Source: Promethearchaeota archaeon (lineage in GTDB: Archaea > Asgardarchaeota > Lokiarchaeia > Sigyniarchaeales > SOKP01). From it: a stretch of 64,000 bases of DNA. Below the pieces are notes generated by a model, which did not search any database, had not been told where the DNA came from, and was given only the letters and a program-made list of their open reading frames with translations. The stretch's first letter is position 1, and every line of letters begins with the position of its first letter. The stretch covers positions 192,001 to 256,000 of the forward strand of contig JBHLOY010000001.1 of NCBI GenBank assembly GCA_048939995.1, written 5' to 3'. The translations under genes and the position numbers were made by a program. Positions 1-64,000 of this stretch are shown piece after piece.

Positions 1-1
1 A

Positions 2-139
2 ATAACACAAGAAGATTTTGAGCTCATTCAAAAACAAACTACTATTACTTGTCCAAATTGTGGAACCCATTTTAAATCAATTCCTAAATATTGCTATAAT
101 TGTAATTCAGAATTAATAAGTGAAGAAAGAAACGAGTGA
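2..139 (+). CDS. 3' end of a protein with a C-terminal zinc ribbon (partial, begins before the window)
   Basis: Frame 2 reads ITQEDFELIQKQTTITCPNCGTHFKSIPKYCYNCNSELISEERNE*. It has CxxC...CxxC, and its TGA overlaps the next gene's GTG (GTGA). Confidence 0.75.
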   Translation: MTQEDFELIQKQTTITCPNCGTHFKSIPKYCYNCNSELISEERNE

Positions 140-1113
140 GAAAGAAACAAATGGCTGGTGAATGGATTGCTATATTAGCAGTATTCTCTTTTATAATATC
201 TAGTGTTCTTTTTCGAAAGACTGAAGTGCAAACCAGTCCTATTTTTATAAATTTCATTCGAACTGCTATTGGTACAATTACTTTCGTAATTTTAGCCGTT
301 ATCTCGCAAATTTTCTTTACAATTTTTTTATTACCGATTGAATTATGGGTTTTATTATGTGTTAGTTTCTTATTTGGACAAGTTATAGGTGATACTTCTT
401 ACTTTCAGGCTCAAAAAAGGTTAGGGACTACAATGGCATTAGCTATCTCAATGACCTTTCCTTTTTTCACCATCCTCTTCTCATTAATTTTCTTAAATCG
501 TCCGCTTAAGTTTAATTTAATATTATCTTTGATTTTTATTAGTAGTGGAATAATAATTATTAGTAAAACAAAAATTTCAGGAGAAAAATTTGAATCAATT
601 AATCACCAAGAGAAGCAAAAAATTAAGGCTTTTTTATCAAAAGCGTCATTTAAAGCAGTAATTTTTGCTTTAGTTGCTGCGTTAACTTGGGCAATGGGAC
701 TAGTTATGATAGATTTTGCTACAAATGAAATTAATGAAATCCTTAACCTAGAGGGCTTAAGTTCTGTAATAGGAAATTTAATTAGATTTCCTTTTGCTCT
801 ACTAATTTTGTCCTTAATGGTTTTTACAGAAAAAGTATATCATAAAAAAGGAAAGATTAATTCTCTTCAGAAAAGAACCCCAAAAACATGGGCATTTTTA
901 ATAATTGCATCATTAATCGGCACCTCTTTAGGAGCCTACTTATTTACTGAAGCTGCTCGAACAGCGGGAGCAACTGTGATGTCTCTAATAGCAAGTGCAA
1001 GCCCTCTCTTTTCCTTACCTTTTGCTTACTGGATCAATAAAGAAAAGATTACTAAGCTAGGATTTATAGGTGTATTACTGACTATTATTGGAGTGATAAT
1101 AGTGATAGTTTGA
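136..1113 (+). CDS. DMT/EamA family drug-metabolite transporter
   Basis: About 10 TM helices in two repeats; 'GQVIGDTSYFQA..LG...A.AISMTFP' and 'GAYLFTEA....GA..MSLIASASPLF'. Confidence 0.85.
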   Translation: MRKKQMAGEWIAILAVFSFIISSVLFRKTEVQTSPIFINFIRTAIGTITFVILAVISQIFFTIFLLPIELWVLLCVSFLFGQVIGDTSYFQAQKRLGTTMALAISMTFPFFTILFSLIFLNRPLKFNLILSLIFISSGIIIISKTKISGEKFESINHQEKQKIKAFLSKASFKAVIFALVAALTWAMGLVMIDFATNEINEILNLEGLSSVIGNLIRFPFALLILSLMVFTEKVYHKKGKINSLQKRTPKTWAFLIIASLIGTSLGAYLFTEAARTAGATVMSLIASASPLFSLPFAYWINKEKITKLGFIGVLLTIIGVIIVIV

Positions 1114-1128
1114 GAAATGTTAAAAATA

Positions 1129-1704
1129 TTAAAGAATCTTATCATACCCGAATTCATTCTTTTTTAAAATTAGAGCTGCCATTTCTTCGAAAATCTTTCT
1201 AATATTGATGTTTTCCTTTGAGGAGGTGGCATAATAAGGAATATTATTGTGTTTCTTTCGAAAACTCTCAATTACTAAATCATCAACTCTTTTTTTATCT
1301 TTAATTAAATCAAGTTTACAGCCAACTAAGACTTTTGGAATATCTTGAGGCATCAGCTTTTGTAAATGTTCGTTCCACCAATCTAAACCAAGTAATGTAT
1401 TATTAAGATTATAAAGACTGAATACGTAAAAAATACCATTTGCTCCATGTATATAATAGCTAAACATTTTTTTGAATTGTTCTTGTCCTCCAAAATCCCA
1501 GATACTGAAACGTAAAAAGTTTTTTTCCTCATTAATAATAATAGGCATGTCATAGGTGTAGAAATCTATTCCTATTGTAAGTTTAGTATCTGCATCAAAA
1601 GTATCAAAACATAACCTTCTTGCTATGCATGTTTTACCCACGAAAGCATGCCCCAGTAGGCAAATCTTGAATATATAGGCGGGTTTTTCCTCTTGTTGAA
1701 ACAT
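1129..1704 (-). CDS. Rab-like small GTPase
   Basis: FKICLLGHAFVGKT (G1), LTIGIDF (G2), WDFGGQ (G3), GCKLD (G4), TSSK (G5). Confidence 0.92.
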   Translation of the reverse strand: MFQQEEKPAYIFKICLLGHAFVGKTCIARRLCFDTFDADTKLTIGIDFYTYDMPIIINEEKNFLRFSIWDFGGQEQFKKMFSYYIHGANGIFYVFSLYNLNNTLLGLDWWNEHLQKLMPQDIPKVLVGCKLDLIKDKKRVDDLVIESFRKKHNNIPYYATSSKENINIRKIFEEMAALILKKNEFGYDKIL

Positions 1705-2413
1705 TATATTATCTCACAATTCTGCCTATAATTAAAAAAGTTTTCTTTATAGATAGAACAATATATTTAATTTTAAATCTTTATGTCTTTTTCTTATTTT
1801 TATGATTGTGTCTATGGAATATGTCCTAAAGGTCATAAAAAAATGATTGATGTTTAGTAATTGGAGAAAAAAAGTTTTAGCTTTATTTTTAAGTTTGAAC
1901 TAATAAGCAAAATTGAATACTATTGCAAATTACCTCTAGTTAAATAAATCTTATTACATTTATCGTTTCCATATGGATTAAAATTGAGTATGATCCCAAT
2001 TATTTCTATTTGTATTTTGCTTTTTATTGATTTTCTACAGAAGATTTCAGTAATAAGTCAGCTACCGTCAAGCTAGATAACAAAGATATATTAAAGTTTT
2101 TATTAGAAGGCATATATCTTAAGTTTAAGTCAATAGGTTCCATTAAATTATTTGATATTAAAGATATCTAAAAGTAAAACATTACTATTTGAACCCAAAA
2201 ATTGATCAAAAATTAACAATCCATTTCACTAGTTAAAAAAAATATTTTTTGTATCCCCAAATTTTTTTGTCGATCAAAAGTGGATAATCTTATCATTGGA
2301 ATTCATATCTTCAACCAACATATTTAAATAGAAGTAATACCAATTTAGAAATAAGAACGTTAAATTGTATGAAAAATTTAACTCTTCTCTAAAAAAAATA
2401 ACAAATAAAAAGT

Positions 2414-2418
2414 GGAGG
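2414..2418 (+). promoter_or_regulatory. Shine-Dalgarno site of the histone gene
   Basis: GGAGG 8 nt upstream of ATG 2427. Confidence 0.7.
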
Positions 2419-2426
2419 AATAGAAA

Positions 2427-2633
2427 ATGGCTGCATTTGCCTGGTCACCATTACGTTCTTTAATGAAAAAAGCTGGTGCTGAAATTGTGAGTCGTGCTGC
2501 AGTTGATAAATTAATGGATTATTTAGAAGAATATGCAAAGGAACTTACAACTTGCGCTTTAGACATCGCAAAGCACTCTGGCCGAAAGAAGGTAACTCAG
2601 GCTGATATGAAACTTGCTATCGGTATGATGTAA
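2427..2633 (+). CDS. Archaeal histone (HMf/HMt family, tailless)
   Basis: 68 aa histone fold: 'PLRSLMKKAGAEIVS..A...L..YLEE......A...AKHSGRKKVTQADM'. Confidence 0.95.
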   Translation: MAAFAWSPLRSLMKKAGAEIVSRAAVDKLMDYLEEYAKELTTCALDIAKHSGRKKVTQADMKLAIGMM

Positions 2634-2683
2634 ACCGATAGAACAATTTGGGTCAAATTTTAATAATTTTTTCTTTTTTTTTT
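2617..2683 (+). terminator. Histone 3' hairpins plus oligo-T terminator
   Basis: CTATCGGT-ATGATGTAA-ACCGATAG (2617-2641), AATTTG-GGT-CAAATT (2645-2659), T tract 2667-2683. Confidence 0.6.
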
Positions 2684-3131
2684 AAAATTTATATATAGTA
2701 TCACAGCAAGAATCTCCTTCTGCAACAGTATTTAGAATCTCTAATTTTATATTATCATTTACAGCTGTGCGAAAGTATTCATGATCTATTTCCATCACAG
2801 CTTCACATAATTCTCGTGATGTGTTTTCTAATCCAAAAGGGCATTTGGTACCTTGAATATGGAATAAATTGTCTGAAATTGATACGACCTTAACATATCT
2901 CTGATCAAAACTTTTTGAAAAAGCCATTGCAACAGTTATTAATTTATTATCAGATAGTTTAGCTTTAATTTTTAAGCCCAGAGCCCGTCCCTGCTTTCTA
3001 CATACCTCTGTGATCAAGGGTAATGCTTCTTCTCCAAATTTTTTATAAAAAGCTTTAATCATTATTCCTTGAGCTTCAATAGGATTAGTTGGCAGATTTT
3101 GATCGCTTGGTTCTTCCATACTATAATTCAA
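2682..3131 (-). CDS. V4R/ATC-hydrolase-like (methanogen output domain-like) small ligand-binding protein
   Basis: 'CPFG...ELCEAVMEID...TVAEGDSCC' Cys pattern; N-terminal 'KKFGEEA...CRKQGRALG'. Confidence 0.6.
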   Translation of the reverse strand: MNYSMEEPSDQNLPTNPIEAQGIMIKAFYKKFGEEALPLITEVCRKQGRALGLKIKAKLSDNKLITVAMAFSKSFDQRYVKVVSISDNLFHIQGTKCPFGLENTSRELCEAVMEIDHEYFRTAVNDNIKLEILNTVAEGDSCCDTIYKF

Positions 3132-3490
3132 TTAATGATACAAATTTTTAATTATATGAAAGAATTAACTCTACACTATTGAAATTTACTATTTGAAATT
3201 TCGTGCAACATTTTTTGGAAAAAAAGTATAATCCCCATAATACGGCAATTGACATTCCTTTGGGTATAAAAAATTATTCTCAACTCAATAGCAGCTTTTA
3301 ATCCCCTTCAATGGACTATTTGCTCATTATTACTTTCTTTTTAACATTTTACAAATGTTGTACTATGATTCATAATGAAAAATGTATGATAAAAAAAATT
3401 ACTAAATTAATAATATCTTTTCGTTTATATTGAGTTCTTTCTGTTTTTCTATGAGACAATTTTATTATAGATAGGAGGAGGAGCTTAATT

Positions 3491-3784
3491 ATTCCAACCA
3501 AAACCATTAGATTTAATGAGAAAGACGAAAAGATTTTATATGATAATTGGAATATAGAAATAGTCAGAGAGTTTAAAGCTTTCTTAAAGAAAAAGCTTTC
3601 TTTAGAACAGAAGTTAGAGTCCTATATTTTAAATTCAGATAATCCAAAAGAAACGAAACAACGACTTATAAAAGAAAAATTGAAATTGATCAAATTTATG
3701 ATGAGAAAGGGGGCATCTCAAGAAACTTTAGACAGATTAAGTAGGGAATATTTTCAGCTAAGAAATGTTCAAGATTCTTGTTAA
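3491..3784 (+). CDS. Unlisted 97-aa protein with possible ribbon-helix-helix N-terminus; ATT start
   Basis: Frame is open 3455-3784 (IPTKTIRFNEKDEKILYDNW...QDSC*). AGGAGGAGGAG at 3473-3483; no NTG start near the 5' end. Confidence 0.6.
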   Translation: MPTKTIRFNEKDEKILYDNWNIEIVREFKAFLKKKLSLEQKLESYILNSDNPKETKQRLIKEKLKLIKFMMRKGASQETLDRLSREYFQLRNVQDSC

Positions 3785-3943
3785 ATATTAAATCTATTTC
3801 TCTTTTTTTAAAAATTAAAAAAATACTAAATTTTACAATAACCCTTTTAATTATTTTTATAGTTTGTATTTATAGAGATTCTATTATATTATGTAAATAA
3901 TTTATTCTTTTTTATGTGAAGCTGACAAAATTAGAATACAAAA

Positions 3944-5377
3944 ATGAAAAAGTTAACGTATGATAAAGTCCCTCTAAAAATTAAGTTTTTTGGAGGATTT
4001 GGAGCGTTTGGGATTAATTTAACGACAGGATTATTTTTAACATGGACTCAAATCTTTTACATTAATATGATTTTAATTGATCCCTTGATGTGGGCGCTTG
4101 CTTGGATTATATATTTCATATGGAATGCGCTTAACGACCCTATTTTTGGTCATATTTCAGATAAAACCCGAACTAAATACGGACGGAGAATTCCATATTT
4201 AATGATATGCGGTCCCTTATTATCAATTAGTTTTATATGCATATATCTTGTACCAGCTTATAGTTCTTCTTGGATTAAATTTAGCTGGTTATTAATTTCC
4301 TTATTATTATATGATTCTTTTTTTACAATGGTCTCTTTATGTTTTAGTTCATTATTAGCAGAATTGTCGATAAATCCAGAGGAGAGAGCATTAATTAACA
4401 TCTTTTCAGGATTAGGAGCAGGAGTTGCTGTTGCGCTAACTTATGCTCTTCCTATTTTATTCATATTTTTTAATCCAATGCCACTTGTTGAGGAAATCTT
4501 CACGTTTCAAATTATAGCATTAATTTTAGCTATATCTGGAGCAATATTTCTATCCATTACGTCATTTGGTATTAAAGAACGTCCTGAACTACTACCAGAA
4601 AAAGAAGAAACCCTAGACTTATGGCATTCTATAAAAAATGTCTTAAAAAATAAGAGTTTCCAAACGTATGTGATTTTTAACTTCACAATGGCTTATGTTT
4701 TATTTTCTGTGAATTCGAACTTACCCTTTTACTTAGAATATGTGTTAAATCTTTCATTAGAAAACATTATCTCATCCACTCCTTTACTACTTTTTCTTAT
4801 TTTTACGGTAATAGGACTTCCGGTAGGATTAGCACTTACAAAAAGGAAAGGAAATAAACGAGCCCTTTTCTACCTTTCGATTCTAGGTTTAACAGGATTC
4901 ATTCTTCTTACTTTTGCAGATAATATATACCTTGTGAATATCTCATTTGTTATTATTGGATTTGGTTTCTCAGGTCAAAGTCTATTAGTTTTTACCTTAT
5001 TAGGTGACATTATTGATAAAGATGAATTAGAGACTGGTGTTCGCAGAGAAGGGGCGTATTTTGGAACGGATGCCTTGATTACAAGGCCAGCTCAGTCATT
5101 AGCTGCAGGAATTTCAGGTTTAATCTTTTTTCTTACAAATTTTCAACAAAGTCTAGCAGAGGGAGAAAGTCAACCCGAAAGTGCGATTATTGGCATAAAA
5201 TTGTTATTGGGAATTATTCCTGCAATTTTTATTATTTTAGGGTTAATCTCTCTCTGGTATTATCCTTTAGACCCTTTAACAAAAGATTACAAAGAAATCA
5301 AAAAGCAAGTACTAGTTTTACATGAAGAGAAATTACATAGATTAAAAGAAAGATTGGGAAAAAAATCAGAGAATTAA
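3944..5377 (+). CDS. MFS transporter, GPH (MelB-like) family
   Basis: 'WNALNDPIFGHISDKTRTKYGRRIPY' and 'DIIDKDELETGVRREGAYFG'. Confidence 0.92.
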   Translation: MKKLTYDKVPLKIKFFGGFGAFGINLTTGLFLTWTQIFYINMILIDPLMWALAWIIYFIWNALNDPIFGHISDKTRTKYGRRIPYLMICGPLLSISFICIYLVPAYSSSWIKFSWLLISLLLYDSFFTMVSLCFSSLLAELSINPEERALINIFSGLGAGVAVALTYALPILFIFFNPMPLVEEIFTFQIIALILAISGAIFLSITSFGIKERPELLPEKEETLDLWHSIKNVLKNKSFQTYVIFNFTMAYVLFSVNSNLPFYLEYVLNLSLENIISSTPLLLFLIFTVIGLPVGLALTKRKGNKRALFYLSILGLTGFILLTFADNIYLVNISFVIIGFGFSGQSLLVFTLLGDIIDKDELETGVRREGAYFGTDALITRPAQSLAAGISGLIFFLTNFQQSLAEGESQPESAIIGIKLLLGIIPAIFIILGLISLWYYPLDPLTKDYKEIKKQVLVLHEEKLHRLKERLGKKSEN

Positions 5378-5378
5378 T

Positions 5379-5445
5379 TTTTGACTTTTCTTATGTCCCT
5401 TTCTAATATAAACATAAATGATGCATTTTGGACAAAAAGTCAAAA
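5379..5445. terminator. Long inverted repeat between convergent genes (probable bidirectional terminator or RNA structure)
   Basis: TTTTGACTTTT(CTTA)TGTCC ... GGACAAAAAGTCAAAA. Confidence 0.5.
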
Positions 5446-5482
5446 TGTTAATAATAAAACCTCAATACATCTACTTGATGAT

Positions 5483-6358
5483 CTATGCCTCACTTCTAAA
5501 AATTTCTATGATTGGAGCATAATCTAATTCTTCTTGTGGTTTTTCATAGTAACTAACATTTTCATTTAACTCTTCTACATTCTTCACTCCCATAAGAATT
5601 AAAGACACTCCCTGAAGGGATTTAATATAACTTATACATTTACATGGAGTGATTTCTTTAGGAATCTTCTGTTTAAGGCTTAGTCCCCCTGTTTGATATT
5701 TTGCAATACTCACAGTTTTATTCTGCATTAAAATTCTACCTGCTGCAAACGGCTTTATTGCTACTAATCCTACTTTATTTTTTAAACATTCCTCAAGGAG
5801 CTCAGTTCTTCCTGGTAACCCATGATTTACTATATTAATAGGAAACATTATCATATCAAAACTTCCACTTTTAATCGCTCGTTTAGCTACAGTGATATCA
5901 TGGGTGCTTAATCCTAAATGCTTTGCTTTTCCCTCGTCTTGAAATGATTTTGCCATGTCTAATAAACCTTTGGGTTTCATAATTTTATCAAGTTCATTTT
6001 TCCCGACAAATTGAATATTTAGAATATCAACGTATTCTGTTCCTAAAATTGACAATATCCTTAGAAATGCTTTTTCACATTCCTGTAAGTTTCTATTCTT
6101 TTTAGGTCTACCTTCTATCTCAATAGTTCCAAGATGTCCTGCTATTATTAAATCATCTCTATAGTTTTTTAAGGAGAAAGCTAACTTCTTAAGATAATGT
6201 TGAACAGAAAAGAGAATGTCGAAGTAATTGATTTTATTTTCAATAGCACTGACAATCACTGAATCTACTATTGCTTGTGTTTGTCCGAATAAATGCTCAG
6301 TACCTATTCCTAATTCACTTACCTTTAATCCTGTTCTCCCTAACTCTTTAAATTGCAT
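5483..6358 (-). CDS. Aldo/keto reductase
   Basis: 'LGRTGLKVSELGIG', 'INYFD', 'GKAKHLGLSTH', 'AIKPFAAG'. Confidence 0.88.
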   Translation of the reverse strand: MQFKELGRTGLKVSELGIGTEHLFGQTQAIVDSVIVSAIENKINYFDILFSVQHYLKKLAFSLKNYRDDLIIAGHLGTIEIEGRPKKNRNLQECEKAFLRILSILGTEYVDILNIQFVGKNELDKIMKPKGLLDMAKSFQDEGKAKHLGLSTHDITVAKRAIKSGSFDMIMFPINIVNHGLPGRTELLEECLKNKVGLVAIKPFAAGRILMQNKTVSIAKYQTGGLSLKQKIPKEITPCKCISYIKSLQGVSLILMGVKNVEELNENVSYYEKPQEELDYAPIIEIFRSEA

Positions 6359-6452
6359 ACTTTAACCTAAATATATTATTTGTAATGATTAGAATGATGA
6401 GGAATTATAAAACTTATATCCAGACTGCGATTACTGATTTATTGTATCAAAA

Positions 6453-7010
6453 TTAAAAATCCTCATGTTTCTCTATAGTTCCATATCGTTCGAAGAGAGT
6501 TTCTGTTATTACGTTAAAAGCTTCTTCCACATTTTGACCTGTCTTTGAGGATAATTCTACAAACGAGGAGAGATTATACTTTTTGGCAGCTAATATTCCT
6601 TCTTCTCTTGGTACAGATCTATATTCTTCTAAATCTAATTTAGACCCTATTAACATAATGGGAATATCACCTGAATGTTCTCGAATAATTTGTGTCCAAT
6701 CCGGTAAGTGATCCAATGATAAACGATTTGTAATATCATAAAGAAAAAACGCTGCATTTGCACCCTTACAATACTGATGAAGCAAAAATCTAAAGCGTTC
6801 TTCACCACCAAAATCCCATATTTGTAATTTTACTTTCTTCTCTTGAAAATATGTAGTTTTTGAATAAAAATCTACCCCAATGGTTAACTTGAGATCTTCT
6901 AAAAAAAATCCGGAGATATATCTAATTGTAAGTGATGTTTTTCCGACAGAGGCGTCTCCTAACATCATCAATTTGAAAGTAAAATCATAATCCGTCATAT
7001 ATCTCAACAA
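6453..7010 (-). CDS. Rab-like small GTPase
   Basis: GDASVGKTS, LTIGVDF, WDFGGEERF, GSKLD, ELSSKTG; likely start ATG at 6998. Confidence 0.93.
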   Translation of the reverse strand: MLRYMTDYDFTFKLMMLGDASVGKTSLTIRYISGFFLEDLKLTIGVDFYSKTTYFQEKKVKLQIWDFGGEERFRFLLHQYCKGANAAFFLYDITNRLSLDHLPDWTQIIREHSGDIPIMLIGSKLDLEEYRSVPREEGILAAKKYNLSSFVELSSKTGQNVEEAFNVITETLFERYGTIEKHEDF

Positions 7011-7162
7011 TGGAAATTCTTTAGCAAATATTATTAGATTTTTTTAAATTACTCTAAATAATTAATAAAGTATAAGATTTTATTATTTTCTTTTAATAAG
7101 AATTATATCTATTATTATTTAATAATTCTTTTTAATAGGGATTTTTTCTGATATGATAGTGG

Positions 7163-7771
7163 TCATATAACTAAGATTAAAATGTTAAATACAGAATGAG
7201 CAATTATACATACCATTAAAGATCTATTTGAGTAAATAAAAATAAGACCAAGTAAGAACCCTAATAAAAAATAATAACCAAAATATGCAATAATTGTTTG
7301 TACTGGAACTAAGAAGGGAGGTAAATGATAAATCGTGAAAAAAGTCGAAGATATTAGTACCGCATAAATCAATTTTAATTTTCGTTTTAATTTCTGAATA
7401 AAAAAACCTCTAAAGAATCCTTCTTCGGAAGGACTTGTAACTAAAACCTGTATAATGATTAGAAGAGTGATTTCTAAAAGATTTGGTTTTATAGGTTCTG
7501 TAATAATCCTATTTGAGATCCCTTCTTCTACAAATTGTATTCCAAGTAAAATTGTAATTAATATATCCCTATATAAAAATAATAATAATCCTGCAAATAA
7601 GTATAAAAAAATTCCTAGGTCTATACCTATAATTATTTTTAAAAAACTATTTAGAATACTTTTAGAGTCTCTAACAAAACCAATCTCTTTAAATTCGGCT
7701 TTAAGTGGCTTTTTTCCTAATACTGCAGAAATAACCAAAGGAATGATTAAAATAATTAACTCAAGAATCAT
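7163..7771 (-). CDS. CPBP/CAAX-II (Rce1/Abi) intramembrane protease; may extend to ATA at 7816
   Basis: SEEGFFRG, FTIYH and AHSVFN motifs intact. Confidence 0.85.
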   Translation of the reverse strand: MILELIILIIPLVISAVLGKKPLKAEFKEIGFVRDSKSILNSFLKIIIGIDLGIFLYLFAGLLLFLYRDILITILLGIQFVEEGISNRIITEPIKPNLLEITLLIIIQVLVTSPSEEGFFRGFFIQKLKRKLKLIYAVLISSTFFTIYHLPPFLVPVQTIIAYFGYYFLLGFLLGLIFIYSNRSLMVCIIAHSVFNILILVI

Positions 7772-7890
7772 TAATAGGATGAGAAGCCAAAAATCTTCTC
7801 CTAGTTGAATTGTTATATTAACGACCTCTGAAAATTATAAAATTAATTAACCCGTTATTATAATATTTATTCTCTCGATTTATAATTCTA

Positions 7891-9147
7891 ATGACAATTA
7901 AAGGTAATTTTTTTAAGACTGAGAACGTTCCAAAAGTTCAAGATTCAATAGGTTTAACTAAGGAACAAATTTTATTAAATGATCTTAAGCAAATTGCCCA
8001 TGAATATTTAGAAATCGAAGATTTAAAAAAAAAATTTGTTGATATTATTTTAAAAAATCTTAAGGATTTAGATCTTTCTGAATTGTTAAAATATCCTAAT
8101 TATGATATAAAAGAAAATTTAATAAAAAATGCAGTGTTTCCAGCCAATATTCGGGGGTTAAACGTTGTAAGTGTGGATGGAAGTTCTGTATTGAAAAAAT
8201 TTATGAATATTGACCTTTCTTTCTTGAAGGCTATTGCGGTTAAATATCATTTCTATCAAAATGATTCCTCCAAAATCGATTATTTTCCAGATATAAGTGG
8301 ATATAACAACTATAAAGTACAAGGAACCTATGTAAATCGTGAAGAAAGCGAAGTTGAAACTACTGTCTCAATGGATATGACATACATGGAATTGAATTTG
8401 CTAAATAATCTCATTTCAAAAAATTCTGATATTGATCTTATCATATTAGATGGATCAATAGTAATAATGCCCATAAATTATATATTCTCAAAAGATATTG
8501 AACTTTCAAGAAGATATGACATATTACTAAAGGAATATGAAAAATTATATTATAATTGTAAAGAGAATGGAATTATATTAATCGGTTCAATTAAAGATAC
8601 TAGAACATCTGCTTTAACAAATACGCTTAGAAGCTCCATACAGATGCTAAAACCAAGCACAACAAGATTACATGATTTCCTTAATATAAATTATCGCCAA
8701 TTAATGGAATATTTTTCAGATTTAGACTTATTTAGTCGTATTTTAAACAAATCAGAAAGAAGTTGTATTTTTAATTGTAAAAGAGAAGTAGATAAAATAA
8801 GAGATACTGGCATAAAAAAAGAAATACCATACTATTTTCCTTTCAACTTTTACGCATTCTATTTAAAAACAGCATTACACGATTCTCCATGTCGATTTGA
8901 ATTTTTTATGGATTATAAAAGTTCGAATAAAGAAGCTACAAAAAAAGCAGACTTAATTTCATCAATTTTATTACCAATTTCAAGTCTTAATGAATTTTAT
9001 GGACTTCCAATACCACAAGTCGAGGCTCATAGAAGAGCTGCATTTAAACCTCAAGAATTGGGTCTCTTATTTAACAATTTAACTAGAACATTAAGTAAGA
9101 ATGGAATATTCCTGAAAGAAAAGAGGAGAATGAGAAGACCATTTTAA
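7891..9147 (+). CDS. nurA: NurA family nuclease
   Basis: VVSVDGS, ILDGSI, SIKD and C-terminal YGLPIPQVEAHRRA. Confidence 0.85.
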   Translation: MTIKGNFFKTENVPKVQDSIGLTKEQILLNDLKQIAHEYLEIEDLKKKFVDIILKNLKDLDLSELLKYPNYDIKENLIKNAVFPANIRGLNVVSVDGSSVLKKFMNIDLSFLKAIAVKYHFYQNDSSKIDYFPDISGYNNYKVQGTYVNREESEVETTVSMDMTYMELNLLNNLISKNSDIDLIILDGSIVIMPINYIFSKDIELSRRYDILLKEYEKLYYNCKENGIILIGSIKDTRTSALTNTLRSSIQMLKPSTTRLHDFLNINYRQLMEYFSDLDLFSRILNKSERSCIFNCKREVDKIRDTGIKKEIPYYFPFNFYAFYLKTALHDSPCRFEFFMDYKSSNKEATKKADLISSILLPISSLNEFYGLPIPQVEAHRRAAFKPQELGLLFNNLTRTLSKNGIFLKEKRRMRRPF

Positions 9148-9152
9148 TTATT

Positions 9153-9824
9153 TTACTTTATATAGATTTCGAGCCGATTTAGTATTATATCTTCAAAAAA
9201 AACATGCTTTTTTCTTAATATTTTATGTATAAACCCTCTTTCTCGACAAATTTTATTTATTTGTTTACTATGAACTATACTCGAACTGATGAAATATATA
9301 TAATTTTTTTTATTCCCTTCGATAAATTCAATGACTTCGTCGAGAAAGCTTTCTAAGATCTCAATTCCCTTTACTCCTCCATTCCAGCTAAGGTCAAAAG
9401 GTATTTTATTACCTTTAATTGATGGTAGATAGGGGGGATTGAATATGATAATGTTAAACTTCTGTTTTAATCTCTGAGGGAATGATTTAAACAAATCTGA
9501 TTGAAGGAATATTATGTCTTCTTCAAAATTATTTAATTTTTCGTTTAATTTAGCGCAATGGATTGCTTCCTCTATAATATCAGAAGCGTATATTTGTGGT
9601 TTAAAATTTGGATAAACTTTTTTTATCAATAAAAGAAAAATAGCAATAATTCCTGTGCCAGTCCCCATATCTAAAACATTTGTAATAGAATCAAATTCTA
9701 TACTATCAAAATGAGTAGAGGTTATATTTTCTTTGAAATAATCGATTATCAAATAAGAATCATCAGAGGGGCTATAAACATTTTCTGATTTGTTAGAAAT
9801 AAAAGGATCAGGTATTTCCTTGAT
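9153..9824 (-). CDS. hemK: HemK2/N6AMT1-like (PrmC-type) methyltransferase; start extended from 9752 to ATC at 9824 or 9830
   Basis: LDMGTGTG, FNPPY and WNGG motifs. The in-frame upstream extension contains 'VYSPSDDSYL', the family N-terminal motif. Confidence 0.85.
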   Translation of the reverse strand: MKEIPDPFISNKSENVYSPSDDSYLIIDYFKENITSTHFDSIEFDSITNVLDMGTGTGIIAIFLLLIKKVYPNFKPQIYASDIIEEAIHCAKLNEKLNNFEEDIIFLQSDLFKSFPQRLKQKFNIIIFNPPYLPSIKGNKIPFDLSWNGGVKGIEILESFLDEVIEFIEGNKKNYIYFISSSIVHSKQINKICRERGFIHKILRKKHVFFEDIILNRLEIYIK

Positions 9825-9834
9825 GTTGATTCAC

Positions 9835-10692
9835 CTATATATTCAACCAACTAAATAAATTGACGCATATTTCAATTAATTCGTCTGTCTTAAATTTAAA
9901 AAGCTTTAAATTTGAAATGTTATGATCCTTCAAAAAAATTAATAAATCTATTCTCGTAATAGGACCTTCTGTTTTATTCTTTAAAAATAATTCCAATGCG
10001 TTAATCATATTTTTATTTTTATACGGTATAATTCCAGCAACAAAATTCAAAAAAAAGGTTTTATTTTTTTTTTCTAATAGAAAAGGATGTATATTTTCCT
10101 TCTTTTTTACTTTAATGAGTGAAAGTTCGATTCTAGGTGAAGGATAAAAACTTTTTGAAGAGATTTTTAATTTTTTGACAGGATTCATAAAAGCATTAAA
10201 TGATACGGATATTCTTGAGAATTTTTTGTAATCTTCTGGATTAAAAATCCTATCGGCTATGCTTTTCTCTATTATTAAAGTTCCTTCAGGAGGGTGCTCA
10301 TTGTAAAAGACCTTTTCAAATAAAGGGCCAGTTATGGTATATGGGATATTTGACACAATTTTATTGTGATTTGGGAGTTCTGACTTTAAAATATCACCAT
10401 GAATGAATTCGATATTACTTATAGATGATACTTTTTTAGATATATATTGAAATAGTTTATAATCAATCTCATAGGAATATACTTTTTTAACCCTTAAACT
10501 TAATTCAGTTGTTAGTGCTCCTAAACCTGTTCCAACTTCAAGAATAATATCATCTTTATTAAGATTGGCAGTAGTTATTATCTTATTTACCACTCGAGGG
10601 TCAATTAAAAAGTTTTGACCTAATGATTTCTTTGGTTTTAAATTTATTTCTAATAAAGTTTCTTGAGCTTGCTGTTTATTCATGTTTTTCAT
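9835..10692 (-). CDS. ksgA: 16S rRNA adenine dimethyltransferase KsgA/Dim1
   Basis: PKKSLGQNFL, LEVGTGLGALT, VSNIPY. Confidence 0.95.
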   Translation of the reverse strand: MKNMNKQQAQETLLEINLKPKKSLGQNFLIDPRVVNKIITTANLNKDDIILEVGTGLGALTTELSLRVKKVYSYEIDYKLFQYISKKVSSISNIEFIHGDILKSELPNHNKIVSNIPYTITGPLFEKVFYNEHPPEGTLIIEKSIADRIFNPEDYKKFSRISVSFNAFMNPVKKLKISSKSFYPSPRIELSLIKVKKKENIHPFLLEKKNKTFFLNFVAGIIPYKNKNMINALELFLKNKTEGPITRIDLLIFLKDHNISNLKLFKFKTDELIEICVNLFSWLNI

Positions 10693-11348
10693 TCATACTT
10701 CTGAGTCTTCGAAAATAAGTAATATTTTACGCCTTCCCGTTGGAGTTCCTTAATTATTCTTTGTGCAATTAATTTAGCTGGATTTGAAATACTGGTACGA
10801 TCAGCTATATCTTGGAAGGTGACAAAATTTTGACGTCCTCTTTCTTCAAGAATTTCCCACATATGTTTTTGCCCAATACCAGGTAATAACTTTAATGCAT
10901 GCATTCTGGGTGTGATTGATGTAGAACTATTAAAAAAAGCAATAAATTCCTCCTCATAATTCAAGACTTCTTTTTCAAGAATTGGTTGAATTAGTGCTTT
11001 TGAAGTATTTGTTAGATCATCATAATCTATTTTTTTAATTACGTCTCTTAATTTGTTTTGCCTTATGAACTCTTCATAAGTATTTTTCTCTTGGACTCTA
11101 ATATCAGAATCTCGATTAATTTTTACTTCATAAAGGACAAAATCTGGAAAAGTAAGTACTTGAGCAAGCGGTATTTTAGACCAACTTGGCTTATCTTCCT
11201 CTGGATGTCCATGTAATAATATATCAAGAATTACCACTTCTCGGAATTTCTTTATGAACTGCTTCTTTTCTTTCGGACCTTTTCGTGGATAGGGTGGTCT
11301 GCGTGAAGTCCTTCTGTATCGATCTAAACGCCTTTCCATTTTCACCAA
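10689..11348 (-). CDS. DUF655 RNA-binding protein (HhH)
   Basis: 'SITPRMHALKLLPGIGQKHMWEILEER..F..F.DI..R'; conserved position between rpo4 and ksgA. Confidence 0.9.
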   Translation of the reverse strand: MVKMERRLDRYRRTSRRPPYPRKGPKEKKQFIKKFREVVILDILLHGHPEEDKPSWSKIPLAQVLTFPDFVLYEVKINRDSDIRVQEKNTYEEFIRQNKLRDVIKKIDYDDLTNTSKALIQPILEKEVLNYEEEFIAFFNSSTSITPRMHALKLLPGIGQKHMWEILEERGRQNFVTFQDIADRTSISNPAKLIAQRIIKELQREGVKYYLFSKTQKYE

Positions 11349-11506
11349 CCTTTATCTTTTTTACTTTTCCGATATACATGTTGAATTTTTTTTTTGAATT
11401 TCTCTTTTTTGAGAAGTAGTACTCATTAAAATTTAAAACAATAAGAATTTATAAATTCTTCGTTATTTAAAGTGGATTTTATAAATTTTTCATTAATATA
11501 TTTGAA

Positions 11507-11881
11507 TTATGATGTTTTTAACTCCTCGATTTGATAAATTAAATCTTCTAACTGCTTATCACTGAATGTTTTCCCTATAAAACTTTTTTCTAATATACTC
11601 CTTAATTCAGGAACAGTTTTGGGATCAACATTCACAATATTTACTGCATATATGTCCTCAATCTCAAATTTTTCCATTAAGAACTTTTGAATTTTTTTAG
11701 CATCTTTTTCACTCATCCTAGCAAATCGATTTACGTAATTATAAGTTATTTCTTGGAAATGGGATAGTCCTTCCTCAGGATCAATTTCTTCGATCTTTTT
11801 TTTAACTTCTTCCATTATTTTTTTTACTTCTGGAATCGATAATGTTTTTTCGTCAACTCTCCTACCAGATATAATAACCAC
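11507..11881 (-). CDS. rpo4: RNA polymerase subunit Rpo4/RpoF (Rpb4)
   Basis: 'LSIPEVK...LSHFQEITYNYVNRFA...AVNIVNVDPKTVPELRSIL'; synteny with rpl21e. Confidence 0.9.
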   Translation of the reverse strand: MVIISGRRVDEKTLSIPEVKKIMEEVKKKIEEIDPEEGLSHFQEITYNYVNRFARMSEKDAKKIQKFLMEKFEIEDIYAVNIVNVDPKTVPELRSILEKSFIGKTFSDKQLEDLIYQIEELKTS

Positions 11882-11890
11882 CTTTAAGTT

Positions 11891-12202
11891 TTAGGTTTGT
11901 TTTATTGATACGTTGTTTAATCTTAAATGCTCTCTACCAATGATTAATAATTTTTTGGAATTACCTAATCTCACTTGAACCTCATAACAACGCCCTCTCT
12001 GATTCAAAATAGTTCCAGTTAATCCATGATACCTCCTATGAGGCATACCACGTTTATGTTTGGAAGGATCTGTGATTATATCAACTCTATCTCCAATCCG
12101 ATAATCAATTAAATAAATTTCAGTAGATCCTAAACCTTTCTCTCTAACTCTCTTCCTATGCCTTTTACGCGTTTTGTTCCTGAAACCTTTATGGATCGTC
12201 AC
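11891..12202 (-). CDS. rpl21e: 50S ribosomal protein L21e
   Basis: 'GFRNKTR...GDRVDI..DPSKHKRGMPHRRYHGLTG'. Confidence 0.96.
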   Translation of the reverse strand: MTIHKGFRNKTRKRHRKRVREKGLGSTEIYLIDYRIGDRVDIITDPSKHKRGMPHRRYHGLTGTILNQRGRCYEVQVRLGNSKKLLIIGREHLRLNNVSIKQT

Positions 12203-12321
12203 TTTATGTCAACCTTATTATAAAACAAAGATAGGTTGATTTATTATTCATAATTTATTTATTTTTCTAATATCTATATGTAATTTTAGAAACTTCTTTT
12301 CATGTTTTAACAATCTTGAGA

Positions 12322-13680
12322 TTAAAATATTTTTAAAACGTCTAATTCTTTACAAATAAGAGGAAATTCAAAAATTTCGGTGAATGAGGGCTGAGTACGC
12401 CCTCCATCTCCACTAATTAGTTCTTTAATATAAGTACCTCCCTGAGTCTCAATCAAAAATTCGAAAATAGAAGGTTTAAGATATTTTCCTACAATACTAT
12501 ATACTTTTTTCTTTCGGATTTTATCTGCTCTTCTATGAGAAACCCTTGAGGGTGTTTTTTGATCGATTATTTTATTTTCTAACGATTTTTTTAATTTTTC
12601 TAGCAAAATATTAAATTGTTCTTTTGAGAGGTTTTTTTCACTTTCGATCAATGCTCTATATAATTTTCTTGCTTTTTCTGAGTTCAATTTTACTTCTTTA
12701 ACTTCATTTTTACTGCTATATCTTAAATTAGAAACTTTTACCTTTTTTTTGTTTTTTTTGTTCACAAATTTTTGTATTTTTTCCAAGTTAAGCATTCTTA
12801 CTTTAGGATTTTTCAATTCAAGAATGAATGGCCTTCCTTCACCTAGCATTTTGGCATCAATGTCCTCCCTACCAGCACCATGAAATTTTGAAGTTGTTGA
12901 TTTAGCTTTTTTAATAAACTCTGGACTTACTAGTTCTTCAACACTTATCTTATACTGTTTTCCGGAATAATCACATAGTTCACATCCTTTACCTCTACAA
13001 TTCCGACAATTCCAATGAGTTTGCGGAATATCTCTTAGAAATTTATTGTATTTTCCATAGATAAAAAGAGACTTAACTAGAAAGTTTACATTAAAATTGG
13101 TGATTTGTAATGAGTATATAATAGTAATATCGGGATTGGCAAATTCAGGTGGTTTATTTATGGCAGTCATTAAACTTTTTCCAACTTCTCTATTGAAATG
13201 ACTTTTAAAAGATTCAGCTTCAAGTAAATTAAATTTAGCTTTGAATATATCTTCTCGATTTATTATTTGAGAGTCTAGATCAGTCCCAACTAAGAAATTA
13301 TTGAACTCATAATCTTTGAGGTTGCTTACAGCTTCATCTACATAAGGTTGTAAATTAGAAAATATGCCATTACACAAATAACAAGAGGAATCATCATTAT
13401 GGCCATATACTAGTCCCTCGTTGTTCAATACACTCTGAGCTGGACGAAAATGAGCATTTTCAGCTAATATTTTTAAGTTTCTAGCAAAATTTTCACGATT
13501 TTCATTTCTATTAATGAAATTTCTGTGATTTTCCATGGTCAGTGATAATAATAAAGAATATCCTCTTTCTTGATTGGTAGTACTACTCCCTAATAGCGAG
13601 AACATCCTACCTAAACAATGAGTACAAATATAATATTCATTATATATTTCTAAAACTTTTCCAAAAATGCTCATATTCAA
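12322..13680 (-). CDS. pus10: tRNA pseudouridine(54/55) synthase Pus10
   Basis: CxxCLGRMF, 'RDIPQTHW', 'FHGAGREDIDAKMLG', 'GGTYIKELISGD'. Confidence 0.95.
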   Translation of the reverse strand: MNMSIFGKVLEIYNEYYICTHCLGRMFSLLGSSTTNQERGYSLLLSLTMENHRNFINRNENRENFARNLKILAENAHFRPAQSVLNNEGLVYGHNDDSSCYLCNGIFSNLQPYVDEAVSNLKDYEFNNFLVGTDLDSQIINREDIFKAKFNLLEAESFKSHFNREVGKSLMTAINKPPEFANPDITIIYSLQITNFNVNFLVKSLFIYGKYNKFLRDIPQTHWNCRNCRGKGCELCDYSGKQYKISVEELVSPEFIKKAKSTTSKFHGAGREDIDAKMLGEGRPFILELKNPKVRMLNLEKIQKFVNKKNKKKVKVSNLRYSSKNEVKEVKLNSEKARKLYRALIESEKNLSKEQFNILLEKLKKSLENKIIDQKTPSRVSHRRADKIRKKKVYSIVGKYLKPSIFEFLIETQGGTYIKELISGDGGRTQPSFTEIFEFPLICKELDVLKIF

Positions 13681-13829
13681 TAAATATAATTAGAAATCAC
13701 TTTTGTTTTTATTGATTTTAGTTGTTAAACGTATTTCTCATTAAAAAAATTTTAAAATTAGAATTTCTTTTTTTAATTAATTTTCATATTCAAGTTGTTT
13801 TTATTGTTTGCATTATTGGAGTCTTTTTT

Positions 13830-14066
13830 ATGACACAAAAAAAAACCGGCTTCGTAAAATGGTTTGATTATCAAAAAGGTTATGGTTTTATAACTACTGA
13901 TGATCAAGAGGACGTTTTTGTTCATTTTTCAAACATTAATATGGAAGGATTTAAGAAACTCGACATTGGAGATCAGGTTGAATTTGATTTAGAAGAATCT
14001 AAAGACGGAAAGGGCCCTGAAGCCTTAAATGTTAAAATCTTACTAAAAGATAGGAGATATTTTTAG
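13830..14066 (+). CDS. Cold-shock domain protein (CspA-like); probable start ATG at 13830
   Basis: '[15 protein letters not shown]' (RNP1), 'DVFVHFS' (RNP2), 'KGPEALNV'. Confidence 0.93.
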
Positions 14067-14108
14067 ATAAATATTAAAAAAAAAGAATTAGAATTATTTT
14101 TAGTTTCC

Positions 14109-15464
14109 TTACCTTGACTCCCATTCAAAATCAATAGTCACATATTTATCAGTAAAAAGGTATGAAATTAATAAAATTATTGAACATATTGGCCCAAAAA
14201 TAATTAGTCCACCTGTAAAAGCTGGACCTCCTCCAATTGAAACTAAAGGTAACCCGAAAATTATACCATTTAAAAATACGCCTACAGCTTGAAAAATGTT
14301 AAGAATTATGGAAGGAAATCCTGCATAGATACCAGCTTTCAAATCACCTGTCGATTTTTCGTCATCTTCTGCAACATCAGCATATACGATGTATGGAAAT
14401 AAATACCATCCTCCAAGTACTACTCCAATTCCTACTATAAAAATTATCCCTAAAATTAAATAATCCCCCATAGGGATTAATACCAATGTTGTTATCGGTA
14501 GAAAAAAGGCTGCTAATAACAGTACGTAGATAAGTACCTTCTTTTTACCGCGTTTCTCGATCAATTTCCTCCATATATATAAAAAAATAAAGATACTCAA
14601 AAGTAGACCAGCTGCAATAATATAATAATCAGTCCCACCTAAATCTAACGCATCTTCGGTATATTTTAACATTCCAGTTGAAATCATTGTCCATCCAAAT
14701 CCTGAAATACCAACCATTAAGACAATTAGCATAAAATTTCTATTTTTTACAGTTGTTTTAAGGCTTCCAATCAGATTTGTTTTTAATTCATAACGGGGCT
14801 CTGATGGCATCAAGAAACTCAACAAGTAAAATAGAAGAATTACTAATATACCAAAGATTATTACAGGTAGCGAGTAAAAAATCGGAGTTTGCGCATTAAT
14901 ATTTACTGCAACTAAGTCTTTATAAGTAGTTAAAATTAGCAATGTGAAAATTGACATTATACCGTTCCCAATAAAATTAAAAGTATTTTGATACTGTGAA
15001 ACTTTGGGTCTATCACCAACCTTAAATAGTTCAGCCATCCAAGCCTGGTAAGGTGTAGTCATAGCATAACTAGCCCTAAAAACAATATCCCATATCAGCA
15101 ACCAATAAAATAATAGTTGTTTGTCTCCCAAATCTGGTAGTATTAATCCTGGTAATAGTAGGAAAATTATTGATAATCCCAATAAGGGGGAGAACACTAA
15201 AATATAGGGTTTTCTTCTTCCTAATTTAGTATACTTTATATCACTTAACCATCCAAATAAAAATTGAGCTCCGGCTATAGTTAAATAACCCATTGCTAAA
15301 GCGAATCCAACTAATATTGATTCTAATCCAAAACCAGATGTATATAAGGTTAATAACGCAAATCCTTCGATTCCGAGGACAATTGAGGTACTTAATCTAG
15401 GTAAAGCATATAATAATTTTTTACCAGTGCTTGTCTCTTCTCTTAAAGCTACTGATTCATTCAA
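14109..15464 (-). CDS. MFS transporter, GPH-like
   Basis: 'GWLSDIKYTKLGRRKPY', 'PYQAWMAEL', 'YADVAEDD...AGIYAG'. Confidence 0.88.
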   Translation of the reverse strand: MNESVALREETSTGKKLLYALPRLSTSIVLGIEGFALLTLYTSGFGLESILVGFALAMGYLTIAGAQFLFGWLSDIKYTKLGRRKPYILVFSPLLGLSIIFLLLPGLILPDLGDKQLLFYWLLIWDIVFRASYAMTTPYQAWMAELFKVGDRPKVSQYQNTFNFIGNGIMSIFTLLILTTYKDLVAVNINAQTPIFYSLPVIIFGILVILLFYLLSFLMPSEPRYELKTNLIGSLKTTVKNRNFMLIVLMVGISGFGWTMISTGMLKYTEDALDLGGTDYYIIAAGLLLSIFIFLYIWRKLIEKRGKKKVLIYVLLLAAFFLPITTLVLIPMGDYLILGIIFIVGIGVVLGGWYLFPYIVYADVAEDDEKSTGDLKAGIYAGFPSIILNIFQAVGVFLNGIIFGLPLVSIGGGPAFTGGLIIFGPICSIILLISYLFTDKYVTIDFEWESR

Positions 15465-15581
15465 ATTTAATTCACTTCATTTTTTTAAAAGAAGTTAATT
15501 AATATTTTAGAGAGATCTCTATTTAAAGCTTATTAATATTGATTAATTGATTTCTTTAAGCTTAAAAAAGTACTTCGTGTT

Positions 15582-16544
15582 TTAATCCTCTTCCTCATCC
15601 CATCCTAAATCCTTAAGAACCGATTCAAAAGTCTCTGATTCTTTATCCAAAACAAATTCGGTATCATATTCAGAAGCGGTTTCAATAATTTGAGATTCTA
15701 AGGATGGAGGCGATAAATCGTCAAGAGAAGGTAATTCTTCTGAGATTGGCTGTTCTTGAACGATTTTTGGTACTTCAACTGTTGTATCCTCCTCAATTTC
15801 CATAGGAGTATAATCTTCAAGCGGAACTGGTGGAATCTCATCCTCGTATACTTTAAATTGTGTTCCATTTTCTTCTGAAACTTCCATAACTTCTGGGACT
15901 GTTTCTGTTGGATGCTCCAGTATTCTTTCATATTCCAATCCGAGTGATTTCGGAATTGAAACGATATTCTTTTCTGAAGCTTTTTCAAATTCTTCAGCTT
16001 GTACTCCCTCTTTCTCCCAATTATCTAAGAATCCCAGTAGATCATCTAATGCTGCTTTATCTTCTTCTACTGAAGGAATTTTTATTTCTGAAATCTCTTC
16101 TTCTTTTAATAACTTCTTCCGTTCGGATTCTTCCAACGAAAGCGTCATTTCAGTTATTTCATCCCCAGAAATCAAGCGGTTTAATTTTTTTGCTAATTCA
16201 CGTAAATATCCCAAATAATATCCAATCCGAAAAACATTCTTTAACCCCCCAAATACAATATATTCATCATTTATTGCTAACAGGATGCTATAACCTGAGG
16301 TATTATGAAGAATAATCTCTGTTAAAGCTCCATGAGCGGTAGCTTCGCTTAATCTTAGGCCTAAATCAATCAATGCGGTACTTGAGGCAGAAGTAGCATC
16401 CGCATCTAACTCTGATGACATTGCAGAAGCAACTTTCATTCCAACTCGTGATAATACAGCTAAATTTTCTAAATCTGTTCTATCTTCTTCAACTTTAAGA
16501 ATCGTCATCATTTTTTCTCTAATATCGGGAAGAAGGGTGGACAT
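15582..16544 (-). CDS. Roadblock/LC7 domain protein with a long acidic disordered C-terminus
   Basis: N-terminal 'LAVLSRVGMKVASA...SASSTALIDLG...EIILHNTSGYSILL'; E/D/P-rich tail of about 190 aa. Confidence 0.75.
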   Translation of the reverse strand: MSTLLPDIREKMMTILKVEEDRTDLENLAVLSRVGMKVASAMSSELDADATSASSTALIDLGLRLSEATAHGALTEIILHNTSGYSILLAINDEYIVFGGLKNVFRIGYYLGYLRELAKKLNRLISGDEITEMTLSLEESERKKLLKEEEISEIKIPSVEEDKAALDDLLGFLDNWEKEGVQAEEFEKASEKNIVSIPKSLGLEYERILEHPTETVPEVMEVSEENGTQFKVYEDEIPPVPLEDYTPMEIEEDTTVEVPKIVQEQPISEELPSLDDLSPPSLESQIIETASEYDTEFVLDKESETFESVLKDLGWDEEED

Positions 16545-16647
16545 TTTATAATAAAAACTCAGTAAATTTGATTTTATTTAAACTCAATAATGATTACTTA
16601 TTCTTAAATATACAAATAAAATTTATCCTAATATATTTTTTTATGAT

Positions 16648-17367
16648 TCAAACTAAAAAATCACTTAGAGTTTTTTGAGTAATAGGAATTTTATCTAATT
16701 TTTTGAAAGCATAACCTGATATTTGCGTAATAATATATTTCACTTCCTTGACTACGTCATCTTCTGATAGATCATTTGTATCAATAATAAAGAGCTTATG
16801 TGAATGATTTTTGGATAATAACATTTGGTCGTAAGTAGAGAGAATTTTAATTAAATAATCTTTTTCAAATTCATTCCATTGCTTTCTAATTTTTTCAAGG
16901 GAACCTCTTTGTATTATTCTTCTAAGAATAGTTTCTGGAAGGGCAGTTAAGTAAATTATATAGTCTTCACGCCATTTTACAGATTTATACATATCAGATA
17001 TAAGGCTATAGTCATCTTCTTTAAGACCTAGAGTTTTTGAATAAATTAAAACGCATATAGGGGTTCTATCAAGGATAATGATTCTACCATTGTATTTCTT
17101 ATCAAAATTTAGAACATTTTGATTTCTCTTGATAAATTGTTGCAGAAAATGCATTTCACTCCGAAAAGCAATTTGCTTATCGGATGATCCAAAGGGGAAC
17201 GGAGGAATCTTTTTATATCTTTCAGGGAAGAATTTAAATTTATGATTATTTTCTAGATTTTTCTTTAATATATTATAGATTGTAGTTTTTCCTACTCCAT
17301 GTGCACCAGCTATTGAAATCACAATATTTTGTTTAGTACCCTTGTTCCTATATGCAATCTTACCCAA
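16648..17367 (-). CDS. Deoxynucleoside/thymidylate kinase-like P-loop kinase with C-terminal PIP-box-like motif
   Basis: GAHGVGKTT, ILDRT, 'IIYLTA.PETILRRIIQRG'; ends QKTLSDFLV. Confidence 0.8.
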   Translation of the reverse strand: MGKIAYRNKGTKQNIVISIAGAHGVGKTTIYNILKKNLENNHKFKFFPERYKKIPPFPFGSSDKQIAFRSEMHFLQQFIKRNQNVLNFDKKYNGRIIILDRTPICVLIYSKTLGLKEDDYSLISDMYKSVKWREDYIIYLTALPETILRRIIQRGSLEKIRKQWNEFEKDYLIKILSTYDQMLLSKNHSHKLFIIDTNDLSEDDVVKEVKYIITQISGYAFKKLDKIPITQKTLSDFLV

Positions 17368-17491
17368 TTTTCTTTTCTCCGAGAAATTTCAATTTTACCG
17401 TATAAGAATGAATTAAAAGTGCTAATAATGCCACTAGAGTTATTTGATTTTTCTTATTATTAAATTTATATATTAAGGTAAAAATCGCTTT

Positions 17492-18601
17492 CTAAAAAAA
17501 ACCAATAAGGGTAATAAGTAATATGTTATAGAATATCCCCGATAGAATCGTTGTATAAATATTATTGCTCAGTTCGTAAACAACTCCTAATAAGATTGAC
17601 TTTAGAAAATATAGAAGGAAAAAGAAGATACTTAAGGGAAGACCAAATACTAAATATAGCCCAGCGTAAACTAAAGCGACAAGAATAATGATAGTGCTTC
17701 TACCTGTAAAATTATTTTCAAAATGACTTCTTAGTGTATTATGTAGAACTCCTCTGAAAATGATTTCAGTTGAGAAGGTAACAATACTAAGAAAAACAAA
17801 TAGAATAATAATCCATAATAATCCAGCATCTCTAATAGTCTGGTTTTCAGCAGCAAGATAACCGGGGAGATCATTTATTCCAAATGTAATCCCAGAATTA
17901 TAAATAAAATCAATAAATAAATTTGATAAGTAATTTATTTCGAATAAAATTATGGTAGTAATTAGTGCCAGAACAATAGCTATGATTAACATCTTTTTTC
18001 CAGAATAAAATCCTAATTTCTTTAAACTATGTTTTTTAGAATATATATACCATAAAGGATAGACCGCAAAAACCATTTGAGGAATTTGGCTTAACAAGAT
18101 TAATCCAATATTAATTTCTCCAAGTGTTTCAAATCCTGTTAAAAATACGATGATTATACTGATTACTATATATGTCATTAAAGAATTTCCAAATACTCCA
18201 ATACCTTCCCGTAAATTCCAGACATCTTTACTTAATAGAAGTTTTCGTTCTGGTATTAGTTTCTTATCAGTAAAAACATATCCTGTGCTTTTCTGAGGAC
18301 TAGGAGAGACAGTTACTTGTTGAGATTTAGTCAATTTTTCTAATTTAGTATTACATATGGGACATTGTTCTAAAACTGGCGAACTAATTATAGAACCACA
18401 TCCGGGACATTTTCTTGATATTGCTTCCTTAGTTTTTATTTGAGAATAATTCTCGGTTGAAGTATCTTTAGGCGAGATTTTCTCAGATTTCACTTTAAAA
18501 ACTAATTTACCACATTCTGGACAATAGACCTGATTTTTATCGATATTTGCTCCACAGTGCACACAATATTTTACTTCTGGGCTTTGATTATTATCTGACA
18601 T
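17492..18601 (-). CDS. Double zinc-ribbon plus degenerate CPBP (CAAX-II) membrane protein
   Basis: Four CxxC pairs at the N-terminus; TEIIFRG motif; multiple TM segments. Confidence 0.75.
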   Translation of the reverse strand: MSDNNQSPEVKYCVHCGANIDKNQVYCPECGKLVFKVKSEKISPKDTSTENYSQIKTKEAISRKCPGCGSIISSPVLEQCPICNTKLEKLTKSQQVTVSPSPQKSTGYVFTDKKLIPERKLLLSKDVWNLREGIGVFGNSLMTYIVISIIIVFLTGFETLGEINIGLILLSQIPQMVFAVYPLWYIYSKKHSLKKLGFYSGKKMLIIAIVLALITTIILFEINYLSNLFIDFIYNSGITFGINDLPGYLAAENQTIRDAGLLWIIILFVFLSIVTFSTEIIFRGVLHNTLRSHFENNFTGRSTIIILVALVYAGLYLVFGLPLSIFFFLLYFLKSILLGVVYELSNNIYTTILSGIFYNILLITLIGFF

Positions 18602-18746
18602 TATTTAACAGAATTTAGGATTTTATTTTATAAGACTAAAATGAACAAGCATTAGATAGTGTATCAACTTAGATAAAAATATAAATTAAAAATTATATAG
18701 TTTATGCTTATTTTTACTAATTATCAAATAATTTCAATAATTTAAT

Positions 18747-19898
18747 ATGGATTGCAAAGAGAGAGTTAAAAGGGCTTTCCATTATGAAAGGCCAGATCGT
18801 GTACCAATTTTTTGCATGAATTTGCTAAAATCAGATTTTCTATTTGGGATTTTATTTAATCCAAAGCTTTGGCAGCCTACAGATTACCCCCCTCATGTTC
18901 CTGGCGGCGTAAATTCAATATCTAAGTTATATTATCGTCTTTTTGTATATAATTGGAAAAAAAAATTTAGGAAAGAAGCAAAAAAAGCAAAAAGGTGGTG
19001 GAAAGCTCCACATATAAGTATTGATGAATGGGGTATTTTATGGAAATCCGCTGGAACCAAAAGTAATGATATCACAAAAGGTCATCCTTTCCTAGGACCC
19101 CTTCAAGAGAATTGGGATAATCTAGACCACTTTAAAATCCCTGATGGAGCAAATCTGGATAAGTTTCGTTTAATACGTAATAAATTATGGAAAATCTTAG
19201 CTAGAAATAGATATACAGTAGGAGTATTAGGAGCTAATGGCTTTTTTAATTTGATTTCACAGATTAGAGGTTTTAATAACATTTTGATAGATTTTAAGAG
19301 AAATCCTAAAAAAATAAGTAAATTAATTAAGATTATTACACCATATTACTTGGCTCAGATCGAGCAATTTAAAGAACTATATCCAAATTTGGACTCAATA
19401 TATATTGCTGATGATTTAGGAACGCAAAAGAGCCCTTTTGTTAGTCCAAATATATTTGATTCCTTTTTTAAAGAACCCTATAAAGAGATTGTTAACTTAA
19501 CTCATGATTTAGGAATGGATTTTATATTTCATTCATGTGGTCAAATTTTTGAGTTAATGCCAAGTATTATAGACACAAGAATTAATGCCTTTCAATTTGA
19601 TAGTCCACTAATGGCTGGTGTTGAGAATTTCAGGATATTTGCTGAAGAAAAAAAAGTTTCTTTTTGGCTTTCTTCGAATATACAAAGCACATATATCCTA
19701 GGAACGCCTAATGAGGTAGAAAATGAAATAAAATACTACATTAAACATATAGGAAAAGAATATGGCGGGTTAGCTATTTATGAATACGATGCTAACAAAA
19801 CATTAGGTACTCCAAAAGAAAATATAATAGCTCAAAGACGAGCCACCCAAAAATGGGGCAGATACAATAAAGATGGAATAATTTATTGGCTAAACTAA
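18747..19898 (+). CDS. Uroporphyrinogen decarboxylase-like / MtaA-CmuA methyltransferase superfamily protein
   Basis: 'PDRVP', 'DEWG', 'IRGFNN.L.D', 'ADDLGTQ', 'FHSCG', 'GTPNEV'. Confidence 0.8.
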   Translation: MDCKERVKRAFHYERPDRVPIFCMNLLKSDFLFGILFNPKLWQPTDYPPHVPGGVNSISKLYYRLFVYNWKKKFRKEAKKAKRWWKAPHISIDEWGILWKSAGTKSNDITKGHPFLGPLQENWDNLDHFKIPDGANLDKFRLIRNKLWKILARNRYTVGVLGANGFFNLISQIRGFNNILIDFKRNPKKISKLIKIITPYYLAQIEQFKELYPNLDSIYIADDLGTQKSPFVSPNIFDSFFKEPYKEIVNLTHDLGMDFIFHSCGQIFELMPSIIDTRINAFQFDSPLMAGVENFRIFAEEKKVSFWLSSNIQSTYILGTPNEVENEIKYYIKHIGKEYGGLAIYEYDANKTLGTPKENIIAQRRATQKWGRYNKDGIIYWLN

Positions 19899-19925
19899 TT
19901 CATTTCGCTTTCTAGAGATTATAAT

Positions 19926-21476
19926 TCAACTTTTAAAAGCTTTAAAAGCTTTTATACGCTTTTGACAAGATTTGCAAAGGCCACATGGTTTATCAAAATC
20001 ACCGTAGCAACTCCAAGTAAGATCTACAGGAACTTTCATTTTTAAGGCTAGATCAATTATTTCAATCTTATTCATTCCAAATAAAGGAAAAATTAATTCA
20101 ATACGTTGTTTGTCTAGCTTATGTTTTGATTGATTTATCAATTTTAATAGTTGCTTAAAATAAGAAGGAGTTGCATCTGTAAATGTATTTATATCTTCCT
20201 TTATATGGCCGCCAATAACATAATTACAGCCGTAAATTTCCGCAAAATAAGCAGCTGTTGAATAAAATAAAAGGTTTCGTAAAGGTATGAATCCTTCTGG
20301 CGCATTTGTAGCCGATGGTATAGGATATCCTTCTAAACGTAAATCGGTTGCTTGTTGAACAAAAGGAAGCGGAACCTCGATTAATTCTACTCCTGAATAC
20401 TCTGCAATTTTCTGAGTGGCGACTTTTTCTTGTGTTGGTCTCCATTTATAATTAAAGGAAAGAGCAATTATTTTATACCCTTTCTGTAACGCCCAGAATA
20501 ACGCTGTTGCAGAATCTAATCCTCCAGATAATAAAAGAATTGCTTTCTTATCGTTATTATCAGCTCTTAACGATAATTCAGCTTTAACAGCTGCACTTAT
20601 TGCATCCTTGATTGGTGAGATTTGAAATCCTAACGCACTAGCAGTGATGCTTCCATCCATTAAGAGATCGCATTTCATAACATCCACCATTTCTTCACAA
20701 ATTTCTAATATTTCGGGGGCTTGCTCATAAGATATAAATTCAAACCTAGGTGGCGGGATATTCAATCCAATTTCCTTTATTATTTCGACAACCATATCTG
20801 CAATACTAATCATATTAACAGTTTGTAAACCTACAAGGGAATAAATTGAATTATCATTTCCTTTACCATCTGCAGCTGCCAAAAATGCTTTCATAGCATT
20901 TTCAATAAAAATAGGTTGCATAGGTACTTTACCATCTCCAGCTATTTTTACAACCCCATCTCCAATTTGCTGAACTAATTCAGGAATGAGTTCATCCTTG
21001 GGTCCTAAAATATAAGAAGGGCGAAATATGACATATGGTACTTTTCCATTGAATAATTCCATTTCAGCCCTCCTTTTTGAATGAAAATATTCATTGTTAG
21101 CCCACTCTACTTCACCATATTTATCGACTCCTAACCCTGAAGGATAAACTATTCTGGCAACATTTACTTGTTTTGCAGCTTCAATAATCTTTCTTATCCC
21201 TTCAACATTTACTTTTTCAAAAAGTTCTTTACTTCCACATACGATATTAGCAAAGTGAAGCACTGCCTTACATCCCGTAAATGCTTCTTTTAATTCTTCT
21301 ACATTGAAACCTTTTATAAGAAAAACATTTGCTCCTAATTTTCTGACAAGTTCCAAAACAACTTCTCTTCTAACAATAGCATTAACTTCCCAACCAGATT
21401 TTATTGCTTCTCGAATAGCATTCTGTCCAAGATATCCATTTGCTCCCATTATTGCTAATTTTCTTAGTTTACTCAT
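19926..21476 (-). CDS. queC: Fusion of atypical SDR/NAD-dependent epimerase (N-terminal) and 7-cyano-7-deazaguanine synthase QueC (C-terminal)
   Basis: N: GANGYLG, YFHSK, FRPSYILG. C: LLLSGGLDS, IPLRNLLF, TWSCY...PCGLCKSC. Confidence 0.85.
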   Translation of the reverse strand: MSKLRKLAIMGANGYLGQNAIREAIKSGWEVNAIVRREVVLELVRKLGANVFLIKGFNVEELKEAFTGCKAVLHFANIVCGSKELFEKVNVEGIRKIIEAAKQVNVARIVYPSGLGVDKYGEVEWANNEYFHSKRRAEMELFNGKVPYVIFRPSYILGPKDELIPELVQQIGDGVVKIAGDGKVPMQPIFIENAMKAFLAAADGKGNDNSIYSLVGLQTVNMISIADMVVEIIKEIGLNIPPPRFEFISYEQAPEILEICEEMVDVMKCDLLMDGSITASALGFQISPIKDAISAAVKAELSLRADNNDKKAILLLSGGLDSATALFWALQKGYKIIALSFNYKWRPTQEKVATQKIAEYSGVELIEVPLPFVQQATDLRLEGYPIPSATNAPEGFIPLRNLLFYSTAAYFAEIYGCNYVIGGHIKEDINTFTDATPSYFKQLLKLINQSKHKLDKQRIELIFPLFGMNKIEIIDLALKMKVPVDLTWSCYGDFDKPCGLCKSCQKRIKAFKAFKS

Positions 21477-21650
21477 AAATATCCTCTTATTGCTATATTC
21501 GTCAGATAAATTTATATTTAATTTATATATTTTAAAAATTAAATTACAGCTTTTCGATTTATAATCTTTAAAGATAAAATATAAAAGGATTCAAATGAAA
21601 TTCAATGCAACTCTTTAAAATTCAAAAAACAACCTTTAAAATTAGGTCCC

Positions 21651-22106
21651 ATGGGATATAAAGTAATTATTAATTCAACTAAAATTAAATTCAGTGCATG
21701 TCATTTTTTAAAAGAACCTTTAAAATGTTCAAGGCTTCATGGACATAATTACTATGTGTCAGTTGAATTAGAGGCAGAATTAGATGAAAATTATTTTGTA
21801 GAGGATTTCATCAAATTAAAGAGTAAGGTTAAAGAAATTGTCAAACCATTAGATCATTTCATTCTAATTCCCGAAGAATCTCCTGATTTTAATTTTAATA
21901 GTGATCAAAATTCTTTAGAAGTTCTAACGTCAAATAAACGATATGTTTTTCCAATTTCTGAGGTTGTATTTTTACCAATTCCTGCAACTACCAGTGAATT
22001 ACTAGCTAAATACATCTATGATAAAATTAAAGAACATTATAAGAATAAGAAAGTCATTGTTAAGTTAGAAGAAAGTAAAGACACTTTAGCTGTTTATCAA
22101 GATTAA
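21651..22106 (+). CDS. queD: 6-carboxytetrahydropterin synthase QueD/PTPS
   Basis: FSACH, CSRLHGHNY, LDH, TSELLA. Confidence 0.9.
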   Translation: MGYKVIINSTKIKFSACHFLKEPLKCSRLHGHNYYVSVELEAELDENYFVEDFIKLKSKVKEIVKPLDHFILIPEESPDFNFNSDQNSLEVLTSNKRYVFPISEVVFLPIPATTSELLAKYIYDKIKEHYKNKKVIVKLEESKDTLAVYQD

Positions 22107-22110
22107 AATA

Positions 22111-23217
22111 CTATTTCTCTATTATTGTTTCTTTTATTTTCGTACCAAAATGAGTTGCTCCTGGTCCAAGATGGACTAAGATTTCATCTCCTACTTTGAT
22201 ATCCACTACTGATATCGCATCACCATTTGAATCTACTAATCTAATGGTTTCTGCATTTTGGCATACACAACTTATGGAAATTTTTTTGGAATTAATCTTG
22301 GTTTCTAATTCAAATCTCAACATAGGGCGAGTTTCGATTTTAACACGTCCAACAGAAACTATCCTCCCTATTCCATCAGTATTAACAACTAGTACTTTAT
22401 CTCCCCCTTTTATTTCGCTTAAGTATTTAGTTTTAAATATTTTTGTGTCATCTCCGGGTACTAAAATATAGGCAGAAACATCACCTGCATTTACTCGAAA
22501 CGGTCTGGAGCTCACAAATTTCGTATCTATAGTTTCTGAGTGAACTAATACAAACCCTTGTGCAGTACTTCCAATCAGCATACCCTCCCCTCTTTTTAAG
22601 AGAGAAGTAGTATCAACACAAACTCGATCACTTTCCGGAAAGTTTTGAATTTTAAGAACTTTCGCTAATTTTAATTCTATTTTAAAGCTTGTATTTAAGA
22701 ACTTCTTTAATTTAATTAAATCTCTTACTTTTTTGGGAGTAAACATAATCCCGTTGACGCCAGTTTCAAGAGTTTTTAACAACAGTTCTGCGTCCTTAAT
22801 ATCATCAACATGAGCTATTAATTCAACATTACTCGACTGAGAAAAAGAAATCAAATTTTCAAAGGGAATGATTTTCCAATCAGTGGCAAAAACAACAATA
22901 AAATCGAGATTTTCTTCTTTAATTAAGGTTTGAATTTCGATTTCATCTTCTTTTGAATTTAAGATCTTATAAAACCCTCTTTTTTTTAGAGGGTGTTTCT
23001 CGTTATATTTTTGTAAGGCAGTCTTAGAGTCAAATAGAACATATTCTGAGAAGTCCTCAGGGGATTTAGAATATAAGATAACATGCTTAAGATTTTTGAA
23101 AAAATTGATTGTTTCAGCTGATATCAAAAAGTTAAGAAAATTTTGATTGAGAGCTTCTTGAACTAATTCTTTGAGATTATGAGTTTTTTGTACAAATTTT
23201 AGAATTACTTTTTTCAT
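22111..23217 (-). CDS. aroB': 3-dehydroquinate synthase II (archaeal AroB')
   Basis: DWKIIPFENL, DRVCVDT, RPFRVNAG, GRVKIETRP, QNAETIRL. Confidence 0.93.
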   Translation of the reverse strand: MKKVILKFVQKTHNLKELVQEALNQNFLNFLISAETINFFKNLKHVILYSKSPEDFSEYVLFDSKTALQKYNEKHPLKKRGFYKILNSKEDEIEIQTLIKEENLDFIVVFATDWKIIPFENLISFSQSSNVELIAHVDDIKDAELLLKTLETGVNGIMFTPKKVRDLIKLKKFLNTSFKIELKLAKVLKIQNFPESDRVCVDTTSLLKRGEGMLIGSTAQGFVLVHSETIDTKFVSSRPFRVNAGDVSAYILVPGDDTKIFKTKYLSEIKGGDKVLVVNTDGIGRIVSVGRVKIETRPMLRFELETKINSKKISISCVCQNAETIRLVDSNGDAISVVDIKVGDEILVHLGPGATHFGTKIKETIIEK

Positions 23218-23368
23218 ACAACACCGATAAATTCTGGACTATGAAAGATTTATTGCTAAAAAATTTTATAATAATAATATTCTAATAAATTTTTAAGTCA
23301 AAAAAATCATATTTAATATAAAAGAGAGAACATTAATATAAACTTCTAAATAGAGTTGAAAAAAGCAA

Positions 23369-24019
23369 GTGGGCCTAAAGAAAAAATTATTCCCCCGGAA
23401 AGGTAAAGAAAAAGACGAGTTAGTAATAAAAGCTAAATCACATATTCGCAAAATTGCATTAGCAAATAAAACTTATAATCAGAGATCTGAAATTGCGAGG
23501 AAAAATGCAAAAATTGCATTAAAAAGGGGTGAACGTGATAGGGCAAAAAATTATTTGATACAATACAAACAATATCAGCAAAAAGTTGATCGAGCAAACA
23601 ACATTAGAGCCAAAATAGAGCGTCAAATCGAAGCTATTGAAGAAGGCCAAATGATTTCCATGACTGGAGATTTAATGGGAGGGATTAGAGATGAACTCGA
23701 AACTATCGCTACAAAAGCGTCGCCTACTAAGATTGCAGAAATAGCAGAAGATTCTGAGGCTTATGTTGCAGAGATTGAGGAATCTGCTGATATATTAGCG
23801 GGTGATCCAGAAATCGATTTAGCAATTGATGTTACAGATGAGTTAAATCAACTTGAAACTGAAATGTTATTAGAACAAGGAGGTCAAATGCCTGAAGTCC
23901 CTATAGACGATCTTCAGTATATCTCTGAATTTGATATCGAAGAGGAACCCGAAATTAAGACTAAAGCAAAACTAGAAGATGAAATAGAAAAGTTAAGAAA
24001 AGAACTAGAAGGCGGTTAA
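23369..24019 (+). CDS. ESCRT-III / Snf7-family protein
   Basis: Basic N-terminal helical hairpin ('AKIALKRGERDRAKNYLIQYK..') and acidic C-half ('DVTDELNQLETE...MPEVP'). Confidence 0.82.
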   Translation: MGLKKKLFPRKGKEKDELVIKAKSHIRKIALANKTYNQRSEIARKNAKIALKRGERDRAKNYLIQYKQYQQKVDRANNIRAKIERQIEAIEEGQMISMTGDLMGGIRDELETIATKASPTKIAEIAEDSEAYVAEIEESADILAGDPEIDLAIDVTDELNQLETEMLLEQGGQMPEVPIDDLQYISEFDIEEEPEIKTKAKLEDEIEKLRKELEGG

Positions 24020-24032
24020 ATATTTAATCTTC

Positions 24033-26135
24033 TTAACTAAAGTATCTTCTTTTATCAAATTCCCGATTAGATCTTTTTAGATATTCACTTTCTTTGATTT
24101 CTTCCTCTAAATTCTCTATTTTTCTATCAATTAAATAGATTTCTTTTTGTAGGTTTTTGAATGTCCTGAAATAATCTATTTCAGAAATTATTCCTTTATC
24201 GAATTTTGAATCTAATGTTTTTAGGGTTTCTTCAAGGCTATATTTCTCTTTTTCCAATTCCAACATTTTTTTTCTTTTAGATTTTTCGTATTTAGATATC
24301 TGAGTTCTTGGTTTGTAATCTGTTTGAGACAAAGTATAATTTGAGTTAAATAAATCTGATAAATGATTCCTTGCATACTCTCGATATACCGGCATTGCAT
24401 TTACTTCGTTATTTCTAGAATTTAGTTGCATAAGTAATTCACTATCTATGTCACGATTAGCTTCATTTAGAGGTCGCAATATTGGTTGATTTTGGCGTTG
24501 TAATTGCTCTAATCTTCTCATTAAAAAGTTTTTATCTTCAATATCAGGCAAACTATTATAATAAGGATCTTCATAATTTTTTGGGCGATAATTTTGGATG
24601 CGATTAGGATTGCAAAAGTTTTGAAGAAAGAAGTCATTTTCATTATAATTTGGTGGAAGATATTGTTTTAAGGCATTACTATAATATCTTATATCACCAG
24701 GGGTTTGTATTTGGGAATTAGTTTGATAAAGCGCTGGTTCTTGAAAATTAGTATTATAATAATTATAAAATCCTTGAGGGTAAATCGAAAAATGTGGATT
24801 CCTGTCAAATTGTTGAGGATTTTGGTTTACTCTTGTATTAAATTGGAATTGTTTTTGAGGAAAGTTAAAATTCTGAGCAAAAGGATTGTCTACTTTTTGC
24901 AAGTTATTGAAAATGCCTTTATGCTGTATATTATTATACTTACACTTTAAACTGAAAAAAGAATTAATTGCTTCTTCAATATAATTTATAAGATCTGTAA
25001 AATCTATATCGATTTCATACAGTATTTTTGCCGATTGCTCATCATAGATTACGCATTCATCGAAATTTCTTGCTAGAAGTATATAATCCATAACTTTCGT
25101 AAGAGCGTTAGGAGGAAGTGTGAATTCATATCTACCGTACTCAAATTCTACATACAATTTTTTAAATAGCTTTCCCCGAATTTTTATTCTAGTTAAATCT
25201 TTTACTGGAGCTTTAAAGATAGTTTTTTGCTTTTTTTTTATTTTTCCATAAATTCGTACAAAAGATAGATCAAAATTGGTTATAAACAAAATTCCTTTAT
25301 TTTTCTTAAATTTATCTTGGTTATTTAAACCATTTGTTAATTTAGCAAATATAGAGTATACTGGTTTTTCTTCCTCTGCTAAATTCAAATGTTTTTTGTA
25401 CGAATCAAAAAGACAATTAATCTTATCAATGAAATAGAGATTTTTTTGAATAGGTTCAATACTATTGGTGATAGTGATTAAGTTATTGGTGATAAATTCA
25501 TTAATAGAATGATAATTTGTGTTTAAATTTTCAAAAATTCCTTCAATAATTTTTACATTTGAGTTTGGTTGGTCATAAATATTAAAAAAATATTCTTTAT
25601 TAAGAGAAAAATGATGAAAAAGAATACGAATTTTTTCAAGTAGATTTTCTTTAGCATAGATATATAATTTAAATAAAGATAATAAATCAGATTCCATATT
25701 AGGGTAATGGTAACATCTAATTGGAGGTGCTCTTGCTCTTTCAATCTTTTGCCTTAATAAATATAAATTATTGAGACCATCTCTTAAGGGATCTACGAAA
25801 TTCCGAGCATCCTTGATTAAATCTAAGAATTTCTTTTCCAATTGTTCTTTTTTCTCATAGATGTTAATAATTTGATGAGAGTGACATTTAGGACAGGATT
25901 TTAATTGTTGATTAATTAATTTTATATTCTCTTTCTCACAATTTTTACAGACTTTCTTTTTCCCAGAATCTAAAATTTCAATATTTTTTGAATTACAATC
26001 TTGACAAACATAAAAATCATATTTTTCTTCATGCAAACAATCATTGCAACAACTAATACCACATTCTTCACAATAATAAGCTAGCTTTACATTCCGTTGA
26101 CAGAAACGACATATTTGTATATGTTGGTCTAACAT
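24033..26135 (-). CDS. Multidomain protein: Zn fingers, coiled coil, PH/GRAM-like domain, Q/N-rich linker, steadiness-box-like C-terminus
   Basis: Six N-terminal Cys pairs; 'KGILFITNFDLSF...PVKDL..I'; 'LEETLKTLDSKFDKGIISEIDYFRTFKNLQKEIY'. Confidence 0.65.
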   Translation of the reverse strand: MLDQHIQICRFCQRNVKLAYYCEECGISCCNDCLHEEKYDFYVCQDCNSKNIEILDSGKKKVCKNCEKENIKLINQQLKSCPKCHSHQIINIYEKKEQLEKKFLDLIKDARNFVDPLRDGLNNLYLLRQKIERARAPPIRCYHYPNMESDLLSLFKLYIYAKENLLEKIRILFHHFSLNKEYFFNIYDQPNSNVKIIEGIFENLNTNYHSINEFITNNLITITNSIEPIQKNLYFIDKINCLFDSYKKHLNLAEEEKPVYSIFAKLTNGLNNQDKFKKNKGILFITNFDLSFVRIYGKIKKKQKTIFKAPVKDLTRIKIRGKLFKKLYVEFEYGRYEFTLPPNALTKVMDYILLARNFDECVIYDEQSAKILYEIDIDFTDLINYIEEAINSFFSLKCKYNNIQHKGIFNNLQKVDNPFAQNFNFPQKQFQFNTRVNQNPQQFDRNPHFSIYPQGFYNYYNTNFQEPALYQTNSQIQTPGDIRYYSNALKQYLPPNYNENDFFLQNFCNPNRIQNYRPKNYEDPYYNSLPDIEDKNFLMRRLEQLQRQNQPILRPLNEANRDIDSELLMQLNSRNNEVNAMPVYREYARNHLSDLFNSNYTLSQTDYKPRTQISKYEKSKRKKMLELEKEKYSLEETLKTLDSKFDKGIISEIDYFRTFKNLQKEIYLIDRKIENLEEEIKESEYLKRSNREFDKRRYFS

Positions 26136-26325
26136 TGTAATTATTAAACCTAATTTAATTTATCAAAAAACCAATTTTTGATCGCTTTATCAAGAATAGT
26201 AGATAAAATGTACTACTAAAATAAGTATGATATACTTATAATATTCAAATAATATAATTTTTGAAATATTAACTAGTGTGGATTAAATACTGTAACTTGT
26301 CATAGAAGGAATATATTAAGATAAT

Positions 26326-26589
26326 TCATTTTACAATCTTCACTGTTGTACCAAGAGCTTGGCCTGGAACTCCTGCTTTTTTAAAATGAGCTCTTACAGC
26401 TCCGTTATTTCCATGAGAGCGCGTTATTATTCCTTTTAATTCTTTACCAGTAGGACTTATCCAGACTAATATTCTTCCAACCAACTTATTTGCTTCATTT
26501 TTAGTTTTGATGTGTGGAAAAACTATTATACAGTGCTTAGGATGTATCTTGTGGCGACCCCTCTTATAATTAGAGATTGTTCCTTCCAT
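26326..26589 (-). CDS. rpl35ae: 50S ribosomal protein L35Ae; probable start ATG at 26589
   Basis: 'GTISNYKRGRH...A.KLVGR...GIITRSHGNNGAVRAHF...PGQALG'. Confidence 0.95.
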   Translation of the reverse strand: MEGTISNYKRGRHKIHPKHCIIVFPHIKTKNEANKLVGRILVWISPTGKELKGIITRSHGNNGAVRAHFKKAGVPGQALGTTVKIVK

Positions 26590-26793
26590 ACCTAGTATTT
26601 CTAATTTATTTAACGTCAAGAAAAAAACCAATTATAGCCAAATTAATATTTAGAATTTTTAAAAAAATAAAAAATTTATGTATCTATAGTCTCAATTAGT
26701 TATTTGTAAAAAATGCTCATAATCAAGTTTTAATAGAAATTATTTCTAACTAAAATTATAGTCAATTAAATTGACTGTTGAAAATGTGGTATT

Positions 26794-28587
26794 TTGCATA
26801 ACGAGAAAAAAAAGTTATGGATTTTTACATTCGAATATGCTGGTATAGTGAAATTTGGTGGTTTAGGGGAGGTACCCGCAAATCAAGCTAAACATTTAGT
26901 TGAAGATTTTGATGTTACAGTACTTTTACCTTCTCATGGGCAATTAGAAAGATTGAAAGAGAATTTGGAATTCAAAAAGTTGCCAATTACTTGTATCGGT
27001 CTTATAGAACCATCTAATTTTGGTATTATGGAGCCGGAATCAAGTTATTGTATCTCATTTTATAAATTTAAAATAGATAATGTGAATATCATCCTAATTT
27101 CTGGGGAGAATTCCTTTACTGCGAGATTTTTAGATGATAAGACAGTTTATAATCCTAATACGATTAAGGGTAAAATTTGTTTTTTTAGCCTTGGAATCAA
27201 GTGTTTAATAGAATATTTAATTGATAAGGAAAGAAGAGATTTACCTAATGTAATTCATTTACACGATTATCATGTCGTTTTACCATTTATAAGTATTAAA
27301 CAAGTATTAACTAAGAATGCTTTAGAAACCGCGTCTTTACTTACTATTCATTTACTAACGTGGCCTCGATTTGACTTTAAATTTTATGAGGTATGTGGTA
27401 TTGATGAAACCCCAATAAAAGTACGTTTATCAAATGGATTAAAATCCCTATCTCTAACTGAAATTTTTGCTTTAGATAGGAACACAGAAATTATACCTAC
27501 TGTAGAAAAGGTGGGTGCTCTAGTTTGTGACTTGGTGACAACTGTAAGTGAGTCCTATTTAATTTCGGATATAATTCCTAATTGCGGGCAAAATTTAATT
27601 GAATTTAAGTCTGATTTTATATGGGATGGTTGTGATTGGGATTATAATATCATACTGAATGATGTACTCCAAAGCTTAGGTAATGAGATTCATGATATAC
27701 TTAACATTCATTTTGGTAAAAGTCTTAGGCGAGAAGACTATAAGAAGTATCTACTTGAATACAAAATACAACATTTAAGTGAAAGCCCGCTTATTAGTTC
27801 TCAAAAAGTTTTAGAAACTATAAATAATGTTTGTGATGGGATTACTTTTTTTAAAAACGGAGAAATTAAGGCTTTTTCTGAAACTGGTCCATTATTACTC
27901 ACTACAGGCAGAATTTCACCACAAAAAGGATTTGAGACTATTTTTAGGTCAATACCAGAGATAATTAAAGCAATTCCTAACGCAAAATTCTTATTTTTAG
28001 TCCTACCAACTGATTATAGCCTTAATGAAATTAAACTTTATGCGGATAATGTTAAAAAACACCCAAAGAATATAAGAGTAATTTTTGGAGTTGCTCCTGA
28101 GATATTTTATTTAGCTCATATAGCTGCAGATGTTTACGCTGCCCCTTCACGATGGGAACCTTTTGGAATAATGGCTTTAGAAGCAATGGCATCTAAAATT
28201 CCTATAATTGCCTCGAAAGTCGGAGGTCTGCAAGAAACAATAGTAGATATGAGATCCTTTACTGAAATAGGGACAGGGGTCTTAATAGAGAAGGATAATC
28301 TAACCCAGTTCATCAATGCCACGATATCTCTTTTTAAAGCCGCCGAAGTAGCTTTAAAAGTTAAAGGATCTGAAACGAATACGATTTATGATTCAGACAT
28401 CTTAAAGCTAGTGAATGAAATACCCGATGAGATCATAAAGTCTTGTGTTTTATTAAATCCGAATTATTATAATGTTATTAGAAAAAATTGTCTAAATAGA
28501 GTGAAAAACCACTTTACTTGGAAGATAGTTTCTAAAAAATTAATTAATTTATATTCTCAGATTCAAAGCTTGCACTCTATTTTTTAA
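26794..28587 (+). CDS. glgA: Glycogen synthase (GT5/GT-B)
   Basis: KFGGL ADP/UDP-glucose motif, HLHDYH, TTVS.SY, GRISPQKG, PSRWEPFG. Confidence 0.85.
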   Translation: MHNEKKKLWIFTFEYAGIVKFGGLGEVPANQAKHLVEDFDVTVLLPSHGQLERLKENLEFKKLPITCIGLIEPSNFGIMEPESSYCISFYKFKIDNVNIILISGENSFTARFLDDKTVYNPNTIKGKICFFSLGIKCLIEYLIDKERRDLPNVIHLHDYHVVLPFISIKQVLTKNALETASLLTIHLLTWPRFDFKFYEVCGIDETPIKVRLSNGLKSLSLTEIFALDRNTEIIPTVEKVGALVCDLVTTVSESYLISDIIPNCGQNLIEFKSDFIWDGCDWDYNIILNDVLQSLGNEIHDILNIHFGKSLRREDYKKYLLEYKIQHLSESPLISSQKVLETINNVCDGITFFKNGEIKAFSETGPLLLTTGRISPQKGFETIFRSIPEIIKAIPNAKFLFLVLPTDYSLNEIKLYADNVKKHPKNIRVIFGVAPEIFYLAHIAADVYAAPSRWEPFGIMALEAMASKIPIIASKVGGLQETIVDMRSFTEIGTGVLIEKDNLTQFINATISLFKAAEVALKVKGSETNTIYDSDILKLVNEIPDEIIKSCVLLNPNYYNVIRKNCLNRVKNHFTWKIVSKKLINLYSQIQSLHSIF

Positions 28588-28657
28588 AATGGATGATCTA
28601 CTTAGTTTTTTCAAATATAGATTTTAATGTATAATTTCTTTTAATAAACTAATTAAA

Positions 28658-29887
28658 TTGTTAGTAATTTTTATACTCAAATATATACTGGTAGAGACCT
28701 TGATATTATCTAAAAAATCTATAATCCTAATTTTATTCTCAATCTTTTTTATTAATACAGCAGCTATAATGGCTTTTACTTACGTACCTCAATACTTATT
28801 ATTACATTTAGGTACAGGGAAACCCTTAATGCAGCTTATAATTACAATTTTTCCCTTAACTGCTTTCATTTTTCCCCCATTATATGGATTTTTTTCTGAT
28901 AAAATTCAAAATCGTTTTATATTTATGGTTTTTGGAACCATTGGAATGAGTTTTTCTTATTTATTCCTATTACTGACTCAAAATTTATTATATATAGTCA
29001 TACTACTATTTATATTTGGTTTTTTCATGGCATCATCCAATTTGTTTATGACTTTATATGCAGAGTTAGTAAAAGATGATAAAACACTCATTTCTTATTA
29101 CAATGCTACAATCGTGGCTGCTTGGTTTGTTGGAGCTCAATCTGGTGGGATTTTTATTAGTTTTTATAGTATTGAAAATCTATTTTTATTTATATTTATA
29201 GTCTCTATCCCTGCTATCGTAACTGTAGTGTTTATAAAGGAGAATAGGTCTAAAATATTAGAAACCTATCAAGAAAAAGAGAAGAAAAGGACTAGTGAGC
29301 TTGTTTTCAATAGTACTGAAATAGAAAAACCCATTTCAAAATCTGTGTTTTTTGGATTATTTTTCAGAAATTTTAGTATCAAACCTATTATGCCAATCCT
29401 TGCTGTGATTATGAGTTTTCATTTAGGAACTTATACAGAAATTGGATTTTTGATTGGTATCAATTTCCTATTACAATTTTTTCAAATGTTATTAGTAGGA
29501 AAGATAATGACGATTAAAAATATCAAATCATTCATGATTATTGGGTATGTGTTAAGTGCAGTTAGTATTTTTGGGTATATTATTTCAACTAATTTTTGGA
29601 GTTATTTATTTTCTCAATTTTTGGTCTCCTTTAGTTATTCCCTGCATTGGGCTGCCACTATCACATATATCGCTCAGAATACGACTCCAAAAAATAAAGG
29701 AAGATATATAGGTTTAGCTAACACGAGTGTCTTTTCAGGAAGTTTTCTAGGAGGGATATTATTTAGCGTCTTATTATTAGCTTATAATTCAGATTATTAC
29801 ATTGCTATGTATTTTATGATAATATTTCCAATAATTTCCACATTTATTATAATTTTTAAATTTCGATTAAAAGATTCATCTAATTAA
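28658..29887 (+). CDS. MFS transporter
   Basis: 12 TM; 'GFFSDKIQNR', 'PKNKGRYIG'; start probably somewhat downstream. Confidence 0.85.
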   Translation: MLVIFILKYILVETLILSKKSIILILFSIFFINTAAIMAFTYVPQYLLLHLGTGKPLMQLIITIFPLTAFIFPPLYGFFSDKIQNRFIFMVFGTIGMSFSYLFLLLTQNLLYIVILLFIFGFFMASSNLFMTLYAELVKDDKTLISYYNATIVAAWFVGAQSGGIFISFYSIENLFLFIFIVSIPAIVTVVFIKENRSKILETYQEKEKKRTSELVFNSTEIEKPISKSVFFGLFFRNFSIKPIMPILAVIMSFHLGTYTEIGFLIGINFLLQFFQMLLVGKIMTIKNIKSFMIIGYVLSAVSIFGYIISTNFWSYLFSQFLVSFSYSLHWAATITYIAQNTTPKNKGRYIGLANTSVFSGSFLGGILFSVLLLAYNSDYYIAMYFMIIFPIISTFIIIFKFRLKDSSN

Positions 29888-31850
29888 CATTCCAAAAAGA
29901 AGATAAATTCTCTCTTAATGCATTAGGTTTATCAGGAACAATTTCTAATTCTTTCCTTATCCATTCAGAAATCCAATTATGTTTTGCCTTAAATCTGCTA
30001 TCCATAAAAATTATTGCTCCTTTATCACTTAGTTTTCTTATTGGACGCCCAGACGCTTGATTTGCTCGTTGAACAGCGGGATAAAGATAAGCAAAATTCC
30101 AACCTTGTTTATTAAATACTTTATCATAATACTTTATTTTAGCATTAACCCGTGGTAAGGGTAAATGATACGGAAATCCCGCAATTATTACACAGTTCAT
30201 AAATTTTCCAGGATAATCCTCACCTTCTGAGTTTCTCCCTCCACAAACACCTAATAAGACTGCTCCGTTATTAACTTCTGCCATTGATTTATAATTATTT
30301 ACCAAAGCAAAATTTTCTGAAGCAGACAAGCCTGAATCTTCAACAAATAATTTTTTATTGTTTTTTTCAATAATAATTTCTAAACCATTTGAAACTAAAC
30401 CTTCTAATACTTTATAAGAGGCACAAAAGATGCCAATATTAGCAGGTGTGCAGCTTATAATTTCATCAATCTTAGTAATCATTTTTTTATACATTGCCGA
30501 GGTTCTGTTAACTTTGCGTGTGTCTACTCCATCTATTATTAAAGCACAGATGTTCTTTTTGCTAAAAGGGGATTCAGCAATAATGCCTTCATATTTTTTG
30601 CCACTTTCCTTAAAACCTATTAAATTTGTATAAACATGTGGATTAACAGTTCCTGATAGATTAAGACAAGTAAAACATTCTTTTAAAATAGGGATTGTGA
30701 GGTCCCTTGGATCTAAAGCTACGATTTCTAATAAAACTGATTTTTTTCCTTTTTTCTCCCTTCGAGTATAACAAAAAAAGAAATTAGCTAGTGAGTAAGT
30801 TTGGAACCATTTAATCCAAAATTCTGCTAAATTCCCAATATGATTCCTTGAAAACTCTCCATTAGCAATCCTTTGTTCATGTATTGAAGCTCCAAAATCA
30901 TACAAATCTCTTATAAGATTTTCTAATTGCATTAGACTTGATAAGCCAAGGCTTTTAATGAGATATTGAAGAAATGATTCTGGATTGATCTCCTCTTCAT
31001 AATTATTGAGCGTCTTAGATACTTTCTCTAAATGGTCAAGCATAAAGTTAACAAAACTTTGTAAAGATATAGGAGAGTTGTACAATTCTAAATCTCTCAA
31101 GGCTAATCTTAATAAATATGGAGTGATTTGGGTTGAATTGATTTCAGTGGCTACATCTATCAAATTATGACATTCATCGATGACTAAAATACAATTCATT
31201 AGTTCTTTACCTAAAAAATTTAAAAAATTAACTCTGATAAAGGGATTAAAAAGCCATTGATAATTACATATAACTAAGTTCATTTCGTTTAAGAGGAATT
31301 TACTTAAAAAATAAGGACAGAATACTTTTTGTTTACAAAAATCGATAAGCTCTTCAGCATCTAATGGTTTATTTATTATTTCTGGAACAATTAATTTTAG
31401 ATTATCTAATTGTTCTTTTTTTCTAATTAAGTTATTGTAAGGAACGCAATTTCTATTCTTCCTCAAATCACTACAAACGGACATAGCTTCTCTTGGGTTT
31501 AATTTAAGCTGTATTAAAGTTTTATTTAGGCACATCTCATTGCGACCCCTAATTGAGAGGCCATTAACTTTATTCTCTAACTTAGAATTTTCCAATAACT
31601 TCGAGATTTTATTTAATTCCTTAATAATCCTTGTATTTTGGGCATGTGTTCGACATAAATATATAATTTTCAATTCTTTTTCATAGGCTAAGGGTAATAA
31701 TGCACTAAGTGCAATAATTGTCTTACCTGTACCATTCGGAGCCGATAGCAGTACGACTTTCTTTTCCCTTGAAGTTTTTTCAATTTTTTTTATTATATTC
31801 TCTTGTTCTTGTCTAAATTTTTCATAAGGAAAAAATTCAAGATAGTTTAT
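29880..31850 (-). CDS. xpd: XPD/Rad3/DinG Fe-S helicase; start extended from 31673 to ATA at 31850
   Basis: Upstream in-frame FFPYEKFRQEQ (Q motif) and APNGTGKT (Walker A); Fe-S Cys, DECHN, SEGED, QASGRPIR. Confidence 0.92.
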   Translation of the reverse strand: MNYLEFFPYEKFRQEQENIIKKIEKTSREKKVVLLSAPNGTGKTIIALSALLPLAYEKELKIIYLCRTHAQNTRIIKELNKISKLLENSKLENKVNGLSIRGRNEMCLNKTLIQLKLNPREAMSVCSDLRKNRNCVPYNNLIRKKEQLDNLKLIVPEIINKPLDAEELIDFCKQKVFCPYFLSKFLLNEMNLVICNYQWLFNPFIRVNFLNFLGKELMNCILVIDECHNLIDVATEINSTQITPYLLRLALRDLELYNSPISLQSFVNFMLDHLEKVSKTLNNYEEEINPESFLQYLIKSLGLSSLMQLENLIRDLYDFGASIHEQRIANGEFSRNHIGNLAEFWIKWFQTYSLANFFFCYTRREKKGKKSVLLEIVALDPRDLTIPILKECFTCLNLSGTVNPHVYTNLIGFKESGKKYEGIIAESPFSKKNICALIIDGVDTRKVNRTSAMYKKMITKIDEIISCTPANIGIFCASYKVLEGLVSNGLEIIIEKNNKKLFVEDSGLSASENFALVNNYKSMAEVNNGAVLLGVCGGRNSEGEDYPGKFMNCVIIAGFPYHLPLPRVNAKIKYYDKVFNKQGWNFAYLYPAVQRANQASGRPIRKLSDKGAIIFMDSRFKAKHNWISEWIRKELEIVPDKPNALRENLSSFWNVN

Positions 31851-31956
31851 TTAAAACACCGTGATATCCGTCATATTTTAATAACATTATAATTTAAAGT
31901 TTATATTAGGAAAGGGAGTATAAAATTTTAATTATTAATAAGATTATAGTAAGAAA

Positions 31957-32799
31957 ATGACTGAAGATAGTTCTGAAAAACCTCATTTACTTCTGAGGGA
32001 AATTTTCAGTGAAATTTTACTAAGAGACATTATACTTTTTGCAGTTCTATTTTTATTTACGTTAGCCCAGTCTTGGGATAATATATTTCTATTTTTATTT
32101 CCAATTATTAGTTTTGCCTATACAATTTTCTTTAGAATTATTAGCACGAATAATTGGAGGATTAAAGGTCGTTCTAGTTCAATTATTTATAATCCGTTAG
32201 GATTAGAGAAAAAGCATGCTAATAGACTTGTTTTTTGTACTCTAATTCAACTCATCTTATTGTTATGGATTGGTGCAGAATCTCTATACCATCCACAATT
32301 GATAGATGATTATGATATCTATTTCAATATTCTCTTTTTGTTTATTTACTCATTTGGATTTTATTGGATAATTTCAGACACCTGGAAACATTGTAAAATT
32401 GATTTAGGAGATACTTCAATTTCGTTCTTAAATAGGAAAAAGTATAACCAAATCCTAATAATAAGTCTAACAACATTTATCGCTCTAAATATTTCAAATG
32501 TTTTATATGCTTTAGCCATTCTAACCAATTTAACTAAAGGAATAAATATTTATTTGCCAGGAACAGGAATAGAATCTTCTGGGCCAATGCAAATTACTAT
32601 CATCTCAATTTTTATTCTTTTAATTTCTCCATTGTTAACGACCTTCTTACTCATAATAATTTATAGAGATATTAACAATTTCTCAACTGAAAACTTATAT
32701 AATGCATTAAAAGATGTCCCTGAAAACTCAAAACAACAAATATTGGATAATCTTAAAAATTTAAATAAAAAATTAGAAGAATCTTTATCAAGGGAATAA
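31957..32799 (+). CDS. Hypothetical multi-pass membrane protein
   Basis: About 6 hydrophobic segments; no family recognised. Confidence 0.6.
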   Translation: MTEDSSEKPHLLLREIFSEILLRDIILFAVLFLFTLAQSWDNIFLFLFPIISFAYTIFFRIISTNNWRIKGRSSSIIYNPLGLEKKHANRLVFCTLIQLILLLWIGAESLYHPQLIDDYDIYFNILFLFIYSFGFYWIISDTWKHCKIDLGDTSISFLNRKKYNQILIISLTTFIALNISNVLYALAILTNLTKGINIYLPGTGIESSGPMQITIISIFILLISPLLTTFLLIIIYRDINNFSTENLYNALKDVPENSKQQILDNLKNLNKKLEESLSRE

Positions 32800-32851
32800 A
32801 AATTTATAGTATAAATCTATATAATTTTTAATATAATTTTATTAACTAGAC

Positions 32852-33394
32852 ATGACACAAATAGCTGATCAGAATCGAAGGTACCTTTTTAAAATTGTAG
32901 TAGTCGGTGATGGTGGTGTTGGAAAGAGCACTATGGTTCAGAGACTGATAACAGGGAGGTTTGTGCCCATGAAGATCACAATAGGCACTGATCTGGCTAC
33001 TAAAGAGTTACAAGTAGATTCTAATCAGATAAAGCTCCAAGTTTGGGATTTTGCTGGAGAAAAGAGGTTCCGATTTTTCTTACCAAATTACACAAGGGGA
33101 GCAAAAGGATGTCTATTATGTTATGATATCTCAAGATATTCTAGTTTTCAGAATTTACCTGAATGGTATAACATCGTTAAAAATAATGCTGGAGAACCCA
33201 GTTTTATACTAGTCGGATGCAAACAAGATTTAGCGGAGTTAAAAAGAACTGTTTCTATTGAAGAAGCTAAAAAATTTCAACAAGAATATGATATTCCATA
33301 CTTTTTTGAAACTTCAAGCAAAACAGGATATCAAAATGAAAAAATCTTTGAAATTTTAAGTAGGACATTATACGAAAAAGTATCACGAAATTAA
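32852..33394 (+). CDS. Rab-like small GTPase
   Basis: FKIVVVGDGGVGKS, ITIGTD, WDFAGEKRF, GCKQD, ETSSK. Confidence 0.93.
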   Translation: MTQIADQNRRYLFKIVVVGDGGVGKSTMVQRLITGRFVPMKITIGTDLATKELQVDSNQIKLQVWDFAGEKRFRFFLPNYTRGAKGCLLCYDISRYSSFQNLPEWYNIVKNNAGEPSFILVGCKQDLAELKRTVSIEEAKKFQQEYDIPYFFETSSKTGYQNEKIFEILSRTLYEKVSRN

Positions 33395-33434
33395 TTTTTA
33401 AGAGAAAAAAAAGTAAAAGAAATTTACTCAGACC

Positions 33435-34373
33435 TTATTCCAATAAATCCTTAAATTCATTAAAGTTTAGTTTCAAATATCTGGCAGTGATTAAATCTGT
33501 ACCCATAAGAGTTTTAAAATTCTTTTTTCGTTTGTTGTTAAGGAATTTTTTCATTTCGCTTAAATCTGGTTCCTTATTTGTTATTTCAAGATATTTCTTT
33601 TTTACTGCGTGATCAACTACTTTTTGTCCAATATCCGTTCTAATGATCAGGAAAGCTTCACCTGAACCTTTAGGAGCTCCCCATGAACTATATGAAATAT
33701 CAGAAAACTCACCAGAGAAATCAGTACAATATTTACAAGCATCCATACCTCCTGTTGAGCATGCCATTGCTATCTTTAGGGAAGTTCTTTCTGCCCCAGT
33801 ATTGAAATCGCTAACAAGTATTTTGGCTAATCCCTGAAAATGGCAAGGGTTAGCAATGATTCCAATATCTCTTTTTTTATCAAGATAAGCTTTTCCAATA
33901 CCAGTAATTAATGGACCTGCATTTTGAGGTGTCTTTTCGGGAACATATTTTTTACCATCTTGCGCTTTATCAATAATTACTGGAAATGCGGGAGAAGTCT
34001 TATCTTTTTTTTCGCTTAAGACAAAATGTTTAACGATTCCCGACTCGAAAGCGGCTAAAACTAAATTATAGAGAATACTGTCTTTTGTCTTCGACTTAAC
34101 TTGGATAATATCTTTATAAACTCCTACTGCTAGATCAACTCTTGATTGACCGAATAATTTTTCTTCAATTTCGGAAACTGGTAAGAAAGTCCTTGGACAT
34201 GCATTATAACATAATCCTACAGTCTCAGCACATTCATCTACTACATAAGCTTCACCAGTTTTCTCATCAAAATCCATATGCGGGCAAAATGCATTACAGC
34301 TACCACAATGAATGCATAAACCAGCATAAATTACCTCATTTTCGAGATCCTGGCTAGATTTTTCAATCTTCAT
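33435..34373 (-). CDS. FrhB/FdhB-family (F420 hydrogenase beta-like) Fe-S protein, divergent
   Basis: N-terminal CxxCxxC...CP ferredoxin; 'GIIANPC', 'CKYCTDFSGEFSDIS', 'IIRT..G'. Confidence 0.8.
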   Translation of the reverse strand: MKIEKSSQDLENEVIYAGLCIHCGSCNAFCPHMDFDEKTGEAYVVDECAETVGLCYNACPRTFLPVSEIEEKLFGQSRVDLAVGVYKDIIQVKSKTKDSILYNLVLAAFESGIVKHFVLSEKKDKTSPAFPVIIDKAQDGKKYVPEKTPQNAGPLITGIGKAYLDKKRDIGIIANPCHFQGLAKILVSDFNTGAERTSLKIAMACSTGGMDACKYCTDFSGEFSDISYSSWGAPKGSGEAFLIIRTDIGQKVVDHAVKKKYLEITNKEPDLSEMKKFLNNKRKKNFKTLMGTDLITARYLKLNFNEFKDLLE

Positions 34374-34592
34374 GTCATCTTTTCATAAAAATGGGTTATT
34401 TTTTGTTATTATGTTAAATTTTTGATTGCAAATAAATTTAGTGTGAAATTTCATTTCTTGCATTTCATCAAAAAACATCAAAGAAAATATCGAATTCGCA
34501 CCAAAGTTTTTTGAATATCATGATAATATTACCTTATTTTAAGTATGCCTTCATCTTAATATTCAGTAAAAATAACAATTGGACAACGGATC

Positions 34593-35030
34593 TTGGCAGT
34601 ATACTTAAAAGACTTTCTCGTGTTTAAAGAAGGAGGAAAAGTGATTTTTAGCACAACTTCAGGCTTAATTAAGGATACTCTTTTATTTGGTGGTTTTATT
34701 GAAGCATTAAACTCATTTTATAATATTTCTCTTAATGATGATTTATATCAAATAGAAGGAGTTAAATATAGAATTATGTTTTTGACCAAATCGGACACAC
34801 AATTCATTGGAATCTCCTTAATAAATGTGAATCGAAATAAAGCATTAGAAGAACTTGAGTTTTTTACCACTAGATTTTTAGAACTTTTTCCTGAGATTCA
34901 AAATAAAAAATATGAAAACGATGTTAGAATTTTTCAAAAATTCTTTTTAGAAATCAATAAAACTAGAAAATCTTATACAGGAAAAGAATTTGAGAGCAAT
35001 TATCTAACATACTTATTAGAAGATTGGTAA
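34593..35030 (+). CDS. Longin/roadblock-like small domain protein
   Basis: 'LVFKEGGKVIFS...DTLLFGGFIEALNSF' resembles Asgard longin-type domains. Confidence 0.55.
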   Translation: MAVYLKDFLVFKEGGKVIFSTTSGLIKDTLLFGGFIEALNSFYNISLNDDLYQIEGVKYRIMFLTKSDTQFIGISLINVNRNKALEELEFFTTRFLELFPEIQNKKYENDVRIFQKFFLEINKTRKSYTGKEFESNYLTYLLEDW

Positions 35031-35038
35031 TATTGACG

Positions 35039-35329
35039 TTAACATTCTTTTTCTTCATCTTTTAACAGTTGAGAACAAGTCTTATCTAATTTCTTAATTA
35101 TTCGATCTCTATCCTTCCAAATTAGCCATGTGCCACCACTCTTCTCGAAATTAAATCCATCATAGTTGTTAACCATACTTTTCAATGTTTTTTTAATAAA
35201 ACTCCAAGAAAATCCTGTTTTTTCAACTAATTCAGAAATAGCAATTGGGTGATTGATTTGTAACTTATTATTAAAAAATTCTATTATTCTTTCTAATCCC
35301 GTTTTCGGAGAGGAGTCTTTCTTAACCAT
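35039..35329 (-). CDS. Small winged-helix DNA-binding protein
   Basis: 'PIAISELVEKTGFSWSFIKKTL' HTH followed by wing 'FEKSGGTWLIW'. Confidence 0.65.
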   Translation of the reverse strand: MVKKDSSPKTGLERIIEFFNNKLQINHPIAISELVEKTGFSWSFIKKTLKSMVNNYDGFNFEKSGGTWLIWKDRDRIIKKLDKTCSQLLKDEEKEC

Positions 35330-35451
35330 AATTTCTTCTTAATTAATAATATATTTTATCCTACTATTTAATACAAATTAAGATTGTTATATCAATCTTA
35401 ATATTATGAAAATTGCCTGTTTCATTAGCCAAACTAGAAAAATAAAGACTA

Positions 35452-36651
35452 TTACTTCATTTTAATAAAATTACCCGTTTTCATTAATTCACAAGGTTTA
35501 ATATAGGTTATTCCAATTTTATCTGAAAGTTCTTCAAGCATATTGGACCATTTGATATAATTATTTTTCCCAGGTCCAAATGGCCCAGGCATATCCATTC
35601 CTGCGAGCATTGTATCATCAATTGTCTTGTAATTAGAGACAATCCCTTCCTTTAAAAGCCTACAACCCTCATTCAATTGAATTGCATAATAGAATTCAGG
35701 ATTAGCTAAATTAGCTTTCCCTTTACCTTGTATAATTGGTTTTCCCTCCTTCCACTCATATAAACCTTTACCTGTTTTCTTTCCTAGGTTTCCTTCTTTA
35801 ACTAGATTTGTAAGAGTCCTCCCAGGTGCAAATTCGGGTGAAAGGGTTTTAGCAAAATAATTCAAACTATCCCATATCACATCAAGACCTAAATAGTCCC
35901 ATTTTATGTAAGGTCCCCATTCTGGAGGACTTACAAAATCATTATCTACTTTTTCATAAGCAATTCCTCTTTCAGTTGCTATATCTAATAACCTATTTAA
36001 TAATAGACTTGAAGCAATAGTGAGACGATTTACAATAAATCCTGGGCTTTCCTTATCTATTTTGGCTATATATCTCTTTCCTTTTAAAGCAGGCATTCTT
36101 TTTCCTAGCTCAACTGCTGTATCAAATGTCTCTTGCGATGTTTTTTCTCCTTTAATAACTTCTATTAATCTAAGTACAGGTATTGGTATGAAGAAATGCA
36201 TACCTACAACTTGCTGGGGACGATTTGAAGCTTCAGCTATTTTAGTAATACTCATTGTTGACGTATTTGTAGCCAAAATAGCTTGGCTAGGCGCTAGATT
36301 TCCTAAGTCTCGAAATAAATCTTGCTTTAGTTCCATTACTTCAGGAATAGCTTCTACAATAAAGTCTGCTCTATGAATAGACTTAGCTAAATTATAATCT
36401 TTAATGAGAGGCTCCATTAATGACTCGCTTGATACGTTCTCACGGGGTAATCCTTTCAATAACATTTTTTTTATTCCATTTTCAATATAGATTGTTGCAT
36501 TATCTAAGATACTTTTATTGATATCATTTAATATAACATTCTTGAATAATTCAGACATCAAAGCAACTTGAGCGATTTCTCGACCCATCGTGCCTGCTCC
36601 AATTACAACAAATGTTTCAATTTTATCGATATTTACCAAAATGAAATTCAC
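35452..36651 (-). CDS. 3-hydroxyacyl-CoA dehydrogenase (duplicated C-terminal domain)
   Basis: VIGAGTMG, VEAIPE, TNTSTM, GMHFF, PGFIVNR, GKKTGKG. Confidence 0.92.
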   Translation of the reverse strand: MNFILVNIDKIETFVVIGAGTMGREIAQVALMSELFKNVILNDINKSILDNATIYIENGIKKMLLKGLPRENVSSESLMEPLIKDYNLAKSIHRADFIVEAIPEVMELKQDLFRDLGNLAPSQAILATNTSTMSITKIAEASNRPQQVVGMHFFIPIPVLRLIEVIKGEKTSQETFDTAVELGKRMPALKGKRYIAKIDKESPGFIVNRLTIASSLLLNRLLDIATERGIAYEKVDNDFVSPPEWGPYIKWDYLGLDVIWDSLNYFAKTLSPEFAPGRTLTNLVKEGNLGKKTGKGLYEWKEGKPIIQGKGKANLANPEFYYAIQLNEGCRLLKEGIVSNYKTIDDTMLAGMDMPGPFGPGKNNYIKWSNMLEELSDKIGITYIKPCELMKTGNFIKMK

Positions 36652-36724
36652 CTTTAGATAATTTATAGAAAAAGTTACAGATTTTTTAAAAATTTTGATT
36701 ATTGAAACGAGAAAATTTGTTCGA

Positions 36725-37780
36725 TTAAATTATTGAAATTATATACCATGAGAGTAGCATTGTCGCTATACCCAAAAAAATTGAAATGGGAAGCCCCGGC
36801 AAAACTTTATTCCGCTTCAGTCCCATTATGGTTATACCAGTTCCAATTAAAATCGCTATAGCCGTAAAAATCATTACAAGTAAACTATTTGATTGAAGAA
36901 GTGCACTTGATGTAAGCATGCTATAAAAAGCTAAATCTCCAATTCCAATTTCTAATTTAGAAGTATCGTATACAGCTTCCCCTTTTTTAATCTTCTCTTG
37001 AATACTTTCATTTGTCTCTGCTTCAAGTCCTTGTGAGGTGATATCAATCATTTCTTTTATTGGCCCTTTCTTATAAAGTACAGCAAACATATCCCAAATC
37101 GAAATTCCTATTAGAATAGCTAATGTAGTCCAAAGTGGCATAAATACGCCCATGGCAGCTCCGATTAACAATCCCATATATAATACGATAATATTCTTGG
37201 TTTTAATAGACCTTGAGGTGAAATACTTATATAGAATCAGAACAGTACAAATACCTATAGATATCGGCAAAATTACATACCCTATTATGAAATAAATAAG
37301 ATTTAATAGCTCAGACGCGGGGAATACTGAAAAGATTATATCTACTATTATTGAAATAAAAAATAAGGATAAAAAAAATCCTAAAAATGCTAAGCTTCCT
37401 CCGAAAATATATTTTAAAATATCAATTCCTCGCTTTTTAACAAGAAATATTATTATAAATGCTGAAACAGCAGCCAGAGTTGTAAATATTATCCCATTTA
37501 AAACTCCTGCTAATGCTCCAAATTCCTCTTCGGGAATATAACCACCATCTATTTGGATTTCAGCTATCACGTATGTAAGGTAAGATAATAATCCCGCAAT
37601 TATAACTACTGTTATAATAGGCAATGCATAAAACTTAGAACTAATTCGATAGGTTGGCAAAAAATGTGGAATAAAATCTTTTTCTATTACTTCTTTTTTA
37701 GAATCTTCATGATCTGATTCTTTTTGATTATTTACTTTGTTTTCATCGTTATTTGGTAATCTCTTGAGATTATCTGACAT
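36725..37780 (-). CDS. Presenilin-family (A22) intramembrane aspartyl protease
   Basis: 'PLWTT..IL..ISIWDMFAVL..KGPIK', 'LEIGIGDLAFYSML', 'PGLPISI'. Confidence 0.9.
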   Translation of the reverse strand: MSDNLKRLPNNDENKVNNQKESDHEDSKKEVIEKDFIPHFLPTYRISSKFYALPIITVVIIAGLLSYLTYVIAEIQIDGGYIPEEEFGALAGVLNGIIFTTLAAVSAFIIIFLVKKRGIDILKYIFGGSLAFLGFFLSLFFISIIVDIIFSVFPASELLNLIYFIIGYVILPISIGICTVLILYKYFTSRSIKTKNIIVLYMGLLIGAAMGVFMPLWTTLAILIGISIWDMFAVLYKKGPIKEMIDITSQGLEAETNESIQEKIKKGEAVYDTSKLEIGIGDLAFYSMLTSSALLQSNSLLVMIFTAIAILIGTGITIMGLKRNKVLPGLPISIFLGIATMLLSWYIISII

Positions 37781-37868
37781 ATTGATTTTTTGTATTTTTT
37801 AGGAATTAATTATTTAAGGTTATAATATAATTAATAATTTAAATATCTGTTATTTATAGAAAACTATT

Positions 37869-38573
37869 TTGAAAAACATAGGTTTTCTATCTAAAATTAT
37901 GTCAAAATTTCAAAATTATGCAAGAAAAACGCAGGATCTTAGCCTAGCCGTTTATAAGAAAAGTATTAGAGGCTTAACTCACAATTTGTTATATCCATGC
38001 CAATTAGGCATTATATTTTTTGACGGCGAGAGCCATTCTTTGTTTGAAAAATTAAAAATAGAAATAAATACTATTTTTGATTCGTATTTCTCTAAAATTA
38101 AAAAAAATATAATGCAGAATCCTTTTTCTATAGAAAAGAGAGTAATATCAAGAAAAATTTCAAAACAAGTGCTTCTATATCCTACCAATCAGTTTTATGA
38201 AAAAATCTCTGAACTAAAAGTAAGAGCGGCTTTTGAAATAGGAGTTGGAATAACAGATTTACCAATTTATTCGAGTAGTGCTAATAATCTAGTATTTTTG
38301 TACGGAGAAGCCCACCTAAACCATAATTGTGCAATCGTTTCTAATTATAATTTGAAATATGAATTAAACTCTTCATCAAATACACTTCAGCGAAGAGTTA
38401 TTAAAGAAGTTATTCATGAAGTTGGACATATTATTTTAGGCCCAAGCCATTGTAGAAATAAATTATGTGTTATGACTTTTTCTAAAAGTGTCGCAGATAT
38501 TGACAAAAAAGCTTCAGATTTCTGCAAAGAATGTAAATGCAAATTAGAAGAGATTATAGAGATTTTGAATTAA
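37869..38573 (+). CDS. Archaemetzincin (M54) zinc protease
   Basis: 'KEVIHEVGHIILGPSHC....CVM.FS....DID.K...FC..C'. Confidence 0.85.
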   Translation: MKNIGFLSKIMSKFQNYARKTQDLSLAVYKKSIRGLTHNLLYPCQLGIIFFDGESHSLFEKLKIEINTIFDSYFSKIKKNIMQNPFSIEKRVISRKISKQVLLYPTNQFYEKISELKVRAAFEIGVGITDLPIYSSSANNLVFLYGEAHLNHNCAIVSNYNLKYELNSSSNTLQRRVIKEVIHEVGHIILGPSHCRNKLCVMTFSKSVADIDKKASDFCKECKCKLEEIIEILN

Positions 38574-39820
38574 AAGTAAACATTAGGTAAATTCCTAACA
38601 AATTCTTTGACGAGATTTACTCCATGCCGTCTTTCTTCTCTGTGATAGCGAAGAGGATACAATTGATCAATAGCAAATTTATACAGTTCAACCCATGTTT
38701 TGGCTATTTTATCAATTCTATAATTCTGAGCTATTTTTTTAGCATTCTTTCCGAATTCTTCTCTGAGAGTATCATTTTTTAATAATTTTATGACATAATC
38801 ACTGAATTGATCTAAGTTATTTGCTAAATAGCCAGTGACCCCATGTCTAATTACATTAGCGATACCAGTCGCATTAGCTCCTACACTTGGAGTACCTTGA
38901 GCCATAGCTTCGGTTAAAACAAGACCTTCAGCTTCTATCCAAGACCAAAGACATGTTAAATCAGCAGCATTATATAGTTTTAATAAATCATCGAATGGTA
39001 CTTGACCGGCATATGATATACAATCTCTATACTTTTTCTTTTTGATAATTTTTTCTACAGCTTCAGTCGAAGGTCCTGGGCTTCCTACTAGAAGTAAATG
39101 AGAATCAGGAACTTTTTTATGAATCTTTTTTACAAAAGTTTTTATAATTCTTATTGGATGTTTTTCTGGAGATAATCTTGAAGCATATAACATTATTTTC
39201 TTATTTTCTAGATTATATTTTTCTCTTATTCCGTTCCTTTTTAATTCTTTAAAGTAATATTCATTTATTCCATTGGATAAAGCAATAATTGGTTCTTTAA
39301 ATCTATAGTTAAGCAATAAGTCTTTTTTTGTTTTAGTAGGAACGTGGGTTAGGTCATACTTCTCTAAAACATGGCGTTCATAACGCCAAATAAAATCATT
39401 TTTACTTAAGAATTTACCAAAGATTGGGATATATTGTGCTGTATAAAAAGCCATAGGACTATGGTGTGAACCAACGAGAGGAATTCCCAGATATTTAGCC
39501 CAATTGATTGCCATTGCCCCTATTGTTTCATGTGTATGTACATGGGCAACATCCAAATAATCCTCTTGGCAAAGGAATATTTTATGAAATGGGACGCTTA
39601 AAATAAACTCAGTCTTGTGCCCAATTTGAACTCCACCTAGATCGTGAAAGTGGAGAGTCTTTGGCTTTTTATAGCCATCCTTAATACCTGGAGCGAAGAC
39701 ATGTACATTATGGCCTAATTTTGCTAAGGCTTCACTTAAAAATCTGACGGCATGAGCAGTTCCGTTTATTTGACTGTACATAACGCTAAAGATTCCAATG
39801 TCTAGCGTATTTTTTGCCAT
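38570..39820 (-). CDS. GT4 glycosyltransferase
   Basis: 'QING', 'SRLSPEK', 'EAEGLVLTEAMAQGTP'. Confidence 0.88.
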   Translation of the reverse strand: MAKNTLDIGIFSVMYSQINGTAHAVRFLSEALAKLGHNVHVFAPGIKDGYKKPKTLHFHDLGGVQIGHKTEFILSVPFHKIFLCQEDYLDVAHVHTHETIGAMAINWAKYLGIPLVGSHHSPMAFYTAQYIPIFGKFLSKNDFIWRYERHVLEKYDLTHVPTKTKKDLLLNYRFKEPIIALSNGINEYYFKELKRNGIREKYNLENKKIMLYASRLSPEKHPIRIIKTFVKKIHKKVPDSHLLLVGSPGPSTEAVEKIIKKKKYRDCISYAGQVPFDDLLKLYNAADLTCLWSWIEAEGLVLTEAMAQGTPSVGANATGIANVIRHGVTGYLANNLDQFSDYVIKLLKNDTLREEFGKNAKKIAQNYRIDKIAKTWVELYKFAIDQLYPLRYHREERRHGVNLVKEFVRNLPNVYF

Positions 39821-40050
39821 AAAGTAAAGCCTAAAATAAGTAAAAGTATATATTTATCTAGATGCTCTTTTATTAAAAAAGATAACTGTTTAATAAAATT
39901 TCATTGATTTTTTAATAAAATCTCATTCAGACTTTTTATATTTTACTATATCATTACAAAAATCGCTTCTTTTAAGGTGATTACTTGAAAAGATTAAAAT
40001 GCAATATTAAAATAATAAAATTTTTTTCTTAAGAGATTTTATTCTATTTT

Positions 40051-40227
40051 ATGGATTCTGAGGAAGAAAAAAAGATAGTCGAAGAAATTTTAAAAGATAG
40101 AAGGTTAGCTTATTCGATTGAAATACTTGATGCTGAAGGAGATAAATATGTTGTTCGTAATAATTTTGGCACAACAATCACCTATCATAAAAAAGGAGAA
40201 CATTACTTTTTAACTGAGGAATTGTAA
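40051..40227 (+). CDS. Unlisted 58-aa small protein
   Basis: MDSEEEKKIVEEILKDRRLAYSIEILDAEGDKYVVRNNFGTTITYHKKGEHYFLTEEL*; fills an intergenic gap and has protein-like composition. Confidence 0.6.
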   Translation: MDSEEEKKIVEEILKDRRLAYSIEILDAEGDKYVVRNNFGTTITYHKKGEHYFLTEEL

Positions 40228-40410
40228 AAATAAATCTTAGTTTAAATTGAATAGTTATTTTTACTTGTTATAATTTTTAATTTTCACTTAATTTCATCAG
40301 TCCATATATATTAAATAATAAAAATCTGTTGAATCATTTGAATATTCATAGTTAAGATTATAAGATTGTAATTTTTTTTTATTCATAGCAATAAGAAAAT
40401 AGAAAAACTC

Positions 40411-41601
40411 ATGAGAAGGAGAAAAATTAAATCAGAGAGTTCTGAAGGAAAGTTAAAAGAAAAATTTCGAGCTGTAATAGATGGGTCAACCTCATTATCT
40501 ATGTATAATGAAAAGAAAAGGTCCATTTGTATAATAAAAAAAAACTTAGCAAAAGACTATGAAATTGAAGTTGATGCCTCAGAAGCTCCAATTCTTAATA
40601 AGATGGCTGAAACTCCTGAGCCTTATGAGAATTCTATTGCTGATCTTAAAATTTTAGAAGATGAAGTTTTCCCATTAATTAAAGCATACAAAACTGTCTT
40701 TGGTGAAGAGAAAGAAATAGACCTATATTCAATCAAATTAGCCATTGGAGGAAGTTACAATGACTATGTTACAATTAGAGAAAATGATTTAATAAAATAT
40801 GACGTAGAACCCACTCTAACCGGTTTGAGTGACTTTATCAAAGAAAATAATGAAAGCATTTTAGGTTTTTTGGACAGCGAATATATCAGTGAAGAAGGAA
40901 ATGTTATATATTTGAGTTGTGGAAAAAAAAATGTTTCAGATAATATTTTTTCTTTAAAAATAGTTATTCTTGCCTCTTTGCAGCAGAGAGGTTATTTTTT
41001 ACAGCAAGAACATAAATATTATGGACTTCAGTTATTTATTATTTTGGAATCTAGAAAAGAAAATGATGATAAATTATTGGAATTTCTAAAGGAATTAGGC
41101 ATTGATTGGGAATTAATATTTTTTAGACGAAAGTTAGCTATACATGATTGGACTGAAATTGAATGTCAAAGAGATTCAGAAAATTTGAAAAACTATTTAC
41201 GTGCAAGATTTGACACGCTTAATTATTTTGATATTAATCATATAATTAGACTAATAGTTAAAAATCAATTACCATTTAAAGTGGCTGACAAGATGGCTTC
41301 ACTTCTTTACAAAATGAAATCCGAAAGGGCATTACAAATACATGAAAAGAAATATGAGCAATCAGCTTTTAAAGAAAGAATGTATGTTGACGATTCTGTA
41401 TCAAATCTTTCCAGACGAAATAATTATGATGACAAAATCCAAGCTGTTGATGAATATTCTCTTACTCTTAAAAAAGCGGAGATAGTAGCTGCTGCTAAAA
41501 TTGCGTGTGCATACTTAGGAATTCAAACTGAGATAAAGTTTGACAGGGATATTCCTTTGGATGAGATATCAAAATATCAAGAGGAATTAACTAATTTCTA
41601 A
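40411..41601 (+). CDS. Hypothetical soluble protein
   Basis: 396-aa ORF; no motif recognised. Confidence 0.6.
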   Translation: MRRRKIKSESSEGKLKEKFRAVIDGSTSLSMYNEKKRSICIIKKNLAKDYEIEVDASEAPILNKMAETPEPYENSIADLKILEDEVFPLIKAYKTVFGEEKEIDLYSIKLAIGGSYNDYVTIRENDLIKYDVEPTLTGLSDFIKENNESILGFLDSEYISEEGNVIYLSCGKKNVSDNIFSLKIVILASLQQRGYFLQQEHKYYGLQLFIILESRKENDDKLLEFLKELGIDWELIFFRRKLAIHDWTEIECQRDSENLKNYLRARFDTLNYFDINHIIRLIVKNQLPFKVADKMASLLYKMKSERALQIHEKKYEQSAFKERMYVDDSVSNLSRRNNYDDKIQAVDEYSLTLKKAEIVAAAKIACAYLGIQTEIKFDRDIPLDEISKYQEELTNF

Positions 41602-41629
41602 TTATTAATTTTTAAAAAAAAGTTAAATT

Positions 41630-42634
41630 TTAATTGAATCCAAAAGAATTCTTTAATAATTCGTAATTTAAGGATCCAACAGTTAAAGATTTTCCAGTTT
41701 TAATATTATTTACCGTATAAATAGCGGGGGCAAATAATCCAGGATCTATTTTATAAAAGTCATAACCTGCTTCCTTAAAAATTATATTAAAAGGTTTACC
41801 ATAACTAGGAGACTGATTAGCGGGTGCTTTTCTTAGCAGGTTAAATAAATCATCTTCCCTCTCTTTATCGACGTCAATAGTATAGAATGTTTTTCCTCCA
41901 GCAATTATAGAATCGTTAGTCGTACCCATTGCTGCAAAATCATCAGCAACAATAGGCGCAATTGAAGTTGTTCCAAATCCATTCTTTATTACTTCTAATG
42001 GAAAATGAATCTCATGAAGCTTATGAATACCTGTTTCTACTATTCTTGCTGCCACTTGAATTGAACCTGTTAAACATGCTGTAGGGGCACAAATCGCATA
42101 AGTATTTTCTGGGCTCACATTACATTTTTCTGAAACAATAGCCATGACTTCTTCATTAGGCATCTTTCTCGTCTCAAAAATTATAATAGCACAATCGGAA
42201 TCGTCTATATAATTTATTTCTTCAAAAATCTTTTCAGTTTTAGCTTTTGCTCGAGCAGGTCCTGAACCCAATGATTGAAATATCACTTTCTTCTTAAGTT
42301 CTCCATTTTTTTCAACTTCTTTTTTCAATTTCACTGACCATCCTGCCAATTGAGATGCCATACATGAAATTATAGGTTCAGAAGTATATACATTTACAGC
42401 AGGCAAATAATACCCTTCTAAGTTAAATGATGTGAAGTTCAAAGTTCCAAGTCCACCCATACAAATTTCTGCTACTAATTTTCCTCCCAACCATGATGCA
42501 TTAGTCATATCTACTACTGTAGAGTCATTATTCAATTTGGTTATTTCTGCTTTATAGTAGTCTTTATTTCCTATAATCTTTTTTACTATTTTTAATGCAA
42601 GATTATTAATTTTAATATGCTGCATTATCATCAC
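41630..42634 (-). CDS. mch: Methenyl-H4MPT cyclohydrolase
   Basis: EICMGGLG, SQLAGW, GSGPARA, QVAARIVET, AMGTTND, YGKPF, FYKIDPGLFAPA. Confidence 0.95.
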   Translation of the reverse strand: MMIMQHIKINNLALKIVKKIIGNKDYYKAEITKLNNDSTVVDMTNASWLGGKLVAEICMGGLGTLNFTSFNLEGYYLPAVNVYTSEPIISCMASQLAGWSVKLKKEVEKNGELKKKVIFQSLGSGPARAKAKTEKIFEEINYIDDSDCAIIIFETRKMPNEEVMAIVSEKCNVSPENTYAICAPTACLTGSIQVAARIVETGIHKLHEIHFPLEVIKNGFGTTSIAPIVADDFAAMGTTNDSIIAGGKTFYTIDVDKEREDDLFNLLRKAPANQSPSYGKPFNIIFKEAGYDFYKIDPGLFAPAIYTVNNIKTGKSLTVGSLNYELLKNSFGFN

Positions 42635-42718
42635 TTAAATAACAATATTAATTGAGTATATATTATTAATTTCTTATTTTAATATATTAAAGTAAGTTCA
42701 TATTAAAATTATATAAAA

Positions 42719-44233
42719 ATGGATGAATTAATTTCAAAATTAACAAAATTAAAAGATGACTTAATAGAAACCAAAGATTTTTTTTTTAAGGTATTAAATC
42801 AAAGTAATTCATCCATTCAAATCTATACTCATTTGGATTCAGATGGTTTATCTGCGGGTGCCATATTAGGCAAAGCGCTATATAGAGAAAGATTGCCATT
42901 TCATATTACAATATTAAAACAATTAGAGAAAAAAGAAATATTAAAGATTAGAGAATGTGTACAAGAAGGTAAATTTCCTATATTTTGTGACTTTGGAAGT
43001 GGTCAATATTTAGATTTAATTGAACAATTTAAAATCGGTAAGAATCAGTTAAATCCATTTATTATAATTGATCACCATATCCCTCAAAATATAACCGATA
43101 AAAGGGATACACGAATCCATGAAGTTTATAAGGAGACTAGACCTTGGCATGTGAATCCGTATTTTCATGACATTGATGGCAGTCTTGAGGTTTCTGGGGC
43201 GGGTTTATGTTATTTTTTTGCCAAAATATTAAATGAAAAGAATAAAGATCTTTCTTCTATAGCTTTAGTTGGTGCTACAGGAGATATACAAAACAAAGGA
43301 GCTAAAAAGTCATTTATTGGGATTAATAAGTTAATTCTTTATGATGCGATAAATATGAATCTTCTACAGGAGGTAAATGATTTAAATTTTTCTCCAATCA
43401 AGCCATTAAATGAAGCAATTGCCTATTCTTCAGATTTTAATATTCCAGGTTTAACAGGAGATCCGAATAAAGTATTAATTTTTTTGCAGAGATTAGGTAT
43501 TTTAGTCGAAAATACAGATGGTAGAGTCAAAACTTTAAATGAATTAAATCAAAATGAAAAACAAAAGGTTACTTCAGCTATTATAAGATATATATCAGTT
43601 AAACTAAATCTTAATCCAAATGAAATTGTGGATAAATTAATTATTAACAGATATGTATTTAAAAATGAAATCAAGGCATCAGAACTTAATGATTTGAATG
43701 AATTTTCAAACTTATTGAATTCTTGTGGAAGAACAGATAATGGAGCCTTAGGGATTGCTGTCGCTATGGGTGATAGAAAGACAGCATTCCAAAAATCACA
43801 AGAAAATTTAATTATTTACAAACAATCTATATTAAAAGCTTTATTATGGATTCACGAGGAGGGTAAAATTCAACAAAAAGAGTATATACAATACTTTTTC
43901 GGTGAAGATATAATTCCAGACAACCTCATAGGAACAATTTGTTCCATGCTAATTTTTGATGAAAATGAAATGGTTGAGAGCTCAAAACCATTATTTGGGC
44001 TTGCTAAAAGAACGGATGAGAATGTATATAAACTTTCAGCTAGAGCTGATGAGGAGTTATTAAACAAAGGTTTAAATTTATCAGAAATCATAAGAGATGC
44101 CTTAAAATTGACAAATATCGACACTCTTGGTGGAGGTCATCCCCTCGCTGCGGGTGCTAAAATTCCACTCGATAGGGTAGATGAGTTTTTAGAACATTGT
44201 AACATTATAGTAAAAAAGCAATTAGGATACTAA
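42719..44233 (+). CDS. RecJ-like DHH phosphoesterase (archaeal GAN/Cdc45-related clade)
   Basis: HLDSDG, DFGSG, IDHH, GATGD, SAR, GGGHPLAAG. Confidence 0.88.
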   Translation: MDELISKLTKLKDDLIETKDFFFKVLNQSNSSIQIYTHLDSDGLSAGAILGKALYRERLPFHITILKQLEKKEILKIRECVQEGKFPIFCDFGSGQYLDLIEQFKIGKNQLNPFIIIDHHIPQNITDKRDTRIHEVYKETRPWHVNPYFHDIDGSLEVSGAGLCYFFAKILNEKNKDLSSIALVGATGDIQNKGAKKSFIGINKLILYDAINMNLLQEVNDLNFSPIKPLNEAIAYSSDFNIPGLTGDPNKVLIFLQRLGILVENTDGRVKTLNELNQNEKQKVTSAIIRYISVKLNLNPNEIVDKLIINRYVFKNEIKASELNDLNEFSNLLNSCGRTDNGALGIAVAMGDRKTAFQKSQENLIIYKQSILKALLWIHEEGKIQQKEYIQYFFGEDIIPDNLIGTICSMLIFDENEMVESSKPLFGLAKRTDENVYKLSARADEELLNKGLNLSEIIRDALKLTNIDTLGGGHPLAAGAKIPLDRVDEFLEHCNIIVKKQLGY

Positions 44234-45531
44234 ATTTTATAAATTTCTCCAGTTTCAGGAGCAACTGAATTAAAGCCTTCATTAGCTAAATCTCGAGCGA
44301 ATAAAGTTGTAGCTTTATCATCTCCATGCACACAAAACACAAATTTGGAATTATTATTAAATTTTTGATAATATAGGTATTTCAATAAATGGGTTCTGTC
44401 AGCATGACTCGAGAAATCATAATAATCAATAATACAGTCTGCCTTTTTTATTATTTTATACATATCATTTTTTATGTTGTTAGATTGATATTCAAAAACT
44501 TTTTCCTCTAATAATTTTCTGCCAGGAGTTCCTTCGACTTGATATCCAACCATATAGATCGCAGATTGAGGATCATCCAATATCAATTTGAGGTAATCAA
44601 TAGCTGCTCCACCTTTCAACATACCAGAAGGAGATATGATTATAGATCTAGATTTTTTTCCTATTTTCTTCCGCATTTTTTCAGAAACAAATTGAACTTT
44701 CTTTAATGACCTTTTATATGCACCAAAGTCTCTAAATGCTAAAGGAAAGTTTGAATATGCCACTCCCACTTTTCTTGCAAGTCCATCCATATAAATTTGG
44801 CCATTTAAGCCATATTTATTTAAAATCAAGAGAATCTCTTGTGATCTGGCCACTCCAAAAGCAGGAATGAGTACTCTGCCACCATTTTCACTAACATTTA
44901 AGATTTCTTCAACAAATTTCTTTTCAAGTTCATTTCTGGATGGATGTTCTCTTAAAGCATAAGTTGATTCAGTTATTATAGCATCTATTTTTTTATCAAT
45001 TGATGTATCTGCTGGGTAGATCAAGTTGGTATTAATCAAATTAATATCACCAGTGTAAAGAATTTTTTTTTCATCTACCTCAACTAAAATTGAAACGCTA
45101 CCTGGTATATGGCCAGCATTATAAAAAGTAATGTAAAAGTCTTCACTAATCTTTTTTGTAATTTGATTTTCTAAAAATAGAGTATTTTGTCTTATTTTTT
45201 CTATTTCTCTATATCCAAAAGGATATGGAAATTTAGAGACCTTTATCATATCTTTTAATAGAATTTCAGTGATTCGCAAAGTTAATGGATTGATATAAAG
45301 AGGTACGTTAAATTTCTTAAAAAGGTAAGGTAGCCCTCCTGAATGATCTATATGACAATGAGTTAGAGCAACTGCTTTAAGATTACTTAAATTTGAATCA
45401 TATGGTAAACGATCATTTTCCGTAAATCTTACACCATAGTCTAATACACATTTTTCACCATGATCAGATTCAATTAATATCGCAGAACGTCCTACTTCCC
45501 TACACCCTCCCAAAAATGAAATTTTTACCAT
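44230..45531 (-). CDS. beta-CASP metallo-beta-lactamase ribonuclease (aCPSF-like, no KH domains)
   Basis: LGGCREVGRS, THCHIDH, AGHIPGS, YTGD, ESTY, SSHAD, VHGD. Confidence 0.92.
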   Translation of the reverse strand: MVKISFLGGCREVGRSAILIESDHGEKCVLDYGVRFTENDRLPYDSNLSNLKAVALTHCHIDHSGGLPYLFKKFNVPLYINPLTLRITEILLKDMIKVSKFPYPFGYREIEKIRQNTLFLENQITKKISEDFYITFYNAGHIPGSVSILVEVDEKKILYTGDINLINTNLIYPADTSIDKKIDAIITESTYALREHPSRNELEKKFVEEILNVSENGGRVLIPAFGVARSQEILLILNKYGLNGQIYMDGLARKVGVAYSNFPLAFRDFGAYKRSLKKVQFVSEKMRKKIGKKSRSIIISPSGMLKGGAAIDYLKLILDDPQSAIYMVGYQVEGTPGRKLLEEKVFEYQSNNIKNDMYKIIKKADCIIDYYDFSSHADRTHLLKYLYYQKFNNNSKFVFCVHGDDKATTLFARDLANEGFNSVAPETGEIYKI

Positions 45532-45605
45532 TTGTCTTGTCTGTTGTTACTTTAATGATCAATATTAATTTGAAATCTTCAAGAGTTATCAATTTTTTCT
45601 TTATA

Positions 45606-45625
45606 TTCAAGAAGAATTTCTTGAA
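45606..45625. promoter_or_regulatory. Perfect inverted repeat (operator or terminator candidate)
   Basis: TTCAAGAA-GAAT-TTCTTGAA between mtaP and the beta-CASP gene. Confidence 0.4.
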
Positions 45626-45654
45626 AGTATTAAATAAAAAGATTAGTAGAGAAG

Positions 45655-46404
45655 TTATTTGATTTTTTTTATAGCATTAGTGAGTAAAGAGATAACATTA
45701 TTCACGTTTTTGCCAAAAATCTCTAAAATTTCTTCCCAAGTTACTGGAGTTTCATCATCTTTCCAACAATCATAATCAGTAGACATTGCTACCGCAGCAT
45801 AAGGGATGCTTGCTTCATTTGCTAAAATAGTTTCGGGAGCAATACTCATATTTATAATATCAGCACCCCATATTCTGAACATTTCTGACTCAGCTCTTGT
45901 GGAAAATCTCGGTCCTTCAATAGTAACTACTGTTCCTTTTTCATGATATTTAAGATTCAATTCTTTAGCGCTTTCAATTAGAATTTGTCTTAACTCTTCT
46001 GAATACGGATAAGCCATAGTAGCATGTTTCGGCTCGTGAGGAGGAAATTCTTCAAAAAAACTTAATTTCCGGAGGCGTGTGAAATCAATAAACTGATCAA
46101 TAATCACAAAATCCCCTCTTCCAATTTTTTCTCTCAAGCTTCCACACGCAGTTGTAGCTAAAATGTGTGTACAACCTTGATCTTTTAGTGCTTGTATATT
46201 TGCCCTATAATTTACTTGAGTAGGAGGAATTGTATGTTCCCTACCATGTCTAGCTAAAAGAACAACTTCCACACCGTGAATCTTTCCTACTTTTAAAGAT
46301 GAGCTTGGTTTTCCATAAGAAGTGTTAACTTCTAAATCCATTGCATCCTTTAAAATATCTGGATTATCTAGTCCTGATCCCCCAATAATACCTATTTTAA
46401 CCAT
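45655..46404 (-). CDS. mtaP: 5'-methylthioadenosine phosphorylase
   Basis: IGIIGGSG, ARHGREHTIPP, EGPRFSTRAES, NMS, TDYDCW. Confidence 0.95.
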   Translation of the reverse strand: MVKIGIIGGSGLDNPDILKDAMDLEVNTSYGKPSSSLKVGKIHGVEVVLLARHGREHTIPPTQVNYRANIQALKDQGCTHILATTACGSLREKIGRGDFVIIDQFIDFTRLRKLSFFEEFPPHEPKHATMAYPYSEELRQILIESAKELNLKYHEKGTVVTIEGPRFSTRAESEMFRIWGADIINMSIAPETILANEASIPYAAVAMSTDYDCWKDDETPVTWEEILEIFGKNVNNVISLLTNAIKKIK

Positions 46405-46561
46405 AATATATCATTAATTAGAGAATTTAATTAATATAGTTATATATTTGAAAACTCTAATTTTAATATAATTTACTTATAAAAAAAATAATCATCTAAA
46501 TAAGATTTTAATATAGAATGTATTAAATATAATATATTAATTTCTATACTTTTGAAGTTTT

Positions 46562-47560
46562 ATGGCAAAAACTAAGGTTCTAGTTCTCGGATCATTAGCA
46601 TTTGATTACATTATGAGCTTTAAGGAAAATTTCGTTAATGCTGTGTCAATTGATCACGAAAAGGAAGTATATCAAAGCACTATTACTGCTGATAGCCGTA
46701 ATTTACATTTTGGTGGAACTGCAGGAAATATTGCTTATAATTTGGGTTTGTTAAACATTGCCAAGGTTGTATTAGTAGGATCAGTAGGAAAGGATTTTGA
46801 GAGTTTAGGCTATAAAGATCATATTAAGCAGTTTAAAAATATTGAACTTTCTATTGAAGAATATGATGATTTATTTACAGCTGCTTGTTATATTGTAAAT
46901 GATGTTAAGTCAAATCAAATGATAGTTTTTCATGGTGGGGCATTAGAAAAATGCAAGGATATTAAGTTAAAGGAAAAAATACAGCATCCAGATGAATTCG
47001 CCTATGCTATTAATTCTACTCAGAGTGTTGAGGCTATGAGTAATTTTGCAGAACAATTATTTGACTTAAGAATTCCAACAATCCTAGATCCTGGTCAAGT
47101 AACACCTCTTTTCCCAAGAGAAATTCTTATTAATACAATAAAAAAGTCAGAGATCATAATCGGAAATATTTATGAAATCGAACAAATAAAAAAGAAAACT
47201 GAGTTTACTGAAGAAAAAATAATGGAGTTTGTTAAAGCCGTTATAGTAACAAAAGGTTCAAAAGGTTCTGAATTAATTTATAGAGATGATAAAGGTAGGA
47301 TATTTAGAATAGAGATTCCTATAGCGACTCCAGAGAGGATAGAAGATACTACTGGGGCAGGAGATGGATACCGTGCAGGGATACTGAGTGGTTTAATTTT
47401 AAATATGACCATTTTAGATTCTTGCAGATTAGGTTCTATAATTGGATCATTTGTTATTGAAACAAGTGGAGCTCAAACTCAAAATTTTAATATTGAACAA
47501 ATTAGAAAAAGATTTTTTAAAACCTATGGTTATACTCCACCAGAGTTGGAGAGAATATAA
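46562..47560 (+). CDS. PfkB family nucleoside/carbohydrate kinase
   Basis: GSLAFD, GGTAGN, DPGQ, DTTGAGD. Confidence 0.9.
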   Translation: MAKTKVLVLGSLAFDYIMSFKENFVNAVSIDHEKEVYQSTITADSRNLHFGGTAGNIAYNLGLLNIAKVVLVGSVGKDFESLGYKDHIKQFKNIELSIEEYDDLFTAACYIVNDVKSNQMIVFHGGALEKCKDIKLKEKIQHPDEFAYAINSTQSVEAMSNFAEQLFDLRIPTILDPGQVTPLFPREILINTIKKSEIIIGNIYEIEQIKKKTEFTEEKIMEFVKAVIVTKGSKGSELIYRDDKGRIFRIEIPIATPERIEDTTGAGDGYRAGILSGLILNMTILDSCRLGSIIGSFVIETSGAQTQNFNIEQIRKRFFKTYGYTPPELERI

Positions 47561-47591
47561 TAAAACTTTGCACCTTTCATTATAAAATACT

Positions 47592-49028
47592 TCAATCATG
47601 CAACACAGGTCTTCGTGCTGCAATAACTGCATCTAACCGCCCAATTGGTGTGTTATGGGGTGCATTTTTTACAAGTTCAGGATTATTATATGTTTCTTCA
47701 TATATCGTATACATAACTTTAATGAAATTATCAAGGGAATTTTTTGATTCTGTTTCTGTAGGTTCAATCATAATAGCTCCATTAACTATCAGAGGGAAAT
47801 AAACGGTAGGTGCGTAAATTCCAAAATCTAAGATTCTTTTAGCTATATCTTCTGTTGTAATCTCATTTGGCATACCTTGATCTGATAATACAAATTCATG
47901 TTGACAGATTCTGTTATAAGGGAGTTTATATTTTTTTTGTAATATTACTCTTAGATAATTTGCATTTAATACAGAAATTTGACCAACTCGTTTAAGTCCC
48001 TCACGTCCTAATGATAAAATATAACTATATGCTCTAACAATTACTCCAAAATTACCCCAGAATGATTTTACTCTTCCTATAGAATTTTCATTATCTGACT
48101 GGCAAATAATTCCTTCACTAGTTTTTATAATACAAGGTTTAGGTAGAAATTCAACTAGGCTATCTACTACTCCAACCGGTCCTGAGCCCGGACCACCACC
48201 TCCATGAGGAGTTGAAAATGTTTTATGTAGATTTAAATGAACAATATCAAATCCCATGTCTTTTGGTCTACAAATTCCTAACATTGGATTTAGGTTTGCT
48301 CCATCATAATAGCAAAGCCCTCCATTTTCATGTACTATAGCAGTTATTTCTTTAATCTGCCGATCAAAGACACCTAAAGTATTTGGATTAGTTAGCATAA
48401 TTCCTGCTACATCGCCTCCTTGCATAGCAAACTTAAGTTGATCTAATGGAAGTTCGCCGTACATATTAGATTCTAATTCAACAATTGAAAATCCTGCCAT
48501 CTTTGCTGATGCGGGATTAGTACCATGGGCAGAATCCGGTACAATTATTTTGGTTTTCTTGATATTCTTGCTTTGAAAGTACTTCTTTATAATCAATAAC
48601 CCAGTTAATTCGCCATGAGCACCAGCAGCAGGTTGTAAAGTAAATCCTTTCATACCCGTTATTTCTCCTAACATATTTGAAATATCATTTAAAAGTTCTA
48701 ATGAGCCTTGGTTTTCTTCTTGCAGAGGGTGTATTTGAGAAAAACCAGGTAATCTCGCCGCAATTTCATTAACTTTGGGGTTATATTTCATTGTGCAAGA
48801 TCCTAGTGGATAAATACCATTATCCACTCCGTAATTTTTAAGGCTTAAATTAATATAATGCCTTACTATCTCAATTTCAGGAATATTTGGGATATTTAAT
48901 TCAGTCCTTTGATAATTCAATGGGATTATTTTATTAATATCTATAGGCTCAATATCTAATTCTGGAATGAAGTTTTTATGAGAATATTCAATATTCTTAT
49001 CAAAAATCAATTTACTGTCTGATTTCAT
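47592..49028 (-). CDS. gcvPB: Glycine dehydrogenase subunit 2
   Basis: YPLGSCTMKYNP, QPAAGAHGE, SAHGTNPAS, HLNLHKTFSTPHGGGGPG. Confidence 0.97.
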   Translation of the reverse strand: MKSDSKLIFDKNIEYSHKNFIPELDIEPIDINKIIPLNYQRTELNIPNIPEIEIVRHYINLSLKNYGVDNGIYPLGSCTMKYNPKVNEIAARLPGFSQIHPLQEENQGSLELLNDISNMLGEITGMKGFTLQPAAGAHGELTGLLIIKKYFQSKNIKKTKIIVPDSAHGTNPASAKMAGFSIVELESNMYGELPLDQLKFAMQGGDVAGIMLTNPNTLGVFDRQIKEITAIVHENGGLCYYDGANLNPMLGICRPKDMGFDIVHLNLHKTFSTPHGGGGPGSGPVGVVDSLVEFLPKPCIIKTSEGIICQSDNENSIGRVKSFWGNFGVIVRAYSYILSLGREGLKRVGQISVLNANYLRVILQKKYKLPYNRICQHEFVLSDQGMPNEITTEDIAKRILDFGIYAPTVYFPLIVNGAIMIEPTETESKNSLDNFIKVMYTIYEETYNNPELVKNAPHNTPIGRLDAVIAARRPVLHD

Positions 49029-49029
49029 T

Positions 49030-50370
49030 TCAAATTACCCCTTTTTTATTTTTAGCTACACTTTTTGCGGCATCTATGAATTCATTGATTGCTTGTTGAG
49101 AACAGGTCTCGGTAACACATACTAAAGCGGTATTATCTAATTCTGGATAATATTTTGATAAGTCTAATGGAGGAAGCAAATCTCTCTTTTTGCACTCATT
49201 AATTAATCCTTTAATATTCTGGCATTTCAACAAGAATTCATTATAAGTAGGTTTTTTATTTAATATCTCGTAACCTGATATTTTTTTAAGTTCATTTTTA
49301 AGATGATGAGCTTTTTGAAAATTCTGTAGAGCAATTTCCTTTAAACCCGCTTTACCAAGCGATAAAAGATAAACTAAAGCTGCTAATGAACATAGAGCTT
49401 GATTAGTACAAATATTTGAACTTGCTTTTTCTCTTCGTATATGTTGCTCACGAGCTTGAAGAGTTAATATGAAACCAATTTTCTCTCCATGGAGCTCTTT
49501 AGTTTTCCCAACCAACCGACCAGGCACTTTTCGCATGAATTTTTCTTTAGTTGTGAAAATACCTAATCCTGGACCTCCAAAAGAAGGGGATATACCAAAA
49601 GCTTGACCTTCGGCTACAAATATATCAATATCTAATTCTCCAGGAGGCTTTAATATCCCTAAACAAGTAGGGTCAGTCATTAGCTGGACTATTAAACATT
49701 TTTCTGATCTTTTGCGAACATTTTCAACCAATTTTTCGATATCCTCAATTTCACCAAAAAAATTCGGGCTCTGAAATAAAAATCCCCCTACATCTTCCGT
49801 AATCTCTTCACTTAAATTTTTTTCATTAATTATTTTATATTTAATACCTTGACCCCAACAATATGTTGTAACCACTTCGAGATATTCAGGGTGAATTCCC
49901 TCTAAAATTAAAATTAAATTTTTACCGCTAATAGCTGTAGCCATTATCGCCGCTTCTGCTAAAGCGGTTGAACCATCATACATACTTGCGTTTGCTATAT
50001 CCATCTGAGTTAATCTTGAAATTATTGTTTGATATTCATAAATGGCTTGTAAGAATCCTTGACTTGCTTCAGCTTGATATGGCGTATATGCAGTATAGAA
50101 TTCTGAGCGTTGAATGATAAAATCCACAAGAGAGGGAATATAATGGTAATAACAACCTGCTCCTAAAAAATTATTAGAATAGATTTTATTTTCTGAAGCA
50201 AGGTTTATTAAATGCCTTAATAAATCAGGTTCTGATAATCCCAAGGATAAATTTAACTTTTTAATCTTCAAATCGCTCGGGATATCTTGAAATAAATCAT
50301 CTAAAGTATTCACACCTATAGCTTTAAGCATTTCATTAATAGTTTCTTCATTATGAGGTATATAATCCAT
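49030..50370 (-). CDS. gcvPA: Glycine dehydrogenase subunit 1
   Basis: EFYTAYTPYQAE, ANASMYDG, REQHIRREKASSNICTNQ. Confidence 0.97.
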   Translation of the reverse strand: MDYIPHNEETINEMLKAIGVNTLDDLFQDIPSDLKIKKLNLSLGLSEPDLLRHLINLASENKIYSNNFLGAGCYYHYIPSLVDFIIQRSEFYTAYTPYQAEASQGFLQAIYEYQTIISRLTQMDIANASMYDGSTALAEAAIMATAISGKNLILILEGIHPEYLEVVTTYCWGQGIKYKIINEKNLSEEITEDVGGFLFQSPNFFGEIEDIEKLVENVRKRSEKCLIVQLMTDPTCLGILKPPGELDIDIFVAEGQAFGISPSFGGPGLGIFTTKEKFMRKVPGRLVGKTKELHGEKIGFILTLQAREQHIRREKASSNICTNQALCSLAALVYLLSLGKAGLKEIALQNFQKAHHLKNELKKISGYEILNKKPTYNEFLLKCQNIKGLINECKKRDLLPPLDLSKYYPELDNTALVCVTETCSQQAINEFIDAAKSVAKNKKGVI

Positions 50371-50425
50371 TATCTAACAACTCATATATTGTAATAAAAA
50401 AATGAATTAATTGAATAAGAAAAAG

Positions 50426-50821
50426 TTATTTCTCTTCATTTTTAACTAGTACTTTATACTCATCAACAGACAGGAGATTACTTATTTCATCAGAATTAGA
50501 GTATTTTATTTTTACAATCCACCCGTCATTAAAAGGCGAAGTATTGAGGAGTTCTGGTCGATCAATTAGATTTTGATTTATTTCAAAAATTTTTCCAGAT
50601 AACGGCATAATTAATTCTCCAACTGCTTTGACAGATTCAATCTCCCCGATTGTAGCTTCTTTCTTAACATCGATTCCTATTTCAGGTAATTCAATAAAAA
50701 CTACATCTCCTAATTGATGTTGAGCATAATCAGTTATTCCAACTATAGCAATATTGCTTTCTAATTTGACCCATTCATGAGTTTTAGTGTACTTTAAATA
50801 AGCAGGGAATTTATAATCCAT
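50426..50821 (-). CDS. gcvH: Glycine cleavage H protein
   Basis: HEW, GITDYAQ..LGD, IESVKAV (lipoyl-Lys). Confidence 0.97.
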   Translation of the reverse strand: MDYKFPAYLKYTKTHEWVKLESNIAIVGITDYAQHQLGDVVFIELPEIGIDVKKEATIGEIESVKAVGELIMPLSGKIFEINQNLIDRPELLNTSPFNDGWIVKIKYSNSDEISNLLSVDEYKVLVKNEEK

Positions 50822-50840
50822 CCTTTTTCACGTCCAATTC

Positions 50841-60420: not shown

Positions 60421-61902
60421 TTATTTATTTATTATATTTAGAATTTCAGAAGTGCTCACTCTAAATTGATCCATAGAATCTCTATTTCGAATTGTGACTG
60501 TGTTATCTTCAAGAGATTGATAATCTATAGTTATGCAAAATGGAGTTCCTAATTCATCTTGTCTACGATATCTCTTTCCAATAGAACCTGATTCATCATA
60601 AAAAGATTTAATACGATGCTCAAGCAAATTTCGATGAATTTTTAAGGCTAGATTTCTTATGTTTTCCTTGTTTTTTACTAATGGAAAGACTGCTATAGTA
60701 TTAGGTGCTAATTCCTTCTCTAATTTTAGATTTATTCTGCCATCTTCTACATTGAATGCATTTTCCAGTAATGTATACATAATTCGATCGATTCCAAAAG
60801 CGATTTCAAGAATTTGTGGTATTTCTTTTATATTTGGATCGAGCCCCATACTTACTTTGAAATCTTGTTTTGAATATTCTGCATGTCTTTGTAAATCGTA
60901 ATCAGTTCGATCATGAACACCACAGATCTCAACCCACCCAAATTGATTAGTTTTTATTTCTAAGTCCCAAGCATCATCAGCATAGTGAGCCCTCTCATGT
61001 GGGGAGTGTTGTCTATATCTTATTGAGTTATCAGGAATTCCTATTTTCTGTGTTAAATAGTAGCCCAAAAAGAGACAATATGCGAAAGCAGGTTTCTTAA
61101 TTATTCCATTTTTTATTGCTTGTTCAAGAGAGATTAATTTTGGAGCTTCCAACTTTTTTTCTTGAAGTTTCCAATCTAAAAGGGGTAATTTGTTATTTTC
61201 TACCTCTCGATAATCTTCAAAATCCATTTCTTGCTCTTTACCTATAAATAATTGAAGTTCGAGTTGATCAAAAGCCCTCATTCTTAATATTAATTGTCTT
61301 GGAGAGATTTCATTTCTATATGCTTTTCCAAATTGATATATCTTAATGGGATATTGCCTTCTAGCATCTTGGTTTAATCGATTGAAAAGTAAGTATGTTG
61401 TAGTAGCAGTTTCAGGCCTTAAGTATGCAATTGAATCATTTCCGATTACAGTTTTAAGCATTAAATTATATTCTTCAATTTTTTGAAAAGCTTTACCACA
61501 TTTTGGGCATGAGATGTTATTCTTTTTTATTAAATCTTCCATTTTTTCTATTGAGAGGCCGTCAATCATAGTTCCCGGGAGAACATCTTGAAGTAAATTA
61601 TCTACCCTATAGAGAGAATTGCAATCTTTACATTTTACTACTGGATCTATAAAACGGTCTAGATGGCCTGAAGCACTCCATACGATTTCAGGCATAATCG
61701 TAGGGCATTCAACTTCTCCAAATCCAAAATATCTCAATTCTCTTCTAAACATTGACAAGATATTGTTTTTTAATTCCATTCCCGCCGGACCATATGAATA
61801 AAAACCAGCTAAACCACCATAAATCTCGGGACTGGGGCCCCATATGAATCCTCTTCGTTTTAATAATGAATTAAAAGTTTCGATATTATCATCTATTTTC
61901 AT
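60421..61902 (-). CDS. glyS: Glycyl-tRNA synthetase (alpha2, archaeal/eukaryotic type)
   Basis: EIYGG, YLRPETA, RNEISPR, RAHYA, RTDYDL, SIGKRYRRQDELGTP. Confidence 0.96.
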   Translation of the reverse strand: MKIDDNIETFNSLLKRRGFIWGPSPEIYGGLAGFYSYGPAGMELKNNILSMFRRELRYFGFGEVECPTIMPEIVWSASGHLDRFIDPVVKCKDCNSLYRVDNLLQDVLPGTMIDGLSIEKMEDLIKKNNISCPKCGKAFQKIEEYNLMLKTVIGNDSIAYLRPETATTTYLLFNRLNQDARRQYPIKIYQFGKAYRNEISPRQLILRMRAFDQLELQLFIGKEQEMDFEDYREVENNKLPLLDWKLQEKKLEAPKLISLEQAIKNGIIKKPAFAYCLFLGYYLTQKIGIPDNSIRYRQHSPHERAHYADDAWDLEIKTNQFGWVEICGVHDRTDYDLQRHAEYSKQDFKVSMGLDPNIKEIPQILEIAFGIDRIMYTLLENAFNVEDGRINLKLEKELAPNTIAVFPLVKNKENIRNLALKIHRNLLEHRIKSFYDESGSIGKRYRRQDELGTPFCITIDYQSLEDNTVTIRNRDSMDQFRVSTSEILNIINK

Positions 61903-62064
61903 TTTATCTCTATTCTCTTCTTGTATTGATTTTAGAAATTTTTAATTATATTTGTATTTTAAGAATTCAAGATATCTATTCTAATAATATAAATTTTTAT
62001 ATAACTAAAAGATAGTATTATTATAATTTAAGTTGAAATAACAAAATAATTATTACTGATAATT

Positions 62065-62916
62065 ATGATATTTCAAGATTTCCAATTTTTTGATATTTGG
62101 GATGCAATTGAATCGGGATTATATTATGTAATAGTAGGATATTATTTTCTAATTTTTGCCTACTTCTTATTGATGAGATTTAGAACTTCAAAGAAATACT
62201 TTTGGTTATATTTTTCAATTTTATTTTTATGCTTAGCAGGTGGACGTGTTTTTTTCATAGTATATTATTTTTATGCACCCGAACTGGAAGGCTTTATTTC
62301 TAACACTGAACTTGTCAATTTATTAATGATAGAATATCGTTTAGCAACATTTTCAACCTGGTTAGGGATTGCTAGTTTAATGGGAGTATTTGGAATTCTA
62401 ATCTTTCCTCCACTAACTGGAGCTGAAGTAGCAACTAATAAAGAAGGATTTAAGGAAGATTTTAAAAGATTTACAGAGAATAAGAAAGTAAGATTTTTCT
62501 TCAAAATTTTTTTAATAATAATTCCAATCATAATAGGTATACTTGCTTTAACTCTACCAGATTCACTATTTATGGATCCAGACTTTGTAGATAGATATGG
62601 GGTTGATCCAAATAGTTTGGTGGTCATATTTGGATATCCTGCTGGAAGAGCTGTATTGAATTTCATTTTATTGCCTGTTTTTGTTGCAATCATTCCGTTC
62701 TTATTTATAAATCTTGCGATAAGGACTTTTGGTGTTCTGCGGAGATCTTATGCTTTAAATGCCATTGGGTTTCTTATTTATTTTATTGGTCGAATACTTC
62801 AAGGTGTTCTCGATACTTTCGAATGGCATCATGTAAGGGCGGTTTTACCTCCATTGCTTATATTACTTTCATTGTTAATTATCGTTATAGCCAATAACTA
62901 TGAACAATTAAGATAA
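62065..62916 (+). CDS. Multi-pass (about 7 TM) membrane protein
   Basis: Seven hydrophobic segments; no enzymatic motif. Confidence 0.65.
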   Translation: MIFQDFQFFDIWDAIESGLYYVIVGYYFLIFAYFLLMRFRTSKKYFWLYFSILFLCLAGGRVFFIVYYFYAPELEGFISNTELVNLLMIEYRLATFSTWLGIASLMGVFGILIFPPLTGAEVATNKEGFKEDFKRFTENKKVRFFFKIFLIIIPIIIGILALTLPDSLFMDPDFVDRYGVDPNSLVVIFGYPAGRAVLNFILLPVFVAIIPFLFINLAIRTFGVLRRSYALNAIGFLIYFIGRILQGVLDTFEWHHVRAVLPPLLILLSLLIIVIANNYEQLR

Positions 62917-63005
62917 ATTTTTTCCTAAAAAAATAAAATTTTTAGTAATAATTAATTTGGTATTTTTAACCCCTATTATTAAATATAGTTCAAGAGGCTT
63001 ATTTT

Positions 63006-64000
63006 ATGTCAATTCATGGAAATCAATATATTTTACCGTTATTCAACACCCCACCAACTATAGCTCCAATTAAAGAAAATGATGAATTAGCTTTAGCATT
63101 TTATCTGTTATCGAAAAATCTACAACCTTATGAAAAGGCTATTTCCTTTTCAAGATTATTATGGCCTTTTTTGTGTATTCAAGGCGTAATTGGTACGCAT
63201 ATCATTTTGGATGGTATTAAGGTATTTATTAAAAAAGGAAAACTAACAAATCCACCACGTCAACCTCTAATTGGGCATATTCTAAGAAATATTGATAATA
63301 GATCAGAAATTGAGCAGTTAAATAAAATAAAAGAGATCTTAGTGTATAAAGATGTGGGTGCAGAGGAGATCGGAAAGGGAGAAGAGTCTGAGTTCCAAGA
63401 ACTTCAAATCAATGGTTTGGTTAACCCAGATTTTCTTCAATCGCTAGTACAACTCATCAATCTAGTAGAATACAAACCAGTTTCAGAATATATGCCATTA
63501 GATTATGGATTGTCTACCGAAGAAGCTTTGGATGTAGCTGATAAGTACAGAAATTTGATTGATTATATGAAAGGAAATGCATATAGATGGATTACTCAAA
63601 TAGAATTAATTGAGAGGGAGGTTGAAAAATGGTTGATAAACTTAAATGTTAAATTAAAGGATCTCAAAACTAGATTTACATCACAGATAACTAAAACATC
63701 TCAAATAATCGATGCTAATCAGATAAAAGAACTAATTGCTTTAGAGAGTGATAAAATTGACCAATGGAAGGTTAATGAAAAAAAAAACATAATCGAAAAT
63801 ATATCGGTTTTATTTAAAACAATAGAAAGACAGCTTGAAGAGATTATTAAAAAAAATAAATTATTTACTAATACAGAAACTTTGAAAACTAAAGTTTTTG
63901 AAGATATTACAGATTCTTTTGAAAATCATTTTGCCTTTTTATTAGATCAAGGTAATAAATTTTTGGAAGATGTAAATTCTCTTACTGCTAAATATATGGA
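63006..64000 (+). CDS. Partial hypothetical protein, becoming coiled-coil (runs off the window)
   Basis: ATG 63006, MSIHGNQYILPLF...LLWPF..., open to the window end. Confidence 0.7.
   Translation, partial: MSIHGNQYILPLFNTPPTIAPIKENDELALAFYLLSKNLQPYEKAISFSRLLWPFLCIQGVIGTHIILDGIKVFIKKGKLTNPPRQPLIGHILRNIDNRSEIEQLNKIKEILVYKDVGAEEIGKGEESEFQELQINGLVNPDFLQSLVQLINLVEYKPVSEYMPLDYGLSTEEALDVADKYRNLIDYMKGNAYRWITQIELIEREVEKWLINLNVKLKDLKTRFTSQITKTSQIIDANQIKELIALESDKIDQWKVNEKKNIIENISVLFKTIERQLEEIIKKNKLFTNTETLKTKVFEDITDSFENHFAFLLDQGNKFLEDVNSLTAKYM

Follow-up and report, generated by a model that had tools for sequence, protein, structure and literature searches.

We analysed a 64,000-nucleotide stretch of a Promethearchaeota contig (hereafter the window), in which four genes lie in the order DHQS-II (− strand), Snf7 (+), a gene for a 700-aa protein (−) and L35Ae (−). 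The Snf7 gene spans positions 23369-24019 on the + strand, starts with GTG and encodes a 216-aa protein whose orthologues begin with MGLKKKLFP; the 700-aa gene spans 24033-26135 on the − strand. The two genes converge, with their stop codons 13 nt apart, exactly as a sequence-only reading of this DNA had described them. Given this orientation, the pair is not co-transcribed.

The 216-aa protein belongs to the Vps20/32/60 (CHMP4-7) class of ESCRT-III, a class that we assigned from its matches in the PDB and in the literature. It scored 40.2 bits against Pfam Snf7 (PF03357, cut-off 27.3) and matched over its full length the PDB entry 9FN1, ‘Vps20/32/60-like protein (ESCRT-III)’, with an E-value of 8.5e-92, the next match being yeast Snf7. 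9FN1 is the CHMP4-7 protein of Lokiarchaeum GC14_75 (Lokiarch_16760, KKK44605.1), and the sequence matches the one listed for Lokiarch_16760 in the Supplementary Data of Hatano. This Loki protein self-assembles in vitro into helical filaments and tubes, and there it also deforms membranes and remodels vesicles (Melnikov et al., 2025, EMBO J, PMC11791191). The two proteins have equal length, share their gene neighbours and show no difference of note; the 216-aa protein is orthologous to Loki CHMP4-7, the main filament-forming ESCRT-III, and is not an extra paralogue. Its C-terminal helix is conserved as K-[DE]-E-I-[DE]-K-L-[KR]-K-E-L, a pattern that may represent a MIM-like element. A PspA identity was considered and rejected: the NCBIfam PspA model, whose cut-off is 243 bits, gave 14.6, compared with the strong Snf7 and 9FN1 matches of a true ESCRT-III protein. 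The naming of this protein varies between papers, Lokiarch_16760 being called ‘CHMP4-7’ in one place and ‘ESCRT3A’ in Hatano's sequence file.

The 700-aa protein begins with three Zn-binding modules (aa 1-91; positions 25863-26135, − strand) built from six CxxC pairs between aa 9 and 84; none of the 12 cysteines varies across 52 homologues with identities as low as 19%. Congruently with the B-box- or ribbon-like Zn fingers recognized beforehand, the first module is B-box-like and the others are zinc ribbons. They form short beta hairpins in the AF2 model, and Pfam DZR and zf-B_box match the region weakly, rising above the cut-off in some homologues. A RING/E3 reading of the region was discarded, as the RING, B-box, FYVE and double zinc ribbon matches were weak and scattered and no specific class was assignable. 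Downstream lies a helical stalk (aa 92-245; 25401-25862, − strand) of three long helices (aa 92-134, 147-184 and 191-245) modelled with a pLDDT of 94-98. When we searched with the model of the protein using Foldseek, DH-PH (RhoGEF) chains ranked first, with TM values of 0.2-0.27 and good superposition limited to the PH part. The stalk helices did not superpose as a DH domain (rmsd 8-16 Å whenever they were included), and Pfam DH gave no match on the protein.

The block previously described as PH/GRAM-like is a PH-like domain of the GRAM/GLUE/bacterial-PH branch (aa 255-360; 25056-25373, − strand), according to VIA, Foldseek, Pfam and PDB profile comparisons. The AF2 models (pLDDT 91.8 and 91.9) displayed a seven-stranded sandwich followed by a C-terminal helix at aa 258-356, and 50 out of the top 50 fold matches had the PH superfold. 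VIA Z scores ranged from 10.4 to 13.4, with 13.4 for the MTMR2 GRAM-PH domain, 12.6 for Lam6 and 10.6 for the EAP45 GLUE domain (2dx5), and Foldseek aligned the domain with the Vps36 PH domain 2cay_A at a TMt of 0.58 (E 1.5e-4). On fold alone, the GRAM domains of MTMR2 and Lam6 score as high as or higher than the Vps36 GLUE domain. At the sequence level, bPH_3 was matched by 30 of the 52 homologues, GRAM by 18 and Vps36_ESCRT-II (PF11605) also by 18 (best E 3.2e-6), although the 700-aa protein itself has no PF11605 match, and GRAM and bPH_3 score equally well or better; the best PDB profile match was the yeast Vps36 GLUE domain (E 0.057). These matches add sequence-level support to the placement of the domain in this branch. 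The protein shares a PH-like fold with Vps36/EAP45 (GLUE; 2CAY, 2HTH, 2DX5) and, like yeast Vps36, joins Zn fingers to it, but it is devoid of winged-helix domains and carries its Zn modules at the N-terminus instead of inserted in the PH domain.

The PH-like domain is followed by a low-complexity linker (aa 413-600; 24336-24899, − strand) that is rich in N, Q, P and Y, as had been noted from its letters. The fraction of these residues is 0.44-0.56 over aa ~413-600, with one PPNY at aa 494. Among homologues the linker ranges from 10 to 392 aa, and a PPxY is present in 9 out of 48.

After a short coiled coil, the protein ends in a steadiness-box (SB) helical hairpin (aa 621-680; 24096-24275, − strand). 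Pfam Vps23_core matched it weakly at aa 621-668 (E 0.0056). The whole protein reached 17.1 bits and its C-terminal piece 21.9, both below the cut-off of 26.8, and taken as a whole the 700-aa protein is not a Vps23 member at the Pfam level. A profile built from the C-termini of 43 homologues gave a clearer picture: it matched the yeast Vps23 headpiece first (2P22_A and 2F66_A, E ~6e-7), followed by TSG101 (6VME_B, 5.6e-5) and VPS37B (0.013). Moreover, Vps23_core was the family most often matched by the individual C-termini (27 of 43, best E 4.3e-7), and SHOCT was outside the 25 most-matched Pfam families, which argues against a C-terminus of the generic SHOCT kind. The homology to the steadiness box, visible solely at the profile level, bears out the resemblance to Vps23/Tsg101-Vps37 proposed earlier, and the present analysis adds that the hairpin is closer to Vps23 than to Vps37 or Vps28. 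Vps23/TSG101 (2P22, 2F66, 6VME) also shares with the 700-aa protein the coiled coil before the hairpin and a low-complexity, Pro-containing linker upstream of it. In contrast, the 700-aa protein carries Zn ribbons, the three-helix stalk and the PH domain instead of a UEV domain. A search with PF05743 found no UEV match in this protein or in the whole genome, where divergent E2/UEV-like proteins may still be encoded.

This architecture is that of the Znr_CC_PH_SB family (asCOG cog.011556; alias Znr_PH_CC_SB), which has been described as combining three Zn ribbons with a coiled coil, a PH domain and an SB and as a “likely ESCRT-I component”, with the analogy to ESCRT-I and Vps36 already drawn (Makarova et al., 2024, mBio, PMC10936438). 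Both proteins have the three Zn ribbons, a helical region, the PH domain, the linker, the coiled coil and the SB. In Lokiarchaeum GC14_75, Table S2 of the same study gives the order L35Ae (+), Znr_CC_PH_SB (+), MetE (+), Vps20-family ESCRT-III (−; Lokiarch_16760) and DHQS (+). The flanks and the taxon are thus those of our locus, with L35Ae on the upstream side and, downstream, a Vps20-family ESCRT-III gene in convergent orientation. The MetE-like gene that separates the two ESCRT genes in GC14_75 is missing here, and the genes are consequently only 13 nt apart; our protein has 700 aa compared with ~650 aa in GC14_75, the excess lying chiefly in the linker. From the spacing of the locus tags, we assigned the GC14_75 member (As_004-p_01543) to Lokiarch_16740, which a 2018 review had entered as the Asgard Vps23 homologue. 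The 700-aa gene is the orthologue of Lokiarch_16740, as judged by position and taxon. At 90% clustering the family comprised over 261 homologues, always from Asgard/Promethearchaeota MAGs, and it is present in 115 out of 121 genomes of the class. The two genes of the locus are very probably Lokiarchaeial orthologues of Asgard ESCRT genes that had been published before, one for a Vps20/32/60-class ESCRT-III and one for Znr_CC_PH_SB. Both genes, their domain architecture and their neighbourhood are already in the literature, and the window contributes one further orthologous locus.

We then compared the arrangement of the two genes across genomes, reading it from the coordinates. Within the genus, the two genes share a contig in 27 other genomes, and in every one of these they sit next to each other in convergent orientation, separated by 27-112 nt. 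In most other genera of the family a single MetE-like gene is placed between them, and in three genomes of a second family, at 25-28% identity, the pair is adjacent or near-adjacent. In one complete genome a distance of 180 kb separates the two genes, and the linkage was absent from the further orders of the class that were sampled. The pairing seen in the window is conserved across an order, in two families, although an unrelated MetE-like gene frequently interrupts it; this count for a CHMP4-7-class gene is an addition of the present analysis. The housekeeping genes L35Ae and DHQS belong to the synteny block as well. As these genes are part of the block and the MetE-like gene often intervenes, part of the linkage may be frozen gene order.

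The sequence-only reading had gone further and proposed a second, non-canonical ESCRT module in which one protein combines ESCRT-I- and ESCRT-II-like functions. It was correct that the window has no Vps4, Vps22, Vps25 or ubiquitin gene; these map to contigs C13, C28, C6 and C23 of the same genome. Besides the Snf7 gene studied here, the genome has just one more. This second gene is clustered with Vps22, Vps25 and Vps4 on C13 and encodes a paralogue with CHMP2A and CHMP1B as best matches. A Vps28 gene lies on C23 (122179-122736), and ubiquitin genes are present outside the window. Since there are only two Snf7 genes and the remaining parts are encoded elsewhere in the genome, the gene pair forms part of one dispersed ESCRT system. 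The domain reading behind the proposal, with a Vps23-type SB and a GRAM/GLUE PH domain in a family that had already been published, stands; the separate module is not supported.

A stronger version of that proposal, in which the pair is self-contained and the 700-aa protein replaces ESCRT-I and ESCRT-II and directly nucleates the neighbouring ESCRT-III on membranes without Vps28, Vps22 or Vps25, is improbable. The presence of a Vps23-type SB, a Vps36-like GLUE/GRAM PH domain and Zn fingers in a single chain speaks for it, as do the retention of the pairing with this ESCRT-III paralogue in two families of the order and the fact that the literature examined does not state an in-cell nucleator of Loki CHMP4-7. 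However, the genome encodes Vps28, Vps22, Vps25 and Vps4, and the 216-aa protein is the canonical CHMP4-7 orthologue, working with the only other paralogue. Furthermore, the SB hairpin is an ESCRT-I assembly element whose closest relative in the genome is the N-terminal hairpin of Vps28, the second-best match of the SB profile there, and the paired genes are often split by an unrelated gene and never co-directed. A complex prediction with the full-length 700-aa and 216-aa proteins scored 0.00 against a mark of 0.32, a value that weighs neither way on binding.

It is less credible still, to the point of being hardly tenable, that the pair reflects inherited gene order only and that the 700-aa protein acts at the membrane as a Zn/PH protein outside the ESCRT pathway, its C-terminus being a generic CdvA/SHOCT-type oligomerisation hairpin: the conserved L35Ae and DHQS genes, the frequent MetE-like gene, the similar C-terminal hairpins in four other ORFs of the genome and the Pfam matches to CdvA (4/43 members) and to the APG6_N coiled coil (23/43) fit it, but the top PDB matches of the profile were specifically the Vps23 and TSG101 headpieces (E 6e-7 to 6e-5), the PH domain matches Vps36 GLUE in sequence, and the two second-family genomes whose flanks were checked keep the pair without adjoining L35Ae and DHQS.

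We infer instead that Znr_CC_PH_SB is an Asgard-specific upstream adaptor of the single dispersed ESCRT system. Its GRAM/GLUE-like PH domain would anchor it to the membrane and its three Zn modules would bind a cargo signal or a partner, ubiquitin being a guess, while the disordered linker would provide reach. The C-terminal SB hairpin would pack with other SB hairpins, that of Vps28 foremost, in an ESCRT-I-like headpiece, which in turn may act through Vps22 and Vps25 on the two ESCRT-III proteins and Vps4. A bolder variant, which we regard as a long shot, is that the Vps20/32/60-class filament of Lokiarchaeia has its missing nucleator in Znr_CC_PH_SB. As a single-chain adaptor, it would read the membrane with its GLUE/GRAM-like PH domain and a signal with its Zn modules, and would recruit the neighbouring ESCRT-III directly, in parallel to the Vps28/Vps22/Vps25 route. 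If so, it would be a functional analogue of ALIX/Bro1 whose parts come from ESCRT-I and ESCRT-II.

Asgard ESCRT proteins lie at the heart of the question of how membrane trafficking originated in eukaryotes. As this adaptor unites ESCRT-I-type and ESCRT-II-type parts in one chain, Znr_CC_PH_SB is a plausible intermediate.

The genes for P0001, a 216-aa Snf7/ESCRT-III protein (23369-24019, +), and P0002, a 700-aa protein (24033-26135, −), converge with 13 nt between their stop codons, which confirms the convergent pair observed in the sequence-only reading. They lie on contig C11 of a 3.75 Mb genome (98% complete, ~29% G+C) and are flanked by DHQS-II (22111-23217, −) and L35Ae (26326-26631, −). 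Because an AT-rich upstream region is present separately for each gene, we consider them separate convergent transcription units.

The domain interpretation of P0002 proposed from the DNA was largely right. Six CxxC pairs at aa 9-84 account for the multiple Zn fingers, and all 12 cysteines of this region are invariant across 52 homologues, down to 19% identity. An AlphaFold2 model of aa 1-420 based on the alignment of these homologues (mean pLDDT 91.8) shows short beta hairpins (aa 1-91), three long helices (aa 92-245), a seven-stranded sandwich with a capping helix (aa 258-356) and more helices (aa 366-412). When the PH domain modelled by itself (pLDDT 91.9) was searched against 48,161 chains by a method independent of Foldseek, the top 50 matches were all PH-superfold domains; the closest was the MTMR2 GRAM-PH (Z 13.4, rmsd 2.5 Å, 107 aligned), and the best matches also included Lam6 (Z 12.6) and EAP45 with its GLUE domain (Z 10.6). 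The Vps36 PH domain 2cay_A was among the Foldseek matches to the P0002 model (TMt 0.58). At the sequence level, the Pfam families bPH_3, Vps36_ESCRT-II and GRAM matched the PH region of 30/52, 18/52 (best 3.2e-6) and 18/52 (best 3.8e-6) homologues, respectively, and the top PDB match of the family profile was the yeast Vps36 GLUE domain, weakly (E 0.057). The predicted PH/GRAM-like block is thus well founded. For the three long helices together with the PH domain (aa 92-360; window 25401-25862 and 25056-25373), Foldseek placed DH-PH RhoGEF tandems on top (E ~2e-6); the superposition was confined to the PH part.

A low-charge linker rich in N, Q, P and Y follows at aa ~413-600, as had been described, and its length among relatives ranges from 10 to 392 aa. 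It includes a PPNY (PPxY) motif at aa 491-494 (window 24654-24665), inside low-complexity sequence; PPxY occurs in 9/48 homologues and P[ST]xP in several, and in such a P/Y-rich tract PPxY may be due to chance. The C-terminal hairpin had been likened to the steadiness box (SB) of Vps23/Tsg101. Vps23_core gave a sub-threshold match on P0002 by itself, and matched 27/43 C-termini of the family. A profile of these 43 C-termini retrieved from the PDB the yeast Vps23 headpiece chains 2P22_A, 2F66_A and 2CAZ_A (E 6e-7 to 4e-6), followed by TSG101 (6VME_B, 5.6e-5), VPS37B (0.013) and Vps28 (~0.3). SHOCT was absent from the 25 Pfam families most matched by the 43 C-termini. With Vps23_core matched by most of them, the refuting outcome named in the sequence-only reading, a C-terminus resembling only generic SHOCT or coiled coil, did not occur.

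P0002 belongs to a published family, and the locus finding is already known. Makarova et al. (2024, mBio, PMC10936438) describe it as asCOG cog.011556, 'Znr_PH_CC_SB', a protein with three Zn ribbons that also carries a PH domain, a coiled coil and an SB. They liken its PH domain and Zn fingers to those of Vps36, call it 'a likely ESCRT-I component' and consider it 'likely to be ancestral in Asgardarchaeota', with no counterpart in eukaryotes. Their Table S2 lists for Lokiarchaeum GC14_75 L35Ae(+), Znr_CC_PH_SB(+), MetE(+), a Vps20-family ESCRT-III(−) and 3-dehydroquinate synthase(+). This order equals that of the window, DHQS-II(−), Snf7(+), P0002(−), L35Ae(−), except that MetE lies inside the GC14_75 block and is missing from ours. 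The spacing of the locus tags makes Lokiarch_16740 the GC14_75 adaptor, a gene that a 2018 review gave as the Asgard Vps23 homologue, with Lokiarch_16760 as the Vps20/32/60-class protein. RING, CC and PH domains also appear in the Asgard ESCRT-I schematic of Hatano et al. (2022), whose two-hybrid results hint at contacts of a Lokiarchaeotal steadiness-box protein, not necessarily of the P0002 family, with Vps28 and Vps22.

P0001 had been taken for a stand-alone ESCRT-III. A PspA identity was discarded, with NCBIfam PspA at just 14.6 bits (cut-off 243), while Pfam Snf7 scored 40.2 bits (cut-off 27.3). Among PDB sequences, P0001 matched over its full length 9FN1_U, 'Vps20/32/60-like protein (ESCRT-III)' (E 8.5e-92), followed by yeast Snf7. 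The 9FN1 entry is a filament of 'CHMP4-7' (KKK44605.1) from Lokiarchaeum GC14_75, solved by cryo-EM. This protein assembles by itself into helical tubes and deforms vesicles, and the second paralogue, 'CHMP1-3', modulates it (Melnikov et al., 2025, PMC11791191). The genome holds only one other Snf7 gene above the cut-off, on contig C13, whose best matches are CHMP2A and CHMP1B. P0001 is therefore no extra or stand-alone paralogue: of the two ESCRT-III proteins usual in Asgard archaea, it is the canonical Vps20/32/60-class member. We prefer this class name because papers disagree on the labels 'IIIA/IIIB'; in the sequence file of Hatano et al., Lokiarch_16760, with which the P0001 N-terminus agrees, is 'ESCRT3A' and Lokiarch_37480 'ESCRT3B'. 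The terminal helix of P0001, K-[DE]-E-I-[DE]-K-L-[KR]-K-E-L (window 23969-24010), is present in 26/26 aligned orthologues, down to 33% identity, and is probably a MIT-interacting motif for Vps4.

Relatives of P0002 and P0001 occur in 115 and 116 of 121 sampled genomes of the class, respectively, with 25/25 genera covered; among 1.84 billion proteins, the number of clusters at 50% identity is only 137. We compared their coordinates across the sampled genomes. Within the genus, the pair is adjacent and convergent in 27/27 other genomes where the two genes share a contig (gaps 27-112 nt). In the Lokiarchaeum-like genus the gap is ~1.1 kb in ~24 genomes and 0.7-1.8 kb in a few, four have the pair adjacent, and in one complete genome 180 kb separate the two genes; a gap of 1.1-1.3 kb is found in most of the family's other genera. 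In the gaps checked, the intervening gene, missing in our genus, is MetE-like (Pfam Meth_synt_2, about 340 aa; loci L057:3079-4119, L047:1625-2650, L052:1460-2479 and L049:4974-6005). In a second family of the order (25-28% identity) the pair is adjacent or near-adjacent in three genomes, two of which were checked and lack L35Ae and DHQS beside it, and 0.9-7.7 kb apart in the rest; in one genome a Ras-family GTPase occupies the gap instead (L046:2659-3417). No linkage was found in sampled genomes of other orders of the class, and the two genes are never co-directed. The association is thus real and old, yet loose, and partly within conserved housekeeping synteny.

A second, non-canonical ESCRT module, as had been proposed, is not supported by the gene content of the genome, which includes Vps28 (C23), a 796-aa ORF with Vps28_C (C28), several ubiquitin-fold genes and, on C13, the second Snf7 gene adjoining Vps4, Vps25-like and EAP30/Vps22-like genes. 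The Vps25-like ORF (298 aa; L008:7482-8378(−), L008 being C13:93500-113499) matches Pfam ESCRT-II at aa 159-254 only, after an N-terminal extension of ~158 aa; SB-like N-terminal subdomains of Asgard Vps25 are mentioned by Makarova et al. (PMC10936438). Directly downstream of the cluster lie a PfkB kinase, a 174-aa Ras-family small GTPase (L008:11742-12266(+)), a 287-aa ORF without annotation and a TIR-domain protein of 497 aa (L008:13202-14695(−)). Searched against this genome, the SB profile ranked P0002 first and the Vps28 N-terminal hairpin second (E 1.4e-7), then four other ORFs of 417-458 aa with terminal SB-like hairpins (E 2e-6 to 3e-4) at C15:25797-26039(−), C36:4226-4432(+), C37:138242-138478(−) and C28:370675-370860(+) (loci L062-L065). 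The C37 and C28 ORFs are mutual paralogues, and all four may be among the various Asgard proteins with an SB to which Makarova et al. refer. P0002 is most economically read as an ESCRT-I-like subunit acting upstream in a single ESCRT pathway; by homology, its SB would pair with that of Vps28 or of another SB protein.

Follow-up and report, generated by a model that had tools for sequence, protein, structure and literature searches.

The xpd gene of a Promethearchaeota (Loki-type) metagenome-assembled genome (G000, 30.5% GC) appears to be translated from an ATA codon by Shine–Dalgarno (SD)-guided near-cognate initiation, similar to bacterial infC and ccpN. We estimate the probability of this reading at about 86%. 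The gene lies on the minus strand of the analyzed stretch of 64,000 nucleotides (the window), to which all positions refer. Translation from ATA was one of two options raised in an earlier note on this DNA, and it is supported here by the conservation of GGTG and ATA among relatives, by purifying selection on codons 2–59, by some orthologues having ATG in its place, and by a genome-wide excess of SD-led ATH codons (ATA, ATT or ATC). The other option, a start-codon mutant, is not supported: in the genus as a whole, ATA is the prevailing state and no private mutation.

Start region and encoded helicase

Profile matches and structure alignment place the xpd/rad3 Fe–S helicase gene at 29880..31850, with a frame of 656 codons that is open from ATA (31848..31850) down to the stop codon at 29882–29880. 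The ATA is proposed as the start codon based on orthologue conservation and a public sister-species record that has Met at this site. A GGTG motif (31857..31860) 6 nt upstream is assigned as the SD core, as it is present in 34 of 35 orthologues without a canonical start (see below) and complementary to the anti-SD at the 3′ end of 16S rRNA, the latter sequence being taken from same-genus genomes. Spacing between GGTG and ATG peaks at 5–8 nt in the source genome, and the 6 nt of xpd fall in this canonical range. The match is contiguous over 4 nt only, short of the extended or strong SDs of the S. aureus type. Within the spacer, an in-frame TAA (31851..31853) directly precedes ATA; it is a derived feature, common only to the sister species G010. 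The GTG of the SD itself is in frame with xpd but cut off by this TAA, which also closes a putative in-frame mini-ORF of seven codons starting at ATG 31874 (31851..31874). The Q motif (residues 6–16, 31803..31835) and Walker A (residues 37–44, 31719..31742) were identified by motif reading and alignment to archaeal XPD. Both lie upstream of the first canonical in-frame codon, TTG at 31671..31673 (codon 60), which is read as an internal Leu because the position is not kept as a start codon across orthologues. Upstream of the Q motif, no near-cognate codon other than ATA 31850 occurs; ATA is next found at codons 19–20, past the motif. ATA 31850 is thus the sole possible start upstream of essential sequence, as in infC and ccpN. 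Re-reading of the minus strand and of the translation reproduced the earlier description of TAA, ATA, GGTG, the two motifs and TTG 31673 exactly; what that description left out is the mini-ORF from ATG 31874 and the in-frame GTG of the SD.

Further upstream, an AT-rich element (31891..31907, unstranded) is conserved 54–63 nt from the start column in many orthologues, and probably represents the BRE/TATA boxes of xpd overlapping those of the divergent gene at 31957. The promoter metagene of the source genome gave weak peaks only, too weak to calibrate the transcription start. At its other end, xpd overlaps the 3′ end of a convergent MFS transporter gene by 8 nt (29880–29887).

The protein itself, a predicted helicase, is ordinary when compared to archaeal XPD/Rad3. 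A profile search assigned it to this family (TIGR00604, 299.6 bits versus a cut-off of 246.95), Pfam DEAD_2, HBB and Helicase_C_2 were matched in the 656-aa product, and Q motif, Walker A, Walker B and motif VI are all present. Four cysteines between Walker A and B (C107, C126, C135 and C178) coincide with the Fe–S cysteines of solved archaeal XPD. Alignment to T. acidophilum Ta0057 and the structures 4a15, 2vsf and 9p55 covers residues 12–624, including the Q motif, Walker A, the four-cysteine Fe–S domain, the arch/HBB region and motifs II–VI. The gene is single copy in the source genome (one match in a genome search), and the frames of G000 and G010 are both free of frameshifts and stops within 656 codons. 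Between these two species, codons 2–59 show a dS of 0.84, a dN of 0.068 and a dN/dS of 0.081. As the whole gene gives the same ratio (0.079), the part of the frame that precedes the first canonical codon is concluded to be translated.

The start column and competing readings

Alignment of 103 distinct orthologous xpd starts, the check proposed in the earlier note for Lokiarchaeia, revealed 35 distinct short-form orthologues without any ATG, GTG or TTG between the upstream stop and the start column. In these, the column is occupied by ATA (33 sequences), ATT (one) or ATC (one), and the first canonical codon follows 31–105 codons downstream. GGTG is found 6–7 nt before the ATA, ATT or ATC in 34 of the 35, although kinship makes such counts overstate independence. 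The lone sequence without GGTG (L066) resembles a frameshifted copy of L067. In 31 sequences the spacer is 7 nt long, which puts the GTG of GGTG out of frame, so that it cannot be the start. In clades with a 6-nt spacer the in-frame GTG could serve as start, as it probably does in L084, where the column reads TTC. What separates GGTG from ATA is variable, with in-frame stops in four of the sequences, in keeping with a non-coding spacer. Codon and SD are thus conserved among relatives with a spacer free to vary, the pattern known from infC and ccpN. Moreover, ATA accounts for 90% of the 48 orthologues that combine an SD with ATH at the start column compared to 11–44% at 14 internal Ile columns, indicating that the start codon itself is constrained.

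ATG occupies the exact column in ten short forms. GGTG is present in none of the ten; three have AGTG. On a quick SH-aLRT tree of XPD with midpoint root, where an ancestral ATA is a parsimony impression, about five separate places combine the acquisition of a canonical ATG, in the column or slightly above it, with loss or decay of GGTG (L100; L009/L010/L018; the L027/L029/L045 group; L003; L005/L006/L048). About a quarter of the genus orthologues start with ATG and carry an additional N-terminal zinc ribbon that the source XPD lacks (L007, L008, L011, L012, L017, L034–L036, L051, L057 and others). This extension comprises 55–90 residues with four cysteines and gives a weak Rpb9-type Pfam match. 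On the tree, long forms alternate with short ones, suggesting repeated gain or loss of the domain, and the ATA start may once have been an internal Ile codon. Four orthologues titled Odin-, Hod-, Hermod- or Thorarchaeota (L083, L099, L105, L108) have an XPD nested inside the Promethearchaeota genus, and their titles are probably misassigned.

The source is a metagenome assembly and the site was compared in contigs, not raw reads, which leaves room in principle for an assembly or sequencing error that conceals a true ATG. Contigs from three studies (X1, X3 and X8, X1 possibly being the source sample) cross the start site without any difference. A diverged strain contig in X1 differs in neighboring bases and keeps TAA–ATA, and GGTG, TAA and ATA all recur in the sister species (85% aa identity). 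Hence TAA–ATA is not a sequencing error, and the probability of a hidden ATG is close to negligible. A pseudogene or start-codon mutant, or a truncated protein without Walker A made from TTG 31673, is hardly more plausible. A few apparently broken genes do exist in the source genome, and archaeal XPD is often dispensable. However, dN/dS in the disputed segment is 0.08 at a dS of about 0.8–1.0, where relaxed selection is not seen, and the single-copy gene retains its motifs and four Fe–S cysteines in a frame intact in both species. The same start arrangement is found throughout the genus.

Two further readings involve ATG 31874. In a termination–reinitiation scheme, ribosomes would translate the seven codons, stop at TAA and restart at the adjacent ATA, with GGTG retaining them on the mRNA. 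The mini-ORF indeed ends exactly before ATA (stop-to-start distance of 0) and is kept in G010, several relatives also have an ATG at about −24, and in H. volcanii coupling is effective across very short distances (PMC10666635). Still, the usual geometry there is an overlap of −4 or −1, not 0 (PMC10666635), and the stop-abutting arrangement is found in only two of the 35 orthologues, G000 and G010, most others having no ATG within 35 nt. Same-clade L031, L083 and L025 carry ATA, AAA or an out-of-frame shift at the codon in question, and ATG 31874 may precede the transcription start, a TATA-like box being just 24 nt above it. This ATG is disconnected by two independent events, the TAA in G000/G010 and a 1-nt deletion in L025, and the gene is left unharmed. 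Given its restriction to two of 35 orthologues, reinitiation would be at most a local helper that is not needed. We consider it unlikely; even under this scheme the start codon would be ATA, and only recruitment would differ, in the G000/G010 pair. Less likely again is a start at ATG 31874 or the in-frame GTG with the TAA passed by readthrough, editing or splicing. The frame from this ATG into XPD is open in the close relatives L003 and L004, but such a mechanism leaves the other 33 orthologues without an upstream in-frame canonical codon unexplained, and the region is colinear with relatives and contains nothing intron-like. No unusual RNA structure was detected around the start region (z-scores of −0.29 and +0.58).

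Proposed initiation at AUA and known systems

For SD-guided initiation at ATA, we propose that GGUG in a short xpd mRNA leader base-pairs to the anti-SD of 16S rRNA, so that AUA comes to lie in the P site. The pairing would keep AUA there long enough for accommodation of Met-tRNAi and release of aIF1, with the archaeal initiation complex accepting AUA despite the third-position mismatch. The product would be the full 656-aa helicase with Met at position 1, at a yield probably below that of AUG; codon use, initiator tRNA, efficiency and leader length are inferred here. The TAA would be a neutral change in a non-coding spacer. In the genus, short-form XPD would normally start with ATA, as one example of a tolerance of AUA, AUU and AUC behind an SD that extends across the genome, with CUG and ACG as rarer members. 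Such an SD-held AUA is in line with a model for P. abyssi where SD strength, spacing and codon pairing together determine how stable the initiation complex is (PMC6237735). Two points speak against the ATA reading: archaeal aIF1 reportedly selects against non-canonical starts (PMC6237735), and the SD consists of a 4-nt core only, unlike the extended SDs at bacterial non-canonical starts (PMC13009471).

In bacteria, SD-led near-cognate starts are known for E. coli infC and pcnB (AUU) (PMC13009471; 10.1101/063800) and for S. aureus infC, ccpN and citZ (AUA) as well as cvfC1 (AUU) (PMC13009471). Reporters of ccpN, citZ and cvfC1 reached about 10–30% of AUG (PMC13009471), and near-cognate starts in E. 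coli gave 1–2% of AUG (10.1101/063800). The xpd start shares with the infC/ccpN type an AUH codon at normal spacing behind an SD and a protein that would otherwise be truncated; like ccpN and cvfC1, it is conserved among relatives. It differs in the archaeal machinery (aIF1, aIF1A and aIF2), in the short SD core and in the lack of any sign of autoregulation. The number of near-cognate genes per genome also differs, with tens estimated here from sequence alone and two to four in bacteria.

Taken on its own, the xpd case is modest. ATA is a listed initiator of NCBI translation table 11, and the gene model itself is not new, as the sister-species record MFX1498356.1 and other NCBI records begin with M at the ATA column. 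These starts are automatic predictions and inconsistent across the XPD family: other records start 25–105 residues in, some of them without the Q motif or Walker A. A related case is atubA of Kariarchaeaceae, whose database protein fell short until its start was placed at a “rare ATT start codon” with a likely ribosome binding site in front (PMC13394414). It is a single case from another Asgard class, based on alignment and structure prediction and not treated as general. In the literature searched, which covered few subscription papers, AUH initiation in Asgard archaea was not the subject of any systematic report, and no paper on the XPD ATA-start pattern was found. Reviews list AUG, GUG and UUG as archaeal starts and describe SDs as rare in Lokiarchaea, judging from annotated starts (PMC7531240, PMC12993045). 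Such statements are biased by annotation because gene callers skip ATH codons.

Genome-wide near-cognate start candidates and initiation factors

At the 5′ ends of long frames in the source genome, strong SDs precede in-frame ATA in 41 of 1169 and ATT in 43 of 1434 cases, against a baseline of 1.4%. For a cleaner test, GGTG sites without a canonical start were collected and codons 5–9 nt downstream compared in and out of frame. ATH occurred at 63 of 139 in-frame positions (45%) and at 12 of 298 out-of-frame positions (4%), the background in frame being 16% (p = 1e-16). For G008, a genome of the same genus, 800 kb gave counts of 15/36 and 5/79, respectively. The excess over chance in G000 corresponds to about 40 genes among 3053 frames from the GGTG motif alone; as 130 GGTG sites lead to canonical starts, near-cognate codons make up roughly a quarter of GGTG-led starts. 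Small 400-kb samples of more distant Asgard genomes gave 2/3 (G044), 4/13 (G060) and 5/43 (G072, versus 5% background, p = 0.07).

An initial screen, which looked for conservation upstream of canonical starts, yielded a mixture of true cases and broken genes; a column test on orthologue pairs took its place. Compared with G008, two conserved genes of G000 (C11 near 487216 and C37 near 141832, both minus strand) are interrupted by an in-frame TAA or a break of the frame, and are pseudogenes or assembly errors. Among 506 G000–G008 pairs, start columns where one genome has ATG and its counterpart lacks a canonical codon showed ATT (7), ATA (2), ATC (1), ACG (1) or CCA (1) opposite the ATG, and a non-start Leu codon in no case. 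Internal Met, by comparison, is replaced by Leu 290 and by Ile 319 times, and the lack of Leu at start columns is significant (p = 0.002). An SD of at least 4 nt precedes 8 of the 10 ATH start columns versus 29% of ATG/ATG starts. From these data we estimate a rate of some 1.5–4% of genes, with at least 1–2% of those in the source genome probably using ATA, ATT or ATC. Further candidates behind SD-like motifs in the window are found on the minus strand at 51938 (ACG), 9824 (ATC) and 7816 (ATA), the first belonging to a GcvT-like gene for which G008 has TTG/ATT.

A sizeable share of SD-led starts thus uses codons that gene callers skip, and the larger interest of XPD is as the best-documented column of a genus-wide habit of SD-licensed AUH starts. 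With ATA plus SD and ATG without SD, switched several times, the column constitutes a natural experiment and lends itself as a reporter of how stringently start codons are chosen in the aIF1/aIF2 system, the source of eukaryotic AUG selection.

SUI1 (aIF1) was not found in G000 or G010, and aIF1 together with both flanking genes was not found in any of five genomes checked (G000, G010, G018, G023 and G024). Loss of aIF1 was considered as a cause of ATA use and rejected: a block of about 40 kb around aIF1, which lies beside the 16S rRNA gene in relatives (L193/L210/L194), is missing from the “98% complete” G000, and the absence is probably an assembly gap. Initiator tRNA and 16S rRNA were likewise not found in G000.

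In relatives, aIF1 itself seems to fall under the same habit. Of 14 same-genus copies, ten have no canonical start, a TGA closing the frame three codons above an ATT that is invariant in all 14. An in-frame ATG, GTG or TTG before the zinc knuckle is missing from the same-genus aIF1/SUI1 sequences L134–L137, L139–L144 and L150, and likewise from L124, L126, L129, L152, L213 and L224. Elsewhere in Asgard the start codon of aIF1 is ATA or CTG in several genera and ATG, GTG or TTG in others. By analogy to infC, the ATT start is a candidate for feedback control. In loop 1 of aIF1, Trp takes the position of P. abyssi Tyr32 in nearly all genomes of the order, whereas class-level outgroups keep Tyr. 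As Tyr32 is needed to stabilize 30S:mRNA in P. abyssi, the substitution possibly bears on start-codon stringency, and is given as a lead only. A more far-reaching proposal, tentative and on balance doubtful, is a two-tier code in Lokiarchaeia: AUG would need no SD, a short SD would license AUA, AUU and AUC on a few percent of genes including XPD and aIF1, the level of aIF1 would act as a global dial on this near-cognate regulon, and XPD would be kept at AUA by selection for low or conditional expression.

Regarding the other initiation factors, G000 encodes two aIF1A paralogues. Its aIF2-gamma frame (L303:148-1770, contig C37) spans 540 codons and includes an N-terminal extension of about 110 residues that resembles a helix-hairpin-helix domain followed by a linker.
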